A DNA stretch of 64,000 nucleotides, taken from positions 23,999 to 87,998 of the forward strand of contig CAMWIH010000001.1 in the NCBI GenBank assembly GCA_947174305.1. The letters are read 5' to 3'. Below, in pieces: positions 1-64,000 of this stretch (the stretch's first letter is position 1; each line of letters starts with the position of its first letter). The position numbers and the translations under genes are program-made. The stretch is from an uncultured Porphyromonadaceae bacterium (lineage in GTDB: Bacteria; Bacteroidota; Bacteroidia; Bacteroidales; Muribaculaceae). The notes under the pieces were generated by a model that was not told the origin of the DNA, did not search any database, and saw only the letters and a list, made by a program, of their open reading frames with translations.

Positions 1-83
1 AATGGATGGCGGTGGAGGAATCGGAGCATCTTCTATCTAAATCAGGCATTGGTTATAGATTCTTGACAAAGATAAGGAGATGA
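1..83 (+). CDS. Probable 3' end of an upstream CDS (partial)
   Basis: An open frame from position 3 (WMAVEESEHLLSKSGIGYRFLTKIRR*) ends in TGA at 81-83 and overlaps the ATG at 80 (ATGA coupling). Product unknown. Confidence 0.4.
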   Translation, partial: WMAVEESEHLLSKSGIGYRFLTKIRR

Positions 84-1345
84 AGATAGCCATTATAAAT
101 AAGTCAGATTCTACCGGGGGCGCCGCCGTAGTGAGCTTCCGGCTTATGGAAGCGCTGCGGAGGGCAGGTGAGGATGCAAGGATGGTGGTTGTTGAGAAAC
201 TTACCGATTCCCCTTTTGTAATCGAGGCCACGAAACCGCGTATTTCAAAGATTCCTTTCCTCTTGGAACGTTTGAAAATCTTCATTGCCAATGGCTTCAA
301 CCGTTCCACCCTTTTCAAGATAGATACCGCTTCCGATGGTCTTGACCTGCGCGTTAACAATTTTGTTAATGAGGCTGACGTGATCATGCTTAACTGGGTG
401 AATCAAGGTATGCTCTCTCTTCGAGGGATAAGGAAACTTGCCAAGGCCGGGAAGAGGATTATATGGACCATGCACGATATGTGGTGCTTTACCGGTATAT
501 GTCATCATTCGGGAGAATGCAGGAAATATGAAGCTGTCTGTGATTCATGCCCTCTTTTGAAGGATGCCTTGTATAAGGGACTTGCTGAACGTATTCAGTC
601 GCGGAAAGCTAAGCTCTATTCTAATTCCGGCATCACATTTGTGGCCGTGAGCAACTGGCTTGCCGACCGGGGAATGCGCTCAACATTATTCGCCGGGGTA
701 CGTCCGACCGTTATTCCTAATGCCTTCCCTTTTGAAAATAAGGAATATAAATCAAGAATTGATTCAAATTCAGAGCCTGAGAATCGAGAATTCAGGATTC
801 TCTTTGGGGCTGCCCGATTAGACGACACTGTGAAAGGCCTTCCGATACTTGTTCGGGCCACACAAATCCTAAAGGAGAGGTATCCTGAGCAGTCAGCCCG
901 AATAAGGCTGATAACTTTCGGGGAGGCCAAGGATCCGGCCTCTCTTGAAGGCATTGCGATTCCACACACACATCTCGGACGCATCTCCGGGCGTGAAGCC
1001 TTGAGGAGGGTATATGAGGATGCAGAGTGTGTAGTCTCCACATCCCTTTATGAAACCCTCCCGGGCACTTTGGTGGAGGGTCAGGCTTACGGGTGCATTC
1101 CGGTTGCTTTCTCTCGCGGTGGACAGCCGGACATCATTGATCATCTCTCCTCCGGTTATCTTGCCGAATGGAACGATTCATTGGAAAAGGCGGCCGGGAA
1201 TATAGCTGAGGGAATAGTATGGGCTTCAGGAAATGCCTTCTCTTCCTCTTTCGGGGAGATAAGGAAAAAGATGTGGGAGAGTGCCTATAGCCGATTTAAT
1301 GAGGATCGCATAGCCCAAGCCTACCTTGACCTAATTAATGAGTGA
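80..1345 (+). CDS. Glycosyltransferase family 4 (WcaC-like)
   Basis: 421 aa; N-terminal GGAA motif, WTMHDMWCFTGICH typical of WcaC-like GT4, and the C-terminal ETLPGTLVEGQAYG E-x7-E motif. Confidence 0.85.
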   Translation: MKIAIINKSDSTGGAAVVSFRLMEALRRAGEDARMVVVEKLTDSPFVIEATKPRISKIPFLLERLKIFIANGFNRSTLFKIDTASDGLDLRVNNFVNEADVIMLNWVNQGMLSLRGIRKLAKAGKRIIWTMHDMWCFTGICHHSGECRKYEAVCDSCPLLKDALYKGLAERIQSRKAKLYSNSGITFVAVSNWLADRGMRSTLFAGVRPTVIPNAFPFENKEYKSRIDSNSEPENREFRILFGAARLDDTVKGLPILVRATQILKERYPEQSARIRLITFGEAKDPASLEGIAIPHTHLGRISGREALRRVYEDAECVVSTSLYETLPGTLVEGQAYGCIPVAFSRGGQPDIIDHLSSGYLAEWNDSLEKAAGNIAEGIVWASGNAFSSSFGEIRKKMWESAYSRFNEDRIAQAYLDLINE

Positions 1346-1409
1346 GCCTATTTCGAATAATGGGTGAGCCTATCTCGCCTACTCTGCCTATATAGCCTAT
1401 TCCGCCTAT
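1346..1409. repeat. Degenerate 9-bp tandem repeat (GCCTAnnnn)
   Basis: GCCTA at 1346, then at 1368, 1377, 1386, 1395 and 1404 (9-bp period). Confidence 0.8.
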
Positions 1410-1413
1410 TGGC

Positions 1414-1461
1414 AAAAAGAAAAAATCGCAATAGGCAACCGAAGTTAACACTATTGCGATT
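1414..1461 (-). terminator. Intrinsic terminator downstream of tRNA-Asp
   Basis: AATCGCAATAG...CTATTGCGATT inverted repeat followed on the minus strand by a TTTTCTTTTT tract. Confidence 0.65.
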
Positions 1462-1474
1462 CCTCTCTCCTCAG

Positions 1475-1548
1475 CGGTGCGGACGGGACTCGAACCCGCG
1501 ACCCCATGCGTGACAGGCATGTATTCTAACCAACTGAACTACCGCACC
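1475..1548 (-). tRNA. tRNA-Asp (GTC)
   Basis: Reverse complement reads GGTGCGG TAGTTCAGTTGGTTAGAATAC ATGCC TGTCAC GCAT GGGGTC GCGGG TTCGAGT CCCGT CCGCACC G: cloverleaf with a GTC anticodon; CCA is not encoded. Confidence 0.97.
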
Positions 1549-1594
1549 AAGGATTTTTTATGTTCGGGTCGGCTTCCCTTCCCGTTTGCGAATG

Positions 1595-1602
1595 CAAAGT
1601 TA
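1595..1602 (-). promoter_or_regulatory. Bacteroidota -7 promoter box for tRNA-Asp
   Basis: TAACTTTG on the minus strand, with an upstream TTTG (-33-like) at about 1623-1626. Confidence 0.7.
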
Positions 1603-1608
1603 ATTCTT

Positions 1609-1659
1609 TTTTCTCACTCCACCAAATTTTTTTCAAAAAAATTTGGTGGAGTGAGAAAA
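1609..1659. repeat. 51-bp palindrome (perfect 25-bp arms, 1-nt centre)
   Basis: TTTTCTCACTCCACCAAATTTTTTT-C-AAAAAAATTTGGTGGAGTGAGAAAA; lies downstream of gyrB and may act as a terminator. Confidence 0.9.
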
Positions 1660-1661
1660 GT

Positions 1662-1737
1662 TTTAAGTTTATAAGGTTATAAGTTTTAAGACTTCCGATA
1701 ACCTTATAACCCTATAACCTTATAACCCCATAACCTC
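1662..1737. repeat. 8-bp tandem repeats in inverted arrangement
   Basis: ATAACC at 1698, 1706, 1714, 1722 and 1730; the inverted copy TTATAAGGTTAT is at 1669-1680. Confidence 0.8.
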
Positions 1738-1742
1738 ATTAA

Positions 1743-3704
1743 TTAAGCATCGATATTTGCATACGTGGCATGAGTCTCAATGAAGTCGCGGCGCGGACCC
1801 ACCTCTTCGCCCATAAGGACATTGAATGTGCGGTCAGCCTCGGCTGCATTGGTGAGGGTCACTTGCTTGAGCATACGGTTCTCAGGATCCATGGTTGTCT
1901 CCCAAAGCTGTTCGGGATTCATCTCTCCAAGACCTTTGTAACGCTGCAGCACGAGACGGTTGCGTTCGCCATTGCATTTGTCATCCACGAAACGTTGAAC
2001 CTGCTGGTCGGTCCAGCAATATTCCTCCACATTCTTCTTGTTCTTCAGGGAACATTTATAGAGAGGTGGAGTGGCAATGTAGAGATAGCCATTCTCGATG
2101 ATCGGACGCATGCGGCGATAGAAGAAGGTCATCAGAAGGGTTGCGATATGCGCCCCATCCACATCGGCATCGGTCATTATGACTATCTTGTGATAGCGCA
2201 GCTTGGTCATGTTGGGTGCCTTCTCATCCTCTTCTGTGCCGATTGTTACGCCAAGAGCCTTGTAGATGTTTACAATCTCATCAGAGCTGAGCACTTTGCT
2301 GTCGTTTGCTTTCTCCACATTGAGGATTTTACCGCGAAGCGGGAGGATAGCCTGATAATGCGGGTTACGCCCCTGCTTGGCTGAACCGCCTGCAGAGTCT
2401 CCCTCGACGAGGAAAAGCTCACATTCCACTGCATCACGGCTCTTGCACGGTGCAAGTTTGCCGGGAAGTCCGGCGCCCGAGAATGAACTCTTGTTCTGCA
2501 CGCGCATACGTGCTGAATAGGCTGCGTGGCGTGCCTCGGCCGCGAGTTTCACTTTGTTGACAATGGTCTTTGCCTGATTGGGATGCTCTTCAAGATATAT
2601 GCGCAAGGCCTCGCTCACTGAACTTTGAACGGCACCGGCAACTTCGTTGTTTCCGAGCTTCGTCTTGGTCTGGCCCTCGAACTGTGGTTCGGCCACTTTT
2701 ACCGAAATCACGGCCGTGAGACCGTCGCGGAAGTCCTCTTTGGAGAGTTCAATCTTCATCTTGTCGAGCATTCCGTTGTCGTCGGCATACTTCTTGAGGG
2801 TGGTGGTTAGACCGCGGCGGAAACCGGTAAGGTGGGTTCCACCTTCAATAGTGTTGATATTGTTGACATAGGAATATATATTCTCGTTGAAGTCGGTGTT
2901 ATAAGTCATCGCCACCTCGATAGGCACTCCGTTCTTCTCGGTGTTGAGATGGATTATGTCTTCAATGAGGGGAGTTTTACCTTCGTCAATGTATTGCACG
3001 AACTCTTTCAGACCTTCGTCGCTATGGAATGTGTCGCTCTTTGGATTCCCCTCCTCGTCGAGCACACGCATATCGGTCAGTTTGAGCGTAATTCCGGCAT
3101 TCAGGAAGGCGAGGTCGCGCAGACGGTTGGCGAGGGTCTCGTAGTCATATATTGTTTCAGAGAATATGGTTGCATCCGGATGGAATATGATGGTTGTCCC
3201 TGTGTGGTCGGTCTCCCCTATTACGCTGAGTTCGCTTGTGGGCTTTCCGAAGGCATATTCCTGCATGTGTATCTTACCGTCGCGGTGAATCTCGGCCCTG
3301 AGATAATCGGAGAGCGCGTTCACACAGCTCACACCAACACCGTGCAAACCGCCGGATACCTTGTATGAACCTTTGTCGAATTTACCTCCGGCGTGAAGTA
3401 CCGTAAGCACTACTTCGAGAGCGGGCTTATGCATCTTTTCGTGCATGTCAACAGGGATTCCTCGGCCATTATCCACAACCTTTATCGAATTATTTTCGAG
3501 GATTGTGACCTCTATATGGTTGGCATATCCGGCAAGTGCCTCATCGATTGAGTTATCCACTACCTCATACACAAGATGGTGGAGACCGCGAACACCGGTG
3601 TCACCGATATACATCGAGGGACGTTTGCGAACAGCTTCCAGGCCTTCGAGCACCTGGATATTATCGGCTTGATATGATTTCTTATTCTCTTCTTCTATTG
3701 CCAT
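1743..3704 (-). CDS. gyrB: DNA gyrase subunit B
   Basis: 653 aa; LEGLEAVRKRP, EVVDNSIDE, HAGGKF, EGDSAGG, PLRGKILN, MTDADVDG and YKGLGEMN motifs. Confidence 0.97.
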   Translation of the reverse strand: MAIEEENKKSYQADNIQVLEGLEAVRKRPSMYIGDTGVRGLHHLVYEVVDNSIDEALAGYANHIEVTILENNSIKVVDNGRGIPVDMHEKMHKPALEVVLTVLHAGGKFDKGSYKVSGGLHGVGVSCVNALSDYLRAEIHRDGKIHMQEYAFGKPTSELSVIGETDHTGTTIIFHPDATIFSETIYDYETLANRLRDLAFLNAGITLKLTDMRVLDEEGNPKSDTFHSDEGLKEFVQYIDEGKTPLIEDIIHLNTEKNGVPIEVAMTYNTDFNENIYSYVNNINTIEGGTHLTGFRRGLTTTLKKYADDNGMLDKMKIELSKEDFRDGLTAVISVKVAEPQFEGQTKTKLGNNEVAGAVQSSVSEALRIYLEEHPNQAKTIVNKVKLAAEARHAAYSARMRVQNKSSFSGAGLPGKLAPCKSRDAVECELFLVEGDSAGGSAKQGRNPHYQAILPLRGKILNVEKANDSKVLSSDEIVNIYKALGVTIGTEEDEKAPNMTKLRYHKIVIMTDADVDGAHIATLLMTFFYRRMRPIIENGYLYIATPPLYKCSLKNKKNVEEYCWTDQQVQRFVDDKCNGERNRLVLQRYKGLGEMNPEQLWETTMDPENRMLKQVTLTNAAEADRTFNVLMGEEVGPRRDFIETHATYANIDA

Positions 3705-3737
3705 AATTGAGTTTTTAAACCTCTTTTATTCAATTTA

Positions 3738-3745
3738 CAAAGATA
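3738..3745 (-). promoter_or_regulatory. -7 promoter box for gyrB
   Basis: TATCTTTG on the minus strand, about 35 nt upstream of the ATG. Confidence 0.6.
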
Positions 3746-3780
3746 GTAAAAAAATATGACATTTTAAGAGAAAATGAGAG

Positions 3781-4059
3781 TTAAAATAAGTCGGAGTGGC
3801 TTCCTGTTCTTATTAATGATATTAATTTGATACCATCGTCCTTTTTATATATCAGAAGCCAGTCGGGAGAGATGTGACACTCCCTGCATCCTTTGTAATT
3901 GCTAATAAGTGAATGATCCCTGTTTTTTGGAGGCAAGGGAATATCATTAATCAGGAGCCTGATAATTTCATCAAGTTTAGAAAGGTCAAGATTCCGTTTG
4001 TATGCTAATTTGACATCGCGCAGATATTGACGGGTTGTTTCAATCCTGAAGGGTTTCAT
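3781..4059 (-). CDS. yafQ: Type II TA toxin, YafQ family mRNA interferase
   Basis: 92 aa, basic; RDHSL, RECHISPDWLLIY and C-terminal RTGSHSDLF, all characteristic of YafQ. Confidence 0.9.
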   Translation of the reverse strand: MKPFRIETTRQYLRDVKLAYKRNLDLSKLDEIIRLLINDIPLPPKNRDHSLISNYKGCRECHISPDWLLIYKKDDGIKLISLIRTGSHSDLF

Positions 4060-4267
4060 TTATCAAATTTTTATAATCTTCATAGGAGTCACATACAACA
4101 GTGTTTCCCTCTTCCAATTCTTGAAATGCCTTGATTGTTTGTGCATTATACGTTGGTGTTGATTGAGTTTCCCTTACGCTTGTCACTCCACGAAGCATTT
4201 TAATTGCTCTTTTTATATCTTCAATCAGAGTGGTGTTTTCCTCTAATGAAACAATTAATTGTGTCAT
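4040..4267 (-). CDS. Probable antitoxin of the YafQ toxin
   Basis: 75 aa; overlaps the toxin start by 20 nt; acidic C-terminus PTYNAQTIKAFQELEEG..DSYED resembles DinJ/RelB tails. Confidence 0.75.
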   Translation of the reverse strand: MTQLIVSLEENTTLIEDIKRAIKMLRGVTSVRETQSTPTYNAQTIKAFQELEEGNTVVCDSYEDYKNLINETLQD

Positions 4268-4290
4268 ATTCTTTGTTTTTAATTAATGCT

Positions 4291-4325
4291 AAAAAGGTCG
4301 AATCAGTAATACTGATGCGACCTTT
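4291..4325 (-). terminator. Intrinsic terminator after fabF
   Basis: AAAGGTCG-a-ATCAGT-aat-ACTGAT-g-CGACCTTT hairpin ending in a short T tract on the minus strand. Confidence 0.65.
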
Positions 4326-4364
4326 AATTTCCTTTATCTTAATATGAAGGAGATCTGACCTGAT

Positions 4365-5630
4365 TTATTCCTCATATTTCTTCAGGATGAGGGCTGCGTT
4401 GTGGCCGCCGAATCCGAAGGTGTTGGAGAGTGCTGTCTTGATCTCTCTCTTTTTGGCGGTGTTGAAAGTGAAGTCGAGATTATAATCCACTTTCTCGTCG
4501 TTGTCGCCTTCCACGTGATTGATTGTGGGAGGAATCACGCCATCCTCGATAGCCTTTACGCTGAAAAGGGCTTCGAGAGCTCCGGTGGCACCGAGAAGGT
4601 GTCCTGTCATTGATTTTGTGGAGCTGAGGCTCATCTTGTAGGCATGGTCGCCGAATACTTCCTGAATGGCTTTTATCTCACCGATATCTCCTACAGGAGT
4701 TGAAGTTCCGTGAAGGTTTATGTAGTCGATGTCTTCAGGTTTCATTTCGGCATCCTTCAGGGCGTTCTCCATCACGAGCTTCGCACCGAGGCCTTCTGGA
4801 TGAGTGGCAGTGATATGGTATGCGTCAGCGCTCATGCCGCCGCCTGCAATTTCTGCATATATTTTTGCGCCGCGAGCCTTGGCGTGTTCAAGCTCTTCGA
4901 GCACGAGAGCGGCCGCGCCTTCACCGATCACGAAACCGTCGCGGGAGCCGGAGAAGGGACGCGATGCGGTCTTGGGGTCATCGTTACGTGTGGAGAGGGC
5001 TTTCATAGAGTTGAAACCACCCACACCGGCAGGGAATACAGCTGCTTCAGCACCTCCGGCGACAATAGCGTCTGCCTGGCCGAGACGGATGATGTTGAAA
5101 GCGTCAATAAGTGCGTTGGTTGAAGAAGCACATGCTGATACTGTGCCGAAGTTAGGACCGCGGAAACCATGATCGATAGAGATGTGTCCGGCCGCGATAT
5201 CCGCAATCATTTTGGGTATGAAGAAAGGGTTGTATTTAGGACCCTGCTCCTCACCGTGGAGAGCGAAATAGCCTGCTTCCTCCTCGAATGTGTGAAGTCC
5301 GCCGATTCCGGCTGCGAAGATCACACCTACACGGTTTTTGTCAATATTTTCGTTTTCAAGATCAGCATCTTCAATTGCCTCCTTGGCTGCCACGAGGGCA
5401 TACTGGGCATAAAGATCAAGCTGACGAAGTTTCTTGCGGTCGAAATGATCGGCACCATTAAAGTCCTTCACTTCACAGGCAAACTGTGTTTTGAACTTGC
5501 TGGCGTCGAAGTGAGTGATCGGGCCGGCGCCGCTTACGCCGTTGACTGCATTCTCCCATGCTGTCTTAACGTCGTTTCCTATCGGGGTCAGAGCGCCCAG
5601 ACCGGTTACTACAACTCTTTTTAATTCCAT
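4365..5630 (-). CDS. fabF: 3-oxoacyl-ACP synthase II
   Basis: 421 aa; RVVVTGLG, SACAS catalytic Cys, HGTST, KSMTGHLLGA and SNTFGFGGHN. Confidence 0.96.
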   Translation of the reverse strand: MELKRVVVTGLGALTPIGNDVKTAWENAVNGVSGAGPITHFDASKFKTQFACEVKDFNGADHFDRKKLRQLDLYAQYALVAAKEAIEDADLENENIDKNRVGVIFAAGIGGLHTFEEEAGYFALHGEEQGPKYNPFFIPKMIADIAAGHISIDHGFRGPNFGTVSACASSTNALIDAFNIIRLGQADAIVAGGAEAAVFPAGVGGFNSMKALSTRNDDPKTASRPFSGSRDGFVIGEGAAALVLEELEHAKARGAKIYAEIAGGGMSADAYHITATHPEGLGAKLVMENALKDAEMKPEDIDYINLHGTSTPVGDIGEIKAIQEVFGDHAYKMSLSSTKSMTGHLLGATGALEALFSVKAIEDGVIPPTINHVEGDNDEKVDYNLDFTFNTAKKREIKTALSNTFGFGGHNAALILKKYEE

Positions 5631-5737
5631 ATCCGGATTTTATGTTTATAATCCGACACCGGGAACGGCCGTTCCCGATGCCGGAATGATTTTCGTCTGA
5701 TTTACAGCCGGGTTCTTTTACAGCCGGCTATTTGTTT

Positions 5738-5974
5738 TTAGGCCTTTGCTTTCTCGATGTATGCGATAGCGTCACCTACAGTGGTGATTTTCTCGGCATC
5801 TGAATCGGGGATAGTGATGTCGAAGGCTTTCTCAAACTCCATGATGAGCTCTACGGTGTCGAGAGAATCTGCGCCGAGGTCCTTGCTGAACTCTGCGTTG
5901 GGGGTTACTTCTGCCTCATCTACTGTGAGCTTATCTACGATGATCTCTTTTACTTTGTTTTCGATATCTGACAT
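5738..5974 (-). CDS. acpP: Acyl carrier protein
   Basis: 78 aa from the ATG at 5974 ([12 protein letters not shown]); [11 protein letters not shown] phosphopantetheine motif; adjacent to fabF. Confidence 0.96.
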
Positions 5975-6149
5975 ATCTGTAAAATTTTGATGTTGTGAGT
6001 ATTTAGTTTCTTTTCTATCCTTTTGCGATGCGAAGCAAACCTTCCTTTCAGGAACGCTTTTTTCTGACCTTTTTCGCTTATTTAAAAGACTTTGAACGTC
6101 TTTTGCCAAGTTTCAGGTTGCAAAGTAAATAAAAAAAATCCTAATAATG

Positions 6150-6210
6150 AAATTTTTCCACAATTTTTGCACAATTATTTTTGGTTTGTGCAAAAATTGT
6201 GGAAAAATTT
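6150..6210. repeat. Perfect 25-bp inverted repeat with 11-nt loop
   Basis: AAATTTTTCCACAATTTTTGCACAA (6150-6174) and TTGTGCAAAAATTGTGGAAAAATTT (6186-6210), just after the beta-subunit stop codon. Confidence 0.9.
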
Positions 6211-6218
6211 ACTTCAAT

Positions 6219-7250
6219 TTATTTTATTTCCCAGCTTTCGCAGGTCTTGAGAATCATGTCGCGAAGGTTGGAGAAGCCTTTCTTGGCCTGGACTTCTGCG
6301 GTCTGGCGTGCCACTTCCTGATCATAGGCGGCTGCCTCATAGTCGCGTATCACACCGAGGGCGAGCGGGAGGTCGTGGCCATCCATCATGGCAAGCTGCT
6401 GCTGGAGGAAGTTCTCGCGTGCATGGGCATCGTGTACGAGAACATCATCAATTGTGTAGCCATCCTCACCGATAGTCACGGCCTTCAGACCGAAGCCATC
6501 CTGCACGAGTCCTTTCGAGTTATCCTTTCCGAAGAGCATCTTCTCTCCGTGACGGAGTATGATGGTGTGCTCGGCACGGTTCTCCTTGTTGGCGAAGAAC
6601 TCATGGATTCCGTGATTGAAAATGACGCAATTCTGCATGATTTCCACTACGGCTGTTCCTTTATGGCGTGCGGCCGCTACCATACATTCACGGGATGTGT
6701 CAAGAAGGATATCTATTGAGCGCGCAAAGAAATTGCCGCGGGCACCGAAGCAAAGCTCTGCGGGGATGAAGGGATCTTCAACAGTGCCGTAGGGAGATGA
6801 CTTCGACACGAATCCACGATCGGAAGTGGGTGAATACTGTCCCTTGGTCAGACCATAGATCTTATTGTTGAAAAGAAGGATGTTGATATCCACGTTTCTC
6901 CTCACTGCATGAATGAAGTGATTACCGCCGATTGCGAGTCCGTCGCCGTCGCCCGAAACCTGCCACACAGTGAGTTCCGGATTTGCGGTCTTGACACCTG
7001 TCGCTATGGCCGCGGCACGTCCGTGAATCGTATGCATGCCGTAGGTATTCATATAATAAGGGAGACGCGAGCTGCAACCGATTCCGGAAATCACGGCAGT
7101 GTCTTTAGGAGCCACCCCGAGTTCAGCCATGGCCTTGTGGAGCACATTGAGGATTGCGTGGTCGCCACAGCCCGGGCACCAGCGTGCGCTCTGGCTGTTC
7201 TTATAGTCGGCAGGCACGAAGCCTGTAGTCTTGTTATCTTCCATAATCAT
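6219..7250 (-). CDS. 2-oxoacid:ferredoxin oxidoreductase beta subunit (KorB-like)
   Basis: WCPGCGD, SGIGCS, TPP-binding GDGD...NN and YGLTKGQYSPT. The start may be 7244. Confidence 0.93.
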   Translation of the reverse strand: MIMEDNKTTGFVPADYKNSQSARWCPGCGDHAILNVLHKAMAELGVAPKDTAVISGIGCSSRLPYYMNTYGMHTIHGRAAAIATGVKTANPELTVWQVSGDGDGLAIGGNHFIHAVRRNVDINILLFNNKIYGLTKGQYSPTSDRGFVSKSSPYGTVEDPFIPAELCFGARGNFFARSIDILLDTSRECMVAAARHKGTAVVEIMQNCVIFNHGIHEFFANKENRAEHTIILRHGEKMLFGKDNSKGLVQDGFGLKAVTIGEDGYTIDDVLVHDAHARENFLQQQLAMMDGHDLPLALGVIRDYEAAAYDQEVARQTAEVQAKKGFSNLRDMILKTCESWEIK

Positions 7251-7262
7251 TTTCCTCCTTTA

Positions 7263-9116
7263 TTAATCCTCCATAAATTTTTTAACACCATCTACAATCT
7301 CTTTCACGAGGAAGGGCTGACCCTCCACTTTATTGATGCGAAGAATCTCTTTGCCCGGGAGATGCATCTGCAGGTAGTCGGCAAACATACCGGTGTTCAG
7401 CTCCGCAACGATTATGCGCTTGTAGCCTTTGAGGGTCTCGATTGCATTGGCAGGGAGCGGGTTGATATATTTGAACTGATAGAATGCCACTTTCTTCCCT
7501 TCGGCATTGAGCTGGGTGGCGGCGGTGCGGAGATGTCCGTATGTTCCGCCCCATCCAATGAGGATAGTGTCGGGATTCTCTTCGTTGAACAAGGGTTCCA
7601 TGAGAGGGATATCGTTGGCGATTGCTGCCACTTTCTTACGTCGGGCATCAACCATCTTCTGGTGGTTGGGGCCATCTGTGGAGATTACCGACGTATTGAA
7701 ATCCTTTTCAAGACCACCCACACGGTGCATGGCCCCCTCTGTTCCGGGCACGGCCCAGAAGCGTGAGAAGTCTTCGCCTGTGCGGTCGTAGGGTTTCCAA
7801 CCGGCTTTGATCTGCTCTTCCGATACGAAGCGCGGGGTGATTTCGGGATAGTCTTTATCTTCCGGCACTCTCCAGGCAGAAGATCCGTTGGCGATGAAGG
7901 CATCTGTAAGAAGGATGACGGGTGTCATGTGCTCGACCGCTATCTTGGCGGCGTTGAAAGCCATGTCGAAGCAGTCGGTGGGGCTGGTGGCAGCTACCAC
8001 ACAGAGAGGTGATTCACCGTTGCGGCCGTAGAGAGCCTGCATAAGGTCGGTCTGCTCTGTTTTGGTGGGAAGACCGGTAGAGGGCCCGCCACGCTGAACA
8101 TCCACTACAACCAAAGGCAGCTCAGCCATTACGGCAAGTCCGATTCCTTCTGATTTGAGTGAGAGACCGGGGCCTGAAGTCGAAGTGACAGCCAGGCGGC
8201 CGGCGTAGGAAGCTCCGATTGCCGAGCATACACCTGCAATCTCATCTTCCATCTGGATAGCCTTCACTCCGAGATCCTTGCGTTTTGCAAGTTCGTGGAG
8301 AATATCGGTTGCGGGGGTGATAGGATATGAACCTAAGAAGAGGGGACGACCGCTCTTTTCGGAAGCCATGATCAGACCCCAGGCAGTTGCTGTGTTGCCT
8401 GTGATGTCGATATATGTTCCGGGAGCTGATTCCGAGGTCTCTATGCGATATACAGGCATGGAGCTGTGGGTGTTGTGTCCGTAATCCCATCCGGCCTGGA
8501 CCACCTTGGCGTTAGCCTCATACACTGCGGGTTTCTTGGCGAATTTGGCTTGAAGTTTCTTCAGCACGCTTTCAACCGGACGGTCGAACAACCAGCAAAT
8601 CACACCGAGAGCAAGCATGTTCTTGCATTTCATCATTGCTTTCTGGTCGAGACCTGAATCGGCCAGTGTGTGCTTCAGGAGTGTGGCCATCGGCACAAGC
8701 AGAATGCGGTCGGGATTGATGCCTAACTCCTCTATGGGATTTTCTGTGGCATATTCCGCCTTTTTCAGATTAGCAGGGGTAAATGATTCTTCATCACAGA
8801 TGATTATTCCGTCAGGACGGAGATACTTGAGGTTGGTTTTCAGAGCCGCGGGGTTCATGGCTACCAGCACATCAGCCGCATCTCCGGGAGTATGCACCTC
8901 CTTACCAACGCTTACCTGATATCCTGACACTCCGCTGAGCGAACCCTGCGGGGCGCGAATTTCCGCCGGATAGTCGGGGAATGTGGATATCTCGTTCCCT
9001 TCTCCTGCCGAAATATTAGAGAAAATATTTCCGGCAAGCTGCATTCCGTCGCCGGAGTCGCCGGCGAATCGGATAACCACTCTGTCGATGGTCTTGACAT
9101 TCGTTTCTTTTGACAT
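7263..9116 (-). CDS. 2-oxoacid:acceptor oxidoreductase alpha subunit (KorA-like, gamma-alpha fusion)
   Basis: 617 aa; AGDSGDGMQL, YPITPAT, EDEIAG, TSGPGLSL and QRGGPSTGLPTK. Confidence 0.93.
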   Translation of the reverse strand: MSKETNVKTIDRVVIRFAGDSGDGMQLAGNIFSNISAGEGNEISTFPDYPAEIRAPQGSLSGVSGYQVSVGKEVHTPGDAADVLVAMNPAALKTNLKYLRPDGIIICDEESFTPANLKKAEYATENPIEELGINPDRILLVPMATLLKHTLADSGLDQKAMMKCKNMLALGVICWLFDRPVESVLKKLQAKFAKKPAVYEANAKVVQAGWDYGHNTHSSMPVYRIETSESAPGTYIDITGNTATAWGLIMASEKSGRPLFLGSYPITPATDILHELAKRKDLGVKAIQMEDEIAGVCSAIGASYAGRLAVTSTSGPGLSLKSEGIGLAVMAELPLVVVDVQRGGPSTGLPTKTEQTDLMQALYGRNGESPLCVVAATSPTDCFDMAFNAAKIAVEHMTPVILLTDAFIANGSSAWRVPEDKDYPEITPRFVSEEQIKAGWKPYDRTGEDFSRFWAVPGTEGAMHRVGGLEKDFNTSVISTDGPNHQKMVDARRKKVAAIANDIPLMEPLFNEENPDTILIGWGGTYGHLRTAATQLNAEGKKVAFYQFKYINPLPANAIETLKGYKRIIVAELNTGMFADYLQMHLPGKEILRINKVEGQPFLVKEIVDGVKKFMED

Positions 9117-9198
9117 AACGAATAGTTTTGATAGATAAAATTGTGGAACTTCCGGCCTCTGCCGGAGCGCAAGACACCCCGAAGGGTCTTGTCTTACG

Positions 9199-9206
9199 CA
9201 AAATTA
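9199..9206 (-). promoter_or_regulatory. -7 promoter box for the oxidoreductase operon
   Basis: TAATTTTG on the minus strand. Confidence 0.6.
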
Positions 9207-9239
9207 ATTAATCTTTTTAAGATATACAAAGATTTAAGG

Positions 9240-11039
9240 TTATTTGGATATCAGTATCTTGACGGCTTTACCCTTTGCCGAACGAGCAATATATATGCCC
9301 GGCTCGAGGGGGTTGCCTTCCAACTGACGGCCGTTGAGTTCGTAAAGAGACCAGCCCTGAGGGAGGTGGATGGTGTTGCCATCTATGGCAATGCAACCCT
9401 CGTCGTCACCATCCACATTATCAATCACGGAAGCAATGTCCAGGAAGGATGAGAAACGTGCCAGCTTCACGGGGGTCTGGTTTGAGCTGTAGTTGGTGAA
9501 GCGAGGTTGGGTGGCATTATACTGTAATGTCTTCCCTCCATCGAAGGTGATAAGGGCAGTGCCATCATCATTGATTTTGACTTCAGTGCTTGTCCCTGTA
9601 TTAGATTTAAGTGTATTCTTGTTTCCTGATCCTCCCACATTCCAGAATCCCTTAGATTTGTTGTTTAGGGCATCCAGAACCTCCAAGAGATATTTCCCTC
9701 CTTCGCTCTGCTTGAAGCGGATTATGGAAGCCTCCATAGGGAGATAGGTTATATCCTCTCCTTTGAAATTGACTTCTCCTGCATCAGGCATAAAACTTGA
9801 AGAAGAGGTTCCTCCGTTATGTCCCATTATATGACCGTTGGTGGAGGAATAGAGGATGTATAAGGTTTCGGGTGTGAGGATTAACTCTGAATCGGAGGTA
9901 ACGGGGGTATAGATTGCTTCGGTGTAATCATCAATCTGAGGGTCCCGTCCGGTTAGGGTGAGATAAGCAGTGGAGCTTCTTAAAGTTAAGCCATTGCTCT
10001 CTGCTTCGGTGTAGGCAGATAACGACAGCGTGGCTCCATGACTCGATGCGGAAGGAATCTCAACTCCCGGACCATATTGCTGGTAATCTCCACCGTTGAT
10101 GCTTACCCATAGGTCGCCATCTTCGTGAGCGATTCCTACAACCTCACCATTCCACCAACGCGATGAGTATGTATTCACTGCAGTGAGGCGGCGTGATGTA
10201 AATACCGGTTCAGCCGGGCGGTCGATTGCTTCGGCCTGCTTGCCGGGAGTGAAAGCCACATCCTTCTTGCCACCCCATATATGCTCGATAAGCTCCGGAT
10301 AATCTATGAATGGATTGCGGTTTTTCTGAATCTTGAATATCTCCTCGTTGCGTTTTATCTCCTTGGAGTCAACGGGGTCGTTGGCAGCCCAGCGGCAGAG
10401 CAAATCCACAGCCCACGGCTCTAATGTGGCCACTGCGTCATATTTGTACATGGGCTGGTCAGTTTTCCAATTCTCCCCATCATATACGGTGAAGATATAG
10501 AAATATGCTCGGGCGAAGTCCCCTTTATATTCGTCAGCCGGTTCAAATACCTTTGAAGCAGAGCCGGCGGTTCCTGCTTTTGGTGCTCCTATCTTTACAA
10601 GTTCATTTTGCCATGCAATAGTAGCAACCTCTCCTAATGGGAGGTTGTCTTTCTTATTGTTTGCGGCCTCGTTTGATGGATTAAGATGGATAAGGTCGGC
10701 GTAAGCATCCTTAGCATCTTTAGCTCCAAACCATGAATTTGCTACGGAATGCTCAATATTGAGACCCCTGTGAGTTTCGGTAGGAACCATATTGTTGCTA
10801 TACATATCCCACCAAATAGTCACGCCATTGATAATTCGTACATCGGTATTTCGGAATGCTTCCCAAGTGTCATCTCCATATCTAACCCTACTAAACTCTT
10901 CGGGGAATGCCACAGCTTTCACGGCGGTTTTCAATTCCTCACCCTTTTTACCGGATAAAGAATCATAATAACCCGCTGGGATTTCAGCCTGTGCAAATAT
11001 TGCGGTGACAATAGAGGCTGCGAATATAAATTTTTTCAT
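9240..11039 (-). CDS. Secreted endonuclease I family DNase with putative T9SS C-terminal domain
   Basis: Signal peptide; PAGYYDSLSGK, NIEHSVANSW, DLIHLNPS, YKGDFARAYFY and NRNPFIDYP; C-terminal YELNGRQ..PGIYI..KILI. Confidence 0.85.
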   Translation of the reverse strand: MKKFIFAASIVTAIFAQAEIPAGYYDSLSGKKGEELKTAVKAVAFPEEFSRVRYGDDTWEAFRNTDVRIINGVTIWWDMYSNNMVPTETHRGLNIEHSVANSWFGAKDAKDAYADLIHLNPSNEAANNKKDNLPLGEVATIAWQNELVKIGAPKAGTAGSASKVFEPADEYKGDFARAYFYIFTVYDGENWKTDQPMYKYDAVATLEPWAVDLLCRWAANDPVDSKEIKRNEEIFKIQKNRNPFIDYPELIEHIWGGKKDVAFTPGKQAEAIDRPAEPVFTSRRLTAVNTYSSRWWNGEVVGIAHEDGDLWVSINGGDYQQYGPGVEIPSASSHGATLSLSAYTEAESNGLTLRSSTAYLTLTGRDPQIDDYTEAIYTPVTSDSELILTPETLYILYSSTNGHIMGHNGGTSSSSFMPDAGEVNFKGEDITYLPMEASIIRFKQSEGGKYLLEVLDALNNKSKGFWNVGGSGNKNTLKSNTGTSTEVKINDDGTALITFDGGKTLQYNATQPRFTNYSSNQTPVKLARFSSFLDIASVIDNVDGDDEGCIAIDGNTIHLPQGWSLYELNGRQLEGNPLEPGIYIARSAKGKAVKILISK

Positions 11040-11077
11040 TTTATCGTTTTTGTTAGGTTATAGAAAATGTAGTGTTA

Positions 11078-12688
11078 TCAGAATCCCACCATAGCTTTCA
11101 CTGTTTTGCTCCTTTCAGGTGAGACAACGATATAGATTCCTTTCTCAAGGTTCTCGCCATTCACTGCACGGCCGTTTAGGTCGAAGATAACACTGCCCTC
11201 GGGAGCGATGATGCTGTTACCCTTTATGATTACACGGAATCGTCCGGTCTCCACCGGCAAGATGGTTGAAGCAATCTCTTTGGGATTGAAGCGATAGAGT
11301 GCCACATCCTCCTGTCCGCTTGTATAAGTGCGGAACATTTTTCCATTATCATTTTTGTTATATTTCAGGTAACCACCCGCTCCGTAGTTGATTGTAGTCA
11401 CTCCTGAGTTTACGCTGATAGATGCATGGGTACCCGCATCAGTAGCCAAAGGAACAATATTGAGCGTCTTTGCAGAGGCAGAGGCAAGATACCCTAAATT
11501 CTTGCCTTTGATATCGGAAAGATGGAGAAGATATCCGTTACTATCTGCTTCTAAAGTTATGATAGCGGTTTCATCGGGAACATTCTCAATTGTATTGTCT
11601 GTAATTGAGATTTGGTCGGTCTGTAATAGGCTGCTGTTTTTATTACCCGGATTGATTGACATGGCTACAGATGCATCCGGGGAAATAATTATATACTGCT
11701 CTCCTATCTGGAGGTCAGCTGAATTATTCACGAGTATGTATTTCCCTTCCTTATCGCTTGAATCATAGCCGGGATTGGGATCGTCCGGGGTCGGGTCATC
11801 CGGATCGGGATCATCACCCGGATCAGGAGTCGGATCAGGTGTGTGTGAACCCTCAAGATGGTATGCCTCATTCTTTTTGGAACCCCAGATGTAATCTGCA
11901 AGGTCGGGAAGGTCAATGAAAGGGTTGCGGTTTCCCTGCTCCTTCTGTATTCCGTTATTACGGTTGACCTCCTTTTCGCTCACAGGGTCATTCGCATTCC
12001 ATGCGAGCATCATATTGTAGGCCCAGGGTTGAAGCTCCGCTTTCCCTCCGGAGTAATCATACATTCTCCCCTTGCCGTCAGTGCCATTGGAGGAAGCTTC
12101 CTTCCAGGTGATATCGTCGTATGCTACGAACATATACATGAACACGCGTGCGAAATCACCCTTATACATATCGTGAGGTTCATACACCATGGTGCATCCG
12201 CCGCCCTGTCCGCTGACAGGATGGCCAATGAAAGTTATGCCGTTATTCCAGGTCGAAGCCCCGCTGATTTCACCGATCGGATAGTTCCCTTTGCGGCTGT
12301 TTGCATCTGAGTTAGAGGGATTCAGATGCACTATATCTTTATAGGCATCATTTTTGGTTCCTCCCCACCAGGAATTGGCCACGGAGTGTTCTATATTCAT
12401 CCCCGGATGGCCGGAGGAGACAGCCACATTATTTGAGCTGTACATATCCCACCAGCAGTCTTTACCGTCGATATTGCGTACGTCTGTTGACTTGAAGGCA
12501 TCCCAAGTGGCATCGCCATAGCTGATGGAGTGGTGTCCTTTCTTTGCGATTGCTTTTACGGCGTTTTTAAGGGATGCTCCGCTCTTCCCTTCGAGGGAAT
12601 CATAATAGCCGGCAGGAGCCTGCGCCATTATGCTGAAAGCGGAAATAAGTAAAGTTCCGACAAGAAAGAATCTGTTTATTATATTCAC
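11078..12688 (-). CDS. Secreted endonuclease I family DNase (paralogue) with Pro/Asp linker and putative T9SS C-terminal domain
   Basis: Signal peptide; the same catalytic motifs (NIEHSVANSW, KGDFARVFMY, NRNPFIDLP); PDPTPDPGDDPDPDDP linker; FDLNGR..KGIYIV tail. Confidence 0.85.
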   Translation of the reverse strand: MNIINRFFLVGTLLISAFSIMAQAPAGYYDSLEGKSGASLKNAVKAIAKKGHHSISYGDATWDAFKSTDVRNIDGKDCWWDMYSSNNVAVSSGHPGMNIEHSVANSWWGGTKNDAYKDIVHLNPSNSDANSRKGNYPIGEISGASTWNNGITFIGHPVSGQGGGCTMVYEPHDMYKGDFARVFMYMFVAYDDITWKEASSNGTDGKGRMYDYSGGKAELQPWAYNMMLAWNANDPVSEKEVNRNNGIQKEQGNRNPFIDLPDLADYIWGSKKNEAYHLEGSHTPDPTPDPGDDPDPDDPTPDDPNPGYDSSDKEGKYILVNNSADLQIGEQYIIISPDASVAMSINPGNKNSSLLQTDQISITDNTIENVPDETAIITLEADSNGYLLHLSDIKGKNLGYLASASAKTLNIVPLATDAGTHASISVNSGVTTINYGAGGYLKYNKNDNGKMFRTYTSGQEDVALYRFNPKEIASTILPVETGRFRVIIKGNSIIAPEGSVIFDLNGRAVNGENLEKGIYIVVSPERSKTVKAMVGF

Positions 12689-12780
12689 GATGATTGAGTC
12701 TTTTTGGTTAGCCCTCCTTCTCGGTGTCCATTTTATGACACTTCTGTTTGAAGCAGGTTTGAATGGTAGGTTTACGGCTT

Positions 12781-12788
12781 CAAATTTA
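12781..12788 (-). promoter_or_regulatory. -7 promoter box for the endonuclease pair
   Basis: TAAATTTG on the minus strand, upstream of 12688. Confidence 0.5.
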
Positions 12789-12829
12789 GCTAAATTTTAT
12801 GGAATTTTGCAAGTTTGAACAGTAAATTA

Positions 12830-13768
12830 TTATATGTTTTCACCGATATTTCTTTTCAATCCGTTAAGTTTGCACCTTTTTATTGGGGAACCTTTGAAAA
12901 TGCGTGAAAAATCTTCCTGCTCCATCCTCCTCACCTTCTCCTTGGTCAGCTCCATCACCTCTTTTGAGGAGCGAAATTCCTGAATTGTTGTGGATGGGAT
13001 GGAATGGTTCAGTGGGCAGTTCCTTAGGCAAAGGTCGCAACCGAATATAATGTTTTTACCGACGTCTGTATTCATTGCTTCGATTGCTTCCTGCTCCCTC
13101 CAGTCCCCCCGATGCTCAATTGTGAGATAGCTCAGGCATCGGGATGACTCTACGGTGCCATCAGGATGCAGTGCACTTGCCGGACATTCGCTGATGCATC
13201 TACCGCAATTGAGACAGCGCCGGGAATCGATATCAAGTTTAGCAGGATTGCCTGTGTGACCCACATCAAGGGTGGTGACTATTTCCGCCAAGAACACCAT
13301 ATTTCCGTGCCCCGGAACAATGACGGCTCCATTAGCTCCAATCTCTCCTATCCCGGCCTTTACAGCCCAATAGCGTTCCATTATAGGAGCTGAGTCAACA
13401 CATATCCTGTATTCCCCTCCAAAAGATTCCCGCATCTCCTCCACGGCCCGGTTAAGGCGTTTCCTTATCACATCATGATAATCGAGCCCGTAGGCATAGC
13501 AGGCTATCATACCCTTATCCTGTTTCCTGAATTGTGCCGGCTTGAATGGAAATGCCAGGGATATTATGTTTTTTGCTCCATCCAACAGGAGTCGCGGGTC
13601 ACGTCGTATTGTGCTATGGTTCTCCATATAAGACATGCCGGCGTGCCCTCTCCTGTTCAACCAGTCAAGGAAACTATTCCACACACACTCCTCCACCTGA
13701 GCCGCCTTGGCAAATCCTACGGCCACAGCACCACTTTGTTTCAATATGGCGGAAATCTCCCCAATCAT
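12830..13768 (-). CDS. queG: Epoxyqueuosine reductase
   Basis: YAYGLDYH, VDSAPIMERYWA, 4Fe-4S motifs CLNCGRCISECP and GCDLCLRNCP, and RCLSYLTIEH. Confidence 0.9.
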   Translation of the reverse strand: MIGEISAILKQSGAVAVGFAKAAQVEECVWNSFLDWLNRRGHAGMSYMENHSTIRRDPRLLLDGAKNIISLAFPFKPAQFRKQDKGMIACYAYGLDYHDVIRKRLNRAVEEMRESFGGEYRICVDSAPIMERYWAVKAGIGEIGANGAVIVPGHGNMVFLAEIVTTLDVGHTGNPAKLDIDSRRCLNCGRCISECPASALHPDGTVESSRCLSYLTIEHRGDWREQEAIEAMNTDVGKNIIFGCDLCLRNCPLNHSIPSTTIQEFRSSKEVMELTKEKVRRMEQEDFSRIFKGSPIKRCKLNGLKRNIGENI

Positions 13769-14442
13769 CCCTTTCTTCCGAAATCGGCCGGCACTTCTCC
13801 CCAGCGGTCAGTTTCCCACTTCAGTATCTTGGGATATTCTGTAGCCGGATGACTGTTAAGCCACGACAGGGCGCGCTCCATCATTCGGAAACATTTCTCA
13901 TTTTTTGAATTGCGCGTGAGCTGGGTCTTCACCTTCCTGTTTCTCACCCACGCCATTCCGGTTTTTGAGTCGCTATAGATGGTGTGACGTTCGCCGCTTT
14001 GATTCTGCAAGGCCAAAGCATGGACAATAGCTAAAAATTCCCCAATATTGTTGGTGGATTGCTCGAAGGGACCAACGCGGAAAATCTCTTTTCCTGTCAT
14101 AAGCTCCACTCCCCGATATTCCATTTTTCCGGGATTTCCCAGACAGGAGGCGTCAACCGCCCAGCCGTTGAGGTCGATTTCCTGAAACTGGAAATAGTCA
14201 GGCTGCCCGGCTTTCGGAAGATTGTGTTCGGAGGCACCGACAAGGAGTCCGCTCAATTCAGAGCGATCCTGCCTGCTCTCCCCTTTTCGGAAAGCGGCGG
14301 CCGCTTCGGCTGAGGTGGCATAGCTTTTGAACATGGCTCCAGGATAATCATCCACCTGTGCCATCGCGTCGTTGAAGTCGTCATACACTCCCGGCTCCCG
14401 GCCTTTCCAGACCACATAAAATCGCTTACTGTAATTTTTCAT
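13765..14442 (-). CDS. rnhA: Ribonuclease HI with N-terminal hybrid-binding (viroplasmin) domain
   Basis: FYVVWKGREPGVY N-terminal domain; AVDASC, TNNIGEFLAIVHAL, IYSDS and WGEVPADFGRK. The ATG at 14442 is preferred over the TTG at 14457. Confidence 0.9.
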   Translation of the reverse strand: MKNYSKRFYVVWKGREPGVYDDFNDAMAQVDDYPGAMFKSYATSAEAAAAFRKGESRQDRSELSGLLVGASEHNLPKAGQPDYFQFQEIDLNGWAVDASCLGNPGKMEYRGVELMTGKEIFRVGPFEQSTNNIGEFLAIVHALALQNQSGERHTIYSDSKTGMAWVRNRKVKTQLTRNSKNEKCFRMMERALSWLNSHPATEYPKILKWETDRWGEVPADFGRKG

Positions 14443-14503
14443 TGAAGATTTATCCAAAAAGGATTAATTCAGAGATTATTAATTCAGATATTGTGGTGGT
14501 AAA

Positions 14504-15562
14504 TTACTTCCGGGGAAGTGTCTCCTCCCGATATAGATAATAATGACGAAGCTGTTCAAATTCATCCGGATTATTTCTCAGAGCGCGCTCGTCATGAAAG
14601 GGATTGTATGATGAGGTGATATCCTCTGCTTTCAGATCAAGAGGGGGTAGGTAGTTTCCCGATAAGCCTGAAGTGTCGCCCTCTATCCCGAAAAATTGGT
14701 TCACTGCCTCTATAGCCATCCGGGTTGCCCGTTCCTTCCCCTGCCGGGAGTAACCTGCAATATGTGGAGTGGCAATTGTGGGTAGATATAGAAGTTCCTT
14801 ATCTATTTCAGGTTCCCCTTCCCATGTGTCGAGCACTGCCCTTATCTTTTTCTCCTTCAGAAATTTCTTTAGGGCTATAGAGTCAGTGACCGGTCCGCGC
14901 GCCGCATTCACGAGTATGGCTCCCGGTTTCATCATTTTCAGTTCCTCCTCCCCGATGAGATGAAATGTGGCATCCCGGCCCTCTTTGGTGAGCGGGGTGT
15001 GAAGCGTCACCACGTCACATTCTTCGAGAATCTCTTTCAATGCCGCTTCCCTTATGAAGCCGGGAGAAGTATGGTCAGGAATAATCAGGCTCCTCCCCTC
15101 TTCTTGAGCTTTCCGGGATTTGGGGGGGTCGGAAACTAACACTTCCGTTCCCAAAAGCCTTCCCCAATCTGCAACTATGCTTCCAACATTACCATATCCG
15201 ATTACGCCCAATCTATCCTTGCCGGGTCTGAATCCCATCCTTAATATCGAACTCCACACATATTGCGCCACCCCCGGTGCATTACACCCCGGACTGTTCC
15301 TGACGGCAATCCCTTTTCCATGGCAATAATCAAGGTCGATATGATCGGTGCCTATGGTTGCCGTTACAACAAGGCTGACTGCGGAATCTTTCAACAGCGA
15401 CTCATTGCAGCTTGTCCGGGTTCTCACTATCAGTGCGTCGGCATCTTTTACCGTGGCATCTGTGAAAAGGTTCTGGTCGAGATATTCCACATCTGCAACT
15501 TTTTCGAGCCTCCCCTTGATATAAGGTATATTCTCGTCAATCTTTATCTTAGGTCTTTTCAT
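14504..15562 (-). CDS. pdxB: Erythronate-4-phosphate dehydrogenase
   Basis: DENIPY, ALIVRTRT, TATIGTDHID, PGCNA, GYGNVG, LDTWEGEP and TPHIAGYS. Confidence 0.9.
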   Translation of the reverse strand: MKRPKIKIDENIPYIKGRLEKVADVEYLDQNLFTDATVKDADALIVRTRTSCNESLLKDSAVSLVVTATIGTDHIDLDYCHGKGIAVRNSPGCNAPGVAQYVWSSILRMGFRPGKDRLGVIGYGNVGSIVADWGRLLGTEVLVSDPPKSRKAQEEGRSLIIPDHTSPGFIREAALKEILEECDVVTLHTPLTKEGRDATFHLIGEEELKMMKPGAILVNAARGPVTDSIALKKFLKEKKIRAVLDTWEGEPEIDKELLYLPTIATPHIAGYSRQGKERATRMAIEAVNQFFGIEGDTSGLSGNYLPPLDLKAEDITSSYNPFHDERALRNNPDEFEQLRHYYLYREETLPRK

Positions 15563-15615
15563 CGGAATGGATAAGCTTGTTGGCTAATAGCCCTTATCAT
15601 AAGGTCATGAGTTTA

Positions 15616-16581
15616 TCATAAGGTCATTATGAGGAAGAGGACAACATATATTAACGTGAGTATGCCGAGCCACAGGTTTGGCTTCCTTATATTCCACAAG
15701 GCAAATGTGTTGGCAATCTGCACGGCGGCCGTCAGGTAGAATGAGGCAAGGTAGGTGGGAAGGTTATTGAAGTCAACAACGATTCCAGCCACGCATATCA
15801 GACCTATCACGGCAACGGCATTATTGTAGAGCCTTCTCTGTGTGTTGCCGGCATATAGCTTCACAGCATTATTTAGAGCCATTAGAATGGCTAACAAAGC
15901 TGTTAATCCTATGCTTATCCCCCCGACCAGCCTGTCGTTGGCCGAGGCCATGCTGTCGAAAAGGTTTGAGAATTGCGGCAGATGGAAAGAATCGAGCGGC
16001 ACGAGCCCCATTCCTACTGCTATCCAGTAGGGCGCGCATATCCCCATGAGGAAAGAGAATAATTCCCGCAGATGGAAACACTTCATCATGAGGGCTATAA
16101 GAATATAGCCCGGCATAAGGAAAATGAAAGCATACTGGAACATGCTTCCCAACGAAAGCATTGTGGCTACTATGAAGATCTCCTGAGTGGCATTGCGTGC
16201 CTTATAGCAACTGAAGATTGTGGATAGGCAGAGGAGGTTGATTGCCACCATAAGGGAGGAAGACCCGAGCGGGCCGTCGGCCCATGGGTTGCTCGCCGTC
16301 AGCACAAGGAACATTGCCGGTAACACCATATCGGCTGTCTGAATCACTGAATAGCTCTTGTTGAAGAAATGCAGTGCTATGCCGCAACCCAATATCAGGA
16401 CGAGATTTATTCCCCACGACCAGAGTTCGGGAATCGGCCATAGGTTTGGCGACGGCAGGCAGACTCCGAGATTTGAGGTGATTGCCGATGGGCTGCCCGC
16501 AAAATAATATATAACTGAAAGGGCTATGGCTAAAACCACAGCCCCTAAAAATCCCTCTGTTCCTATTGTCTTATGCTTCAT
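15616..16581 (-). CDS. Polytopic membrane protein of unknown function (possibly DUF6427-like)
   Basis: 321 aa with about 9-10 hydrophobic segments; co-oriented with its neighbours. Confidence 0.65.
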   Translation of the reverse strand: MKHKTIGTEGFLGAVVLAIALSVIYYFAGSPSAITSNLGVCLPSPNLWPIPELWSWGINLVLILGCGIALHFFNKSYSVIQTADMVLPAMFLVLTASNPWADGPLGSSSLMVAINLLCLSTIFSCYKARNATQEIFIVATMLSLGSMFQYAFIFLMPGYILIALMMKCFHLRELFSFLMGICAPYWIAVGMGLVPLDSFHLPQFSNLFDSMASANDRLVGGISIGLTALLAILMALNNAVKLYAGNTQRRLYNNAVAVIGLICVAGIVVDFNNLPTYLASFYLTAAVQIANTFALWNIRKPNLWLGILTLIYVVLFLIMTL

Positions 16582-16595
16582 TGGCTGTTCCTGCT

Positions 16596-18326
16596 TTATT
16601 CTGTCAGGTTATCCTCATCGGAGCGATATTTCTTTTTTCGGGAACGCATCGGCACATCTGAAATCACGTAAGCCCTGTCGGCTGAGATTTTGGGTCCTTG
16701 CGGCTTCACGCTCACTGCTTCACGCTTCCTTCCGAATTTGCGATCTGCGCCCGGTTTGCCGTCACCGCTGAATTTGCGATCGCTTCCGAATTTGCGGTCA
16801 CCCTCAAATTTACGTTTTGGCTCAGATTTACGGTCGCCTCCGAAAGAGCGTGATTCTTTACGGCTATCGTTTTTACGTGAGAAATCACGATCACTTTTAC
16901 GAGAGAAATCGCGTTCGTTAAATCCATCCATTTCAACTCCGGTGTCGAAATTTTTGCGGTCAGACCTTACAGGCTTGTTTTTCTTATCGAAACGTCGGTC
17001 AGAACTGAAACCACCCTTACCGCCTTTGGCACCCTTACCCCCTTTTGCGGGCCTTTCCTTGCCGTGTCCGAATTTACGGGTCTCCGCTTTCCATTCGTCA
17101 TCGGAAAGATGGCGCATCTTGCGGGGCCGGCGTTCATCTGCTTCTTCATCGTCATAATGGCTCACTTTGCCACCTTCGGCGCGAAAATCGGAATATGAAC
17201 CATCGAAGAGCACATATTCACGGAGCGAACATTCAAGATTTCCGTTTAGCAATGGAATCTTCATCGAAGGTTTGAGACCGATATTGGCAAAATCCTCGTC
17301 GTTCATGCCGATTATCCACGCGTGATAGCCGGGGAAATTCTTTTTAAGGCAACTGCCGATTCCCTTATAGAGTTCGGTCATATCGTCGGGCTTTAGACGT
17401 GCACCGTAAGGAGGATTCATTACGATGATACCATCTTCAGGATTTTCAATCCAGTCGCTCATCGGACGGCAGGACAGCTCAATCATATCGTCAAGCTTGG
17501 CCATCTTCACGTTCTTGCGCGCAATGGCCACCGCTTCCGGGTCTATGTCGCCGCCATATATCTTGAAGTCGAAATCACGCTCTGCGCTGTCGTCGTTATA
17601 AAGCTCTTCAAATAGCTCCTTATCGAAGTCGGCCCATTTCTCAAAAGCGAAGTTTTCACGATATATGCCCGGGTTGATATTTGCCGCAATCAAGGCCGCC
17701 TCTATGAGGAAGGTTCCCGATCCGCACATCGGATCCACGAAATTGCAATCTCCCCTCCAGCCGGTCTTCATTATTATTCCGGCGGCCAGGACTTCATTGA
17801 TGGGAGCCTCGGTCTGAGCCACACGGTAGCCTCGTTTTGAAAGGGGTTCGCCACTCGAATCGAGCGATATCGTGACACGGTCTTCAAAGATATGCACATT
17901 CAGCATAAGGTCGGCACCGGCAACCCTGATGGAGGGACGTTCGCCGGTCAGGTCGCGGAAATGATCCACGATGCCATCCTTCACACGGTAGGTCACAAAC
18001 TTTGAATGAGTGAATTCATCACTATTGACCGTGGAGTCGATTGAGAAAGTCGTTTGTGGCGACATATATTTCTCCCAAGGTATATCCCTTACTATATCAT
18101 AAAGCTCATCCGGGTCGTGAGCTGTGAATTTTTCAATAGGTTTAAGAATCCTTAGAGCCGTGCGGCAGCAGAGATTAGCTTTATACATGAGGGCGAGATC
18201 ACCTTCGAAGCTAACCATGCGGCGGCCCATCTCCACATTCTCCGCACCTAAGGAGATGAGCTCGTCGCGGAGCACATCTTCAAGGCCCTGGAAGGTCTTG
18301 GCCACCATTGAAAATTTATTTTCCAT
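16596..18326 (-). CDS. THUMP-domain rRNA m2G methyltransferase (RlmL-like) with long charged C-terminal tail
   Basis: KTFQGLE, DSSGEPLSKRGYR, DPMCGSGTFLIEAA and NPPYG; the last ~190 aa are low complexity. Confidence 0.88.
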   Translation of the reverse strand: MENKFSMVAKTFQGLEDVLRDELISLGAENVEMGRRMVSFEGDLALMYKANLCCRTALRILKPIEKFTAHDPDELYDIVRDIPWEKYMSPQTTFSIDSTVNSDEFTHSKFVTYRVKDGIVDHFRDLTGERPSIRVAGADLMLNVHIFEDRVTISLDSSGEPLSKRGYRVAQTEAPINEVLAAGIIMKTGWRGDCNFVDPMCGSGTFLIEAALIAANINPGIYRENFAFEKWADFDKELFEELYNDDSAERDFDFKIYGGDIDPEAVAIARKNVKMAKLDDMIELSCRPMSDWIENPEDGIIVMNPPYGARLKPDDMTELYKGIGSCLKKNFPGYHAWIIGMNDEDFANIGLKPSMKIPLLNGNLECSLREYVLFDGSYSDFRAEGGKVSHYDDEEADERRPRKMRHLSDDEWKAETRKFGHGKERPAKGGKGAKGGKGGFSSDRRFDKKNKPVRSDRKNFDTGVEMDGFNERDFSRKSDRDFSRKNDSRKESRSFGGDRKSEPKRKFEGDRKFGSDRKFSGDGKPGADRKFGRKREAVSVKPQGPKISADRAYVISDVPMRSRKKKYRSDEDNLTE

Positions 18327-18390
18327 TAATGCTTATACTGGTGTTTGTAGGTTGTAGTAGCTCTTAATATCAGAATTTTACCACATTTTA

Positions 18391-19785
18391 TCAGAATGTT
18401 ATCACGTTCTCTCCTCCCGAATGAGATGATGCAGAGCTACCCGGCTTGGAGCTGGTTCTCTGTTCAGGTTTCGGTTCAGGCATCACGGTTGCCTCACTGA
18501 GCTTCTTGAGGGTCTCGTTGAAGTTGGATGGACGATTATAGGCCGGGGTGCGTTCGAGACGTGCAATGATTTCGTAATCATCGAACATTGAAGGCGTAAG
18601 CACGGCATAGCGACGCTTGTCGGCCTCGCGCTCCTGCTGAATTAGACGGTCGCCTCCATAGTATTCCTCTATGGCCACGCGGGTCTCCTGTTTCTGGGCC
18701 TGTGCCTTCTTGTCGTCTTCACTGTTGTTGCCCATCACTATTATCTTCCCTTTTCCACTGGGGGCATCCTCCTCGCCATCACGAAGCGTGACATCGAATC
18801 CGGAAGCAAGAACGGTGATTTTGACCTTGTCGCCAAGCGACGGGTCATCTCCGATACCCCATTTCACATCAATGCTCGAAGGAAGCTTGTCGGTGAATTG
18901 CCTGATCTCGGAAATCTCTTCCGTGCGTAGCGGATTGGGAGAATCCTTCCAGCACATGAACTTGAAGAGGAGACGCTTGGAGCTGTAGATGTCATGGGTT
19001 TTGAGGAGCGGAGAGTGGAGGGCGTTTTGGATTGCATTTGATATGCGGTGTTCTCCCTCGCCGTATGCTGTTGATATGATAGCCGTGCCGGAATCCTTGA
19101 GCGTGGTTTTCACATCGTTGAAATCGACGTTGATGTAGCAAGGGTCGGAGATGATTTCAGAAATGGAGCGAGCCGCATTGGCAAGCGTATCGTCCGCTTT
19201 TCCGAAAGCATTGAAGAAGTTGAGATCCTTATAGAGTTCCACAAGGTTCTCATTATTGATCACCAGGAGGGCATCCACATGCTTCTTCATCTCCTTTGCA
19301 CCTTCAAGAGCCTTCAGGATCTTCTTCTCTCCTTCAAACAGGAAAGGCACGGTGACGATTCCGATTGTCAACATTCCGGAATCTTTTGCAATCCTGGCTA
19401 TGATTGGGCTGGCACCAGTTCCTGTGCCGCCTCCCATTCCGGCCGTGATGAACACCATCTCGGTCTTGTCGGTGAAGAGTTCGGCAATCTTATCCTGATA
19501 TTCTTCAGCATATTGGCGGCCCACTTCGGGTTTGTTGCCCGCTCCGCGACCGGGTCCGAGAAGAATTTTGTTAGGCACGGGCGACATCTCCAGACTCTGT
19601 TTGTCGGTGTTGCAGACAACAAAGTTGATGTGAGGAATCTTTAGGCTGTACATATAGCTGACGGCATTGCAGCCACCGCCACCCACGCCCACCACCTTTA
19701 TTATGGCGTCGTTTCTTTCCTCTGCAAAGCCGGATGTGTCGTTGATATCGCGGATATCTATATCTGGTGTGAAGTCTTCTGTCAT
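18391..19785 (-). CDS. ftsZ: Cell division protein FtsZ
   Basis: GVGGGGCNAV, the GMGGGTGTGA tubulin signature, PFLFEG and INVDFNDV. Confidence 0.96.
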   Translation of the reverse strand: MTEDFTPDIDIRDINDTSGFAEERNDAIIKVVGVGGGGCNAVSYMYSLKIPHINFVVCNTDKQSLEMSPVPNKILLGPGRGAGNKPEVGRQYAEEYQDKIAELFTDKTEMVFITAGMGGGTGTGASPIIARIAKDSGMLTIGIVTVPFLFEGEKKILKALEGAKEMKKHVDALLVINNENLVELYKDLNFFNAFGKADDTLANAARSISEIISDPCYINVDFNDVKTTLKDSGTAIISTAYGEGEHRISNAIQNALHSPLLKTHDIYSSKRLLFKFMCWKDSPNPLRTEEISEIRQFTDKLPSSIDVKWGIGDDPSLGDKVKITVLASGFDVTLRDGEEDAPSGKGKIIVMGNNSEDDKKAQAQKQETRVAIEEYYGGDRLIQQEREADKRRYAVLTPSMFDDYEIIARLERTPAYNRPSNFNETLKKLSEATVMPEPKPEQRTSSKPGSSASSHSGGENVITF

Positions 19786-19809
19786 TTTTGTTGGAGATGA
19801 GTAGGTGAA

Positions 19810-21159
19810 TTATTCGATGATATCGTCGTCATCATCTTCGTTACCTGTGAAGAATGAGGAGAGCTTGTTGCTCCATTTGTCAAGTATGGAGGGTCCCTTC
19901 TTCTTGGGCTTCTTTTCGGGCTTGCGTTTGCGGCGGCTATCCTCTTCCTCAACCGGTATTTCGTCGGGATGAGGCTGACCGTTTTCAGGTAAGTCCTGAC
20001 GTTGCGGAATGATGAGACATTCAGCGTTATTGTTTGTGGCGCCGGTGTAAAGCACACTGGCGACTTCTATGATTTCAAGTGCAGGGGCCTTGCTGTTGTC
20101 TTCAATGCGTATATAGCTTGGCAACTGGCCTCGGCGAACAGATAGTTTGCTCTTCTCTCCAAGGAGTTCGAGCATTCCCCTGAGTTGGGAACCACCTCCG
20201 ATGCAGATGATTCCTCCCGGGATATCCTTCTCCTTCAAGTCGGCGTATGCTATCTGCTCTATGATATTGGCTACAATCTCTTCGGCTCTTGCCACCACCA
20301 TATTGGAGACATCGGTCATTTTCACGCCGTTCATGTTGAGCGACGATACGGAGTCGCGGGCAATGGCATCTCCTGAAGTCCTCTTCAGGTCTTCCGCCTT
20401 GTCTTCAAGGATGTGTAGTGATGTTATGTCTCGGGTGATGTTGCGTCCTCCTAACGGGAGAGTTGCGAAATACCTGAGATGACCGCCCCTGTAGATGGTC
20501 ACTGTTGTTGTCTCTGCGCCCATATCCACAAGCATGCATCCGAGATTTTTCTCATCCGAACGGAGAATAAGCTGTCCGGTGCAGAGGGCAGTCACCATGG
20601 CACCGTTTATCTTTATTCCCAGTTTATCGTGGAGAGTCCGCACGAGATTGCGTTTCAATTCCGGACGGCAGACAATAAGGTCGTAGGTTCCTTTGATGCT
20701 GTTGCCTATCATCCCTTTCGGGGATGTGGTTTCAGTTTTTCCTACCTTGAATATACGCGGAATTGCATCGACCACTTCGAGGGAATTGTCGATAGCCGAT
20801 TTGAGTGCCTGTGCCCTCAATCCGGCTATTATGTCTTGAGTGATTTCTGTATCGTCGGGAAGATTCTTGCTCACTTCTGTTGCCAGAGATCGCATGGAGC
20901 GACCTGAAAGGCCGATATATACGCCTGTTATTTGCCTTGGTTGCACTGCGGCGCGGCGTTGCAGTTTGGTGAGCAGATGCTGAATGCGGAGCGAGGTGTC
21001 CTCGAGATTCTGGATCACTCCATATCTCACGCCCTCAACCCCGTGATCCTGTTCGCACGCAATTATGTCGAGCTGGTTGGTGGGTCGCAATTTCCCTACG
21101 ACCCCTATTATCTTCGAACTGCTTATCTCAATCGCAGCGACATATCTATCTTCACTCAT
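19810..21159 (-). CDS. ftsA: Cell division protein FtsA
   Basis: Actin-like IEISSSKI, VDMGAETT, GGRNITRDI and IGGGSQL motifs; lies upstream of ftsZ. Confidence 0.92.
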   Translation of the reverse strand: MSEDRYVAAIEISSSKIIGVVGKLRPTNQLDIIACEQDHGVEGVRYGVIQNLEDTSLRIQHLLTKLQRRAAVQPRQITGVYIGLSGRSMRSLATEVSKNLPDDTEITQDIIAGLRAQALKSAIDNSLEVVDAIPRIFKVGKTETTSPKGMIGNSIKGTYDLIVCRPELKRNLVRTLHDKLGIKINGAMVTALCTGQLILRSDEKNLGCMLVDMGAETTTVTIYRGGHLRYFATLPLGGRNITRDITSLHILEDKAEDLKRTSGDAIARDSVSSLNMNGVKMTDVSNMVVARAEEIVANIIEQIAYADLKEKDIPGGIICIGGGSQLRGMLELLGEKSKLSVRRGQLPSYIRIEDNSKAPALEIIEVASVLYTGATNNNAECLIIPQRQDLPENGQPHPDEIPVEEEDSRRKRKPEKKPKKKGPSILDKWSNKLSSFFTGNEDDDDDIIE

Positions 21160-21166
21160 ATCCTCT

Positions 21167-22021
21167 CTATTCTTCTGTTTTTGCTATATCCGCTTCCGTG
21201 GATGCGATGTGGTCTCCCAATGTTGTTTCGTCAGGATCAATCTCTTCATTCTCCTCAATGGGAGCGGGAGCCACCGGTTTGACGCGTCGTGTGGCAACCA
21301 CCTGATCGCGGAATTTTACCGATATCGTGTCATACTCCTCCCATCCTTTATAAGGCATCACCTTCTTGTAGAAGAGCTGCAGGGCCTCTTTCTTCTCCTG
21401 CAAGCGTGTGGTGTCTCCGAAATTGACCACGTGGCCCAACATCCTCGGCACGAGCAGCAGGTTATTGGGGTCGCGGGCCTCAACCATGGCCACCAGTTCA
21501 CGGAGCATCGGATCCTTATCTATATATTTCACCAGAGGCAACACCGCTTTGGGTTGGAAGTTTGAATTGAAATTTCCTGTCACCACCGGAGCATGTGTAT
21601 AAAATTCGGCTTTAGAGTCGATCTGTTTGCCATCCTTATTGATATAATAGGATTGATTCCCTATGAATACCCTCATCACGGGAACTAAGGGCACAATCTC
21701 TATCTTCAGTCTTCCTCCCGATGAAATCATGCAGTTCACACTCTCGAAAGTGTTAAGGTCGGTGAGGTATTTTTCAATAGCGGTGGTGTTTATCTCATTA
21801 AGCCTTGCCCCTTTTATACGGTGAGGGTATTTGGCGAGTTCCTTGGCCACACCGCGCACCACGATGGTGTCCATGTTGCGGTTACCCTTAACCTCTATGT
21901 CGATACCTTCGCACACATGACGGTCCGCCTCCCCCTTTGCCCATACGCTCATAGTGATACAATAGGCGAAGAGGAGCAGCAGAATGCTCCATTTCATTAT
22001 GGTTTTTCCCGTCGCTGTCAT
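21167..22021 (-). CDS. ftsQ: Cell division protein FtsQ/DivIB
   Basis: N-terminal TM helix, POTRA-like region and ISVKFRDQVV; between murC and ftsA. Confidence 0.82.
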   Translation of the reverse strand: MTATGKTIMKWSILLLLFAYCITMSVWAKGEADRHVCEGIDIEVKGNRNMDTIVVRGVAKELAKYPHRIKGARLNEINTTAIEKYLTDLNTFESVNCMISSGGRLKIEIVPLVPVMRVFIGNQSYYINKDGKQIDSKAEFYTHAPVVTGNFNSNFQPKAVLPLVKYIDKDPMLRELVAMVEARDPNNLLLVPRMLGHVVNFGDTTRLQEKKEALQLFYKKVMPYKGWEEYDTISVKFRDQVVATRRVKPVAPAPIEENEEIDPDETTLGDHIASTEADIAKTEE

Positions 22022-23457
22022 TATCTGTTTTCGAGAATCTTCCTGATATCGGGGAGTAGTCGGTCAATGTCGGCGGCTCCTAACGTCATTAAGATTTCAA
22101 AATTACTATTTTTTATCAGATTCAACAAATCTTTTCTCTCGCAAAATCTTTTTTCTTTGCTTTTTACGTTGTCAAGGATGATTGAGGAGGTTATTCCTTC
22201 GATTGGAAGTTCGCGTGCCGGATAAATCTCCGGCATTATCACTTCGTCGGCATTTGAGAGGGCTTCTGCAAATTCCTGAGCAAAGTCGCGCGTTCGTGTG
22301 TAGAGGTGAGGCTGGAAGATTACGCTCAGTTTTTTTCCCGGATAAAGTTTTTTAACCGAGGCTATCGAAGCCTTCACTTCGTTGGGGGAATGGGCGTAAT
22401 CATCAATTAGCACCGCGCCGTTCTCCTTTTCATTTCCATCGAGATAAATTTCGAAACGACGTCGTGCACCCCTGAAAGATTTCAATCCCTCCTTCACCTC
22501 TTGGGGTGTGGCTCCGGCATGCAATGAAGCGGCGGCCGCTGCCACAGCGTTGTCTATGTTGATCTCGACCGGCACTCCGGGCTCTATGTCGTTGATGCGT
22601 ATGCCCGGACCTATAAGGTCGAAGGTTATCTTTCCGTTGCCGTAACGTATGTTTTCAGTGTGCCAGTCTCCCTCCGCTCCTCCGCTGTAGGTCTCCACGG
22701 TCACACCCGGTTTCACATCCGGTTTATACTCAAGTCCGGTATGGGTTATCAGTGTTCCCCCTTCCCGGATGAGGGAGGTGAATATGGAGAAGGCCTCAAG
22801 GTAGTGTTCCTTGTCGCCGTAAATGTCGAGATGGTCAGGATCTGTGGAGGTGACGACTGCAATCTGAGGGCTTAGATGATGGAATGAGCGGTCATATTCA
22901 TCTGCCTCGATAACACTAAGTGCGGAGGTTTCGTCGAGCACGAGATTGCTTCCCGTGTTCCGCAGTATCCCACCGAGAAAAGCTGTGCAGCCTTTATGGG
23001 AATTTCTGAGGATATTGGCAGTCATGGAGCAGGTGGTGGTCTTGCCGTGGCTTCCGGCTACGCATATAGCCTCTGTGTGTCGCGTGATTTTACCGAGGAG
23101 TGCGGCGCGTTTTATGACCTCAAATCCATTATTACGGAACCAGCTCAGTATCCGGTTGTCATCAGGCACAGCGGGGGTATATACGACCAGCGTATCTTCA
23201 GGATTGCGAAATTCCTGCCCTATCTCCTCTTCCGAATCGGTGAAGGTGAGTCGGGCACCCTCTTTCTCAAGAGCTGTGGTCAGTTCGGAAGGGGTGCGGT
23301 CGTAGCCTCCCACAATGGCTCCGTGACGGAGATAATATCTCACGAGGTTGGCCATCCCTATTCCTCCGGCACCGACGAAAAAGAGGCTCGTCTGCTTTTT
23401 CCTTTCCGGATTATTCAATCTGTCTTTATCCTCAGTGTTATTCAGTCCTTTTTCCAT
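22021..23457 (-). CDS. murC: UDP-N-acetylmuramate--L-alanine ligase
   Basis: GAGGIGM, GSHGKTTT, EADEYD, DHLDIY, DDYAHSP and FQPHLYTRT. Confidence 0.95.
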   Translation of the reverse strand: MEKGLNNTEDKDRLNNPERKKQTSLFFVGAGGIGMANLVRYYLRHGAIVGGYDRTPSELTTALEKEGARLTFTDSEEEIGQEFRNPEDTLVVYTPAVPDDNRILSWFRNNGFEVIKRAALLGKITRHTEAICVAGSHGKTTTCSMTANILRNSHKGCTAFLGGILRNTGSNLVLDETSALSVIEADEYDRSFHHLSPQIAVVTSTDPDHLDIYGDKEHYLEAFSIFTSLIREGGTLITHTGLEYKPDVKPGVTVETYSGGAEGDWHTENIRYGNGKITFDLIGPGIRINDIEPGVPVEINIDNAVAAAAASLHAGATPQEVKEGLKSFRGARRRFEIYLDGNEKENGAVLIDDYAHSPNEVKASIASVKKLYPGKKLSVIFQPHLYTRTRDFAQEFAEALSNADEVIMPEIYPARELPIEGITSSIILDNVKSKEKRFCERKDLLNLIKNSNFEILMTLGAADIDRLLPDIRKILENR

Positions 23458-23478
23458 CTTCTCGGAATTTTCTAAAGA

Positions 23479-24585
23479 TTACATCTGTTGTGCCTTCAGT
23501 ATAGAGATTATCTCATTCACAATTGTCTCATCGCTATCGAGCAGGGCCATTTGGGATATGTTGTGACCCATTGTTTGAAGACGTTCCTTATCAGAAATGA
23601 GGGAGAGAACTGTATCAACAAGTTTCGCGGGCGCTTCGGCATCTGTCACCATCACAGCCGCGTCGTGATTGACCAGGGCGAGCGCATTTTTTGTCTGATG
23701 GTCTTCGGCCACATTTGGCGAAGGCACAAGGAGACACGGTTTGCCGAGATTCTGAAGCTCACTTATCGAGCTTGCTCCGGCACGCGACACCACCAGGTCG
23801 GCAGCCGCATAAGCAGAGGCCATATCCGAGATGAATTGTGTCACCACGACCCCCTTCAATCCTTTCGCGGATTTCGGTCCGCGGTCGCCGAAATTCTTTC
23901 CCGTCTGCCATATCACCTGTATGCCGCGGTCGGCAAATTCCTTAATCCTTGCCTCCATGCTTTCGTTGAGAGTGCGGGCGCCTAAGCTTCCTCCCACCAC
24001 AAGCACTGTGGGACGCTCTGCGGCCAATCCGAAACTTTCGCGAGCTTTCCCCTTCTCTTTCTTCGCTTCGAGGAGGTCTTTCCTTACGGGATTGCCTGTC
24101 AGCACAATCTTCTCGGCGGGAAAGAACCGTTCCATCCCTTCGTAGGCCACGCATATTTTCTCGGCTTTTGTGGCAAGGAGTTTGTTGGTCACGCCGGCGT
24201 ATGAGTTCTGCTCCTGAAGAAGTGTAGGCACACCGGCCTTCTGGGCGGCCTTCAATGTCGGCCCCGATGCATAGCCTCCCACTCCTATGGCGATATCGGG
24301 TTTGAAATCCTTCACAATCTTACGTGCCTTGCGTATGCTCTTCCATAGCTTCATCAGCACGGGTACATTCTTGAAGAGATTCCTGCGGTTGAACCCGGCT
24401 ACCGGGAGCCCCGTTATCTCATAACCTGCGGCCGGGACCTTCTCCATCTCCATCCTGTTGTCGGCACCGACAAAAAGGATGTTGCAGTCTAATCTACGTT
24501 TCAGTGCGTTTGCAATAGAGAGGGCCGGGAAGATATGTCCTCCCGTGCCGCCGCCACTTATCAATATGTTATATTTTTCAGCCAT
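23479..24585 (-). CDS. murG: Lipid II GlcNAc transferase
   Basis: GGGTGGHIFPA, GGYASGP, EQNS, GGSLGA, SRAGA and DHQTKNA. Confidence 0.96.
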   Translation of the reverse strand: MAEKYNILISGGGTGGHIFPALSIANALKRRLDCNILFVGADNRMEMEKVPAAGYEITGLPVAGFNRRNLFKNVPVLMKLWKSIRKARKIVKDFKPDIAIGVGGYASGPTLKAAQKAGVPTLLQEQNSYAGVTNKLLATKAEKICVAYEGMERFFPAEKIVLTGNPVRKDLLEAKKEKGKARESFGLAAERPTVLVVGGSLGARTLNESMEARIKEFADRGIQVIWQTGKNFGDRGPKSAKGLKGVVVTQFISDMASAYAAADLVVSRAGASSISELQNLGKPCLLVPSPNVAEDHQTKNALALVNHDAAVMVTDAEAPAKLVDTVLSLISDKERLQTMGHNISQMALLDSDETIVNEIISILKAQQM

Positions 24586-25990
24586 TGTTAGTATAATTGC
24601 TTATGTTGGCTGCCTGAAGGTCTTCCGGAAGCGCCTTCATTTCAGCCTTTATTTCCTGTTTGTTACCGCTTGTCACCGCATACCGGCTCACCGACAGCAT
24701 CATCCCTATTGCCGCCGACATCACCAGTATCGACGTTCCTCCTTTCGATATGAAAGGCAACGGTTGGCCCGATACGGGGAAGAGTCCTGTCACGATTGCC
24801 ATGTGAACCAGGGCCTGGAACACTATCAGCACCGCGCATCCCATTATGAGGAACGCTGGGAAGGCACGGGAACATTTATATGCCACACGTCCGGCGCGTG
24901 CCACAAGCAAAAGATAGAGGAGCAACAGACAGCATCCTCCCACAAATCCTGTATCCTCTATTATGATGGAGAAGATATAGTCTGAGAATGCCAGAGGAAG
25001 CCGGGCGCTTTCGCGTGAGTTTCCGGGTCCCTGACCGAGCACTCCTCCGTGGGCTTGCGCGAAATTGGAGAACACCACCTGACGGTTCATATCGTCGATA
25101 GGGTCGTCGGGGCTCGTGCCCTCGAGCCAGCGCGAGAGTCGTCCTTTATGTGTGTCGGCGCGTCCTCCCCCTTTCTCGCTTGAAGTGGTGGCTCCGGCTA
25201 TCATCTGTTCCTTCTTAACCTCGTCGAATTGCGATGTGTCGGGACGCATATATTTAACCATCATGAGCGCACCGGCACAAACCATATACACCAGCATCAC
25301 GATGCCGAATTTCCTCCATTGGATGCCTCCGATGAGGAACATGCTGATGCTCACGCCCATAAGGAGAATCATATTGGTTAGACCGTTTCTCCATAACAGG
25401 GCACCGAACACCACAACCACTATGGCACACTGTATCACGCCACTGTTCGTCACTCCGCCCGGAGCCTGGTTCTTTGAAAGGATGGCTGCCAATAGAAGCA
25501 CGGCAGCCAGCTTGATCATCTCGGCAGGCTGAATGGTCATTCCTGCAATGCGAATTGCACGTTGGGCTCCGTTGATCTCAACGCCCATGACCGACGACAG
25601 CACCAGGAGTCCCAAAGAGAATATGGCCACTATCCAGGCCATTCGGCGCAGCACCACATAGTGTGTCTTCTGAAGTCCGAGAACTATACCCACACCGATC
25701 ACCAGGAATATGCCGTGACGAATCAGGGGGCTATAGACGTTCGACGCAGAAACCTCGGAACTGGAAGCACTGAAAAGTTCCACCACGCTTATGAGGAGGA
25801 ACATTATGTAGATGCCCCAGATATAATGGTCGGGCTTTGAGGGCTTGGTTGCCTTCTTGGCCCTTTCAGCCGCGGCCGCAACAGCCGCGACGGCGCTTTC
25901 AGCCGGTGAGCTTTTCCCTGTCACCACTGTCTGGCCGTCTATGGTCTCACGGATGTCAAGTCCGGAGTAATTGTTTTGTGTGTCGCTCAT
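24578..25990 (-). CDS. ftsW: SEDS family peptidoglycan polymerase FtsW
   Basis: GAQRAI, QPAEMIK, GQGPGNS, SDYIFSIIIE, PVSGQPLPFISKGGTS; multiple TM helices. Confidence 0.9.
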   Translation of the reverse strand: MSDTQNNYSGLDIRETIDGQTVVTGKSSPAESAVAAVAAAAERAKKATKPSKPDHYIWGIYIMFLLISVVELFSASSSEVSASNVYSPLIRHGIFLVIGVGIVLGLQKTHYVVLRRMAWIVAIFSLGLLVLSSVMGVEINGAQRAIRIAGMTIQPAEMIKLAAVLLLAAILSKNQAPGGVTNSGVIQCAIVVVVFGALLWRNGLTNMILLMGVSISMFLIGGIQWRKFGIVMLVYMVCAGALMMVKYMRPDTSQFDEVKKEQMIAGATTSSEKGGGRADTHKGRLSRWLEGTSPDDPIDDMNRQVVFSNFAQAHGGVLGQGPGNSRESARLPLAFSDYIFSIIIEDTGFVGGCCLLLLYLLLVARAGRVAYKCSRAFPAFLIMGCAVLIVFQALVHMAIVTGLFPVSGQPLPFISKGGTSILVMSAAIGMMLSVSRYAVTSGNKQEIKAEMKALPEDLQAANISNYTNNG

Positions 25991-26043
25991 ATATTATAAG
26001 TGGCTCTATTTGATTATATGAAGTGATATATATTTTTATTTGG

Positions 26044-27384
26044 TCAGGATAATTTCTTCACCTCAGCCTTGAATTTCTCTCCTCGGTCTTCATAACTATT
26101 GAAAAGGTCGAAGCTGGCGCAACAGGGGGAGAGAAGCACGGTGTCACCGTTTTCGGCAAGGCGCGCACATTCCTTCACCGCTTCCTCTATGGAATGAGTG
26201 TCGGCGATAAGACCCACTTTTCCGGTGAAGAAGTCGAGAAGTTTCCTGTTGTCTTTTCCCATGCATACGATGGCTTTCACCTTCTCCTTCACCAACTCCT
26301 CTATTTCAGTGTAATCGTTACCCTTATCTTTCCCTCCGAGGATGAGGATGGTGGGAGTGGTCATGCTCTCGAGAGCATACCAGGTGGAATTTACGTTTGT
26401 GGCTTTGGAGTCGTTGACATATTTAACCCCATCAACGGTAGCCACATATTCCAGACGGTGTTCCACGGCTTCGAAATCCTCAAGGGCGCTTCTGATCTTG
26501 TCGTCCTTTATATTGAGGATTGACGCCGAAAGTCCCGCGGCCATTGAGTTATAGAGATTATGAAGTCCGCGCAGGGCGAGTTTGTCGCGGGGAATCTCCC
26601 ATACCTCATTAGGCCCGATGAATCTCACGATGCCGTTTTCCACGTATGCCTTGCTATCCTCCTGCTTAAATTCGCTGAAGGGCATAAGCATAGCCTCGGT
26701 CTGTATGCGGCGTATCTGTTCCGTCACGATGGGATCGTCTTGCCAATAGATGAAATAATCATCTGATGTCTGGTTCTGGAGGATACGGAATTTGGCGTTC
26801 ACATAGTTTTCCATTTTATGGTCGTAACGATCCATGTGATCGGGTGTGATGTTCATTATCACCGCTATGTCAGCCTTGAAGTCATACATATTCTCGAGCT
26901 GGAAGCTTGAAAGCTCTATCACATAGTAATCGTGATGTTCGCGTGCCACCTGCAAAGCAAGGCTCTTCCCTACATTCCCCGCAAGGCCTACATTGAGCCC
27001 TGCCTTCTTGAGGATATGATAGGTAAGGAGGGTTGTTGTGGTCTTGCCATTGGAGCCTGTGATGCAGACCATCTTGGCGTCGGTATATCGTCCGGCAAAT
27101 TCAATTTCCGAAAGCACCGGTATCCCTTTTGCCGAGATTTTCTCCACCATCGGTGCGTATGGAGGTATGCCGGGGCTCTTCACCACGATATCTGCATCGA
27201 GGATACGGCTTTCAGTGTGCTGTCCCTCTTCAAACTCGATACCCTCTTCAACAAGCACCGACTTATATTTCTCAGCTATATTTCCCATATCGCTCAGGAA
27301 GACCTCCATCCCCTTCTCTTTTCCAAGGATGGCCGCGCCTACACCGCTTTCACCTCCTCCGAGCACTACTAATTTATCCATCAT
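26044..27384 (-). CDS. murD: UDP-MurNAc-Ala--D-Glu ligase
   Basis: GGGESG, TGSNGKTTT, ELSSFQL, HRLE, NDSKATN and LSPCCASFD. The start may be 27381. Confidence 0.96.
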   Translation of the reverse strand: MMDKLVVLGGGESGVGAAILGKEKGMEVFLSDMGNIAEKYKSVLVEEGIEFEEGQHTESRILDADIVVKSPGIPPYAPMVEKISAKGIPVLSEIEFAGRYTDAKMVCITGSNGKTTTTLLTYHILKKAGLNVGLAGNVGKSLALQVAREHHDYYVIELSSFQLENMYDFKADIAVIMNITPDHMDRYDHKMENYVNAKFRILQNQTSDDYFIYWQDDPIVTEQIRRIQTEAMLMPFSEFKQEDSKAYVENGIVRFIGPNEVWEIPRDKLALRGLHNLYNSMAAGLSASILNIKDDKIRSALEDFEAVEHRLEYVATVDGVKYVNDSKATNVNSTWYALESMTTPTILILGGKDKGNDYTEIEELVKEKVKAIVCMGKDNRKLLDFFTGKVGLIADTHSIEEAVKECARLAENGDTVLLSPCCASFDLFNSYEDRGEKFKAEVKKLS

Positions 27385-27454
27385 TAATGTCGTTATTCTG
27401 TTTTTATCCTATCTTCAATCTGCCAGAGAATCTATCGTCAGAGTAAAGAATGAT

Positions 27455-28723
27455 TCATCTTATCTTAAGGGTCACAAAGGTTAGAACTGCAAGAAGTATT
27501 CCAACAATCCAGAACCGGGTGACAATCTTGGCCTCAGGGATGCCTCTCACAGGAGAGCGCCATAACACCTTTGCCTCCGGGTCAAGGTCTTTCTGGAAGT
27601 GATGGTGAAGGGGGGTCATTTTGAATATGCGACGCCCTTCGCCATATTTTTTCTTTGTATATTTGAAATATGCCACCTGCATCATCACCGACACATCTTC
27701 CAGGAAGAATATGAGGCATAGCAATGGAATCAGGAGCTCCTTTCGTATGAGGATGGCGAACACTGCCAGGATTCCACCCAAGGTAAGGCTCCCCGTGTCG
27801 CCCATGAACACCTGGGCCGGGAAGGCATTATACCATAGGAATCCCACGAGTGCCCCGATAAATGCCGCGGCATACACGCACAGCTCTTCCGAGCCGGGTA
27901 TGTACATTATGTTAAGGTATTGGGAGTAAATAACATTTCCTCCCAAATATGCCATTATAAGCAATGATATCCCTATAATTGCCGAAGTTCCTGCACACAG
28001 GCCGTCGATACCGTCGGTGAGGTTGGCTCCGTTGCTCACAGCGGTGACAACGATTATCACCACCAATACAAAGACAAGCCAGCCGAGTGTTGTGGCGGCC
28101 TCCTTATTTTTCACCCATCCCGTGAGCCACTCATAATTGAAGTTATTGTTTTTCACGAATGGGATGGTGGTTTGCGGTGACTTTATCTCATCTTTTGACA
28201 CTACTATCTCTGTCTGATGACTGTCGATGTTCTCCACCTCAAAGTTTTCGCTCATCACGATATCGGGTGAAAGCCACATGGTGATTCCCACCAACAGGCC
28301 GAGGCCAACCTGGCCCGTCACCTTGTATTTCCCCTGCAAACCATCTTTGTTGTGATATTTCAGTTTCCTGTAATCGTCGAGGAAACCGATTATTCCCATC
28401 CACACGGTCGCAACCAGCATAAGGAGCATATATATGTTGCTGAGGTTTCCTAAGAGGAGACAGGGAACAAGAATCGAGAGGATGATGATCACGCCGCCCA
28501 TTGTCGGAGTCCCTTTTTTCTGCATCTGCCCCTCAAGGCCGAGGTTGCGGATCTCTTCGCCCACCTGCATGCGTTGCAGGCGATGAATGATCTTTTGTCC
28601 AAACACGAGTGCTATGAGGAGGGCCAAAGAGAATGCTATGCCCGACCGGAAAGTCAGGTAGCTCATCAGGTTATGTCCGGGAAATTTCCATCCGTCCCAA
28701 TATTCAAGTAGAGCGTATAACAT
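27455..28723 (-). CDS. mraY: Phospho-MurNAc-pentapeptide transferase
   Basis: KKGTPTMGG, GFLDDY, NLTDGIDGL, FMGDTGSL and PLHHHF. Confidence 0.96.
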   Translation of the reverse strand: MLYALLEYWDGWKFPGHNLMSYLTFRSGIAFSLALLIALVFGQKIIHRLQRMQVGEEIRNLGLEGQMQKKGTPTMGGVIIILSILVPCLLLGNLSNIYMLLMLVATVWMGIIGFLDDYRKLKYHNKDGLQGKYKVTGQVGLGLLVGITMWLSPDIVMSENFEVENIDSHQTEIVVSKDEIKSPQTTIPFVKNNNFNYEWLTGWVKNKEAATTLGWLVFVLVVIIVVTAVSNGANLTDGIDGLCAGTSAIIGISLLIMAYLGGNVIYSQYLNIMYIPGSEELCVYAAAFIGALVGFLWYNAFPAQVFMGDTGSLTLGGILAVFAILIRKELLIPLLCLIFFLEDVSVMMQVAYFKYTKKKYGEGRRIFKMTPLHHHFQKDLDPEAKVLWRSPVRGIPEAKIVTRFWIVGILLAVLTFVTLKIR

Positions 28724-28745
28724 TTTGGGTTGTTTATATTGGTTG

Positions 28746-28826
28746 CATCTTGATTAATCTTGTCGCATCATGAATAATCTTGATGATTCATCTTGATTAA
28801 TCTTGTCGAATCATGATTATCATGAT
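28746..28826. repeat. 10-bp-period ATC(T/A)TG repeat array
   Basis: Cores at 28747, 28757, 28767, 28777, then 28790, 28800, 28810 and 28819; includes a 28-bp near-exact direct repeat (28746-28773 / 28789-28816). Confidence 0.8.
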
Positions 28827-28839
28827 TGATTTTGATTAT

Positions 28840-30291
28840 TTAAAATCCTTCCTTTACTTCTTCGCGGTCGTCGAAGTGATGTCTGACCCCTTTCACCTCC
28901 TGATATGTTTCATGTCCCTTTCCGGCGACGAGCACCACACTTCCGGGCTTGGCCATTCTCAAGGCAGTGCGGATTGCTTCGCGACGGTCGGTTATGCATA
29001 TTGTGCGACGCAATTCTTCAGAGGTCAGCCCGGCTTTCATATCGGCAATTATTGCATCTGGTTCCTCATCGCGGGGATTGTCGCTGGTCAGGATGAGGAG
29101 GTCGCTACGGCAGGCTGCCTCGCGTGCCATCATGGGTCGCTTGCCATGGTCGCGGTTGCCTCCGGCTCCTACCACGGTGGTTATCTCTCCGCCTGCCCCT
29201 ACAATTTCGCGTATGGTGTCGAGCACATTCACCAAGGCATCGGGAGTGTGGGCATAATCCACGATGGCGGTGATGTCATTTCCTCCGCGTATTGTCTGGA
29301 AACGTCCCGCTACAGGCACGAGTTTGCTCATGTTCACCAGCACTTCCTCTTCATTGAAACCTGTGAGGATAGAAGCGCCATAGACGGCCGTGAGGTTGTA
29401 GGCATTGAACCGGCCGGTGAATCGAACTTCCACCTCATGATTGTTTAGCATCAGTAATGTGCCGTCAAGCCTTGTTTCAAGAATCTTGCAACGGAAATCG
29501 GCATCACTGCGCAATGAATAGGTGTATTTACGTGCCTTGGTGTTCTGCACCATGTATGCCCCTGCCTTGTCGTCGGCATTGACGAGAGCGAAAGCGTCGG
29601 CCGGCAACATATCAAAGAACATCTTCTTGGCGTTCATATAGTTCTCGACAGTGCCGTGGTAGTCGAGATGGTCGCGTGTGAGGTTTGAGAATACACCGCC
29701 GGCAAAGGTGAGTCCCGCAATGCGGTGTTGCTGGGCGGCGTGAGAGGAAACCTCCATGAATGCGTAGTCACATCCGGTCTCCACCATCTCGGCAAGGAGG
29801 GAGTTGAGGGTGAGTGGATCGGGTGTGGTATGGGTTGCGGGCACGGCTCGGTCGTGGATGTAGTTGCACACCGTTGAGAGGAGACCTGCCTTGTAGCCCT
29901 CTAATTTTGCCATTTCATAAAGGAGGGTGGCGGTGGTTGTTTTTCCGTTGGTTCCGGTCACGCCTACAAGTTTAAGTTTGGATGACGGATTGCCGAACCA
30001 GGCGGAAGCGAGTTTGCCGAGCGCCACGCTTGAATCTTTCACGCGGATGTAGGTCACCCCCTTTTCAAGGGATGCCGGAAGGTCCTCGCATACGATAGCC
30101 CCGACGTGGGTGGAAGCCACCACCGGGATATATTTGTGTCCGTCGGTGGTCACACCGCGCACTGCCACGAACATACCTTCCTTGCGGGCCTTGCGTGAGT
30201 CGCTCTGCAAGTCCACTATGGTCTTATCTGTATCGCCTATCACCTCTATGGTGTCTATACCTTTCAGGAGGTGTGATAATTTTACTGCCAT
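28840..30291 (-). CDS. murE: UDP-MurNAc-dipeptide--meso-DAP ligase
   Basis: GVTGTNGKTT, TTPD, MEVSSH, DHLDYH, DYAHTPD, DNPR (DAP specificity) and AGKGHETYQ. Confidence 0.96.
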   Translation of the reverse strand: MAVKLSHLLKGIDTIEVIGDTDKTIVDLQSDSRKARKEGMFVAVRGVTTDGHKYIPVVASTHVGAIVCEDLPASLEKGVTYIRVKDSSVALGKLASAWFGNPSSKLKLVGVTGTNGKTTTATLLYEMAKLEGYKAGLLSTVCNYIHDRAVPATHTTPDPLTLNSLLAEMVETGCDYAFMEVSSHAAQQHRIAGLTFAGGVFSNLTRDHLDYHGTVENYMNAKKMFFDMLPADAFALVNADDKAGAYMVQNTKARKYTYSLRSDADFRCKILETRLDGTLLMLNNHEVEVRFTGRFNAYNLTAVYGASILTGFNEEEVLVNMSKLVPVAGRFQTIRGGNDITAIVDYAHTPDALVNVLDTIREIVGAGGEITTVVGAGGNRDHGKRPMMAREAACRSDLLILTSDNPRDEEPDAIIADMKAGLTSEELRRTICITDRREAIRTALRMAKPGSVVLVAGKGHETYQEVKGVRHHFDDREEVKEGF

Positions 30292-30368
30292 TGCTCCTTT
30301 CTATTTATAAATACCGGCATCTGAATGCCTGTGTTTGAGTTTCAGATATTGAGATTCATTAAATTGGG

Positions 30369-32492
30369 TCATACTTTCAGGGTGAGTGTCATGGTCATCC
30401 CTTTCTTAAGGGGAGTGCCGGCTTCAACCGACTGCCCTCTCACTATTCCGCTTCCGCGCAGCCTCACCTCAATTCCCGCCTGTTCCAGAATCTTGACAGC
30501 TGTCGGTGCGTCATAACCAATCACGCTTGGCACTGCACCGCTTGAAGGAGGAGTGGGTGTCTTCACCTTTTTCACTCTTTCCAAATTCAGTTTTTTCGAC
30601 AGTTTCTTGGGATCGAAAGTATGTGAGGCCGCCAATATCGGGCGGCTTTCTTTTCGCTGTGCTGAGTAGGTGGAGGAATTGTCGAGCAAGCCCCGCGAAT
30701 ACATCTTCACCGCCATATTCTTCACCACCTGGCCGGAAGTGCGGTTGGCCGAATTGCCTCCATTGGCCAACACGAGCGCGATGCAGCTGTATTTCGGTTC
30801 CTCGTATGGGAAAAAGCCTGCGAAGGCATAGCGTCGCTTGGCCTTGTTATACACACCATTTTCCACAGGGAAAGCCGTTCCGGTCTTACCTACCACCATC
30901 ACACGGTCGTCGCGAACGAGTTTGGCGGTTCCGTGTTCACCCCACACAACCTCCTTTATGCACTCCCTCACCTTTCTTGCAGTCTCTTCCGAGCAGATGC
31001 GGTCGCGGATGTATTGAATCGGTATGATCGAGTCGCGGCCCTCCTCATCAATAAGACCTTTCACAAGGTGCGGACGCACATACTTCCCTCCGTTGGCTAT
31101 GGCATTATATACCGACAGGGTGAAGAGAGGCGGAAGTTCCGTATTGTAGCCGTATGCCTGACGGGCAAGGTCGAGATGGCGTGCGGTCATCGTGATGTTG
31201 TTGCCACGCGAGTCTTTCGGGAGAAGCTTACGTATTCTTGGTGTGCATTCTCCGGCGATACCGGAGCGTATCGGTTCAAAGAATCCCATCCCGGCGAGAC
31301 GGTCATAAAACTTGGCCGGATTGGATTCGTAACCACGGAATATGACGCGAGCTATTCCCGGGTTGGAAGACTGTTCGATCACCTGCTTCATTGTCTTCAT
31401 GCCTCCACCGTGGGGGTCGCTGGTTTTCTGGAAAGGCGCACAGCTCACCATATCGGTCACATTCTTCACCAAACCGTCTTCAAATGCTATCATAAGTGAG
31501 ATAGGCTTCATCACGGATCCCGGTTCGAAGGGGAGCACTGCGCGGTTGAGTGCCTCACCGTATGTGCCGTTTTCCAACAGCTCAATGTTTGAGATAGCCT
31601 TTATCTCACCTGTGGCCACTTCCATCAGGATTGCCGTGCCCCATTCTGCATTGGCTTCGGAACAGATATTGAAAAGCTCCTCCTCGAGCATATCCTGAAG
31701 GTCAATGTCGATGGTGGTGCGGATATCATATCCGCGTTGCGCCGGAGTGGCCACCCAGTTGGTGATGCCGTTAGTGAGGGCAACTTTCTTGGCCAGGCCC
31801 GGTTTGCCGTAGAGAAGTGTGTCGAGGTCTTTCTCAAGGCCGGAATATCCGTGGATCTCTCTTGTCTTCTCATTCTCGTTTACGCGACCGATGCTTCGGT
31901 AGGCCATACGCCCATAGGGATACATCCTGATTTTCCGTTCTTCCTTATATAAAGGGTTGCGGAATCCGGCACCCTTGAAGTCTTTCACAAAGGGGAATGT
32001 CTTTATCTTCTCAAAATCCTCCATAGTGCCTTTCTGCACGAGCCTCAGGGCACGCGGACGCTTCTCGTGGGGTTTGTCGAGCTCCTTCTTCAAGCGTGTA
32101 TGCCAGGAATATTTTGCAAGGGTGTCGGGATGTTGGCGAAGGTTTGACACTCTGGGGAAATACACGTCAAGGGAGTCGGCGAGCGAATCCACCTTCTCCC
32201 AAGGGATGCTTTTGAGGGCTTTCACCTTGTTGTGGCGCAAGTCGATCTTTATGTCATACACCTTCAGGTTGCAGGCGAGGATGTTGCCGTTGTCGGCGAG
32301 GATATTTCCGCGTTCGGGTGCTATGGTGTCAACTTTCGACAGTTCCGACTTGGCGCGTTGATTCCATACGGCCGCATCGATGACAGTGGTCTTGAACATC
32401 TTGAATACCACTAAGATGCTGAAAAGCACAAAGCCGATACATATCAGGCCGTAGCGGAAGAGTATATGTTTCTTGTTGTTTTGTTTAGCCAT
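30369..32492 (-). CDS. ftsI: Class B PBP (PBP3) with C-terminal PASTA domain
   Basis: N-terminal TM helix, RGNILA, R.YPYG, GLEK, EPGSVMK (SxxK), SSN and KTGT; PASTA-like C-terminus. Confidence 0.9.
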   Translation of the reverse strand: MAKQNNKKHILFRYGLICIGFVLFSILVVFKMFKTTVIDAAVWNQRAKSELSKVDTIAPERGNILADNGNILACNLKVYDIKIDLRHNKVKALKSIPWEKVDSLADSLDVYFPRVSNLRQHPDTLAKYSWHTRLKKELDKPHEKRPRALRLVQKGTMEDFEKIKTFPFVKDFKGAGFRNPLYKEERKIRMYPYGRMAYRSIGRVNENEKTREIHGYSGLEKDLDTLLYGKPGLAKKVALTNGITNWVATPAQRGYDIRTTIDIDLQDMLEEELFNICSEANAEWGTAILMEVATGEIKAISNIELLENGTYGEALNRAVLPFEPGSVMKPISLMIAFEDGLVKNVTDMVSCAPFQKTSDPHGGGMKTMKQVIEQSSNPGIARVIFRGYESNPAKFYDRLAGMGFFEPIRSGIAGECTPRIRKLLPKDSRGNNITMTARHLDLARQAYGYNTELPPLFTLSVYNAIANGGKYVRPHLVKGLIDEEGRDSIIPIQYIRDRICSEETARKVRECIKEVVWGEHGTAKLVRDDRVMVVGKTGTAFPVENGVYNKAKRRYAFAGFFPYEEPKYSCIALVLANGGNSANRTSGQVVKNMAVKMYSRGLLDNSSTYSAQRKESRPILAASHTFDPKKLSKKLNLERVKKVKTPTPPSSGAVPSVIGYDAPTAVKILEQAGIEVRLRGSGIVRGQSVEAGTPLKKGMTMTLTLKV

Positions 32493-32532
32493 TTATATTT
32501 TCCCTTTAACCATCTTTATAGATCTTCAATTC

Positions 32533-32898
32533 CTATTCATCCCTGAGTTCGTAAGGCGGCTGGTCCTGATATTGCAGGTCGAGACCTTTCTCGGCCACCA
32601 TCTTTCGCATCTCCGTTTCGCGTATGAGCGACATATATCTCGCCTTCTCCTGCAATTTCTCGCTTTCCACGCGCTGAAGCTCCTTGTTGAGCTGTTTGAT
32701 TTCGCTCATCTTGGTCTTTGTTTTGTATCGCAGACCCATCAATGATATGACGGCGACCACGAATATGAGCATCAGCCAGGCGTGGGTCTTGAAAAACTCG
32801 AGGCTCACCGAACGCCCGTATCGGAGCTCGCTCATCCAGCCGCTGTTATGTTCCTTTTTTTTCTCTTTCGTTTTTTTGGTTTTCTTCTCTTTAGCCAT
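32533..32898 (-). CDS. ftsL: FtsL-like cell division protein
   Basis: 121 aa with a TM helix and coiled coil, between rsmH and ftsI. Confidence 0.75.
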   Translation of the reverse strand: MAKEKKTKKTKEKKKEHNSGWMSELRYGRSVSLEFFKTHAWLMLIFVVAVISLMGLRYKTKTKMSEIKQLNKELQRVESEKLQEKARYMSLIRETEMRKMVAEKGLDLQYQDQPPYELRDE

Positions 32899-32913
32899 TT
32901 TGAATCCTTCCCC

Positions 32914-33822
32914 TTAAATTTTCTCGGCAATTCTCAATTTTGCACTCCTGCTTCGCGGATTGCGTTCGATCTCCTCTTCTGAAGGCACAATCGGACTGCG
33001 AGTGATGGCCTTCCAGGGGGTGGAGACTTTTCCGAAGAAGTCTTTCTCCTCAATTCCTTCCACATTTCCGGTCTTGATGAAATTTTTCACAATTCGGTCT
33101 TCGATTGAGTGGTATGTGATCACAGCAAGCCGACCTCCCTCTTTAAGCTTGTGGGCGGAAGATTGGAGGAAATGCTTCAGTGCCTCCATCTCTCCGTTGA
33201 CCTCGATTCTCAATGCCTGGAACACTTGTGCCATATCTTTCTTCTCCTGCCGGGGATTAAGGAATGGCCTGACGGCATCGGCAAGCCGGAATGTTGTGGT
33301 CAGAGGTTCTTTGTCACGGGCAGTAACTAATGCCTTTGCCAATGCGAAGGGTTTCTTCAGGTCGGTATATGTGCGGAAGAGTGAGGTGAGAGCCTTTTCA
33401 TCGTATGTGGCAAGTATGTCGGCGGCTGTCTCCCCTCCCCTGCGGTTCATGCGCATATCAAGGGGCGCGTCGTTGCGGAAGGAGAAGCCACGTTCAGCCG
33501 AATCGAAATGATGAAACGACACCCCTAAGTCGGCCAATATGCCATCTACTTTCTCCACATTGTGATAACGGAGAAAATTTGACAGGTAGCGGTAGTTGGA
33601 ATGAACGAAGGTGAAGCGGGCATCGTCGGGCACATTCCCGAAAGCATCCATATCACGGTCGAATCCGTAGAGGCTTCCCTCCGGGCCAAGCTGAGCCAGG
33701 ATTCCACGCGAATGGCCGCCTCCACCGAAAGTGACGTCAACATAAACACCGTCAGGCTTTATGTCAAGGCCGGCAATGGCTTCTTCGAACAGTGCGGGTA
33801 TGTGGTATATCTCTTCGCTCAT
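32914..33822 (-). CDS. rsmH: 16S rRNA m4C1402 methyltransferase
   Basis: DVTFGGGGHS, DLGVS, RGFSF..PLDMRM, FQALRIEVN, HSIEDRIVK and NPRSRSAKLR. Confidence 0.96.
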   Translation of the reverse strand: MSEEIYHIPALFEEAIAGLDIKPDGVYVDVTFGGGGHSRGILAQLGPEGSLYGFDRDMDAFGNVPDDARFTFVHSNYRYLSNFLRYHNVEKVDGILADLGVSFHHFDSAERGFSFRNDAPLDMRMNRRGGETAADILATYDEKALTSLFRTYTDLKKPFALAKALVTARDKEPLTTTFRLADAVRPFLNPRQEKKDMAQVFQALRIEVNGEMEALKHFLQSSAHKLKEGGRLAVITYHSIEDRIVKNFIKTGNVEGIEEKDFFGKVSTPWKAITRSPIVPSEEEIERNPRSRSAKLRIAEKI

Positions 33823-34010
33823 CTTTACAGAATTTTTAGAGGGCAGTCGAATCGAATCTCAGAAAGTATGGAATTTGCAATTGTAAATTTTGCCTTTCTA
33901 TTTCAAATTGTAAAGTTAGCGATTTTTTATCAACATTTCGTTATAAATGCGTGGCCTTTAAATATTTTTTTGAAAAAACTTATCAACAGGGTTTAAGGGG
34001 GAATTATGGT

Positions 34011-35183
34011 TTATCCTTTTTTAGGTAATATCCTGCTTTTAAAATTTTCAATTGTATTCTCATACACCGCCATTATCTTCCCTGCCATCTCTTCTCCGCA
34101 GAAACGTTTTGCGTATTCTTTCCCTGCCTCACCCATCAGGCGAGCTGAGGCAGGATCGCTGAGTATTGAATGTATGGCCTGCACCATTTCAACGGGATTT
34201 TCAGGGTCGATGTAGAGTGTATCGGGTCCGCCTGCCTCCTCGAGGCAGCTTCCCGTGGCGGCAATCACGGGCCGGCGGCTTTCAAGAGCTTCGAGGATGG
34301 GGATGCCGAAGCCTTCATAACGCGACGGATAAGCCACAATTTCTGCCGCCTGGTTAACACCGGGAAGATCGGCAAAGGGTAGGCCCTCAATAAACTTTAT
34401 GCGTGAGGTCACGCCGCTCTCGGAGGCAAGGCGTTCTATCTCTTTTTTATATCCATGATGATCTTTCCCTACAACCACAAGGCTCATGTCGGGCGAAATA
34501 TTGCTTAAAGCCCTTACTGTGACCTCCAGGTTTTTCCGTTTCTCTATTGTTCCAACTTGGAGGATATATCTCTCCGGGAGGTTGAGCCGTGCTCTCAGGG
34601 CCTTTAATTCTTCGGGGCTCCATCGACGGCGGAACTGCGGATCGCACCCCTGATAGATCACCGTCACCTTATCCGGGTCTATGCCGTAAAGCTCAACCAC
34701 ATCATCCTTGGTCCGTTGCGATACGGCTATGATATGGTCGGCATTACGGCAACTGCGGCCATATTTGAAGTCATAGATCATTCGGTCCGCCATCTTGTAG
34801 CATGAGGGGAGCCGACGATAGATAACATCGTGCATCGTGACTACTGATGGAACGCCGGAGGAGGCTATGTTGAGGGGAAGCTCGTTGCTGAGGCCGTGAA
34901 ACAGGTCAACCTTGTCGGCCCGGAGGTGGTTGGTGATTCCGAATGTGCGCCAGAGGCTCCCCTTGAGTCCCTGAGGAGCGGGATAACGGAACTCGATATT
35001 GGGCAGAGATTTGATCTTTTCGAGTCGTGCATTATCACGCATTTCAGGCGTATAAAGCAGAAGGGTATCCCCCGGATAATTCTCGGAGATACCCTCTATT
35101 ACCAGCCGGGAATAATTACCCAGCCCTGTCATATTGTTCACGGCTCTTTTGCCGTCGTAACCTATTCTCATTTTGACATCCAT
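34011..35183 (-). CDS. Glycosyltransferase family 4
   Basis: TGLGNYSR, VTMHDVI, VGTIEKRKN and YPSRYEGFGIPILEAL. The start may be the ATG at 35171. Confidence 0.88.
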   Translation of the reverse strand: MDVKMRIGYDGKRAVNNMTGLGNYSRLVIEGISENYPGDTLLLYTPEMRDNARLEKIKSLPNIEFRYPAPQGLKGSLWRTFGITNHLRADKVDLFHGLSNELPLNIASSGVPSVVTMHDVIYRRLPSCYKMADRMIYDFKYGRSCRNADHIIAVSQRTKDDVVELYGIDPDKVTVIYQGCDPQFRRRWSPEELKALRARLNLPERYILQVGTIEKRKNLEVTVRALSNISPDMSLVVVGKDHHGYKKEIERLASESGVTSRIKFIEGLPFADLPGVNQAAEIVAYPSRYEGFGIPILEALESRRPVIAATGSCLEEAGGPDTLYIDPENPVEMVQAIHSILSDPASARLMGEAGKEYAKRFCGEEMAGKIMAVYENTIENFKSRILPKKG

Positions 35184-35201
35184 TATTTGATGAAGGCTTT
35201 A

Positions 35202-36362
35202 TTAGCAGGCAAAGATGATTTTATGTATTCTCGGTTTGATTTTCAGGAGAGAATCCACTCCTAAAACTGTCAACACGATGGCTAATGATATCAATGCCAC
35301 GATTGGAATCTCGGCCCATGCACCCGCCTTTATGCCTGAAACAAGCCAGGGGAGCTGCACATCTTTCAGCATCCGGATAATGAAATAATGGAAGAGATAG
35401 ATGGGTAGCGTGTTCTTGCCGATGAATTTCAGTAGTCGGCCTATTGCGCCATTCCCTATAAAGAAGCGTCGCAGATAAAAAAATAGTGTAATGGAGAAGA
35501 GTATGCCGGTGCAGGCCGCCCCATAGAATGTCCAGATGGGCACACGGAAACGGGGGGTGAACCAGAACACTACGAATGTCAATGCCAGGACAGCAATCCC
35601 GACGATATTCCGGCTCAAAAGCTTCCAGAGCTGTTGGTCGAATGCACGTGCGGCAGCTCCCAGGTAGAAGAACACTTGGTAGCGGGTGAGGTGAGTGAGG
35701 CTAAAGAACTCACACACGGCCCGTATCCCTTTAGGACTCTTTGGCGTGACAGCTCCGGAATAGAGCCATTCAATCAGTGCGCAGAGGGCGGCTATACCCA
35801 GGAATACCAGTCCCTGAATATTTCTTGAGACTTTTCGGCTCGACAGCAGGTAATTTACCAGTGCGAAGATGCAGAACACCTCGACAAGCACGAAGGTGAA
35901 CCAGTATCCGGACTTGAATTCGCTGATTCCGTTAACTGAAAACCTCTTGAATAGCTCCCCAAGAAATTCACCGAAATTAAGATAATTGCCGTAATATGTC
36001 ACCTCGAAGATGATGAACGAAGTGAAGATTATAAAGGTAGGCAACAATTGCTTATGCCATCGGTTGCCGAGACGTTTCTTCAGTTTGTCGCGGTCATAGT
36101 TGAAGGAATAGGCGAAGAAACCGCTGATGAAAAAGAAGAGCGGCATTCGGAAAAGCTGCAGTGTCATTGCGGTGTAGGTGGTGACATTCAGGCTCATCAC
36201 AAGTACATGCCAATATACAACCAATATCATTGTAACGCCACGCAGTGCGTCGATAAAGTCAAGCCTCCCATCCATGTTGAATGTTCCTGCGCCTGAATTT
36301 GGAAGAAGTAGGAAATCACGGAGAGAGGGTATGCAATTTCTGATGTTAAAAGTCATTTTCAT
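35202..36362 (-). CDS. Acyltransferase family 3 (membrane O-acyltransferase)
   Basis: RLDFIDALRG..LVV..H, FRMPLFFFISGF, YWFT and GKNTLPIYLFH; about 10 TM helices. Confidence 0.85.
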   Translation of the reverse strand: MKMTFNIRNCIPSLRDFLLLPNSGAGTFNMDGRLDFIDALRGVTMILVVYWHVLVMSLNVTTYTAMTLQLFRMPLFFFISGFFAYSFNYDRDKLKKRLGNRWHKQLLPTFIIFTSFIIFEVTYYGNYLNFGEFLGELFKRFSVNGISEFKSGYWFTFVLVEVFCIFALVNYLLSSRKVSRNIQGLVFLGIAALCALIEWLYSGAVTPKSPKGIRAVCEFFSLTHLTRYQVFFYLGAAARAFDQQLWKLLSRNIVGIAVLALTFVVFWFTPRFRVPIWTFYGAACTGILFSITLFFYLRRFFIGNGAIGRLLKFIGKNTLPIYLFHYFIIRMLKDVQLPWLVSGIKAGAWAEIPIVALISLAIVLTVLGVDSLLKIKPRIHKIIFAC

Positions 36363-36457
36363 ATCTGAGAAGAGTTAATGAGAATGCTCATCTTTAAGTA
36401 ACGTAGCCGGGATGCCTTTATTGTATAATTTTTCTTGCATATTCCGTTGCGTAATGG

Positions 36458-36465
36458 TAACTTTG
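36458..36465 (+). promoter_or_regulatory. -7 promoter box for purF
   Basis: TAACTTTG about 20 nt upstream of the ATG at 36485. Confidence 0.7.
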
Positions 36466-36484
36466 CGGAAGATTTCAATTATAT

Positions 36485-38359
36485 ATGGAACTGATCAAGC
36501 ATGAATGCGGAATAGCTATGATCCGCCTCCTCAAGCCTCTTTCCTATTATGAGGAGAAATATGGCACTGCGATGTATGGTCTTAACAAGCTCTATCTCAT
36601 TATGGAGAAGGAGCATAACCGTGGACAGGAGGCGGCTGGTGTAGGGGCTGTCAAGCTTGATGCCTCACCCGGACACGAATATATCTTCCGCGAACGTGCG
36701 CAAGGTTCTGATGCCATACAGGCCATCTTCGCTTCCATCGGTTCTCAGATTGAGGAAGCACGGCAAAGGGGGGAAGCTATGGAGGATATTCCCTTTATCG
36801 GGGAGGTGTATATGGGGCATCTGCGATACAGCACCACGGGACGTTCCGGAATGAGCTACGTGCATCCCTTCATGCGACGCAACAACTGGTCGGCGCGTAA
36901 TCTCCTTCTCTGCGGAAACTTCAATATGACCAATGTTGATGAGATTTTCGATCAGATCACGGCCGTTGGTCAGCATCCGCGCCTTTATGCCGACACTTTC
37001 CTTCTTCTCGAACAGCTGGGTCATGCCCTCGACCGGGAGAATGAACGTCTTTTCGAAATACATAATTCTGCAGGCTTGACCGGACTGGAGCGATCGGCCG
37101 CGATAGCGCGCGACCTTAATGTCTCCAATATCCTTCACCGTTGCTCTCCATCGTGGGACGGCGGCTACGTGATTTGCGGGATTGTTGGCAACGGTGACCT
37201 TTGGGCCATGCGCGACCCGAACGGAATCCGTCCCGCTTTCTATTACCGTGACGAGGAGATTGTGGTGGTGGCGAGTGAGCGTCCCGTGATTCAGACTGCG
37301 TTCCACCTTCAGGTTTCCGATGTAAAGGAGCTTCTTCCGGGTGAGGCGATTATAGTTGACCGCGATGGTTCGTCGCGAATAGAGCAGATTTTGCCTGCCG
37401 GTGCGAATAAACGCTGTTCTTTCGAGAGGATATATTTCTCCCGTGGCTCGGACAGGGATATATATAACGAGCGTAAGCAGTTAGGCAAGAACCTTGTGCC
37501 ACAGGTTTTGAAGGCTGTCAATAATGATATCGACAAGACGGTCATCTCTTTTATCCCCAACACTGCAGAGGTGGCATTTTATGGTCTCGTGGAAGGAATC
37601 GAGGAGAATCTTATAAAGAAAAAGATTGAAGAGATACAGAGGCTTTCCTCCATCGGAGCATTGACCGACGATAACATACGCGATGTACTTACCCACAGGG
37701 TGCGCAAGGAGAAGGTTGCAATCAAGGATATAAAGTTGCGCACCTTCATAGCCGAAGGTAACACCCGTAATGATCTGGCCGCCCATGTGTATGATATTAC
37801 ATACGGCTCGATAAATCCGGGAGATAATCTTGTGGCCATTGACGACAGCATTGTTCGTGGCACCACGCTGCGTGAATCGATTCTCCGCATTCTCGACCGC
37901 CTCTCACCCAGGAAGCTGATAATCGTTTCCTCATCGCCTCAGGTCCGTTATCCTGACTGTTATGGCATTGATATGAGCCGGATGTCGGAGTTTATAGCCT
38001 TCAAGGCGGCCATAGAGCTGCTTAGGGAGCGTGGGATGAGTTATGTGATTGATTCCGTGTATCACAAATGCAAGGCTCAGGAGAACCTTCCCAAAGAGGA
38101 ATGTATGAACTATGTCAAAGAGATATATGCTCCCTTCACAGATGAGGAGATAGCCGCCAAGATAGCGGAACTGTTACGCCCCGAGGGTATCAAATCGGAA
38201 GTGGAGATAGTATATCAGACAGTAGAGAATATGCACCGTGCCATACCGGATCATCCCGGCGACTGGTATTTTACCGGCGATTATCCCACCCCCGGTGGCA
38301 ACCGCCTTGTCTCCAAAGCCTTCATCAACTACTATGAAGGAAGGCACAATGCCCGATAG
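36485..38359 (+). CDS. purF: Amidophosphoribosyltransferase (long Bacteroidota type)
   Basis: HECGIA (Ntn Cys after a short propeptide), HNRGQE, GHLRYSTTG, RDPNGIRP, DDSIVRGTT and YGIDM. Confidence 0.93.
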   Translation: MELIKHECGIAMIRLLKPLSYYEEKYGTAMYGLNKLYLIMEKEHNRGQEAAGVGAVKLDASPGHEYIFRERAQGSDAIQAIFASIGSQIEEARQRGEAMEDIPFIGEVYMGHLRYSTTGRSGMSYVHPFMRRNNWSARNLLLCGNFNMTNVDEIFDQITAVGQHPRLYADTFLLLEQLGHALDRENERLFEIHNSAGLTGLERSAAIARDLNVSNILHRCSPSWDGGYVICGIVGNGDLWAMRDPNGIRPAFYYRDEEIVVVASERPVIQTAFHLQVSDVKELLPGEAIIVDRDGSSRIEQILPAGANKRCSFERIYFSRGSDRDIYNERKQLGKNLVPQVLKAVNNDIDKTVISFIPNTAEVAFYGLVEGIEENLIKKKIEEIQRLSSIGALTDDNIRDVLTHRVRKEKVAIKDIKLRTFIAEGNTRNDLAAHVYDITYGSINPGDNLVAIDDSIVRGTTLRESILRILDRLSPRKLIIVSSSPQVRYPDCYGIDMSRMSEFIAFKAAIELLRERGMSYVIDSVYHKCKAQENLPKEECMNYVKEIYAPFTDEEIAAKIAELLRPEGIKSEVEIVYQTVENMHRAIPDHPGDWYFTGDYPTPGGNRLVSKAFINYYEGRHNAR

Positions 38360-38384
38360 GACGAAATAATCAGTATTAGCAGAA

Positions 38385-39350
38385 TTATAGTTTAGCGATT
38401 GCTTCGGCTAATTTATTCATTCTTAAGCAAAGTTGGCGTGATAAGGGGGTCTTGGGTGGTTCTTTGAGTGAGATGATGAGAAGACGGCCGGAGGAACAAA
38501 GCTCAAAGTCGTGGGCTGACGGTTTGAATCGTTCGGGGAATGATTCGTGGGTTATAAGGATAATGCCGGCGTCTTTTTCCTCCGCTTTTCTGCGGATTTC
38601 CTTTTCTGCCCTTGATATGAATGGGGAAACCAAAACCGTTCCTTGTTCGGTGGCGGAAAGCCAAACTTCTTCCAACTTTTCCCGTTGTTCAGAAGAGAAA
38701 CGGCGACTGATTTTTACAGCCTCCTTGTCGGGGTTACGTAAGAGAAATAGATTGCCGTATGCTTCATATTCCCTATTATCTATAATGAGATTGCGTGTAC
38801 GTCTAAAGAAATGAGGGAACTGCTGGCGCATTGCAAGTCGATGAGGATTTTCACGGATATATGTGAAGAGTGTGTCAAGATTTCTTTTTAAAAGAAGGGG
38901 TTTGTCGCAATAACCCGGAAGAAATATATCCTGAGCCTCCAACATTTTCTCTTGTGTAGCTTGGAGAGTCTTGACATGGGTGTCGGTTATCTTTTTAACA
39001 AGATGGTCAATATAAAAATCCAGATGTTGTTCCGACCATTCTTTTACGCGTAGCAGAATATGCACATGATCCGGCATCACGATAAATTGATAAACTTGTA
39101 ATATTGGGAAAGTCTTTTGGATGCCTAAAATTGATTTGGCAATGATTTTTCCTAATCCGGACTCCTCGATAAAGGCACAACCCTTGTTCCCAGGAGCTAT
39201 TCTTGCATCGCCTTTTACCACGCCGAAAGGGATGCAATTTTCCTGTTTTTTCAGGATAATATGATAGATGAATGGGGCGTGATAATTATGCGCGAAAGCT
39301 CGTTGATGAAATCTGGGGAGAGCATGCCCTTCGCTATTTGAGTCTGTCAT
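38385..39350 (-). CDS. HUH/Y1 (RAYT / IS200-like) tyrosine nuclease-transposase fused to a DprA/SLOG-like C-terminal domain
   Basis: IYHIIL, VMPDHVHILL (HUH) and YIRENP (catalytic Tyr, RAYT-type NP); C-terminal half AYGNLFLL..VKISRR..VLVSPFIS..GRLLIIS..RMNKLA. Confidence 0.75.
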   Translation of the reverse strand: MTDSNSEGHALPRFHQRAFAHNYHAPFIYHIILKKQENCIPFGVVKGDARIAPGNKGCAFIEESGLGKIIAKSILGIQKTFPILQVYQFIVMPDHVHILLRVKEWSEQHLDFYIDHLVKKITDTHVKTLQATQEKMLEAQDIFLPGYCDKPLLLKRNLDTLFTYIRENPHRLAMRQQFPHFFRRTRNLIIDNREYEAYGNLFLLRNPDKEAVKISRRFSSEQREKLEEVWLSATEQGTVLVSPFISRAEKEIRRKAEEKDAGIILITHESFPERFKPSAHDFELCSSGRLLIISLKEPPKTPLSRQLCLRMNKLAEAIAKL

Positions 39351-39389
39351 AATAGGTATATTTATTTATGCCTAAAGAAAATAGTTAAA

Positions 39390-39522
39390 CACCCGGAGAC
39401 AAACGGCATCCGCATACCCGGAGAGAACCGGCATATGCTCACCCGGAGAGAACCGGCATATGCTCACCCGAAGACAAACGGCATCCGCACACCAGGAGAG
39501 AAAAGACACCCAAAGACAAACA
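39390..39522. repeat. 25-bp tandem REP-like array (A-B-B-A' plus two partial units)
   Basis: Units at 39390 CACCCGGAGACAAACGGCATCCGCA, 39415 TACCCGGAGAGAACCGGCATATGCT, 39440 CACCCGGAGAGAACCGGCATATGCT and 39465 CACCCGAAGACAAACGGCATCCGCA; partial units at 39490 and 39507. Confidence 0.92.
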
Positions 39523-39568
39523 CAAGTTTAATGAAATATCAAAATAGAATTATGTTTGTCTTTGGGTG
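39507..39568. repeat. Perfect 16-bp inverted repeat with 30-nt spacer (REPIN-like)
   Basis: CACCCAAAGACAAACA (39507-39522) and TGTTTGTCTTTGGGTG (39553-39568). Confidence 0.88.
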
Positions 39569-39578
39569 ATTTGGTCGT

Positions 39579-39626
39579 AGGAGTTCAATCTTTAAGGAGC
39601 TCAATCTTTAAGGAGCTCAGTCATTA
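39579..39626. repeat. Three 16-bp tandem repeats
   Basis: AGGAGTTCAATCTTTA / AGGAGCTCAATCTTTA / AGGAGCTCAGTCATTA; a degenerate copy lies near 39680-39694. Confidence 0.85.
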
Positions 39627-39712
39627 AAGCTAATCTTCCTTGATAGCTCAGCCGTTCCATTAGGGGTTGGCCTTCCTCCAAGGCTCAGTCTTTAGAAGTC
39701 TGGGCTAAGATT

Positions 39713-41239
39713 TTACTCCCATTCGATTGTTGCTGGTGGCTTGGATGAGATATCATAGACTACGCGGTTGATGCCACGCACTTTGTTGATGATCTCGTTG
39801 CTGGTTTTGGCAAGGAATTCGTAAGGGAGGTGTACCCAGTCGGCTGTCATTCCGTCGGTGGAGATGACGGCGCGGAGGGCAACACAGCTTTCGTAGGTGC
39901 GTTCATCGCCCATCACTCCCACACTCTGAACGGGCAAAAGCATTACGCCGGCTTGCCATACCTGGTCGTAAAGTCCTGCTTCGCGCAGGCCGTTGATGAA
40001 GATTGCATCGGCTTCCTGAAGGATGCGCACTTTCTCCGGTGTAACTTCTCCAAGAATGCGGATTCCAAGACCCGGTCCGGGGAAGGGATGACGGCCCAAC
40101 AGACGCGGATCCATATCCATTGCTTTCCCCACACGGCGAACCTCATCTTTGAAAAGAAGGCGAAGTGGCTCTACAATCTTGAGATTCATCTCTTTGGGGA
40201 GGCCACCCACATTGTGGTGACTCTTGATGGTGGCAGAGGGCCCTTTGACTGAACAACTTTCAATCACGTCGGGATAGATTGTGCCTTGAGCAAGCCATTT
40301 TGCATTCTCAATCTTCTTAGCTTCCGCATTGAAAACTTCCACGAAATCACGACCGATGATCTTACGTTTCTGCTCGGGATCTGTGACACCCTTGAGATCG
40401 TTGTAGAAACGTTCTGAGGCATCAACACCGATAACGTTCAGACCCATCCCCTTGTAGGAGTCTAAAACATCGTCAAATTCATTCTTTCGCAGAAGCCCGT
40501 TGTTTACGAATATACATGTGAGCTTGTCGCCTATTGCTTTGTGAAGCAACATGGCGGCAACGGAGGAATCAACACCTCCGGATAGCCCGAGAATCACGCG
40601 TTCATCCCCTATCTTCTCCTTAAGCTCAGCTACGGTTGTCTCTATGAATGAGGCCGGGCTCCATGTGCCGGAGCAACCGCAGATGCCGAGAACATAGTTA
40701 GCGAGAAGTTGCTTCCCGTCGGTGGAATGATACACCTCGGGGTGGAACTGGATTCCCCATGTCTGCTCACCTTTGATATGATAGGCGGCATATTTTACAT
40801 TCTCAGTCGAACCGATAACTTTATAGTTCTCAGGTACGTCGGTGATTGTGTCGCCATGGCTCATCCATACCTGAGTGGGAGAAGGGAGGCCTTTCATGAG
40901 AGCATCCGCAGGATCCACCACTGTCAGCATTGCGCGTCCGTATTCGCGGGAGGGAGCGCCCTCTACATGACCGCCGTATGCGTATGCTAAGTACTGAGCG
41001 CCATAGCACACACCGAGCAGCGGGAGCTTTCCCTTAATATTGCTCAGATCGGGCACCGGTGCCTCCTCATCGCGCACCGAGGATGGAGATCCCGATAGAA
41101 TCACGCCCTTTGTATCGGCATCGATCTCCGGAATCTTATTGAAAGGATGAATCTCGCAATATACATTTAGCTCACGCACTCGGCGTGCGATCAGCTGGGT
41201 ATATTGTGATCCGAAATCTAATATTAATATCTTTTCCAT
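39713..41239 (-). CDS. guaA: GMP synthase (glutamine-hydrolysing)
   Basis: [43 protein letters not shown] and KPPATIEWE. Confidence 0.97.
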
Positions 41240-41244
41240 TTTAC

Positions 41245-42720
41245 TTATGCTTCGCGTCGTGAGTAATTGGGCGCCTCCTTGGTGATTGTCACATCGTGAG
41301 GATGGTTCTCCGTCACTCCCGCAGAGGTTATCTTGGTGAATTTGGCGTTGTGAAGGGCGTCGATATCCTTTGCACCGCAGTATCCCATGCCGGAGCGGAG
41401 ACCGCCTGTGAGTTGATATACAGTTTCGCTGAGGGTACCCTTATAAGGCACGCGTGCCACAATGCCTTCCGGAACGAATTTGCTTGAATCCACCTTTTCA
41501 CTCTGGAAATAACGGTCCTTGGAGCCGGCTTCCATTGCTTCAACCGATCCCATTCCACGGTATGCCTTGAATTTACGGCCATTGTAGATGATTGTCTCGC
41601 CCGGAGATTCCTCTACACCGGCAAACATTGATCCCATCATCACGCAGTCACCGCCTGCTGCAAGAGCCTTGACCACATCGCCTGAGTAGCGGAGGCCACC
41701 ATCGGCAATCACAGGCACGCCATAGCCGTGAGCCACTTTTGCCACCTCGAAGATAGCGGAAAGCTGGGGCACGCCAACACCGGCCACGATGCGTGTGGTG
41801 CATATTGAACCCGGTCCGATGCCGACCTTCACGCCATCAGCACCGGCCTCGATGAGATGCTTTGCGGCCTCTCCGGTGGCGATATTTCCTACCACTACAT
41901 CAAGATCGGGATAAGCAGCCTTTACCTTTTTGAGGGTATTGGCCACGTTGGCAGAATGACCGTGGGCAGTGTCAATAACAACTGCATCAACATCAGCTTC
42001 CACGAGGGCTTTCACACGATCGAGCGTATCGCTTGTAACGCCTACACCGGCGGCCACGCGGAGACGACCCTTGGAGTCCTTGCATGCCATTGGATAGTCC
42101 TGAACTTTGGTTATGTCACGATAAGTGATTAGGCCCAGGAGATGACCTTCATCATCCACCACAGGAAGCTTCTCTATCTTGTTTTTGAGAAGGATATCGG
42201 CGGCCGATGCGAGATCGGTGCGGTTGGTAGTGACAAGGTTCTCCTTGGTCATGACGTTGTCGATGGCAAGATCCATATCGGTCTGGAAACGGAGGTCGCG
42301 GTTGGTGACGATACCTATGAGCTTATTGTTTTCATCCACCACGGGTATGCCGCCGATGCGGTTATCGTGCATAAGCTGAAGAGCTTCGCCTACTGTCTGA
42401 TCCTTTGAGATAGTGACAGGGTCATAAATCATACCGCTTTCCGCTCTTTTCACCTTTCTGACCTGAGCAGCCTGATTGGCAATCGACATATTTTTATGAA
42501 TCACGCCGATTCCTCCTTCACGTGCAATCGCGATTGCCAGTTCGGCCTCCGTGACGGTATCCATAGCCGCCGATACGAAGGGGATGTTAAGGGGAATATT
42601 ACGTGAAAAACGTCCTGCAAGGTTCACCATATTGGGTGTGACCTCGGAATAGGCAGGAATCAGAAGTACGTCGTCGAAGGTCACTCCTTCGAGCACGATT
42701 TTTTCATCTATAAATGCCAT
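41245..42720 (-). CDS. guaB: IMP dehydrogenase (with CBS domains)
   Basis: [38 protein letters not shown] and YRGMGS. Confidence 0.97.
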
Positions 42721-42727
42721 CTCAGTA

Positions 42728-44020
42728 TCAGAATTGTTTTAGTTTTTCGTCTATGATGATTGTTTGCTTGCGGTCGGGACCTACGGAAATGATGCCCACC
42801 TTAACGCTTGTGATTTCCTCAATCTTACGAACGTATGCCTTGGCCGCCTCAGGAAGTGAGTCAAAGTCCTTGATATCGGAAATATCCTCTTTCCATCCCT
42901 CCATTTCAATAAGCACCGGCTTGCAGCGTGCGAGCTTGGAAACAGTGGATGGTGGATAGTCGATTATCTTGCCATCGAGTTCATACCCTGTGCAGATGCA
43001 CACCTTGTCGAGGCCCGACAGCACGTCGAATAGCATTAGCGCCCAGTTGTCGATACCTGCCAGCCGGCTTGTGTAGCGTGCCACTACGGCATCAAACCAA
43101 CCGATGCGGCGGGGACGGCCTGTTACGGTGCCATATTCATGACCGCGCTCTCGAATCTGATGAGCGCGTTCGTCGAAAAGCTCTGTGGGGAATGCTCCCT
43201 CACCCACGCGGGTGCAATATGCTTTTGCCACACCCACCACATTGTCAATCCATTTCGGGGATATGCCGGCTCCTACTGGCACAGAAGCCGAGGAGGGGGT
43301 GGAGGAGGTGACGTAGGGATATGTGCCATGGTCGATGCAGAGCATCATTCCCTGTGCGCCCTCGAAGAGAATCTTGGCATCCGTGTGAAGTGCGCGGTTG
43401 ATAAGGTCAGAGGTGTCGCAGATGCGGTGTCCGAGCACCTTGGCAATCTCCATATACCGGTCATAAACCTCCTGAAAATCATATTCCGGCAGACCGAGGA
43501 GACGGAGTTGGGGATTCTTCACGGCCAATGCACCCTTGAGACGTTCTGCGAAATACTCGGGTTCGAGGAGGTCGCCCATGCGGAGACCGTCGCGGCTATA
43601 CTTGTCGCAGTAGGCCGGCCCGATGCCGTTCTTGGTGGTTCCGATAAGGGCGTTCCCTTTAAGGGTCTCGTAGGCCCCGTCGAGTTGTGAATGCCAGGGC
43701 ATGACCATGGCGGCACGGTCGGAGATGAAGAGCTGATAGTCGGTTATCCCTTGCTCGTGAAGTTTCTCGAGTTCGGTGATCACTGATTCAGGATTCACCA
43801 CCATTCCGTTGGCCATCACATTCACTGTCTTAGGATTGAAAATTCCCGATGGGATCGAGCGCAGAGAGTATTTGTGACCGTCGAACACCACAGTGTGGCC
43901 GGCGTTGTTACCACCTTGGTATCTCACCACCATATCGGCGCGACAAGCGAAATAATCAGTGATCTTTCCTTTTCCTTCGTCTCCCCACTGGGAGCCGATC
44001 ACTACTAATCTTTGTGACAT
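42728..44020 (-). CDS. purA: Adenylosuccinate synthetase
   Basis: QWGDEGKGK, QGGNNAGHT, EGAQG, GTYPYVTSS and EYGTVTGRPRR. Confidence 0.97.
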   Translation of the reverse strand: MSQRLVVIGSQWGDEGKGKITDYFACRADMVVRYQGGNNAGHTVVFDGHKYSLRSIPSGIFNPKTVNVMANGMVVNPESVITELEKLHEQGITDYQLFISDRAAMVMPWHSQLDGAYETLKGNALIGTTKNGIGPAYCDKYSRDGLRMGDLLEPEYFAERLKGALAVKNPQLRLLGLPEYDFQEVYDRYMEIAKVLGHRICDTSDLINRALHTDAKILFEGAQGMMLCIDHGTYPYVTSSTPSSASVPVGAGISPKWIDNVVGVAKAYCTRVGEGAFPTELFDERAHQIRERGHEYGTVTGRPRRIGWFDAVVARYTSRLAGIDNWALMLFDVLSGLDKVCICTGYELDGKIIDYPPSTVSKLARCKPVLIEMEGWKEDISDIKDFDSLPEAAKAYVRKIEEITSVKVGIISVGPDRKQTIIIDEKLKQF

Positions 44021-45318
44021 CAGTCTTCGATTTTAATGCGTTTGTAAATATAGTCAACGTTCTTCATATAGTAGTCGAGCGTGAAGCATCCGTCGAGTTC
44101 CTCTTCGGTGAGGGCTCCCATCACTGTTGGATCCTCCTTGAGGAGGTCGTGATAGCTGGAATTGGTAGCCATAGCCTTCATGGCTATAGGCTGAACGGTG
44201 TCGTATGCTTTCTCACGAGCGAAACCTTTGCCGATGAGTGCGTTCATCACACGCTGTGCAAAGATCACACCATTAGTGAGGTAGATATTGCTCTTCATCT
44301 TTTCATCGAACACCACAAGATTCTCCAGTATGCCACCCATTCGGTTGAGCATATAGTCGAGGAGAATGGTTGCGTCGGGCATAAGGATACGCTCTGTTGC
44401 GGAATGGGAGATATCGCGTTCGTGCCAGAGAGCCACGTTGTCGTAGGTGGTTACCATATATCCGCGAAGCACTCGTGCGCAACCGCAGATATTCTCTGAG
44501 GAGATTGGATTGCGTTTATGGGGCATTGCGCTCGAACCTTTCTGTCCCTTTCCGAAAGCCTCTTCAACCTCATGCACTTCGGTGCGCTGGAGGTTGCGGA
44601 TTTCGAGTGCCATCTGTTCGAGAGAGGCTCCAATGAGGGCTATGGTGGCCATATAATATGCGTGACGGTCGCGCTGGATCACCTGAGTGGAGATATTTGA
44701 GCTTTCAATGCCGAGCTTTTCGCACACATAGTCCTGAACGAAAGGAGGGATGTTGGCGAAATTGCCCACGGCACCTGAAATCTTACCCACCTCTACTCCG
44801 CGGGCGGCCTCTTTGAAGCGCTTCAGGTTGCGGCGCATTTCCTCATACCAGAGCACCCATTTCAAGCCGAAGCTTGTAATGTCGGCATGGATGCCGTGGG
44901 TTCGCCCGATGCAGGGGGTGTATTTATATTTGATTGCCTGCTTGCGGAGAATCTCGATATAGTTCTCGATATCGGCAAGCAATATTTTGTTGGCCTGAAG
45001 GAAGAGGTAGCCGTTGGCTGTGTCAACCACGTCGGTGGAGGTGAGTCCGTAATGCACCCATTTCCTTTCATCTCCGAGCGATTCGCTGACCGCACGGGTG
45101 AAAGCAACGATGTCGTGACGTGTCTGGAGTTCAATTTCCTTGATGCGGGCTATGTCGAAACGCGCATTCTCGCGCAGTTTCTTCACATCTTCCTCGGGCA
45201 CGACCCCGAGCTTGCTCCAAGCCTCGGCGGCAAGGATCTCCACCTCAAGGTAGGCCTTGAATTTATTCTCTTCTGTCCATACCTGGCGCATCACTTCGCG
45301 CCCATATCTTTCTATCAT
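44020..45318 (-). CDS. purB: Adenylosuccinate lyase (short, Bacillus-like)
   Basis: TRHD, HYGLTSTD, GRTHG, the GSSAMPHKRNP signature and WHERDISHS. Confidence 0.96.
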   Translation of the reverse strand: MIERYGREVMRQVWTEENKFKAYLEVEILAAEAWSKLGVVPEEDVKKLRENARFDIARIKEIELQTRHDIVAFTRAVSESLGDERKWVHYGLTSTDVVDTANGYLFLQANKILLADIENYIEILRKQAIKYKYTPCIGRTHGIHADITSFGLKWVLWYEEMRRNLKRFKEAARGVEVGKISGAVGNFANIPPFVQDYVCEKLGIESSNISTQVIQRDRHAYYMATIALIGASLEQMALEIRNLQRTEVHEVEEAFGKGQKGSSAMPHKRNPISSENICGCARVLRGYMVTTYDNVALWHERDISHSATERILMPDATILLDYMLNRMGGILENLVVFDEKMKSNIYLTNGVIFAQRVMNALIGKGFAREKAYDTVQPIAMKAMATNSSYHDLLKEDPTVMGALTEEELDGCFTLDYYMKNVDYIYKRIKIED

Positions 45319-45333
45319 TTTCTTTTCTTTAAT

Positions 45334-46581
45334 TTATATTTTCACTGCGGCCTTTCCAATGTCGCTTCTATGGAAGAGCGACGGGCATTCTATCTTGGCC
45401 AGACTTTTCATGGCTGATTTGTGGGCTTCCTCGAGAGTTGCACCCTTTCCTGTTACCATCAGCACACGGCCTCCGGCAGTGAGAAGCTTTCTATCCTTTA
45501 AGGCCGTTCCCATGTGATACACACTGGTCTCGACATCTTCAAGCCCTTTTATCTCCACGCCTTTCTCATAACTGCCGGGATAGCCTTTGGAAGCTAACAC
45601 CACTCCAAGGACAGCTTCATTATCCCATTCGATTTCGAAATCCTCTCCTTTGAGGGCTGCATCGAAGAGTGCATATATGTCGCTTTTGAGGCGGGGAAGC
45701 ACCACTTCTGTCTCCGGATCGCCGAAGCGGGCATTGAATTCAATAACCTTCGGGCCATCTTCTGTGAGGATCAGGCCACCGTAAAGGATACCGGTGAAGG
45801 GATTCCCTTCATTCACGAGTCCTTTGGCAACCGGCTCCATTATCTCCTTCAATGCACGTTGCTTCACCTCTTCGCCAATGAAGGGAACGGGTGAATAGGC
45901 ACCCATTCCGCCCGTGTTAGGACCCTTGTCGCCGTCGTAGGCGCGTTTATGATCCTGTGCGAGCTCGAGGGGATATATCTTATTTCCCGAAACCACACAC
46001 ATAAAACTGAATTCCGGGCCTTCAAGGAAATCCTCGATAACCACCCTTCCTTTTCCGAAGGAGGAGTCGAGCAGCATATCTTTCAATGCAGCGTCTGCCT
46101 CCTCGAGCGACATTGCAACCACCACACCTTTGCCGGCAGCCAAACCGTCATATTTGATTACGGTCGGGATCTTCCCGGCTTTCACGTAAGCTATGGCCTC
46201 ATCGTAATTGTCGAAAGCACGGTAGCCGGCAGTCGGAACGTTGAAACGCTCCATAACCTGCTTGGCATATTCCTTGCTGCTCTCGATGCGAGCGGCTTCC
46301 TTGGTCGGTCCGAAGATTTTCAGACCGCGTTCGTTGAAGAGGTTGACAACCCCGGCTGCAAGAGCAGCTTCGGGGCCAACAACCGTCATGTCTATATTCT
46401 CGCGTTCCGCGAAATCTGCAAGGGCTTCGATATCTGTGACACCGATGTTGACACATTCAGCGAGTTTCGATATTCCTGCATTTCCGGGCGCACAATATAT
46501 CTTGTTTACCTGCGGGCTACGGCTGAGCGCTTCAACAATGGCGTGTTCGCGACCACCGCTTCCTATGACAAGTGCTTTCAT
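45334..46581 (-). CDS. purD: Phosphoribosylamine--glycine ligase
   Basis: GSGGREHA, APGNAG, GLAAGKGV, DHKRAYDGDKGPNTGGMGAY and EFNARFGDPE. Confidence 0.97.
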   Translation of the reverse strand: MKALVIGSGGREHAIVEALSRSPQVNKIYCAPGNAGISKLAECVNIGVTDIEALADFAERENIDMTVVGPEAALAAGVVNLFNERGLKIFGPTKEAARIESSKEYAKQVMERFNVPTAGYRAFDNYDEAIAYVKAGKIPTVIKYDGLAAGKGVVVAMSLEEADAALKDMLLDSSFGKGRVVIEDFLEGPEFSFMCVVSGNKIYPLELAQDHKRAYDGDKGPNTGGMGAYSPVPFIGEEVKQRALKEIMEPVAKGLVNEGNPFTGILYGGLILTEDGPKVIEFNARFGDPETEVVLPRLKSDIYALFDAALKGEDFEIEWDNEAVLGVVLASKGYPGSYEKGVEIKGLEDVETSVYHMGTALKDRKLLTAGGRVLMVTGKGATLEEAHKSAMKSLAKIECPSLFHRSDIGKAAVKI

Positions 46582-46582
46582 A

Positions 46583-48112
46583 TTAATGCTTGAAATGACG
46601 CATTCCGGTGAATAGCATCGTTATACCTTTCTCGTTAGCTTTCTTGATCGCATCTTCATCGCGGATTGAACCTCCGGGCTGAACGATTGCAGTGACACCA
46701 TATTTTGAAGCTAATTCCACAGTGTCATCGAAGGGAAGGAAACCGTCGGAAGCAAGCACGAGACCTTCTGTCAGACCGGCTGCCTTGGCCTCTTCGAGGG
46801 CGATATGGGCGGAACCCACACGGTTCATCTGCCCTGCGCCAACACCTGCGGTTGCACCGTTCTTGACAACTACGATAGCGTTAGACTTAACGTGCTTCAC
46901 AACCTTCCAACCGAAGTTGAGGTCAACAAGCTGTTCGGCTGTAGGCTTAACTTCAGTAACACACATCTCCTCTGTGATTTCCTTGCATTCAAGGTCGGCA
47001 TCCTGGACGAGCAGACCGCCGGTTACGCCTACATATTGTTTTTGTTTCTTATCGGATTTCTCCATATTCACTTCAAGAAGACGGAGATTCTTTTTGCTTG
47101 CAAGAACTTCAAGAGCTTCCGGTTCAAACTTGGGAGCCATAACTATCTCAAGGAAGATAGGCTTAAGAAGCTTGGCAGTCTCTGCATCCAACGGACGGTT
47201 CATTGCGACGATACCGCCATATATTGAAACCTTGTCGGCTTCGTAGGTCTTTTCCCAAGCCTCCTTGATAGTCTCGCCTATTGCCGCGCCACAAGGATTC
47301 ATGTGTTTAAGGCCGAGACAGAAGGGTGAGTCAAATTCGCGCACAAGCTGGAGCGCCGCGTTTGCATCCTGGATGTTATTGTATGAAAGCTCTTTGCCAC
47401 CGAGCTGTTTTGCGTAGGCCACCGAGAAAGGAACCTCCTCCTCTGCACGGTAGAACATAGCTTCCTGATGAGGATTCTCACCATAACGAAGGCTCTGAAC
47501 GGCATCGAAGGCAAGGAAAAGTTTCTCATCAAGGCCGGCCTGCTTGCGCATGTATGTGGCGATGTGGCTGTCATATTCTGCGGTGTGGGTGTAAGCCTTT
47601 GCAGAAAGCTTGAAGCGGGTTTCATATTCAGTGTGACCGTTGGCGCGTAATTCAGCAAGTACCTTCTCGTAATCATCAGGATCGCACACCACTGTCACGT
47701 CGCGGAAGTTCTTGGCGGCAGAGCGGAGCATCGAGGGGCCGCCTATATCGATATTTTCAACTGCATCTTCGAGTGTCACACCCTCTTTTGCAATTGTTGC
47801 TTCAAACGGATAAAGGTTGACGCAAACCATCTCTATTGTCTCAATGCCGTTGGCCTCAAGCTGAGCCATGTGATCGGCAAGGTCGCGACGGCCAAGGAGA
47901 CCTCCGTGAACTTTAGGATGAAGGGTCTTGACACGGCCGTCGCAGATTTCGGGGAAACCTGTAACGTCGCTGATGTTGATTACTTCGATTCCGGCCTCGC
48001 GGAGTTTGGTCATGGTGCCTCCGGTGGCGATGATATCCCACCCGAGCTCCTTGAGTGACTTGGCAAACTCTACGATGCCTCTCTTGTCGCTTACGCTGAT
48101 TAATGCTCTCAT
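46583..48112 (-). CDS. purH: Bifunctional AICAR transformylase / IMP cyclohydrolase
   Basis: RALISVSDK, GRVKTLHP, IDIGGPSMLRSAAKN, LRYGENPHQ, KHMNPCG, VKSNAI and GMRHFKH. Confidence 0.97.
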   Translation of the reverse strand: MRALISVSDKRGIVEFAKSLKELGWDIIATGGTMTKLREAGIEVINISDVTGFPEICDGRVKTLHPKVHGGLLGRRDLADHMAQLEANGIETIEMVCVNLYPFEATIAKEGVTLEDAVENIDIGGPSMLRSAAKNFRDVTVVCDPDDYEKVLAELRANGHTEYETRFKLSAKAYTHTAEYDSHIATYMRKQAGLDEKLFLAFDAVQSLRYGENPHQEAMFYRAEEEVPFSVAYAKQLGGKELSYNNIQDANAALQLVREFDSPFCLGLKHMNPCGAAIGETIKEAWEKTYEADKVSIYGGIVAMNRPLDAETAKLLKPIFLEIVMAPKFEPEALEVLASKKNLRLLEVNMEKSDKKQKQYVGVTGGLLVQDADLECKEITEEMCVTEVKPTAEQLVDLNFGWKVVKHVKSNAIVVVKNGATAGVGAGQMNRVGSAHIALEEAKAAGLTEGLVLASDGFLPFDDTVELASKYGVTAIVQPGGSIRDEDAIKKANEKGITMLFTGMRHFKH

Positions 48113-48120
48113 ATTTGTAT

Positions 48121-48240
48121 TATTCTTGTTTTATCAAGTTGAATCATGCTTCATCATGTTGTGTCATGAATAATCATGTTGCATCAAGATTCATCAAGTT
48201 GCATCATGATTGGTCATGTTCAATCATGAGAAATCATGAT
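48121..48240. repeat. Twelve in-register 10-bp units (core ATCATG/ATCAAG)
   Basis: A TC(A/T)(A/T)G core recurs at exactly 10-bp spacing across 48123-48238 and fills the purM-purH intergenic region. Confidence 0.9.
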
Positions 48241-49272
48241 TTATTTTATTGTTACGCCTCCTTTTTCAGACTCCACAATTTTTCCGATCACTGATGCCTT
48301 CTCCCCTTTCTCGGTGAGGATTTCAAGCACGCGGGGTGCGTCTTCAGGTTTGACTGCAAGCACCATTCCGATTCCCATATTGAAGATGTTGAACATCTCG
48401 CGGTGAGGAATCTTGCCATATTTCTCCAACAGACGGAACACAGGAAGAATCTCCCAGCTTCCTTCCTCTATTTCAACTCCCTGACCCTCTTTGAGTATGC
48501 GGGGGATGTTCTCGTCAAAGCCGCCACCTGTGATGTGGGCCACGCCGTGAACATCCACCTCCTTAAGAACGTCAAGGACTTGTTTCACATATATCTTTGT
48601 GGGAGTGAGGAGCATTTCGCCTAAGGTCTGATCACCGGTCTCCTCATATTTCTGGTCATATTCAAGGTCGGCATCGCTGATAACTTTTCTCACAAGTGAG
48701 AAGCCGTTGGAGTGAACACCCGAGGAGGCGATTCCTATAAGGAGGTCGCCGGCCGATACTTTCGAACCATCAATTAGTTTTGATTTCTCAACCACTCCGA
48801 CTGTGAAGCCGGCTATGTCATATTCACCTACCGTGTACATACCAGGCATCTCAGCTGTCTCACCCCCCACGAGGGCACATCCTGCCTGCCGGCAACCTTC
48901 GGCAACACCTGATACGATGGCTTCAACCACTTCCGGATGGTTCTTGCCTACGGCTACGTAGTCGAGGAATAACAACGGTTCGGCACCTTGTGCAAGCACA
49001 TCGTTTACACACATTGCTACAGCGTCAATACCTATAGTGTCGTGCTTTTCGAGTGCGAAAGCAATCTTAAGTTTGGTGCCGACACCATCTGTGCCGCTCA
49101 CCAATACCGGATGCTCGTATCCAAGGCTTCCGAGGTCGAACATTCCTCCGAAAGAGCCTATGTTGCCCATGCTTCCGGAGCGTTCAGTGCTCTTTACATG
49201 TTTCTTGATGCGGCTTACCACCTCATATCCGGCTTCAAGGTTCACACCGGATGCTTCATAACTTTTTGCCAT
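48241..49272 (-). CDS. purM: Phosphoribosylformylglycinamidine cyclo-ligase (AIR synthase)
   Basis: [45 protein letters not shown] and FNMGIGM. Confidence 0.96.
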
Positions 49273-49281
49273 TGTATTGTG

Positions 49282-52200
49282 TTATTGCTGTTTTCTGAAA
49301 TAATTCATTGCATTCAGGAATAAGTTTTGGTTCTTATTTCCTTCGATATTCTTCATCAGTCCTTCGTGGAAACGTTCTGAATGAGCCATCTTGCCTAAGA
49401 TGCGTCCATCGGGCGATATGATACCTTCAATTGCATCGGTCGATCCGTTGGGGTTGGCCGGTGAGGTCATGGTGGCGTTTCCGGCTGCGTCGGCATACTG
49501 GAATGCAATCTGACCATTGTCGAAAAGACTCTTGGCAAGTTCGGCAGAGGCCGTAAACTTACCCTCTCCGTGAGAGGCGGCGACGCTGTGAAGCTCTCCG
49601 AGTTTGAACCCGGCAAGCCAAGGTGATGCAACAGATGCCACGCGTGTTGTCACTATCTGCGAGATGTGACGGTTGATATCGTTGTGGAAGAGTGTTGGAG
49701 AATCGGCATTCAAATCCCCGATCTTTCCGTAAGGCAACAACCCTGATTTCACGAGAGCCTGGAAGCCGTTGCAGATTCCGAGAATCAAGCCTCCGCGGGC
49801 CATAAGTCGCTCGATTGCGCCCTTCACGGTTTCATTCATGATCACGTTAGCGATGAACTTACCGCTGCCATCGGGTTCGTCACCGGCTGAGAAGCCGCCG
49901 CTGAATGCAAGTATCTCGCAATTGTCGATATGCTCAGCCATCTCTTTCACGGAAGCTTCGATATCCTCTGCCGTGAGGTTGCGGAACACGCTGCTGCTCA
50001 CTTTCGCCCCCTCTTTCTCGAATGCTTTCCACATATCGTAATCGCAGTTAGTGCCGGGGAAAACCGGGAGATATACACGTGGATGCTCAATTGGCTCTCC
50101 GGGCCATACAGTAGTGTTGGGGCCCGAGGTAGCGTTTGGAACCTCTCCCTTCACTCCGCTTCTATCGGGATAGACCTGTGTGAATCGGGCTGTGTTGGCC
50201 TCGCGTGCCTCATCAATGGTTATCTTTTCACCATTGACAACCAGTTCCGGTTTATCAATGGTCTTACCCAAGAGAATAGCCCCGGGAATATCGAGTTCCC
50301 CTTCTGTCTCCACAACGATTGAACCGTTGCCGGAGGCGAAGAGTTCTTTCTCGTCGATGTTGATTTCAGCTCCGACTTCATTACCGAAGCTCATCTTAGC
50401 CACAGCCTCTCCTACTCCTCCGAAGTCAACAGCGTAGGCCGATACAATCTTGCCGTTATGGATATTCTCAGTCACGGCGGAGAAGAGTGCTTTGAGTGCT
50501 TCTGTGTCGGGAGTAAGGTCTGCGTTCGGGGTATGTTTTACAAGATATATGTTATCACCGGCTTTCTTAAATTCTGGTGAGATAACCTTACGAGCGTCAA
50601 CAGGTGCAACCCCGAAAGCTATCAAAGTTGGAGGCACGGAAATCTTGTCGAAGGTGCCGCTCATGGAGTCCTTTCCGCCTATTGAAGCAAGACCGAAATC
50701 GAGTTGCATCTTAAGTGTGCCCAAGAGGGCCGCGAGAGGCTTGCCCCAGGAAAGCTCGTTGTGCATGCGTTCGAAATATTCCTGATATGAGAAACGCATC
50801 TTGGGGTATTCCGCACCGGCGGCCACTGCTTTTGCAATTGCGCTGATAACTGCATATTGTGAACCATGGAAGGGGCTCCAGCTGCTCAGGTAGGGATTGA
50901 AGCCGTAGGCCATCATTGAGGCGGTGTTGGTGAAATGATTCCCTACGGGGAGTTTCTGCACACTCACCTGTGTCTCCGTGCCCTGAGTGCGTCCGCCGAA
51001 AGGCATAAGCACTGTCGATGCACCTATTGAGGAGTCGAACATCTCGATAAGTCCTTTCTGAGAAGTCACGTTGTCGTCGGCAAGGTTGCTGAGGAAACGC
51101 TCACGGAGAGTGCTTCCCTCCGGAATGCGGTTGAACGCATCCTTCGGTTCTATGGCACCTATCTTTACCTTGGCGTAATGGCGCGCACCGGCTGAATCAA
51201 TGAATTCACGGCTTAGGTCGGCCACTACCTCTCCATTATAATACATTCTCATGCGTCCGCTGTCGGTCACATCTGCAACGTGACGGATTTCAAGGTTCTC
51301 CTCAGCGCAGTAACGCTCGAATTCCTCTTTATCTTTTGCCTCTACCACCACCGACATACGTTCCTGAGATTCGGAGATGGCGAGCTCGGTGGCGTTGAGT
51401 CCGCTATATTTGGTTGTAACACGGTCAAGATAGATGTCGAGACCGTCGGTTAGCTCACCGATTGCCACGCTGACACCTCCCGCACCGAAGTCGTTTGATT
51501 TCTTGATTAGTCGAGTAACTTCCGGGCGACGGAAAAGACGTGCAATCTTGCGCTCTTCGGGTGCGTTACCCTTCTGCACCTCACTGCCACATTCCTCGAG
51601 TGAGCTGGTGTTATGCTCTTTTGAAGAACCGGTGGCTCCGCCTATGCCGTCGCGTCCGGTGCGTCCACCGAACATAAGGATTACATCTCCGGCTTCGGGA
51701 CGCTCGCGACGCACGTCGGATGCCTTCACCGCTCCGACAACTGCACCTACCTCAAGACGTTTTGCAACATATCCGGGATGGTAAATCTCGCGCACATGGG
51801 TTGTTGCAAGTCCTATCTGGTTGCCGTAGCTGGAATATCCTGCGGCTGCGCGGAGTGAAATCACGCGCTGAGGTAGCTTACCTTCCATTGTCTCGCTGAT
51901 GGGTAGATATATGTCGCCGGCACCGGTGACGCGCATAGCCTGATATACGTAGCTTCGTCCGCTCAACGGGTCGCGGATGGCACCGCCAAGACAGGTTGAA
52001 GCGCCACCGAAAGGTTCTATCTCGGTTGGATGGTTATGGGTCTCGTTCTTGAATTGCAAAAGCCAGCGTTCGGTCTCGCCGTCAACATCGACATCCACAA
52101 AGATTGAGCAGGCATTGTTTTCCTCGCTCTGTTCAAGGTCGTTGAGCAGGCCCTCCTTGCGGAGGTAGCGCGCACCGATTGTGGCGAGATCCATAAGGCA

Positions 52201-52989
52201 AAGGCTCTTGTTCTCGCGTCCTAACGCACGGCGAATCTCCTTCCATTGCTCCACGCTCTCTTTGAGCGTCTCGGCCATAGGTGAATCCTCAACCTCGATG
52301 TCGGTAAGCTCTGTGGTGAAGGTAGTGTGACGGCAATGGTCGCTCCAATATGTGTCGAGGATGCGGAGCTCAGTCTCATTGGGATCGCGACCCTCTGCAG
52401 TGAAATATTTCACAACCTCCATCAGGTCGTCGCCATTCATTGCCAATCCTTTCTCCTTGCAGTATGCTGCGGCATCTTCAGCCTTTATGTTGCGGAAACC
52501 GTCGAGACGTTCCACCGGTTTGGCGTGTGCGCGTTCCGGACGTGCAAGAACGTCGAGGTTCTTTTCCCTCGACTCAACGGCATTTATGGTATATTTGGCA
52601 ATCTTTTTCAGTTCCTCCTCCCCTACGGTGTCATCAAAAATCATCATTGTGGCACTGCTGATCTCCACATCAGCATCGGGCTGAAGGAGATTGACGCATT
52701 CGCGTGCAGAGGCGGCCCGCTGGTCGAACTGACCGGGCAGGCATTCGATTGCAAGGAAAGGACGGCCGTCGGTTTCCACGCTGTCGGTCACGTTGTCGGT
52801 GGCAGGTTCGCCAAACACACGGTAGCGGCTTTTCTCAATCAGTTCGGGGGTGAAGCCGAACAGGTCATATACGCAGAGGAAGCGCAGATCTTTTATGTCG
52901 AGACCCAGGTTGGAATTGAGTTCCTTGCGGAGGCTCTCCGCCTCGATGCGGTATGGGTCGCGTTTTTCAACAAAAATGCGGTGATTCAT
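49282..52989 (-). CDS. purL: Phosphoribosylformylglycinamidine synthase (large single-chain form)
   Basis: 1235 aa; YWSDHCRH, KNETHNHPT, DFGAGG, SESQERM and GGKDSMS; glutaminase FPGTNC, LGICNGFQ and HSER. Confidence 0.95.
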   Translation of the reverse strand: MNHRIFVEKRDPYRIEAESLRKELNSNLGLDIKDLRFLCVYDLFGFTPELIEKSRYRVFGEPATDNVTDSVETDGRPFLAIECLPGQFDQRAASARECVNLLQPDADVEISSATMMIFDDTVGEEELKKIAKYTINAVESREKNLDVLARPERAHAKPVERLDGFRNIKAEDAAAYCKEKGLAMNGDDLMEVVKYFTAEGRDPNETELRILDTYWSDHCRHTTFTTELTDIEVEDSPMAETLKESVEQWKEIRRALGRENKSLCLMDLATIGARYLRKEGLLNDLEQSEENNACSIFVDVDVDGETERWLLQFKNETHNHPTEIEPFGGASTCLGGAIRDPLSGRSYVYQAMRVTGAGDIYLPISETMEGKLPQRVISLRAAAGYSSYGNQIGLATTHVREIYHPGYVAKRLEVGAVVGAVKASDVRRERPEAGDVILMFGGRTGRDGIGGATGSSKEHNTSSLEECGSEVQKGNAPEERKIARLFRRPEVTRLIKKSNDFGAGGVSVAIGELTDGLDIYLDRVTTKYSGLNATELAISESQERMSVVVEAKDKEEFERYCAEENLEIRHVADVTDSGRMRMYYNGEVVADLSREFIDSAGARHYAKVKIGAIEPKDAFNRIPEGSTLRERFLSNLADDNVTSQKGLIEMFDSSIGASTVLMPFGGRTQGTETQVSVQKLPVGNHFTNTASMMAYGFNPYLSSWSPFHGSQYAVISAIAKAVAAGAEYPKMRFSYQEYFERMHNELSWGKPLAALLGTLKMQLDFGLASIGGKDSMSGTFDKISVPPTLIAFGVAPVDARKVISPEFKKAGDNIYLVKHTPNADLTPDTEALKALFSAVTENIHNGKIVSAYAVDFGGVGEAVAKMSFGNEVGAEINIDEKELFASGNGSIVVETEGELDIPGAILLGKTIDKPELVVNGEKITIDEAREANTARFTQVYPDRSGVKGEVPNATSGPNTTVWPGEPIEHPRVYLPVFPGTNCDYDMWKAFEKEGAKVSSSVFRNLTAEDIEASVKEMAEHIDNCEILAFSGGFSAGDEPDGSGKFIANVIMNETVKGAIERLMARGGLILGICNGFQALVKSGLLPYGKIGDLNADSPTLFHNDINRHISQIVTTRVASVASPWLAGFKLGELHSVAASHGEGKFTASAELAKSLFDNGQIAFQYADAAGNATMTSPANPNGSTDAIEGIISPDGRILGKMAHSERFHEGLMKNIEGNKNQNLFLNAMNYFRKQQ

Positions 52990-52993
52990 CAGA

Positions 52994-53461
52994 TCAGTTA
53001 TTATTGGCTAATACATTCGCGGCCTGTTCGGCACGGAATTCATCTAATTTGTTTTTGAGGTTTTCGTCGGTTATGGCAAACATCTCGATCGCCAGGAGGG
53101 CGGCATTCTTCGAGCCGTCGATAGCCACCGTTGCCACGGGGATGCCGCTTGGCATCTGCACCATTGAGAGAAGGGAGTCAAGACCCTCTAAAGAGCGTGA
53201 TTTTACGGGAACGCCGATCACGGGAAGAGTGGTGAATGCGGCAACCACACCGGCAAGGTGAGCCGCGCCTCCGGCTGCTGCGATGATGGCGCCGAAGCCA
53301 CGGTCGCGGAGGCTTGTCACCCACACCTCAAGTTCGCGGGGTGTGCGGTGTGCGCTATAAATCTTCTGTTCATACTCTACGCCGAATTTGGCAAGTGTCT
53401 CCCCTGCGCCCTTCATCACTCCGAGGTCGCTGGCCGAGCCCATCACAATTCCTACTTTCAT
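52994..53461 (-). CDS. purE: N5-CAIR mutase / AIR carboxylase catalytic subunit
   Basis: MGSASD, SAHRTP, AGGAAHLAG, PVIGVP and QMPSGIPVATV. Confidence 0.96.
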   Translation of the reverse strand: MKVGIVMGSASDLGVMKGAGETLAKFGVEYEQKIYSAHRTPRELEVWVTSLRDRGFGAIIAAAGGAAHLAGVVAAFTTLPVIGVPVKSRSLEGLDSLLSMVQMPSGIPVATVAIDGSKNAALLAIEMFAITDENLKNKLDEFRAEQAANVLANNN

Positions 53462-53507
53462 TTTTCTACCTGAATATTATATTGCTCAATAAGCGTTATC
53501 CGTGAAT

Positions 53508-53551
53508 AAAAAATTTTGCGCGCGTCAGTCTTTTTCGCCTGACGCGCGCAA
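53508..53551 (-). terminator. Terminator/attenuator hairpin in the purE 5' leader
   Basis: 13-bp stem TTGCGCGCGTCAG / CTGACGCGCGCAA (53516-53551) followed by AATTTTTTATT on the minus strand, between the promoter and the purE ATG. Confidence 0.75.
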
Positions 53552-53560
53552 TCTATCCTT

Positions 53561-53650
53561 TTATGTTTCAGCACACTCCGCCATAATCTCCGGGTGTTTT
53601 CGTTTCCTGAAGAAAGTTAGTGCGGATATGTGACCTATATGCTGAATCAT
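53561..53650 (-). other. Candidate leader uORF / structured RNA of the purine operon
   Basis: ATG at 53650 to TAA encodes MIQHIGHISALTFFRKRKHPEIMAECAET (29 aa); the same RNA can pair UUCAGCAUAU/GUGUGCUGAA and UCCGC/GCGGA. Confidence 0.45.
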
Positions 53651-53668
53651 TTCAATCCATTTGAATTG

Positions 53669-53676
53669 CAAAATTA
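53669..53676 (-). promoter_or_regulatory. -7 promoter box for the purE operon
   Basis: TAATTTTG on the minus strand, with TTTG at 53697-53700. Confidence 0.7.
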
Positions 53677-53711
53677 CATATTTTTTTCACAATACGCAAA
53701 TTTTTCGCCAA

Positions 53712-55274
53712 CTACGCATTTTTTACTTTCCAACCGTCTATGCGTCTTTTTTCGGATGAATAGTTTATGCCTATCTCTATAACGTTGCGGTTGTCGATAG
53801 TCCAGGGGAGGGCGTATTCCTTGCGTTCTATCTGTTCAAGAGCCTCTTCAGGTGTGCCGCCATATTTCAGCTCCATTATATAGACATAATCATTAGTCCT
53901 CACGAGGATGTCTATACGGCCGTCGGAAGTCCTCACTTCGGCATCCACATTCAGTCCTATAAGGGAGAAGAGGATAAGGAAAGCGTTCTGAACGTTGCGC
54001 TCCTCATCAAACTTCATGTCGTATCCTATGCCGGCAAACATCGCCTCCAGACGTTTCATAAAGGCTTCCACACGCCCCTCCTCCATCTCTTTGCGAAAAT
54101 CCACCACAAATACTTTTGATTCTATCTCTTTCACACTGGTATAATATGGTAAAAGATATTCAAAAAATCCTTTCTTTACCTCTACATTAGGAATACCTAA
54201 AGTATAGATATCAGTGTTAAGGTCATAATCCTTGATGGTAAGGTAGCCTGTCTGGTAGAAAAGTGAAACAGGGGTTATATTCTCAATATCAAGTCCTGCC
54301 AAAGCATTCTGACTGCATCTTACATTCAGAAGTTGTGTTAAGTCAGTGTCTGTTCGTTTCAGTTGTTCAGCCAGAAGGGTCGGTGTGCCTGACGAAATCC
54401 AGTAGTTCCCATATTTTCTTTTGGCAAAGACTTGAAGCAGCGAGAATGGATTGTAAATATCAGGGCATTCTTCCGAGAAATGATAGCCGTCATAGTGTCG
54501 TTTGAGTTCCAGTTGTTCTTCCTCCGCACTACGGCTGTACCTTTGCGATAGATTCTCTATACCCTCTTTAAAATTGGCGGTCAATTCCTCTTCTGTAATA
54601 CCGCATATTGCGGAGAAATCAATGTCGAAGGAGATGTCACTAATGTTGTTAAGTCCGGAAAAGACACTGAGTTTTCCGAAACGGCTCACCCCTGTCAGGA
54701 AAACGAGCCTGATATACTCGGCAGAACTCTTGAAATTGGAGTAGATGGTTGCCAGCTTATCGCGATACATCTCAAACCGTTCGCGGTTGTGGATATTATT
54801 GACCAGTGGCTTGTCATATTCATCAACCAATATCACGACCCTTTTCCCGGTTGCTTCATACATTCCCTTTATCAGGTTGGAGAACCTGACGGAATGATCC
54901 TGCTGAGTAGGCGTGATGTCATATTCCTTCTCCTTGATGGAGAGAAAATTTTCTATCAGGATATCTAAGTTATTCTCCTCCTTGTATTGCTGGTTGTTAA
55001 GGTCAAGATGCAGAACGGGGTAAGGTTTCCAGTCCCAGTCTATTGTATCAATATAGAGACCCTTGAATAGTTCGCGCTTCCCCTCGAAGAAGCATTTCAG
55101 TGTGGAGAGGAAAAGGCTTTTTCCGAAACGGCGAGGCCGGCCCAAGAAATAGTATTGAGACCCATTCACGATTTTTTCAATGTAACGGGTCTTATCTACG
55201 TAAATAAAATTGCCTTCCCGAAGCATCTCGAAGGATTGCTGTCCAATCGGATATTTCACCATTCTTTTCTCCAT
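53712..55274 (-). CDS. AAA-ATPase-like protein with C-terminal PD-(D/E)XK nuclease domain (copy 1)
   Basis: YPIGQQSF..YVDKT, Walker A RPRRFGKS, Walker B LVDEYDKP, YDGYHF, YNPFS, and GRIDILV..IMELK nuclease motif. Confidence 0.88.
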   Translation of the reverse strand: MEKRMVKYPIGQQSFEMLREGNFIYVDKTRYIEKIVNGSQYYFLGRPRRFGKSLFLSTLKCFFEGKRELFKGLYIDTIDWDWKPYPVLHLDLNNQQYKEENNLDILIENFLSIKEKEYDITPTQQDHSVRFSNLIKGMYEATGKRVVILVDEYDKPLVNNIHNRERFEMYRDKLATIYSNFKSSAEYIRLVFLTGVSRFGKLSVFSGLNNISDISFDIDFSAICGITEEELTANFKEGIENLSQRYSRSAEEEQLELKRHYDGYHFSEECPDIYNPFSLLQVFAKRKYGNYWISSGTPTLLAEQLKRTDTDLTQLLNVRCSQNALAGLDIENITPVSLFYQTGYLTIKDYDLNTDIYTLGIPNVEVKKGFFEYLLPYYTSVKEIESKVFVVDFRKEMEEGRVEAFMKRLEAMFAGIGYDMKFDEERNVQNAFLILFSLIGLNVDAEVRTSDGRIDILVRTNDYVYIMELKYGGTPEEALEQIERKEYALPWTIDNRNVIEIGINYSSEKRRIDGWKVKNA

Positions 55275-55277
55275 ATC

Positions 55278-55320
55278 GCATCTTTTTTTGCAAAGATAAC
55301 TGATTTATCTTTAAGATGCA
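55278..55320 (-). promoter_or_regulatory. Palindromic promoter of AAA-nuclease copy 1
   Basis: TATCTTTG -7 box (55291-55298) within the nested inverted repeat GCATCTT..AAAGATAA-ctgat-TTATCTTT-AAGATGC. Confidence 0.6.
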
Positions 55321-55353
55321 ATTCGCTGGAATGAATGAACGGGAACATCACAT

Positions 55354-56925
55354 CTACTTTCTATTCCCTTTTGCTTTCCAACCGTCTATGCGTCTTTTTT
55401 CGGATGAATAGTTGATACCTATCTCTATCACGTTGCGGTTGTCGATAGCCCAAGGGAGGGCGTATTCCTTGCGTTCTATCTGTTCAAGAGCCTCTTCGGG
55501 TGTGCCGTCATATTTCAGCTCCATTATATAGATATAATCATTAGTCCTCACAAGGATGTCTATACGGCCGTCGGAAGTCCTCACTTCGGCATCAACATTC
55601 AATCCTATAAGGGAGAAGAGGATAAGGAAAGCGTTCTGAACGTTGCGCTCTTCATCAAACTTCATGTCATACCCTATGCCGGCAAACATCGACTCCAGAC
55701 GCTTCATAAAGGCTTCCACACGCCCCTCTTCCATCTCATCAAGGAAATCAAAGACAAATACCCTGACATCGTTGGTGCGAAGATTGGAGTAATAGGGCAA
55801 TAGAAATTCAAAGAAGCCCTGTTTCACTTCTATGTTTGGCAAACCTAACCGATAAAGTTGCCTTCGTGGGTCATAATCCTTTATAGTAAGGTAACCGGTC
55901 TGGTAGAAAAGGGCTTCCGGAGATATGTTGTCTATGTCAAGCCCGCGAAGTGCGTTCCTGCCGCATCTGATATTAAGAAACTTGGTGAGGTCGGTGTCGG
56001 TGCGTTTAAGCTGTTCCACCAATAATGTCGGCGTACCCGATGAAATCCAATAGTTGTCATACTGTCTCTTCCCCAAAACCTGAAGGATGGAGAAGGGATT
56101 GTAAATGTCCGGACTTTTCTCTGTGAAATGATAGCCGTCGTAATTAAGTTTAAGTTCCAGAAATTCCTCTTCCGGTGTTCTTTCATACCATTGAGCCAGA
56201 TTATCAATTCCTTCCTTGAAGTTCTCCTTGAGTTCCATTTCCGTTATCCCACAGATGGCGGCGAAATCAATATCGAAGGAGATATCGGTTATGTTGTTCA
56301 GTCCCGAAAAGACGCTGAGTTTTCCGAAACGGCTCACCCCTGTCAGGAAAACGAGCCTGATATACTCGGCAGAACTCTTGAAATTGGAGTAGATGGTTGC
56401 CAGCTTATCGCGATACATCTCAAACCGTTCGCGGTTGTGGATATTATTGACCAGTGGCTTGTCATATTCATCAACCAATATCACGACCCTTTTCCCGGTT
56501 GCTTCATACATTCCCTTTATCAGGTTGGAGAACCTGACGGAATGATCCTGCTGAGTAGGCGTGATGTCATATTCCTTCTCCTTGATGGAGAGAAAATTTT
56601 CTATCAGGATATCTAAGTTATTCTCCTCCTTGTATTGCTGGTTGTTAAGGTCAAGATGCAGAACGGGGTAAGGTTTCCAGTCCCAGTCTATTGTATCAAT
56701 ATAGAGACCCTTGAATAGTTCGCGCTTCCCCTCGAAGAAGCATTTCAGTGTGGAGAGGAAAAGGCTTTTTCCGAAACGGCGCGGACGTCCCAAGAAATAG
56801 TATTGAGACCCATTGATGATTTTTTCAATGTAACGGGTCTTATCTACGTAAATAAAGTTTCCTTCACGAAGGCTTTCAAAAGATTGTTCACCAATCGGAT
56901 ATTTCACCATTCTTTTCTTCTCCAT
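55354..56925 (-). CDS. AAA-ATPase-like protein with C-terminal PD-(D/E)XK nuclease domain (copy 2)
   Basis: Same motifs as copy 1; the start at ATG 56925 (MEKKRMVKYPIG) was chosen by comparison with copy 1. Confidence 0.88.
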   Translation of the reverse strand: MEKKRMVKYPIGEQSFESLREGNFIYVDKTRYIEKIINGSQYYFLGRPRRFGKSLFLSTLKCFFEGKRELFKGLYIDTIDWDWKPYPVLHLDLNNQQYKEENNLDILIENFLSIKEKEYDITPTQQDHSVRFSNLIKGMYEATGKRVVILVDEYDKPLVNNIHNRERFEMYRDKLATIYSNFKSSAEYIRLVFLTGVSRFGKLSVFSGLNNITDISFDIDFAAICGITEMELKENFKEGIDNLAQWYERTPEEEFLELKLNYDGYHFTEKSPDIYNPFSILQVLGKRQYDNYWISSGTPTLLVEQLKRTDTDLTKFLNIRCGRNALRGLDIDNISPEALFYQTGYLTIKDYDPRRQLYRLGLPNIEVKQGFFEFLLPYYSNLRTNDVRVFVFDFLDEMEEGRVEAFMKRLESMFAGIGYDMKFDEERNVQNAFLILFSLIGLNVDAEVRTSDGRIDILVRTNDYIYIMELKYDGTPEEALEQIERKEYALPWAIDNRNVIEIGINYSSEKRRIDGWKAKGNRK

Positions 56926-57000
56926 ATCGCATCTTTTTTGCAAAGATAACTGATTTATCTTTAAGATGCAACTAAGGGAGGTATGCGACTATGATAAAGA

Positions 57001-57027
57001 AAGTGTAACCCCGGAGGGGTTACACTT
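57001..57027 (-). terminator. Intrinsic terminator of the pyr operon
   Basis: AAGTGTAACCCC-gga-GGGGTTACACTT hairpin overlapping the pyrB stop, followed by TCTTT on the minus strand. Confidence 0.75.
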
Positions 57028-58114
57028 ATTTAGCCGGTTTAGATTCGCAATAAACGCAGCGGTAAATGCCACTGCCGTCGCTGGCCGGACGGAAGAGACG
57101 GTCAACGTTCTCCATATTGGAGATGCAGCGGCGGTTGGAGCAACGGTGCTGGTTCACGATGGTGCCTTCGGGAATCAGTTTCTGCTTGTCATCCCCTTCG
57201 GCGGCCCATTTGAGAAGGGTGAGAATCAGCGCCATGCGGACGAACTTGCCATTCTCCACCTGACGGAAATAAGCCGCTCTCGGATCAGCATCAACCTCTA
57301 CCGTGATCTCATTTACGCGGGGGAGCGGATGAAGGATGCGAAGTTCAGGCTTCGCGGTAGCCAGTTTCTCAGGTGTGAGGATAAAGGCATCCTTAACGCG
57401 GTCAAATTCATCCTCATCAAGGAAACGCTCTTTCTGCACGCGGGTCATATAGAGTATGTCGAGCTCCGGCATCACCTCCTCCATAGTCTTGACTTCGCGG
57501 TAAGGCACTCCATATTTCTCGCAGACTTCATATTTCATATAGTCGGGCAAACGGAGCTCATCGGGAGCGATTAGGATTACCTCTACTCCACTGTATCTTG
57601 CAAGAGCCTTTATGAGTGAATGCACCGTGCGTCCAAAACGGAGGTCACCGCAGAAACCGATCTTGATATTGTCGAAGCGTCCAATCTCGCGTTTGATTGT
57701 GAGCAGGTCGGTGAGGGTCTGTGTTGGATGGCTATGAGAGCCGTCGCCGGCGTTTATCACCGGTATTCCGGCATTCATGGCCGAAACAAGGGCCGCACCC
57801 TCCTCGAAGTGACGCATCGCGATGATGTCGGCAAAACAGGAGATAACCTTAGTGGTGTCGGCCACGGTCTCCCCTTTCGAAGCTGATGTGCTTTGGGCAT
57901 CGGTGAACCCAAGCACATTGCCTCCAAGCTCCATCATGGCGGCTGTGAAGCTGAGGCGCGTGCGTGTTGAAGGCTCATAAAAGAGGGTTGCAAGCTTCTT
58001 TCCCTTGCAGGCCTCGCTATACTTCTCCCTATGGTCGATAATGTCGAGAGCAAGGTTGATAACCTCGTCAAGCTCTTCACGACTCAGGTCGGTCGGGTCT
58101 ATTATATGTCGCAT
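57026..58114 (-). CDS. pyrB: Aspartate carbamoyltransferase catalytic chain fused to a PyrI-like zinc-binding domain
   Basis: FYEPSTRTRLSF, NAGDG..HPTQTLTD, TRVQKER and HPLPR; C-terminal extension CSNRRCIS...YRCVYCE. Confidence 0.93.
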   Translation of the reverse strand: MRHIIDPTDLSREELDEVINLALDIIDHREKYSEACKGKKLATLFYEPSTRTRLSFTAAMMELGGNVLGFTDAQSTSASKGETVADTTKVISCFADIIAMRHFEEGAALVSAMNAGIPVINAGDGSHSHPTQTLTDLLTIKREIGRFDNIKIGFCGDLRFGRTVHSLIKALARYSGVEVILIAPDELRLPDYMKYEVCEKYGVPYREVKTMEEVMPELDILYMTRVQKERFLDEDEFDRVKDAFILTPEKLATAKPELRILHPLPRVNEITVEVDADPRAAYFRQVENGKFVRMALILTLLKWAAEGDDKQKLIPEGTIVNQHRCSNRRCISNMENVDRLFRPASDGSGIYRCVYCESKPAK

Positions 58115-58190
58115 TGTTTTTCTGATTTAGAACAGGTCGTTGGAGGATTAGTAAAGATTCTCGAACCTTATTAATGATTCATGAAAACTC

Positions 58191-58823
58191 TTACCCGTTG
58201 ATCCATGATTCATCCGACGGGTTGTTACGGAATTTCTTGAGTCTTTCAATGTCGCTCTCCTTGATTCTCCCCTCTTCGGCTGCAACCTCCACAAGGGTGT
58301 CGAAGTTTGAGAGGGAATTATTCTTGACATTGGCCGCTGCAAGACGGTCGAGACCTTTCTGCATGCCATAAGTGAAGATGCTCACAACACCGAGCACATC
58401 TGCGCCGGCCTCACGAAGTGCTTCCACCACATCGATGCAGCTCCCACCGGTGGAGATAAGGTCCTCGATCACTACAACCTTGGTTCCCGGTTCGAGCTTT
58501 CCTTCGATACGGTTGTTGCGGCCATGATCTTTGGCGCTTCCGCGCACATATCCCATAGGCATGTCAAGAATCCAGGCGGCTATGGCTGCATGCGCAATGC
58601 CGGCTGTGCTTGTGCCCATAAGTGCTTCCGCTTCCGGATAGAGTTCTTTCACAGTCTTTGCAATCGCTTCCTCCACAATCTTGCGCTGTTTGGGAGCACT
58701 GAGGATAAGGCGATTGTCGCAATAAATAGGACTCTTTATACCGCTGGCCCAGGTGAATGGCTCGTCGGGACGAAGGAACACGGCTCCGATCTCAAGCAGT
58801 GCTTTTGCTATCTCTTTCTCCAT
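58191..58823 (-). CDS. pyrE: Orotate phosphoribosyltransferase
   Basis: FTWASGIKSPIYCDNR, YVRGSAKDHG and the PRPP motif VVIEDLISTGGS. Confidence 0.96.
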   Translation of the reverse strand: MEKEIAKALLEIGAVFLRPDEPFTWASGIKSPIYCDNRLILSAPKQRKIVEEAIAKTVKELYPEAEALMGTSTAGIAHAAIAAWILDMPMGYVRGSAKDHGRNNRIEGKLEPGTKVVVIEDLISTGGSCIDVVEALREAGADVLGVVSIFTYGMQKGLDRLAAANVKNNSLSNFDTLVEVAAEEGRIKESDIERLKKFRNNPSDESWING

Positions 58824-58906
58824 ATATGCTATATTCTTTAAATTCTATTTTATAATCTCCGAAATCTCATAATCGCGAAGCTGTCTCCGCCACGGCTGTG
58901 CCGCGT

Positions 58907-59611
58907 TTACTTACCTAAAAATCCTTTCACGCATTTGCGATATGCCTCCACCGGATCTTCAGCCGCAGTGATGGGGCGGCCAACCACGATATAGTCGGAG
59001 CCGATTTCGCGAGCGCGTTCGGGGGTGGTTATCCTCACCTGGTCATCCTTGCCAGAATCGGCAAAACGAATGCCCGGAGTCACCGTCATGAATTCATTTC
59101 CGCACGCATCTTTAACTATTCCTGCCTCAAGCGGAGAGCATACCACGCCATCAAGCCCCGCCTCCTTGGCATTTTGGGCATATTTGATGATGGTATCCCC
59201 TATCGTGGCATCAATGAGGAGCTGATTACGCATAGCCTCTTCCGATGTGCTGGTGAGCTGTGTGACGGCAATCAGCAGGGGACGTGTCCCGTCGGGACGT
59301 GTCAGCCCTTCGATGGCTGCACGCATCATCTCTATTGTGCCGGCTGCGTGAACGTTGGTCATATCCACGTCAAGCTCAGAGAGCACACGCATAGCCTTTT
59401 TAACGGTGTTGGGTATGTCGTGAAGCTTCAGGTCGAGAAAGATCTTATGTCCACGGCGCTTGATCTCCTTCACTATGTCATTGCCGGCGGCATAATATAG
59501 TTCCATGCCAATCTTGACGAAAGGCTTCTCCTCTTTGAATTTATCAAGAAATTCCAGCGTTGCTTCCTTTGATGAGAAGTCGCAGGCTATGATTACATCT
59601 TTTGCGTTCAT
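58907..59611 (-). CDS. pyrF: Orotidine-5'-phosphate decarboxylase (short type)
   Basis: [36 protein letters not shown] and VVGRPI. ATG at 59611. Confidence 0.96.
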
Positions 59612-59612
59612 A

Positions 59613-60497
59613 TTATAGATTTTCAATTATTCTTTTGCAGGCGTACGGGTCGCGGAGGTTGGCTGCGCCGACTTGAACAGCAGTGGCTCCGGCAAGCATC
59701 ATCTCCTTCACATCATCGGCAGTGGAGACACCTCCGCATCCTATTATGGGGACATCTACAGCGTGACTCACTTGCCAAACCATCCTTAAAGCCACGGGGA
59801 ATATGGCAGGTCCTGAGAAACCTCCCATCACATTGGCTATTATCGGCTTCCCGGTCTTGAGGTCGATCCGCATTCCAAGCATAGTGTTGATCAGGCAGAG
59901 GCCATCTGCACCGGCATCAACCGCCGCTTTGGCTATCGACACTATATCGGTAACGTTGGGAGTGAGCTTTACGTAGAGAGGCTTGGTTATAACCTTCTTC
60001 ACGGCCCTTACCACTTCAGCCACGCTTTCAGGCTGAGTTCCGAAACTCATGCCGCCTCCATGTACGTTAGGACAGCTAACGTTTAGCTCTATAATCTCCA
60101 CCTGCTCCTCTTTGTCTATAAGACGGCAGCATTCCACGTATTCATCTATTGCGAATCCGCTTATGTTGGCTATTATCGGCTTATGGAATACGGCTCTCAT
60201 CTTAGGAAGCTCCTCGCTGATAACTTTTTCTATACCGGGATTCTGCAGACCCACGGAATTTATCATTCCTGCCTCACATTCCGCCACTCGCGGGAGAGGG
60301 TTGCCGAAGCGCGGATTGAGTGTTGTGCCTTTGAACGATATGGATCCGAGAATATTGATATCGTAATATTCGGCCATGCCGTAGCCGAATCCGAAGCAGC
60401 CGCTGGCAGGAATCACAGGATTGTCGAGTTTAACTCCGCTGAGCGACACACTCCAGTCGCCACTCTGTTCGCGTTCCCTTATCTCTTTTATTTCCAT
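59613..60497 (-). CDS. pyrD: Dihydroorotate dehydrogenase family 1B catalytic subunit
   Basis: [32 protein letters not shown] and GGFSGPAI. Confidence 0.95.
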
Positions 60498-61243
60498 ACC
60501 AATTCATTTTTTGAGAAAACCGGACCATCCTTGCATATTCGCTTGGCAGAATCTTTTGTCTCTATGCTGCAGCACATGCAGGCTCCGAACCCGCATCCCA
60601 TCCTTGATTCAAGACTGACCTCTCCAGGAAAGTCAAGACCGGTGCAGACAGCGCGGAGCATGGGCATGGGCCCACAGGCATAGAAATAGTCGGGGCGGAA
60701 GGGGAGAGCCTTGATGGCATCAGTAACGAATCCCTTGACCCCTTCCGAACCATCTACGGTGCATATTATAGCGTCTAATCCTATCTTCTTGAAATCCTCC
60801 TTCATGGCAACATCTTTGGCAGTGTTGAAACCGAGGATAACGGTCGGGGTTATTCCGCGCGTCAGCAGCTTACGGGCAAGGTTCAATAGGGGAGCGCATC
60901 CTATCCCTCCTCCCAACAGCACCGGATGCTCGGTGGCCATATCTTCATTGAATCCGTTGCCGAGGCCGGTAAGGGTGTTGATTCTTGTGCCGGGTTTCAT
61001 CTCCGACATCGCCTTGGTGCCTGAGCCGACCACATCGTAGAGAAGCATAAGCTCTCCTTCGTTATAATCGCTAACGGATATGGGGCGACGGAGATATTTC
61101 CCTTCGATCATCAGGTTCACGAACTGACCGGCACGTGTCAGTTCCGATGTGTCACCATTGAGTCTCATTCGCCACGTCTTGTGGGTCAGTGGCTCATTGG
61201 ACGTGACGGTATAAACCGTTTCTATATTGCGATAATTCTTCAT
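60488..61243 (-). CDS. pyrK: Dihydroorotate dehydrogenase electron-transfer subunit
   Basis: GQFV, RRPISV, GLGNGF, GGGIGCAP, ACGP, and the 2Fe-2S motif MGCGFGACMCC...CKDGPVF. Confidence 0.95.
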   Translation of the reverse strand: MKNYRNIETVYTVTSNEPLTHKTWRMRLNGDTSELTRAGQFVNLMIEGKYLRRPISVSDYNEGELMLLYDVVGSGTKAMSEMKPGTRINTLTGLGNGFNEDMATEHPVLLGGGIGCAPLLNLARKLLTRGITPTVILGFNTAKDVAMKEDFKKIGLDAIICTVDGSEGVKGFVTDAIKALPFRPDYFYACGPMPMLRAVCTGLDFPGEVSLESRMGCGFGACMCCSIETKDSAKRICKDGPVFSKNELVWK

Positions 61244-61252
61244 TTCCTATTT

Positions 61253-62344
61253 TCAGATCTCTGTTTTGAGAATTTTTCCGTAAAGCTCCATCCCTTCAAA
61301 TGGGGTGGCTTTGCCCATGCTTTTGAACGTGGTGGGATCCACAATGAAACTTTCCGAGAAATCAACCGTCACTTTCCCGGGATCTCCCTCAATGCCGAAT
61401 ATCCGTCGGGGATTGGTGCTCATGATCTCTACAAGCTTATCGAGCGATATTATTCCGGGTTTTACAAGGGTGGTATAGACGGCAGCTAAAGCTGTTTCGA
61501 GCCCTACAACTCCCATTGCACTTCTTTCAAGTCCACGGCTTTTCTCTTCGGCGGAGTGGGGGGCATGGTCGGTGGCGATACATTCGATTGTGCCGTCAAC
61601 AATCCCTTCAATCAGTGCATCGCGGTCGCGTGCCGAACGGATAGGGGGATTCATCTTGAAGCGGCCATCTTCCTGTAAATCCTCATCGCAGAAAGCAAGA
61701 TAATGCGGCCCCGTCTCGCATGTGACCTCTATCCCGGCTTTGCGGGCATCGCGTATGAGAGCCACGCTTTCAGCAGTGGAAATATGGCAGATATGTAGCC
61801 TGCAACCTGTTTCGGATGCCAGTCGTATGTTGCGGTCAATCTCGCGCCATTCGCTTTCTGAGCATATTCCGCGGTGACGGTGGCGACGTGCATATTCACC
61901 ATCGTGTATATAACCTCCACGCAGGAGGTCGTTTACTTCGCAATGTGCAGCAAGAATCTTTCCGGTGGGTGCGATTCCTTTCATAGCACGCCGCATCACC
62001 TCCTCATCCTGCACACCGCTGCCGTCGTCGGAGAAGCCTGCAACGTATGGAGCAAGGGCTTCGTAATCCACAAGCTCGTTACCCAGCCTTTTCTTGGTGA
62101 TTGTGGCGTAGGGAATCACCTTTATCGCTGCATCACGCTTTATGATTTCCAGTTGCGGGAGGAGGTTTTCAATGGAATCCGGAGCGGGATTGAGGTTGGG
62201 CATCGTGCACACGGCGGTGAAGCCACCGGCAAGCGCGGCCTCTGACCCGGTTTTGATAGTTTCTTTATATGAAAAACCGGGCTCACGGAAGTGCACATGC
62301 ACATCCGCCAAGCCCGGAAGCTCTTTTATCTTATTTTCTTCCAT
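61253..62344 (-). CDS. pyrC: Dihydroorotase (N-terminally short)
   Basis: PGLADVHVHFREPG, MPNL, FSDDG, AHCE, HICHIS, KMNPP and ATDHAPH. The ATG at 62344 follows the promoter. Confidence 0.92.
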   Translation of the reverse strand: MEENKIKELPGLADVHVHFREPGFSYKETIKTGSEAALAGGFTAVCTMPNLNPAPDSIENLLPQLEIIKRDAAIKVIPYATITKKRLGNELVDYEALAPYVAGFSDDGSGVQDEEVMRRAMKGIAPTGKILAAHCEVNDLLRGGYIHDGEYARRHRHRGICSESEWREIDRNIRLASETGCRLHICHISTAESVALIRDARKAGIEVTCETGPHYLAFCDEDLQEDGRFKMNPPIRSARDRDALIEGIVDGTIECIATDHAPHSAEEKSRGLERSAMGVVGLETALAAVYTTLVKPGIISLDKLVEIMSTNPRRIFGIEGDPGKVTVDFSESFIVDPTTFKSMGKATPFEGMELYGKILKTEI

Positions 62345-62364
62345 AATCGAAATGGCGATTTTTG

Positions 62365-62372
62365 CAAAGTTA
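62365..62372 (-). promoter_or_regulatory. -7 promoter box for the pyr operon
   Basis: TAACTTTG on the minus strand, about 20 nt upstream of the pyrC ATG. Confidence 0.7.
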
Positions 62373-62538
62373 CAAAAATTAACCGACATTCCGTATATTT
62401 TTGCCCTATATTCCGATATTTTAATGTTGTAGCCGGTAAAAAATGCCTGGATTCTTTACTTGAGATGATAATAAAAATATATTTCAGATATCTTGATTTC
62501 AAACCTGTGGAAACTGTTTCATCTACTAAAACGCGTAA

Positions 62539-62565
62539 CCGGATGAAGTTATTTCCTTCATCCGG
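62539..62565. terminator. Hairpin, possible terminator of the lipoprotein gene
   Basis: CCGGATGAAG-ttatttc-CTTCATCCGG; only a weak U tract. Confidence 0.45.
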
Positions 62566-62641
62566 CCAATTGCTGTCATTGCTTTTAACTTTGCCTGTGC
62601 CCTCTTTCTGGCTCTCTCGGCAGGGAGAATGAGAAGGAACC

Positions 62642-63421
62642 TCACTTCCCAACTATTTCAGCCAGCTCCTTGGCAGTGAATGCCACGACTACATTCTTTC
62701 CTGAAGTCTTGCCAACGTAGTCATATTCGAATCCCTTGTTAAGAGATGAGAGAACCTCCGCCTGCTGACGCATTGAACGGTCTTTCATCATCTTGCGCAT
62801 ATTCTCTTTCAGTTCCTCCTTTGAGTTTCCCATTTCATCTATATCAAAAAGATCCTCGTCAACCTCACATTTATAAACGAGAGATGAACCGGTATCTTCT
62901 ATCCCCACAACATTGAGTCCTCGGTCAATCTTATAAGGGAGGCGGTGCTTCTCACTTTTGATCTGATTCTGTAGCAGAAGCTTGTTGGTTTCCTCTTCCG
63001 ACATCGGATTAGCAAGTATCTCCTTGAGTTCAGGGGCAGAGAAGTTAAGTGTGAATTCCTCCTTGCTGCCACGATTCTTATATGTGATGTTCAAGGATGC
63101 CTCTGCATCGACCATCATTTCAAGGAGTTTTTTCATATTCCCCTTCTGGAGTGCAAGTCGCATGGCCTGTCGTGCGGTTTCAGGATCTTGCTGCAAGTCC
63201 TTTACATCGGAAATCTGCTTATTAAGCGTAATCACGAATTTGACTTCACGATTGCTTTCATCGTATGACATGCTTGTCAGCTTCCCGGCCATCCCCAGAC
63301 TCATCGGGCAGTGTTTCTTCCCGGATTCAATCTGCGCTTTAAGCACTTTGTCGCTGCCTCCACATCCTGCCACAGCTACACATATAACCAGAATGAGGAG
63401 CAGATTAAGACACTTTTTCAT
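62642..63421 (-). CDS. Hypothetical lipoprotein with two internally repeated domains
   Basis: Lipobox VAVAG-C after a hydrophobic signal; the halves resemble each other (QIESGKKHCPMSL..F.APELKEI / QIKSEKHRLPYKI..FTAKELAEI). Confidence 0.75.
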   Translation of the reverse strand: MKKCLNLLLILVICVAVAGCGGSDKVLKAQIESGKKHCPMSLGMAGKLTSMSYDESNREVKFVITLNKQISDVKDLQQDPETARQAMRLALQKGNMKKLLEMMVDAEASLNITYKNRGSKEEFTLNFSAPELKEILANPMSEEETNKLLLQNQIKSEKHRLPYKIDRGLNVVGIEDTGSSLVYKCEVDEDLFDIDEMGNSKEELKENMRKMMKDRSMRQQAEVLSSLNKGFEYDYVGKTSGKNVVVAFTAKELAEIVGK

Positions 63422-63543
63422 AATTAATATGATTAATTCATTAGTAAATTTTTGATAAAGTTAATCAATTCCTAAGTAAACCGGTGAAATTTGCGACAAA
63501 CCATGGAAAAATAATGACAAAACCGGTTTTATCGTCAACTTCC

Positions 63544-64000
63544 TTATAAATTCATTATTTCATCAAGAGTCAATCCTGTGACTGAGCTTATTACTCCCGG
63601 TTCGATTCCCTGTTGTTTCATTGAGATGGCGACATTTATCAAGGTTTCCGCACGGCCTTCCGCACGGCCTTCCGCTCTGCCTTCCGCTCTGCCTTCTGCT
63701 CTACCTTCCGCACGGCCTTCGTCTCGAGCGGTGTCGAGCACGTCGTTCTGGACCATTATGGCATCGATGTGCTCGTCGTATGCCCTGCGCTCCTTTGGTG
63801 TCATGGAAAGCACGCGAAGCTTCTCCCTGACTTGTTGCAACCCGGGAGTGCGTGTGTCTTCCTTGATCTTGCCCGTCTTGAGATAGGTGAGCCATTCATC
63901 AAGCGGATTTTCAGGTATCTTGTCGTAGGCATTGACCCGGATTAGATAATATTCGGGAAACACTTCCCTCGGCAGGTGAGGAACTATGACACCCTCCTCT
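63544..64000 (-). CDS. Rpn family recombination-promoting nuclease / PD-(D/E)XK putative transposase, C-terminal part (partial)
   Basis: Frame open to the window edge; FPEYYLI, LDEWLTYLK, ERRAY, EGRA repeats and the terminal IS.VTGLT.DEI HTH-like tail typical of the family. Confidence 0.82.
   Translation of the reverse strand, partial: EEGVIVPHLPREVFPEYYLIRVNAYDKIPENPLDEWLTYLKTGKIKEDTRTPGLQQVREKLRVLSMTPKERRAYDEHIDAIMVQNDVLDTARDEGRAEGRAEGRAEGRAEGRAEGRAETLINVAISMKQQGIEPGVISSVTGLTLDEIMNL
63649..63720 (-). repeat. Six 12-bp coding repeats (EGRA)
   Basis: Six variants of GAAGGCCGTGCG / GAAGGCAGAGCG within the Rpn gene. Confidence 0.92.

Follow-up and report, generated by a model that had tools for sequence, protein, structure and literature searches.

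A RAYT-like HUH nuclease with a predicted DprA-like domain and a cognate hairpin repeat in the Muribaculaceae

A gene, P0001, within a 64,000-nucleotide stretch of DNA (hereafter the window) from a mouse-gut-type Muribaculaceae bacterium (source genome 88% complete, 225 contigs) is best explained as encoding a RAYT-like (class 2 TnpA_Y1) ssDNA nuclease/ligase with an acquired, truncated DprA-type domain and cognate repeats, a reading to which we give a probability of roughly 0.6. No other domesticated transposase that coexists with non-autonomous repeats of its own has been studied as closely as the RAYT/REPIN pairs, whose function remains a matter of debate. To our knowledge, these systems are known almost only from Proteobacteria and Cyanobacteria. 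The family described here belongs to a dominant lineage of the mammalian gut, numbers ∼1,400 clusters at 50% identity and follows RAYT logic with a different protein design, and we read P0001 as a new RAYT subclass with a DprA-like module of putative ssDNA binding and with REP/REPIN-like repeats. No published description of this protein design was found, while the REP/RAYT kind of system is itself known. The coding features are as follows.

38385 to 39350, minus strand: gene P0001, predicted HUH/Y1 and DprA-like fusion, complete with stop codon (ORF list and translation).
38817 to 39350, minus strand: predicted Y1 HUH nuclease domain, residues 1 to about 178 (Pfam, NCBIfam, Foldseek, conservation).
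39060 to 39068, minus strand: HUH motif H95-V96-H97, within the Y1 domain.
38844 to 38861, minus strand: Y-I-R-E-N-P with the putative catalytic Tyr164, within the Y1 domain.
38388 to 38813, minus strand: predicted DprA-like (SLOG superfamily) Rossmann domain, residues 180-321, 142 aa (AF2, Foldseek, VIA-align, profile search).

The first-pass annotation, made from the sequence alone, had described an intact gene between purF and guaA with no tnpB. The ORF list agrees: P0001 begins with ATG, is open throughout its 321 aa on the minus strand, and is flanked by purF (36485-38359, plus strand) and guaA (39713-41239, minus strand), with only 25 nt between its stop codon and purF and no tnpB adjoining it in the window. 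All of the motifs listed at that stage are present in the translation, namely YHI (29-31), MPDHVH (92-97) and YIRENP (164-169) in the N-terminal half, and AYGNLFLL (197-204), AVKISRR (211-217), TVLVSPFISRAEK (238-250), IILIT (263-267), FKP (275-277), GRLLIIS (288-294) and RMNKLAEAIA (310-319) in the C-terminal half.

The N-terminal half is, on sequence profiles, predicted structure and conservation, a Y1 HUH nuclease of the RAYT type. Pfam Y1_Tnp (PF01797) matched residues 84-167 at 21.2 bits (gathering cut-off 23); a six-frame search gave 22.8 bits at P0001, or 23.2 bits with its neighbours, the paralogue L002 scored 25.3 bits, and precomputed PF01797 matches are present on many homologues. 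The NCBIfam model REP_Tyr_transpos (NF047646) scored 32.4 bits, below its equivalog cut-off of 80. Foldseek searches with the full-length AlphaFold model returned the IS200, ISDra2 and IS608 TnpA proteins together with PDB 4er8, the E. coli RAYT YafM (E 1.6e-5 to 4e-4, probability 1.0), and 4er8 gave the best superposition among the top matches (rmsd 3.0 over 157 columns). Among 34 aligned homologues (58-92% identity), H95, H97, Y164, N168 and P169 were invariant, and indeed the whole of D94-H95-V96-H97 and Y164-I-R-E-N168-P169 was unchanged; furthermore, 248 of the 271 proteins compared from the family and its near relatives retain both P[DN]HxH and YxxxNP. The motifs are therefore not due to chance. 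Y-x-x-x-N-P is the signature of class 2 TnpA_Y1 proteins (TnpA_REP; Quentin et al. 2018, PMC6006769).

The second fold is that of the C-terminal domain, which the structural comparisons identify as a truncated DprA-type Rossmann fold lying outside Pfam PF02481. Folded alone by AF2, the domain reached a pLDDT of 95.7, and its top 14 Foldseek matches were all DprA or ShosA (E 1e-4 to 3e-3; next match E 0.056). VIA-align, which is independent of Foldseek, scored ShosA at Z 12.1 and DprA at Z 9.7, 9.6 and 8.5; the SLOG members YvdD and MCP came next, at only Z 5.4 (LOG-type structures, Z 4.7-5.4). The alignment covered H. pylori DprA (HpDprA) at chain residues 9-153 only. Of the ∼205-residue DprA domain, roughly the first 150 residues have a counterpart here and the last third is absent. 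The two-domain architecture that had been proposed, an HUH nuclease joined to a DprA/SLOG-like domain, is thus borne out by Foldseek, the AlphaFold models and VIA-align, and the suggested check of the C-terminal domain against DprA/SLOG structures did return a Rossmann fold with DprA and ShosA on top.

At the level of sequence, a profile search (hmmsearch) of PDB sequences placed DprA in the top four positions (E 0.03-0.05), while a phmmer search of the same database with all of P0001 gave only a chance match to phaseolin, and PF02481 had no match to P0001 at E<=10. Because hhalign found no meaningful match between the C-domain alignment and 26 Muribaculaceae DprA proteins (Prob 1.6%), the sequence-profile support for DprA homology is that of the PDB hmmsearch, and sequence alone is a weak pointer to such homology. 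The motif-by-motif mapping onto DprA offered earlier held in part, that is for the first half of the domain, where aligning the profile with the DprA proteins of pneumococcus and H. pylori pairs GNlfLL with GNLDLL, VrvSR with VVGSR/IIGTR, and VSPFis..E with VSGLAKGID. Invariant C-domain residues among the 34 homologues (58-92% identity) were G199, N200, S242, P243, F244, E249, C308, M311 and N312. DprA proteins carry the motifs G-S/T/A-R (the Arg52 switch) and F/L/Y-x-x-R-N/D, and their ssDNA pocket includes Arg52, Arg143 and Asn144 (PMC3950713). The family [IV]-S-R was aligned by HMM onto HpDprA G50-T51-R52, its arginine showing majority conservation only (50% or more) in a diverse set. In the last helix, C-L-x-M-N, the Asn is kept in at least 90% and DprA Arg143 and Phe140 are replaced by Met and Cys; Asn312 probably matches DprA Asn144, judging by motif order and the VIA-align range and not by a residue-level structural alignment. 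ESM Atlas searches with the C-domain returned unnamed clusters only, below 0.9 (features), and the family itself with 167-177-aa forms (fold); its profile, run against proteins of 78-294 aa, found no other architecture, only shorter or partial family members.

The proximity to ShosA raises the alternative that P0001 is a nuclease of the defence type or one gated by nucleotides, its SLOG-like domain either sensing a nucleotide signal as in ThsA or acting as a ShosA-like antitoxin. ShosA is the best structural match (Foldseek E 5e-4, in addition to the VIA-align score above), and the SLOG domains of ThsA bind cyclic ADPR isomers. Against this, the C-domain lacks the glycine-rich loop (GGGxGxMG or PGGxGTxxE type) with which SLOG proteins bind the phosphate of their ligand, and has V-S-P-F-I-S, without a glycine, in its place; PADLOC, like PHROGs, gave no match for P0001 or its C-domain; there is no partner toxin or sensor, the adjoining genes being purF and guaA here and comM elsewhere; and the co-evolving DNA repeats described below would be left unexplained. 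We consider this alternative very unlikely, and the nucleotide-gated nuclease put forward in the first-pass annotation finds no support in the S-P-F-I-S loop and the lack of a defence-library match. Membership of the SLOG nucleotide sensors (LOG, ThsA) was rejected (no glycine loop; LOG-type Z 4.7-5.4 only), as was membership of ShosTA (neighbours purF and guaA; no PADLOC match).

The preferred reading, a RAYT-like nuclease with its own repeats, draws equally on the DNA between the P0001 start codon and guaA, which contains the following features (no strand assigned).

39390 to 39506: tandem array, 25-nt unit, 4.6 copies (repeat finder).
39505 to 39570: cognate inverted repeat, REPIN-like hairpin (repeat finder, ssDNA fold, orthologue comparison).
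39579 to 39700: second, unrelated tandem array between guaA and the hairpin (repeat finder).

The repeats flagged earlier at 39390-39568 are thus real and consist of the 4.6 copies of the 25-nt unit plus the inverted repeat. The hairpin arms, CACCCAAAGACAAACA (39507-39522) and TGTTTGTCTTTGGGTG (39553-39568), enclose a 30-nt AT-rich loop; their core of 16 nt is perfect, and as ssDNA either strand folds into a 19-bp stem (z −5.9). An Rfam search of 38300-39800 gave only sub-threshold miRNA-like matches to this hairpin. A variant of one hairpin arm, CACCCRRAGA[CG]AAMC, opens each 25-nt unit; that arm has been amplified into the tandem array in the window. The second array has a 16-nt unit (3.1 copies at 39579-39626) that degenerates toward the guaA stop; at L058, the orthologue locus with 92% identity, a related 18/35-nt array is found in this position, and L061 has none. 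No hairpin or repeat was found 3′ of P0001. With two arms of 15-16 nt, the cognate site is short, and the system is therefore directly testable with oligonucleotides.

The first-pass annotation had named a lack of associated repeats at homologues as a refuting result; homologues do carry them. Between loci, changes in the inverted repeat just ahead of the gene track changes in the protein. At L058 and L061, orthologues with 92% and 76% identity, the arms are kept while the loop and the remaining spacer differ, and CACC-N3-5-GACAAAC / GTTTGTC-N3-5-GGTG lies just 5′ of the gene in all five closest homologues (the 54-100% clade of L001, L002, L018, L019 and L020), arm A preceding arm B, with middles that differ but are complementary. 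Such compensatory arm changes preserve the same hairpin design 5′ of L002, L018, L019 and L020. Across loci the arms stand 23 to about 135 nt apart. They open with CACC and close with GACAAAC, and the repeats have no GTAG/CGTC tag. In more distant clades the repeats differ: L028, L034, L030 and L031, for instance, have units that contain GCTGAAGC. Finally, k-mer enrichment upstream of 40 homologue loci recovered mainly the comM 3′ end and no universal DNA motif.

Copies of the motif are also dispersed, as orphan hairpins, short arrays and in-frame inserts, in genomes that carry the P0001 clade. In the source genome, exact iteron 15-mers occur at C1:4118, C1:4964, C2:48 and C101:28 (∼0.005 expected for each); these orphans lie between genes, close to gene starts, as one copy or as two direct copies. 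Among 201 Muribaculaceae genomes, most of which have fewer than 10 copies, G665 (38) and G671 (22) rank first and second, and both are among the five that carry the clade of P0001; two other carriers, G700 and G642, show no motif excess beyond the gene's own locus. G665 contains a perfect orphan hairpin (29-bp stem, z −13) and three motif copies in frame inside ribD. The longer upstream repeat units of the paralogues L003 (44 nt) and L004 are found nowhere else in the source genome. The family may also be where the short tandem arrays and in-frame peptide repeats of Muribaculaceae genes come from.

The same DNA could be the target of a domesticated regulator that cuts nothing and instead binds the double-stranded iterons and inverted repeat in its own promoter region, along with the few orphan sites, as an autoregulator or local transcription factor. 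The array lies 40-160 nt, and the array plus hairpin 40-220 nt, upstream of the start codon, the array folds as ssDNA no better than shuffled sequence (z −1.5), and the position of the source-genome orphans near gene starts would suit a regulon. Yet a pure binder would not need the HUH and Tyr residues, which are invariant in close homologues and kept in the great majority overall; the variable arm spacing is awkward for a dimeric operator; and the G665 orphan hairpin and ribD copies resemble the spread of an element. We therefore regard a purely regulatory role as unlikely. A scan for sigma-70 promoters and terminators found sites no commoner than in shuffled sequence, Bacteroidota promoters being outside the models of the scan.

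One search found 793 full-length homologues of P0001, and a clustered set gave 1,424 clusters at 50% identity. The family is nearly limited to Muribaculaceae, with a few other Bacteroidales; it is present in 46 of 201 Muribaculaceae species at 0-6 divergent copies per genome, several of them fragments or stop-containing, and the tree, which places comM-linked copies throughout the clade of P0001, indicates that the P0001 copy relocated to guaA/purF. This patchiness and relocation would fit an autonomous mobile element, with gene and upstream hairpin together forming an atypical IS200-like or TIRYT-like self-moving transposon. We think this improbable: copies within one genome are 25-64% identical and none is near-identical, no hairpin or repeat lies on the 3′ side, where only 25 nt separate stop codon and purF, orthologues down to 76% identity keep the guaB-guaA-gene-purF position, and the protein has YxxxNP and not the YxxxQ of IS200, with no tnpB. 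In a search for an empty site in 11 same-genus genomes, neither the P0001 gene nor purF occurred within 1.5 kb downstream of guaA, and DNA similarity ended at the guaA stop. P0001 is a gene resident in the chromosome that relocates slowly; it is no insertion sequence, and family genes should not be counted as insertion sequences in annotation; at present they are annotated as ‘transposase’ or ‘hypothetical’.

At 12 of the 40 loci with homologues, the gene is preceded at 106-450 nt by a co-directional comM/yifB (Pfam Mg_chelatase, ChlI, Mg_chelatase_C), and a 64% paralogue in the source genome is found 1.4 kb downstream of comM. Together with the DprA-like C-domain, this linkage would fit a recombination or competence accessory that acts with ComM, RecA or DprA on incoming or gapped ssDNA, with the repeats as by-products. 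However, the comM-linked copies all belong to a single clade (100/97 support), and inheritance of position alone may account for their linkage; P0001 itself is away from comM; the source genome keeps a canonical dprA elsewhere (237 bits, PF02481); and the gene is missing from most Muribaculaceae although comM-type genes are in all, judging by the loci examined. We judge this role to be distinctly unlikely.

As a RAYT-like enzyme, P0001 would recognize the CACC-N3-5-GACAAAC / GTTTGTC-N3-5-GGTG hairpin through its HUH domain on ssDNA, for example on the lagging-strand template, and would cut and rejoin beside it via a 5′-phosphotyrosine on Tyr164, as for E. coli RAYT and IS608 TnpA. The DprA-like domain would grip the flanking single strand non-specifically, with Arg216 in the place of DprA Arg52 and Asn312 probably in that of Asn144, and may also provide dimerization or contact with a host protein; the complex prediction for two full-length copies scored 0.00, which says nothing either way. 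Repeated cut-and-join events on its own hairpin could have produced the 25-bp array and seeded the orphan copies. The ssDNA-chaperone role proposed in the first-pass annotation, and loading of RecA, are inferences for this C-domain. A bolder version, which we hold to be doubtful, is that the fusion couples hairpin-guided ssDNA nicking to a DprA-style hand-off of the strand to RecA, possibly with ComM; if true, this would be a site-specific recombination-initiating enzyme from a clade ancestrally next to comM, and would explain arm expansion, in-frame arrays and slow gene relocation without IS-like copies. Either way, the family offers a natural experiment on which accessory function a REP nuclease needs (ssDNA holding, or access to RecA or the replication fork).

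Several observations count against the RAYT-like explanation. The scores fall below the Pfam and NCBIfam RAYT cut-offs and the GTAG/CGTC tag is missing; the repeats are on one side of the gene only and few in the source genome, and G700 and G642 carry the clade without an excess of the motif; the sequence-level case for DprA is weak, with Arg143 and Phe140 replaced and the last third of the domain gone; and an array 40-160 nt 5′ of a start codon could equally be an operator.

P0001 shares features with four known systems. IS200/IS605 TnpA proteins (IS608, ISDra2) have the same HUH/Y1 fold and a presumed hairpin-guided ssDNA chemistry, whereas P0001 has YxxxNP in place of YxxxQ, is not present in near-identical copies, lacks tnpB and is not enclosed by subterminal hairpins on its left and right. 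Membership of IS200/IS605 was accordingly rejected (paralogues 25-64% identical, no tnpB, no 3′ hairpin, YxxxNP). ShosA, the DprA-like antitoxin of ShosTA (PDB 8zva), resembles the C-domain more closely in structure than any other protein matched (Z 12.1, rmsd 3.2, 132 residues), but at 14% identity, in a different gene context, with no partner like the phosphoribosyltransferase toxin ShosT and no PADLOC match. DprA/Smf itself (PF02481; 4ljr/5mll of H. pylori, 3uqz of S. pneumoniae) resembles the C-domain in its Rossmann fold (Z 8.5-9.7, 19-23% identity, ∼130 residues), in motif order, in the S-R at the G-S/T/A-R loop (Arg52) and in an acidic residue at the GID position. Unlike DprA, the C-domain is without SAM, winged-helix domain or Pfam match, has only ∼150 of the ∼205 domain residues, has Met for Arg143 and Cys for Phe140, has lost the glycine-rich loop, and is fused to a nuclease.

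The closest relationship is to RAYT/TnpA_REP proteins with their REP/REPIN repeats (YafM, 4er8; PMC6006769). P0001 differs from these in its 142-aa DprA-like C-terminal domain, where published subclasses have HTH/DnaA_C-like or unassigned tails; in a repeat head of CACC..GACAAAC with no GTAG/CGTC tag; in repeats that are 5′ only and partly amplified into a 25-bp tandem array; in a score far below the NCBIfam RAYT equivalog cut-off; and in its hosts, Muribaculaceae and a few other Bacteroidales. What it shares with them is the Y1 HUH fold with the Y-x-x-x-N-P motif, a low copy number, low intragenomic identity and patchy distribution, and a cognate palindromic repeat beside the gene that co-evolves with the protein and has orphans elsewhere, some of them inverted doublets.

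The fusion gene lies between purF (36485-38359, plus strand) and guaA (39713-41239, minus strand), as the first-pass annotation had stated, and no tnpB was found near it in the ORF list of the window, likewise in agreement. All ten motifs quoted in that annotation were recovered from the translation, in the same order and at the same positions. The gene runs in the same direction as guaB and guaA, its stop codon and that of purF are 25 nt apart, and the order guaB-guaA-gene-purF is retained in orthologues of 92% and 76% identity. The gene and the repeats upstream of it are as follows:

38385-39350, minus strand: fusion gene, an intact open reading frame of 321 aa with an ATG start
39390-39506: tandem array upstream of the fusion gene, 25-nt unit (iteron), 4.6 copies
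39507-39568: inverted repeat with perfect 16-nt arms, CACCCAAAGACAAACA and TGTTTGTCTTTGGGTG, and a 30-nt AT-rich loop
39579-39700: second tandem array, 16-nt unit AGGAGCTCAATCTTTA, 3.1 copies, decaying towards the guaA stop

Pfam Y1_Tnp matched residues 84-167 of the fusion protein with 21.2 bits, slightly below the 23-bit cut-off, and the score of 32.4 bits against the NCBIfam RAYT equivalog did not reach the cut-off of 80. A full-length AlphaFold2 model (34-sequence alignment; pLDDT 85.8) matched the IS200, ISDra2 and IS608 transposases and the E. coli REP-associated tyrosine transposase 4er8 in Foldseek (E 1.6e-5 to 4e-4, probability 1.0), the best superposition among the top matches being that on 4er8 (rmsd 3.0 over 157 columns). 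The HUH residues H95 and H97, together with Tyr164, Asn168 and Pro169, did not vary among the 34 homologues with 58-92% identity, and the HUH and Tyr motifs were both kept in 248 of 271 collected proteins, including representatives down to ∼31% identity. The Tyr motif of the fusion protein, Y-x-x-x-N-P, is the class 2 (TnpA_REP-like) signature of the TnpA_Y1 classification, and differs from the Y---Q of IS200 transposases (PMC6006769).

For residues 180-321, a separate model was built from a 77-sequence alignment (pLDDT 95.7, pTM 0.90). In line with the DprA/SLOG resemblance proposed for this region by the first-pass annotation, its top 14 Foldseek matches in the PDB were all DprA (H. pylori 4ljr/4ljk/4ljl/5mll, S. 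pneumoniae 3uqz, R. palustris 3maj) or the DprA-like ShosA (8zva), with E of 1e-4 to 3e-3 and TM by query of 0.58-0.67; the following match had an E of 0.056. An independent search with VIA-align (48,161 representative chains) gave Z 12.1 for ShosA and 9.7, 9.6 and 8.5 for DprA, then fell to 5.4 for the SLOG members YvdD (LOG-like) and MCP. The model covers residues 9-153 of the HpDprA chain, so about three-quarters of the DprA Rossmann domain, counted from its start, is represented, and the final strands are missing. DprA also made up the first four entries when the domain profile was compared with PDB sequences (E 0.03-0.05, alone not significant), and this alignment reproduced the motif register proposed earlier, placing GNlfLL on GNLDLL, VrvSR on VVGSR/IIGTR and VSPFis..E on VSGLAKGID. 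In the same alignment the S-R of the family is paired with Thr51-Arg52 of the H. pylori protein. Arg52 acts as the switch in the ssDNA pocket of DprA, and its mutation to Glu (R52E) reduces affinity ∼315-fold (PMC3950713). The second DprA signature, F/L/Y-x-x-R-N/D, is probably C308-L-x-M311-N312 in the last helix, with the Asn present, Arg143 replaced by Met and Phe140 by Cys. Since the Pfam search gave no match at all to PF02481, an hhalign comparison with aligned genuine DprA sequences from Muribaculaceae likewise gave no match, and S-P-F-I-S stands in place of the glycine-rich SLOG loop, the modelled domain is best described as DprA-like by fold and outside the DprA family. A canonical dprA (237 bits) is present elsewhere in the genome. 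A defence role or a nucleotide-gated nuclease would fit with ShosA as the best structural match, but not with the missing glycine loop, the absence of a partner gene and the lack of a PADLOC match.

As ssDNA the inverted repeat was predicted to form a 19-bp stem (z -5.9 for both strands); no folding was predicted for the 25-nt array (z -1.5). Every array unit opens with a variant of one arm, and the array is therefore an amplified arm. The arms are retained in the orthologous loci and the remaining spacer is not. At the 76% orthologue (L061) the loop is ∼130 nt and is filled by an unrelated tandem repeat of a 43-nt unit (L061:3804-3920, 2.7 copies), each copy with a terminator-like GC-rich palindrome, AAAAGCGGCCGGCTTTT. 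The second array bears no relation to the hairpin motif; at the 92% orthologue (L058:3595-3726) its position is taken by a related 18/35-nt array, and none was found at the 76% orthologue locus.

Repeats beside homologues, which the first-pass annotation had suggested looking for, were found. Among 40 homologue loci, those with CACC-N3-5-GACAAAC followed by GTTTGTC-N3-5-GGTG on the upstream side were precisely the five nearest ones, which belong to the query, the 64% paralogue and 57-58% homologues from three other genera. The arm middles were exactly complementary (CCAAA/TTTGG, CCGGA/TCCGG) or had one or two mismatches (TTAC/GCGA, TGC/GGA, TACC/GAGA). About a quarter of the 40 loci had strong tandem repeats within 400 nt upstream, and more distant clades carried other repeats. 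The restriction of the hairpin to the closest loci, its complementary middles and the different repeats of distant clades argue that protein and repeat co-evolve. At a distant homologue (L044, 33% identity) the repeats form a large composite field on the 3' and not the 5' side of the gene (2413-3031 downstream, oriented copy), with periods of 28, 38, 69 and 97 nt and units rich in CCGCGG palindromes.

Exact iteron 15-mers occurred at four further sites in this genome (88% complete, 225 contigs), namely C1:4118, C1:4964, C2:48 and C101:28, as single or double direct copies that were intergenic or at contig ends (chance expectation ∼0.005 per site). The two on C1 (4118-4132 and 4964-4978, outside the window) lie on the same strand and flank an ∼800-bp gene whose first residues resemble, by eye, a SpoU/TrmH-type methyltransferase; this arrangement could be coincidence. 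In most of the 201 Muribaculaceae genomes scanned, the degenerate pattern had fewer than 10 copies, about as many as a control with the pattern reversed. Two genomes stood out, G665 (38 copies) and G671 (22); they belong to different genera and are both among the five genomes carrying the protein clade of the query; two other carriers had no excess. Among the orphan copies in G665 are direct arrays and a hairpin whose 29-bp stem is perfect (z -13). A ribD-like gene there (L065; G665:C9:160150-160650) contains three copies of the arm GTTTGTCGRAGGTG, ∼51-54 nt apart, through which the frame stays open, adding repeated peptide units of the type TPxSGLSEV. In the same genome, at least four rrn operons (L067-L070; C12, C13, C25, C26) have CACCCGGAGACAAAC and a second variant ∼150-250 nt 3' of the 5S rRNA gene, adjoining another short tandem repeat, GCATCGCATCAATCACCCGCAA. 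The motif copies thus resemble REP/REPIN elements of low to moderate copy number. A pure DNA-binding autoregulator would explain the promoter-proximal position of the repeats, but is at odds with the orphan hairpins, the conservation of the active site and the varying distance between the arms.

A word-indexed search found 793 homologues, nearly all full-length (300-350 aa); those with a name in their source are given as 'transposase' or 'hypothetical protein' from Muribaculaceae. An exhaustive search gave 1,424 clusters at E≤1e-3 and 877 at E≤1e-10, most spanning both domains. The gene was present in 46 of 201 Muribaculaceae species (at most six matches per genome, several copies interrupted by stops) and in five of 300 genomes sampled across the order, and was not found among 300 other Bacteroidota genomes. 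Four copies occur in the present genome (100, 64, 40 and 25% identity). Patchiness and pseudogenes would be expected of an autonomous transposon, a reading with which the divergent copies, stable synteny and one-sided repeats are at odds; few divergent paralogues, patchy occurrence and local synteny are the profile of a RAYT-type gene, unlike insertion sequences. A separate, shorter Y1_Tnp gene (C5:582-770, outside the window; 39.3 bits, 223-aa open frame) falls outside the fusion family, and the genome thus also has a conventional RAYT/IS200-like gene.

At 12 of the 40 homologue loci, comM/yifB (identified by Pfam Mg_chelatase, ChlI and Mg_chelatase_C) precedes the gene on the same strand, at a distance of 106-450 nt. 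For the 64% paralogue in this genome the distance from comM is 1.4 kb, with one gene in between:

L002:2748-3743, minus strand, outside the window: rhuM-family gene (Pfam Virulence_RhuM, 355 bits)

Direct repeats of 62 nt, 97% identical, bracket this gene (L002:2684-2745 and 3805-3866; C1:13056-13117 and 14177-14238), and the whole resembles a small insertion whose ends are duplicated. Because all comM-linked copies fall within one clade of the maximum-likelihood tree (support 100/97, query included) and are scattered through it, the simplest reading is that the place after comM is ancestral, with later relocations, one giving the guaA/purF copy. In view of the DprA-like domain, proximity to the gene of a competence helicase is suggestive, and a recombination role with ComM/RecA would agree with it; yet the only basis of that role is inherited synteny, which descent explains and which does not argue for joint function.

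Beyond the established elements (two folds, conserved catalytic residues, a co-varying hairpin, an amplified arm and orphan copies), we propose that hairpin recognition on ssDNA would fall to the HUH domain and that cutting and rejoining near the hairpin would proceed via Tyr164, by analogy with the structures and biochemistry of IS608 and the E. coli RAYT. The DprA-like domain may grip the adjacent ssDNA, perhaps also serving in dimerisation or host-factor contact, and repeated reactions could yield the arrays and new copies.

Full-text literature searches (HUH with DprA/SLOG; RAYT with Bacteroides and C-terminal domain) returned no published account of such a fusion. The extra C-terminal domains described in the TnpA_Y1 survey are of HTH/DnaA_C type, some unassigned, with no mention of a DprA or Rossmann domain (PMC6006769). 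We rate the locus as a system of the RAYT-like kind whose accessory domain is new and whose repeats are atypical and in part tandem.

Follow-up and report, generated by a model that had tools for sequence, protein, structure and literature searches.

A conserved uORF-bearing leader as a candidate translation-coupled attenuator of a nine-gene purine operon in Muribaculaceae and Rikenellaceae

The DNA analyzed here, a stretch of 64,000 nucleotides referred to as the window, comes from a Muribaculaceae MAG whose genus is probably Sangeribacter. On its minus strand the window carries a purine operon together with the whole of its leader; coordinates were read from the window sequence and are collected in Table 1. 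An earlier note on this DNA had listed nine purine genes downstream of the leader, in agreement with our Pfam assignments, which place the nine products in the synthesis of IMP, AMP and GMP. The first gene, purE, begins with an ATG at 53461. The promoter, the mini-ORF, the uORF with three His codons and the terminator that the note had described upstream of this gene are all present on the minus strand. It had also placed a 13-bp GC hairpin with a U tract about 10 nt past the uORF stop; the measured distance is 9 nt, and the tract is T6.

Table 1. Features of the purE leader and its surroundings, listed in the direction of transcription.
Feature	Position	Strand	Description
Upstream AAA-ATPase/PD-(D/E)XK gene, stop codon	53714-53712	-	from the sequence
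Bacteroidetes-type promoter	53669..53700	-	-33 TTTG 53700-53697, 20-nt spacer, -7 box TAATTTTG 53676-53669; read directly
Met-Asp-stop mini-ORF	53652..53660	-	3 codons; closest relatives only, lost in L124 and all more distant leaders
uORF	53561..53650	-	29 codons + UAA, three His codons; read from sequence
Start-end helix, 5' strand	53637..53650	-	includes uORF AUG; pairs with 53576-53563 in the MFE fold and the RNAalifold consensus of 8 leaders
Central hairpin	53588..53612	-	A-rich loop with CGAAA 53602-53598, Arg-Lys-Arg-Lys codons; two stem pairs with compensatory changes
Candidate RNA polymerase pause site	53569..53579	-	contains GUGUG; G at -10, U at -1, incoming G; pausing predicted
Start-end helix, 3' strand	53563..53576	-	last part of uORF; MFE fold, 8-leader consensus
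Spacer, uORF stop to terminator stem	53552..53560	-	9 nt; read from sequence
Intrinsic terminator	53508..53551	-	13-bp GC stem 53551-53539/53528-53516, 10-nt loop, T6 53513-53508
Controlled operon purE-purL-purM-purH-purD-purB-purA-guaB-guaA	39713..53461	-	Pfam assignments

The promoter of the leader was missed by a sigma-70 scan because it is of the Bacteroidetes type. A TAnnTTTG box at a comparable distance is a feature of almost every homologous purE leader. Judging from the position of the -7 box, transcription is predicted to start a few bases past it. The Met-Asp-stop mini-ORF is probably a chance occurrence without meaning. The upstream AAA-ATPase/PD-(D/E)XK gene has its stop codon 161 nt from the hairpin.

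This type of purE is carried by 163 of the 220 genomes of the genus. Upstream regions were read for 108 copies, nearly all leader sequences being MAG-derived, and the 102 regions that contained both the promoter motif and a strong hairpin were analyzed. An ATG-initiated uORF, 27-62 codons long and with its end at the hairpin, was present in approximately 80 of these 102 homologous leaders; by the criteria used, it was absent from 22. The uORF-bearing leaders form 41 sequence clusters from the source genus and from Rikenellaceae/Alistipes, and the Alistipes-type genomes display the same promoter-uORF-terminator plan. Among 81 unique leaders (68 Muribaculaceae, 13 Rikenellaceae), the spacer between stop codon and terminator had a median length of 4 nt and measured 12 nt or less in 96%, and 50 distinct 5'-arm sequences were counted among the terminators found at the equivalent position. 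Relatives carry different genes upstream of the leader, and we therefore assign the hairpin to purE and not to the preceding gene. When the interior of the frame was shuffled, the probability of an open frame arising by chance was 0.02-0.40 per cluster; the product over the 41 clusters, 5e-38, overstates the significance because the clusters are related and were selected for having an ORF. Relatedness of the leaders likewise overstates every other statistic given here, z-scores and P values included. On comparative grounds, we judge the recurrence of the promoter-uORF-terminator layout to be beyond chance. Control of the purine operon by premature termination, as the earlier note had proposed, is well supported by this conservation.

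The length of the uORF is fixed within groups, at 29, 37, 45, 56 or 62 codons, despite a nucleotide divergence of 25-40%. In the group to which the window belongs, pN/pS was 0.58 in frame versus about 1.0 off frame. Three groups gave values of 0.58-0.65 in frame and 0.8-1.1 out of frame, and no pN/pS signal of selection was observed in two uORF groups. The weak constraint on the peptide suggests that translation of the uORF matters more than its product. Taken from the alignments, the uORF is judged to be maintained open by selection, with a peptide sequence that is barely constrained. A stable small protein or an arrest peptide was considered as the purpose of the frame and rejected, given the weak or absent pN/pS signal and the occurrence of the short motif GUGYG in all frames.

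Some features of these leaders are shared less widely. A CAGGUA(A/G)AAA-like motif is located 5' of the purE start codon in the window (53475-53462, minus strand) and in many relatives. In the 56-codon group the terminator lies only ~20 nt upstream of a GUG-initiated purE, and the CAGGUA(A/G)AAA-like motif is found before the terminator, inside the end of the uORF (L020-L022, L130-L156). The 45-codon group (L030, L031, L027, L024) contains an inverted repeat, TTTGGA-N3-4-TCCAAA, overlapping the -33 element, and the window has a different, imperfectly symmetric sequence at this position, GAAAAATTTGC. The repeat of the 45-codon group may be an operator for a DNA-binding regulator that acts in addition to the attenuator.

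An extra 5'-terminal element was observed in some purE leaders (L038, L041, L023, L025, L026, L209 and others). It consists of a 5-6-bp stem, GGAUAU/AUAUCC or, with compensatory changes, GAGUA/UGCUC in others, that surrounds the uORF start codon and two conserved loops, UGAUAACCGAAR and CCGAAAC. The element occurs in 19 of the 220 genomes of the genus and in one Rikenellaceae genome, is single-copy and is always at purE; it is missing in the window and in roughly 90% of the genus. Its structure hints at extra RNA-level control in the genomes that carry it, and the element could be an additional sensor that gates initiation at the uORF.

The other purine genes of the source genome are arranged differently. 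purC, purF and purN are scattered over contigs C39, C70 and C136 (L202, L203, L206), and their short, plain leaders contain neither a uORF nor a terminator; the purC and purF promoters are located 40-55 nt upstream of the start codon. The purE leader controls just part of the purine pathway. A regulon-wide motif was considered and rejected based on the short leaders of purC, purF and purN and on the restriction of the single-copy 5' element to purE. In 20 other Muribaculaceae genomes, purE is of another type (about 50% identical) that mostly lies directly behind another gene, and no uORF of at least 27 codons ending at a terminator was found at this type, indicating that the leader travels with the operon type described here. 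Sequence identity of the operon's purE amounts to 58-75% with copies from Rikenellaceae/Alistipes and 55-65% with those from Firmicutes, but only to about 50% with purE from other genera of the Muribaculaceae. The operon of nine genes appears, together with its leader, to have been horizontally exchanged between families of the Bacteroidales.

Folding of the leader RNA of the window recovered the long stem named in the earlier note as part of the minimum-free-energy structure, and the whole leader was more stable than shuffled sequences (z = -4.85), as was the uORF alone (z = -3.5). Its outer part, referred to here as the start-end helix, joins the opening 14 nt of the uORF, AUG included, to the closing 14 nt. 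The fold also contains an inner UCCGC/GCGGA helix and the central hairpin. In L133, the most divergent of the eight aligned leaders, the outer helix is preserved through changes on both sides, and the CGAAA hairpin is conserved with varying stems. Across the leader family, complementarity between the start region and the 3' end exceeded that of shuffled sequences with a mean z of -1.0 (28% of leaders below -1.64), and uORF folding did so with a mean z of -1.3. No antiterminator was detectable when the uORF was searched for duplexes with the 5' arm of the terminator and compared to shuffled sequences, the mean z being +0.48 over 80 leaders and +1.0 in the window.

The 3' half of the central hairpin also contains a 13-nt segment (53587-53599) that matches positions 39387-39399, at the head of a REP array. 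The segment varies among close relatives. The match is probably coincidental, as about 190 leader 13-mers searched against both strands of 64 kb are expected to yield ~0.4 matches by chance.

Searching the window against Rfam 15 returned no match at the gathering score and only unrelated noise at E<=10. The families left unmatched include the Purine riboswitch RF00167, ZTP, the ykkC-type PRPP/ppGpp classes and Fibro-purF. Among 40 related purE loci, the only hit at the gathering score was RF00167 in the Oscillospiraceae locus L052, demonstrating that the search works and that this position serves purine control elsewhere. The RF00167 riboswitch of Firmicutes purE shares its genomic position, and presumably its task of premature termination, with the leader described here, but the latter lacks the conserved three-way junction and has an ORF running through its structured part.

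An unrecognised riboswitch, in which the folded leader binds a purine-related ligand and thereby favors the terminator or hides the uORF start codon, would fit several of these observations. The uORF RNA is more structured than shuffled RNA, it contains short conserved motifs (ACAU, CGAAA and GUGYG), the 5' stem of some relatives shows compensatory changes around conserved loops and the AUG, and at an Oscillospiraceae purE locus this position is taken by RF00167. We nonetheless consider a riboswitch unlikely. Neither the window nor the related loci gave an Rfam match with a search whose positive control was detected, the leaders differ more than two-fold in length and have no common junction or core, and the 5' element is confined to a minority of genomes. 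The uORFs, at 27-62 codons, have only motifs of 4-5 nt in common and thus no conserved aptamer core; no mutually exclusive antiterminator/terminator platform was found either, and the frame is kept open through the supposed aptamer. The earlier note had offered an aptamer and ribosome-coupled attenuation as two possible mechanisms. The aptamer is not supported by uORFs of such variable length that share only short motifs, whereas ribosome-coupled attenuation is favored by the 41 open-frame clusters, the abutting stop codon and the lack of an antiterminator.

Three motifs are shared among the uORFs: an ACAUAUC-like segment, which reads His/Asn/Tyr-Ile-Ser in frame, CGAAA, which encodes Arg-Lys and is present in 53 of 82 uORFs, and GUGYG, which is found in 80 of the 82 unique uORFs. 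There are 1-5 copies of GUGYG per uORF (mean 2), in all three frames and with irregular spacing. Its density is 14.3 per kb in the uORFs compared to 1.28 genome-wide, an 11-fold difference, and 3.0 in the genes of the operon; the reverse complement is not enriched in the uORFs. Considering that all frames are used and that the reverse complement is unenriched, GUGYG is a signal in the nucleic acid, specific to one strand, rather than a Cys codon. The conserved Cys-like position has no fixed geometry, as it lies anywhere from 4 to 22 codons from the stop, which also counted against an arrest peptide.

A repeated, strand-specific motif without a fixed frame, together with a CGAAA hairpin that is conserved while its stems vary, is what might be expected if a purine-responsive protein bound GUGYG or the A-loop hairpin and, in the manner of PyrR or TRAP, blocked the ribosome or stabilized the terminated state. 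This protein-mediated form of attenuation strikes us as improbable, to the same degree as the riboswitch. There is no candidate gene, the upstream neighbors of the leader differing between relatives, and the leader is single-copy and restricted to purE, with plain leaders at purC, purF and purN. In addition, the spacing of the repeats is irregular, and binding of a protein would leave the end of the ORF at the terminator unexplained.

Within GUGYG lies the Y-1 G+1 core of G-10 Y-1 G+1, the consensus for transcriptional pausing; this consensus derives from E. coli, and the host of the leader belongs to the Bacteroidota. A G occupies position -10 at 44% of GUGYG sites, compared to 26% in the background. 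The candidate pause site of the window is very similar to a stretch of the E. coli His leader; we confirmed that this stretch occurs in that leader and take it to be the his pause site. The pause consensus, established in E. coli, is also present at the hisL and leuL leader pauses that synchronize translation with transcription, and the hisL pause is shortened at saturating GTP (PMC9291695). In 58 of 70 leaders, a count given without a null expectation, the segment predicted to pair with the AUG is located at a GUGYG site or past it; this position would be compatible with polymerase being held before the strand that masks the AUG emerges. The purine content before the terminator is modestly raised, at 0.62 compared to 0.54 at other terminators, mainly through G. 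A strong purine-rich tract before the terminator was considered and, with so modest a difference, rejected.

The leader peptides have an unusual composition. Arg makes up 12.8% of the residues encoded by the uORFs and 4.7% of those in the proteins of the operon. Of the Arg codons in the uORFs, 27% are CGA, compared to 5% in the operon, and 58% are CGA, AGA, AGG or CGG, compared to 15% in the operon genes. A rare CGA codon in frame was found in 71 of 82 uORFs, and a basic cluster likewise in 71 of 82. Overall the peptides are strongly basic: their net charge averages +7 over 47 residues, and acidic residues occur less than half as often as usual.

This composition raises the possibility of a sensor of amino acids or translation capacity, in which ribosomes slowed at the cluster of rare Arg/Lys codons, or in short supply altogether, would not get to the terminator and purine synthesis would be cut. 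The enrichment of Arg and of CGA and the recurrent basic cluster are in keeping with such a sensor. There is, however, no run of a single codon, Arg and Lys being mixed and the His codons scattered; CGAAA is also a motif at the RNA level, in the hairpin loop, and operons of this kind are usually governed by their end product. We regard this explanation as slightly less likely than either a riboswitch or a binding protein. The link to histidine suggested in the earlier note is not supported: HHH is present in none of 82 uORFs and HH in 8 of 82, and some uORFs have Asn, Tyr or Asp at the conserved His position.

Last, the idea that there is no regulatory unit at all, the hairpin being the terminator of the upstream AAA-ATPase gene, the purE promoter lying downstream and the uORF having arisen by chance, can draw on the 161-nt distance and on the ability of A-tract/T-tract hairpins to terminate both ways, but is highly implausible given that the hairpin is separated from the upstream gene by a promoter motif, that no TAnnTTTG box is found beyond the hairpin, and that the promoter-uORF-hairpin unit accompanies purE in two bacterial families whatever the upstream gene.

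We propose that the leader attenuates transcription of the purine operon through coupling to translation, in the manner of pyrBI/pyrE and with purine NTPs as the input, a reading that we hold with even confidence for and against. Within it, dependence of the attenuator on the uORF is the firmer part and is probable. NTP-dependent pausing as the signal is put forward tentatively, and the same reserve applies to the suggestion that the leader senses purine nucleotides without an aptamer or a protein, by using pause sites with an incoming G and an A-run to time polymerase against the pioneer ribosome.

In the proposed mechanism the pioneer ribosome would load on the AUG of the uORF while this codon is still unpaired; the time for loading would be limited because the AUG later pairs with the 3' end of the uORF itself. 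A ribosome following close behind polymerase would be at the stop codon, 9 nt from the stem, during synthesis of the stem, where it would block the hairpin and allow polymerase to continue into purE. If polymerase were ahead, or if no ribosome had loaded, the start-end helix and the terminator would form and transcription would stop. The variable that is read would thus be the relative pace of ribosome and polymerase. Low GTP, and possibly low ATP, would lengthen the pauses at GUGY|G and the A-run, so that the ribosome catches up and the operon is switched on; abundant purine NTPs would break the coupling of ribosome and polymerase and turn the operon off.

The short distance between stop codon and terminator can be compared with measurements in E. 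coli, in which a ribosome close to a terminator suppresses it: a stop codon placed 5 bp instead of 28 bp before a terminator reduced termination from ~90% to <10%, and full termination required >27 nt between the two (PMC4824070). A ribosome covers up to about 12 nt beyond the stop codon (PMC4833913), which would place the 9-nt spacer of the window at the edge of its reach. The coupling model assigns no necessary role to three conserved features, namely the basic cluster, the rare CGA codon and the central hairpin; the basic composition of the peptides and their rare Arg codons are not explained by it.

The attenuators of pyrBI and pyrE are UTP-sensitive and translation-coupled. With pyrBI (pyrL) and rph-pyrE of E. 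coli and Salmonella the purE leader would share translation of a leader ORF that reaches the terminator, the lack of an antiterminator helix, prevention of the hairpin by a ribosome close behind polymerase, a place before a nucleotide-biosynthesis operon and candidate pause sites upstream of the terminator, pausing in the purE leader being predicted (for pyrBI and the effect of the stop-terminator distance, see PMC4824070). It differs in belonging to a purine operon of the Bacteroidota and has no sequence relationship to these systems. Instead of the U-runs used there, GUGY|G and an A-run are the candidate signals, and the start codon can be sequestered by the 3' end of the ORF itself.

Like the purE leader, the classical attenuators hisL, trpL and leuL and the Bacteroid-trp leader RF01692 combine a small ORF in the leader with an intrinsic terminator that precedes the first gene and with a sequence resembling the pause consensus. 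In contrast to hisL and trpL, the purE leader has no regulatory codon run and no 2:3 antiterminator to oppose a 3:4 terminator, and its stop codon abuts the terminator, whereas that of classical attenuators is far upstream. RF01692, which we sought for comparison of pause motifs, was not found in the source genome.

A precedent for the reading of purine nucleotides is provided by mgtM of the Salmonella mgtCBR operon, an ATP-responsive leader ORF that acts through transcription-translation coupling (PMC3641672). There, too, the peptide is unconserved and certain nucleotides (adenines) are conserved. mgtCBR uses alternative stem-loops and is on at high ATP, whereas no alternative helix was found in the purE leader and its expected logic is the opposite, low purine NTP turning the operon on.

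In a limited literature search, conducted mostly without subscription journals, we found no leader peptide or attenuator described for purine genes of Bacteroidetes or Muribaculaceae and no published account of how purine synthesis is regulated in Bacteroidota. Attenuation of the NTP type has been described for pyrimidine genes, and within the same limited search no description for purine genes was found.

The leader is a conserved control element for a nine-gene operon, found in ~80 related leaders and put at well over a hundred gut species in two families. Translation initiation in Bacteroidota does not rely on Shine-Dalgarno pairing. If the proposed mechanism is correct, transcription-translation coupling in these bacteria would have to be tight enough for regulation, and NTP-sensing attenuation would extend from enterobacterial pyrimidines to the purines of Bacteroidota. 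For annotation, the leader serves as a warning that structured Bacteroidales leaders may conceal translated uORFs instead of aptamers. The purE leader would be a purine counterpart of pyrBI, in which low GTP/ATP switches on the entire IMP/AMP/GMP pathway, and could represent the main purine control in many gut Bacteroidales, among them Sangeribacter-like Muribaculaceae and Alistipes-like Rikenellaceae.

Follow-up and report, generated by a model that had tools for sequence, protein, structure and literature searches.

Aspartate carbamoyltransferase (ATCase) is the textbook model of allosteric regulation, and the locus described here raises the question of what becomes of such an enzyme when its catalytic chain, PyrB, carries only one half of the regulatory chain, PyrI. 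The window, by which we mean the whole 64,000-nucleotide stretch of DNA that was analysed, comes from an uncultured Muribaculaceae bacterium and contains on its minus strand an open reading frame at 57026-58114. As read from the sequence, this is an intact gene that starts with ATG, stops with TAA (57026-57028, minus strand) and encodes a protein of 362 aa. The translation continues past RMALILTLL as ...KLIPEGTIVNQHRCSNRRCISNMENVDRLFRPASDGSGIYRCVYCESKPAK, and the protein is made up of the following parts:

57209..58114, minus strand: PyrB catalytic chain, residues 1-302 (carbamoyl-phosphate and aspartate domains), assigned from Pfam, TIGR00670, motifs and AF2 superposition
57161..57208, minus strand: linker, residues 303-318, WAAEGDDKQKLIPEGT, assigned from alignment to PDB regulatory chains
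57038..57160, minus strand: PyrI_C zinc-binding domain, residues 319-359, assigned from PF02748, an AF2 model of the tail alone with Foldseek, and pN/pS
57047..57142, minus strand: whole span of the four putative zinc ligands, assigned from codons read in the sequence and from alignment (codons, minus strand: C325 57140-57142; C330 57125-57127; C353 57056-57058; C356 57047-57049)

The catalytic part is matched by Pfam OTCace_N at residues 2-141 (160 bits, cut-off 29.9) and OTCace at residues 148-299 (96 bits, cut-off 29.4), and the protein scores 342 bits on the NCBIfam aspartate carbamoyltransferase model TIGR00670 (cut-off 237). The motifs STRTR (49-53), HPTQ (129-132) and HPLPR (262-266) are present, and among 138 aligned relatives most of their positions are invariant and the others nearly so. 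Behind the catalytic part, PyrI_C (PF02748) matches residues 319-359 with 40.2 bits against a cut-off of 23.4 (E 3e-10); in a genome-wide profile search, the score of the gene on the same family is 44 bits. Only the zinc half of the NCBIfam PyrI models is matched (positions 87-137 of 142 and 91-140 of 150), and the equivalog models TIGR00240 and NF002063 reach just 22 and 26.5 bits in their C-terminal third, against cut-offs of 148.55 and 171. With PF01948, the N-terminal domain of PyrI, absent and the equivalog scores under their cut-offs, the protein does not qualify as a full regulatory chain. The original prediction, made from the letters and the extra residues behind RMALILTLL, was that PyrB is here joined to the zinc half of PyrI alone, and the translation and the Pfam scan both bear it out; that the protein is PyrB plus the zinc half of PyrI is near certain as far as the architecture itself is concerned.

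The nucleotide-binding half is also missing from the rest of the genome. In the source assembly (2.8 Mb, 225 contigs, 88% complete), PF01948 has no match, PF02748 is matched by the fused gene alone, and no other ATCase-like gene was found. The fused gene is thus predicted, from its sequence, to encode an active enzyme and the only ATCase of the cell. As the source assembly is incomplete, seven other genomes that carry the fused gene were also checked for PF01948; it is absent from two fused-form congeners, G063 and G110 (both 99% complete), and from five more fused-form genomes, including that of the cultured Alistipes timonensis DSM 25383. Conversely, in all 112 genomes of the family that have PyrI_C in a stand-alone frame (~155 aa), PF01948 adjoins it. 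The fused form and a PyrI with PF01948 therefore exclude each other. Two further parts of the original prediction, namely that the nucleotide-effector domain is missing and that the operon has no pyrI, agree with these results, and the latter extends to the whole assembly within its 88% completeness.

The fused form is not confined to this genome. When species-representative genomes were scanned, more than 545 related stretches emerged, and the analysis covered the best 80. Each of these aligns over residues 1-359 or more at 70-99% identity; their sources are Sangeribacter, other Muribaculaceae, Muribaculum, Lepagella, Tidjanibacter and Alistipes. The same fused gene closes the same operon in at least 80 species genomes of Rikenellaceae and Muribaculaceae, that of the cultured A. 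timonensis strain among them. Across the 80 loci, the frame is unchanged, the protein length is 360-375 aa, and the four cysteines are kept in 80 of 80. Because the frame is identical in all of them, a frameshift, a read-through or an assembly artefact is ruled out, and no stop codon or frameshift precedes the tail. Compared with the gene in the window, the 80 loci have pN/pS values of ~0.18 (catalytic part), ~0.63 (linker, the fastest-evolving part of the protein) and ~0.37 (zinc domain), and synonymous sites are close to saturation. By these ratios, the zinc tail is under purifying selection.

The same layout extends well beyond close relatives. In a metagenome protein collection, 119 of the 120 best matches (77-94% identity) have the identical three Pfam domains, and among representatives clustered at 50% identity, there are many proteins 355-402 aa long that align with residues 1 to ~359 of the query at only 40-49% identity. 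PyrI_C is detected at E <=0.01 in eight of ten distant representatives that were scanned, in six of them above the Pfam cut-off. In 11 aligned proteins that are 40-50% identical, C325, N327, C330, C353 and C356 are invariant, and a Glu or Asp always follows directly after the last cysteine. A profile of the distant members retrieves proteins with this layout that are named from Armatimonadota, Ruminococcaceae and Oscillospiraceae. On the strength of these alignments, the fused layout is a large and old family that spans several phyla rather than a rarity of the source genome. In some members of the same clade, the zinc domain is followed by other candidate sensor modules: a PyrR domain in each of P0218 and P0225 (NF003549, 158 and 125 bits) and, in P0167, P0246 and P0240, extensions that received no domain assignment. 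These relatives raise the thought that the zinc domain may be mainly an adaptor, not a stabiliser.

The AF2 model of the full-length protein has a mean pLDDT of 93.1 and a pTM of 0.91, with the tail and linker at 86-95. Its catalytic part superposes on 1ml4, 3csu and 1ekx with an rmsd of 1.4-1.8 A over ~300 residues, and VIA-align of the model with 5g1n_A gives a Z of 38.5. Whole-model structure searches are dominated by the catalytic domain, and the tail was therefore folded alone. The resulting model has a mean pLDDT of 82 and keeps the zinc-domain fold (84-91). In a Foldseek search with this model, the top 25 matches are ATCase regulatory chains from four organisms (probability 0.90-1.00; rmsd 1.3-4.4 A over 42-49 columns), while the next matches are unrelated proteins with a probability of at most 0.11. 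The E-values, 0.013 to 1, are weak because the zinc domain is short. The tail is thus predicted to have the zinc-domain fold of regulatory chains. The linker has a pLDDT of ~89-92 in the full model versus ~52 when the tail is folded alone, a loss that would be expected of a linker ordered only by packing on the core; in these models, the pattern fits a docked tail.

When aligned with the E. coli regulatory chain, the tail corresponds to residues 99-143, from the interdomain linker onwards. L-I-P-E (313-316), at the end of the linker of the fused protein, aligns with L99-P100-E101, a region of the E. coli interdomain linker whose prolines are discussed in PMC13168310. The tail has the cysteine spacing C-x4-C ... 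C-x2-C, with C325, C330, C353 and C356 aligning with C109, C114, C138 and C141. Also kept are N327 and E357, which align with N111r and E142r, two residues with published mutants that in E. coli belong to a hydrogen-bond network facing the catalytic chain (10.1101/662718). S358 stands in place of K143r, mutation of which destabilises the T state in E. coli (10.1101/662718). The protein ends six residues past the last cysteine and is ~7 residues shorter at this end than E. coli PyrI. On the catalytic side, the alignment places D233 and E236 as the kept equivalents of D236c and E239c in the 240s loop. In E. coli ATCase, D236c and E239c make T-state contacts.

Reviews sort prokaryotic ATCases into three classes, A, B (fused or unfused) and C (PMC4581275, PMC6022934), and a catalytic chain with only a zinc domain is not among the classes in these two reviews. 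The catalytic part of the fused protein scores 305 bits with Moritella, 303 with P. abyssi and 287 with E. coli (the class B-type range being 283-305), versus 141 with B. subtilis. By sequence, this is an E. coli/archaeal-type catalytic chain (class B-like, ATC II), nearest to ATCases that bind PyrI. It belongs to the same catalytic subfamily, at 45-50% identity, as the PyrB6-PyrI6 enzymes of class B, such as those of E. coli, Moritella profunda (2be7), Pyrococcus abyssi (1ml4) and M. jannaschii (2rgw/2yww). The zinc domain shares with the class B holoenzyme its fold, the four cysteines and the equivalents of N111r and E142r; it sits there in a separate subunit of 150 aa, whereas here the catalytic chain itself carries it. 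The nucleotide-binding and dimerisation domain, the last ~7 residues of PyrI and K143r, all present in the class B holoenzyme, are not kept here, and because they are missing, the dodecamer and control by CTP, UTP and ATP are not expected. As judged from the sequence, the missing nucleotide domain with its r-r dimer argues against membership in the class B holoenzymes (2 c3 : 3 r2).

The other known arrangements differ in one respect or another. Fused PyrB-PyrI proteins of the Thermotoga maritima type (NF009916, ~525 aa) are likewise single polypeptides with the catalytic part first, but they contain the whole of PyrI including the allosteric domain, whereas the 362-aa protein has the zinc half only. 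A Thermotoga-type fusion is rejected by score, with 123.8 bits on NF009916 against a cut-off of 800 and a match limited to the catalytic part (residues 41-302); the original prediction had already set this protein apart from such longer fusions. According to the citation in PMC4581275, Chen et al. (1998) described the T. maritima fusion as an allosteric enzyme. Class C ATCases, such as the catalytic trimer of Bacillus subtilis (3r7d), would resemble the fused enzyme in their expected behaviour, that of an unregulated trimer, and in their Firmicutes-style pyr operon, yet they belong to another sequence subfamily and lack the zinc domain. Identity with class C is rejected on both counts, the score being 141 bits to 3r7d/2at2 versus 283-305 bits to class B-type chains and the zinc domain being present. 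Database records name proteins of the fused layout plainly "aspartate carbamoyltransferase," and a search of the literature for PyrB with only the zinc domain found no study or published characterisation of this layout. It is conserved and apparently unstudied, and its mechanism would hold no surprise.

The fused pyrB is the final gene of a co-directional block that runs from a dihydroorotase (DHOase)-like gene through pyrK, pyrD, pyrF and a putative pyrE:

61253..62389, minus strand: dihydroorotase-like amidohydrolase (putative pyrC), heading the conserved block; Pfam Amidohydro_1 and DHOase
60488..61243, minus strand: pyrK, electron-transfer subunit of dihydroorotate dehydrogenase (DHODH) 1B; Pfam DHODB_Fe-S_bind and NAD_binding_1, synteny
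59613..60497, minus strand: pyrD, class 1B dihydroorotate dehydrogenase, catalytic subunit; Pfam DHO_dh 296 bits, synteny
58907..59626, minus strand: pyrF, OMP decarboxylase; Pfam OMPdecase 210 bits, synteny
58191..58823, minus strand: putative pyrE, phosphoribosyltransferase of 210 aa directly upstream of pyrB; Pfam Pribosyltran, position conserved in 80 loci
57001..57027, minus strand: terminator-like hairpin at the end of the operon, with a 12-bp stem (6 G-C pairs) followed by TCTTTAT, overlapping the pyrB stop codon

In the best 80 loci, the upstream order (DHOase)-pyrK-pyrD-pyrF-pyrE-pyrB is retained wherever the contig extends. The DHOase-like gene is found upstream in 44 of the 80, which is every case with a long enough contig and a gene that is alike, and no conserved gene of unknown function lies inside the operon in the 80 loci. 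No PyrR site or riboswitch was found in an Rfam scan of 56800-64000, and neither the operon nor the region ahead of it showed a recognisable PyrR, riboswitch or attenuator. As for a PyrR regulator encoded elsewhere in the source genome, the sole candidate is a 21-bit match to a generic PRTase and was rejected.

We inferred an unrooted tree of 104 rows from the catalytic-domain columns alone, using the quick search of IQ-TREE with SH-aLRT support and leaving out 18 long rows that have no recognisable tail. All 48 zinc-tailed rows fall in one clade with a support of 95. The clade also contains six tail-less rows, such as those of Clostridium thermobutyricum and C. tertium, and well-supported branches force at least four changes of tail label on the unrooted tree, so that gains or losses of the tail must have recurred. 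The three whole-PyrI fusions in the sample (P0185, P0201 and P0204) are placed elsewhere. The fused proteins of Bacteroidales group in one clade (support 99), with fused proteins of Ruminococcaceae as the sister group (support 96), while the canonical PyrB proteins of two congeners (G035 and G087) lie in the other half of the tree and are only 47-49% identical to the fused PyrB.

The rest of the pathway follows the same division. In these two congeners with canonical pyrB and pyrI, PyrD is only 45-50% identical to that in the window, and PyrF was not detected in them with the PyrF of the window as the query at 1e-10; congeners with the fused form, in contrast, have copies of PyrD and PyrF in the operon that are 73-86% identical. 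Because the PyrB proteins of the canonical congeners are only 47-49% identical, the operon was imported, and because PyrD and PyrF differ likewise between the congeners, the replacement of native genes involved the whole operon, beyond pyrB. On these sequence comparisons, we conclude that a Firmicutes-type pyr operon was horizontally acquired by Bacteroidales and replaced the native pyrB-pyrI. The GC content of the operon (0.48-0.51) equals that of its surroundings, which makes a recent transfer unlikely.

What, then, would the zinc domain do on its own? In PyrI, it is the part that binds the catalytic subunits, whereas nucleotide binding and the dimer that holds the two trimers together belong to the other domain (PMC13168310). 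With the zinc domain alone kept, the contact would be retained and the sensing and bridging lost. In the account that we favour, and hold to be fairly probable as a whole, the zinc domain is a clamp docked in cis on the c3 trimer, PyrI-type control has been lost, the fusion arose by deletion and the operon was imported. The four cysteines most likely hold one Zn ion, around which the domain folds; its docking site, as for the zinc domain of PyrI in the E. coli holoenzyme, is most likely the carbamoyl-phosphate domain of a catalytic chain in the same trimer. There, the zinc domain would act as a built-in structural clamp that stabilises the trimer and tunes its kinetics. Since both the allosteric domain and the r-r dimer interface are missing, sensing of CTP, UTP and ATP in the fashion of PyrI would be lost, and the protein would probably not assemble into the 2c3:3r2 dodecamer, the expected particle being a c3 trimer with three zinc knobs. 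Feedback insensitivity, which the original prediction had proposed, is a reasonable inference from the sequence, and control of the pathway may have been placed elsewhere, for example in expression of the operon. The reason for keeping the zinc domain would be that catalytic chains of this subfamily evolved to depend on it, for stability or for kinetic tuning.

For such a particle, there is an engineered parallel. Markby, Zhou and Schachman (PNAS 1991) reportedly found that an isolated zinc-domain fragment of PyrI, 70 residues long, binds stably to the catalytic trimer and alters its kinetics, and from their complex one would expect a stable c3-(Zn domain)3 particle whose kinetics are altered and non-cooperative. 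This complex combines the same components, a catalytic chain and roughly residues 84-153 of the regulatory chain with no allosteric domain; it may be regarded as the nearest functional analogue of the fused protein and would be an engineered precedent for it. It is, however, man-made, non-covalent and from E. coli, whereas here we observe a natural covalent fusion with cross-phylum conservation and a shorter C-terminus. The fusion itself most plausibly originated by an in-frame deletion in a pyrB-pyrI pair that removed the pyrB stop codon and the 5' two thirds of pyrI, and the fused gene entered Bacteroidales with the whole Firmicutes-type pyr operon, which displaced the native genes.

Other readings of the tail have to be weighed against a cis-docked clamp. 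In the E. coli holoenzyme, r1 contacts both c1 and c4, and the tails could by the same token bridge two trimers, with each zinc domain tethered to one trimer and docked on the other or touching both; the result would be a c6 particle with homotropic cooperativity and no nucleotide control. The catalytic chain belongs to the E. coli/archaeal type, known for two-trimer holoenzymes, the acidic residues of the 240s loop (equivalents of E. coli D236 and E239) are kept, and the linker, at 16 residues and fast-evolving, is long enough. Given the kept D233 and E236, some trimer-trimer association may occur. We nonetheless regard bridging as unlikely: the allosteric-domain dimer that actually joins the PyrI halves is absent, as are ~7 C-terminal residues of PyrI; the K143r equivalent is Ser, and mutation of K143r destabilises the T state in E. 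coli (10.1101/662718); and the AF2 model of the monomer places the tail and linker confidently, which favours docking in cis. That the tail is what a decayed pyrI left behind, without function, or a product of faulty assembly or gene calling, is very improbable and already contradicted. Its PyrI_C score of 44 bits, compared with 60-80 bits for canonical PyrI of the same family, and the poorly conserved linker are what such a reading can draw on. It is at odds with a frame and length that are constant in at least 80 species genomes, four cysteines that are invariant among proteins 40-50% identical, a zinc-domain pN/pS of ~0.37 with synonymous sites near-saturated, a confident AF2 fold that matches PyrI zinc domains and a terminator-like hairpin right at the stop codon.

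A different role is suggested by the modules that follow the zinc domain elsewhere in the clade (PyrR in P0218 and P0225; extensions in P0167, P0246 and P0240) and by the dihydroorotase-like gene at the head of the conserved operon. The zinc domain could be a docking adaptor for a partner in trans, either an unrecognised sensor or the dihydroorotase of the operon, and the enzyme would then be regulated or channelled by a route other than PyrI. This reading is doubtful, since the zinc domain in known holoenzymes binds the catalytic chain and not third parties (PMC13168310), the tail stops six residues past the last cysteine and offers no extra surface, neither a PyrR nor a PF01948 protein was found in the genome (88% complete), and the operon has no conserved gene of unknown function. 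In its broadest version, which we likewise consider improbable, the zinc domain would be the general docking adaptor of a lineage that carries varied sensors (the nucleotide domain of PyrI, PyrR and others), and the minimal form would recruit a partner in trans or couple trimers. If true, an adaptor or coupling role would be a new mode of control for a textbook allosteric enzyme.

The fused form illustrates how an allosteric enzyme can shed or swap its sensor in the course of evolution. A natural ATCase with only the zinc domain offers a clean system for the role of that domain itself, be it in stability, kinetic tuning or assembly. The contrast within one genus between canonical pyrB-pyrI and the imported operon also makes for a tidy case of whole-pathway replacement. 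Finally, common gut genera (Alistipes, Tidjanibacter, Sangeribacter and other Muribaculaceae, as well as Ruminococcaceae) have this form as their ATCase, which makes it relevant both to the automatic annotation of ATCases and to the control of pyrimidine synthesis in gut anaerobes.

In the catalytic chain of the window's PyrB, R159 and F160 (window positions 57634-57639) occupy the positions of K164 and Y165 of the E. coli enzyme, the partners of E239 in its T/R switch, and D233 and E236 are the kept equivalents of E. coli D236 and E239. All four equivalences were obtained via alignment to the Yersinia chain and are given in E. coli numbering.

Within the zinc-tailed clade of the catalytic-domain tree, the architecture PyrB + PyrI_C is followed by a C-terminal PyrR domain in two representative proteins, P0218 (653 aa) and P0225 (658 aa), which belong to separate 50%-identity clusters. 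With the PyrR model NF003549, P0218 scores 158 bits, over the cut-off of 138, and P0225 scores 125 bits, under that cut-off. These proteins thus have a different pyrimidine-nucleotide-binding module, C-terminal to PyrI_C, in the place of the PyrI sensor. Unassigned C-terminal extensions beyond the zinc domain are also seen in clade members P0167 (544 aa), P0246 (484 aa) and P0240 (460 aa); the extension of P0167 comprises ~185 additional residues with a weak match to the Cdc6_C winged helix (E 0.0023). In several zinc-tailed clade members, an insertion interrupts the match to the Asp-binding domain.

Nested in the same clade are two tail-less Clostridium PyrBs, P0340 from C. thermobutyricum (309 aa) and P0385 from C. 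tertium (306 aa), which are placed beside the tailed P0326 with a support of 97 in this unrooted tree. Their position could reflect loss of the tail, or it could reflect an ancestral state in which pyrB and pyrI were split.

The pyr operon is flanked in the window by the following genes, of which the two directly downstream are tandem paralogues:

53712-55274, minus strand, paralogue of 520 aa
55354-56943, minus strand, paralogue of 529 aa in which a PD-(D/E)XK nuclease domain accompanies a predicted AAA-ATPase domain (Pfam)
62642-63421, minus strand, upstream ORF of 259 aa
63544-63963, minus strand, upstream ORF of 139 aa

The domain content of the tandem pair comes from a scan of the 529-aa copy only, and the two translations are near-identical at their N- and C-terminal ends. 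Neither upstream ORF gave a Pfam match at E ≤0.001. Among the best 80 of >545 related stretches in species-representative genomes, a relative of the tandem paralogues adjoins the operon in just three, and the 259-aa ORF does so in just one.

Some species of the genus, among them G035 (loci L014 and L100) and G087 (loci L013 and L101), retain a canonical pyrB and pyrI together with the native pyrD and pyrF, whereas other congeners, such as the window's genome (operon at 57026-62389), G063 and G110, instead carry the entire Firmicutes-type operon. The exchange of the pyr operon is a xenologous replacement of the whole pathway that is polymorphic inside one genus.
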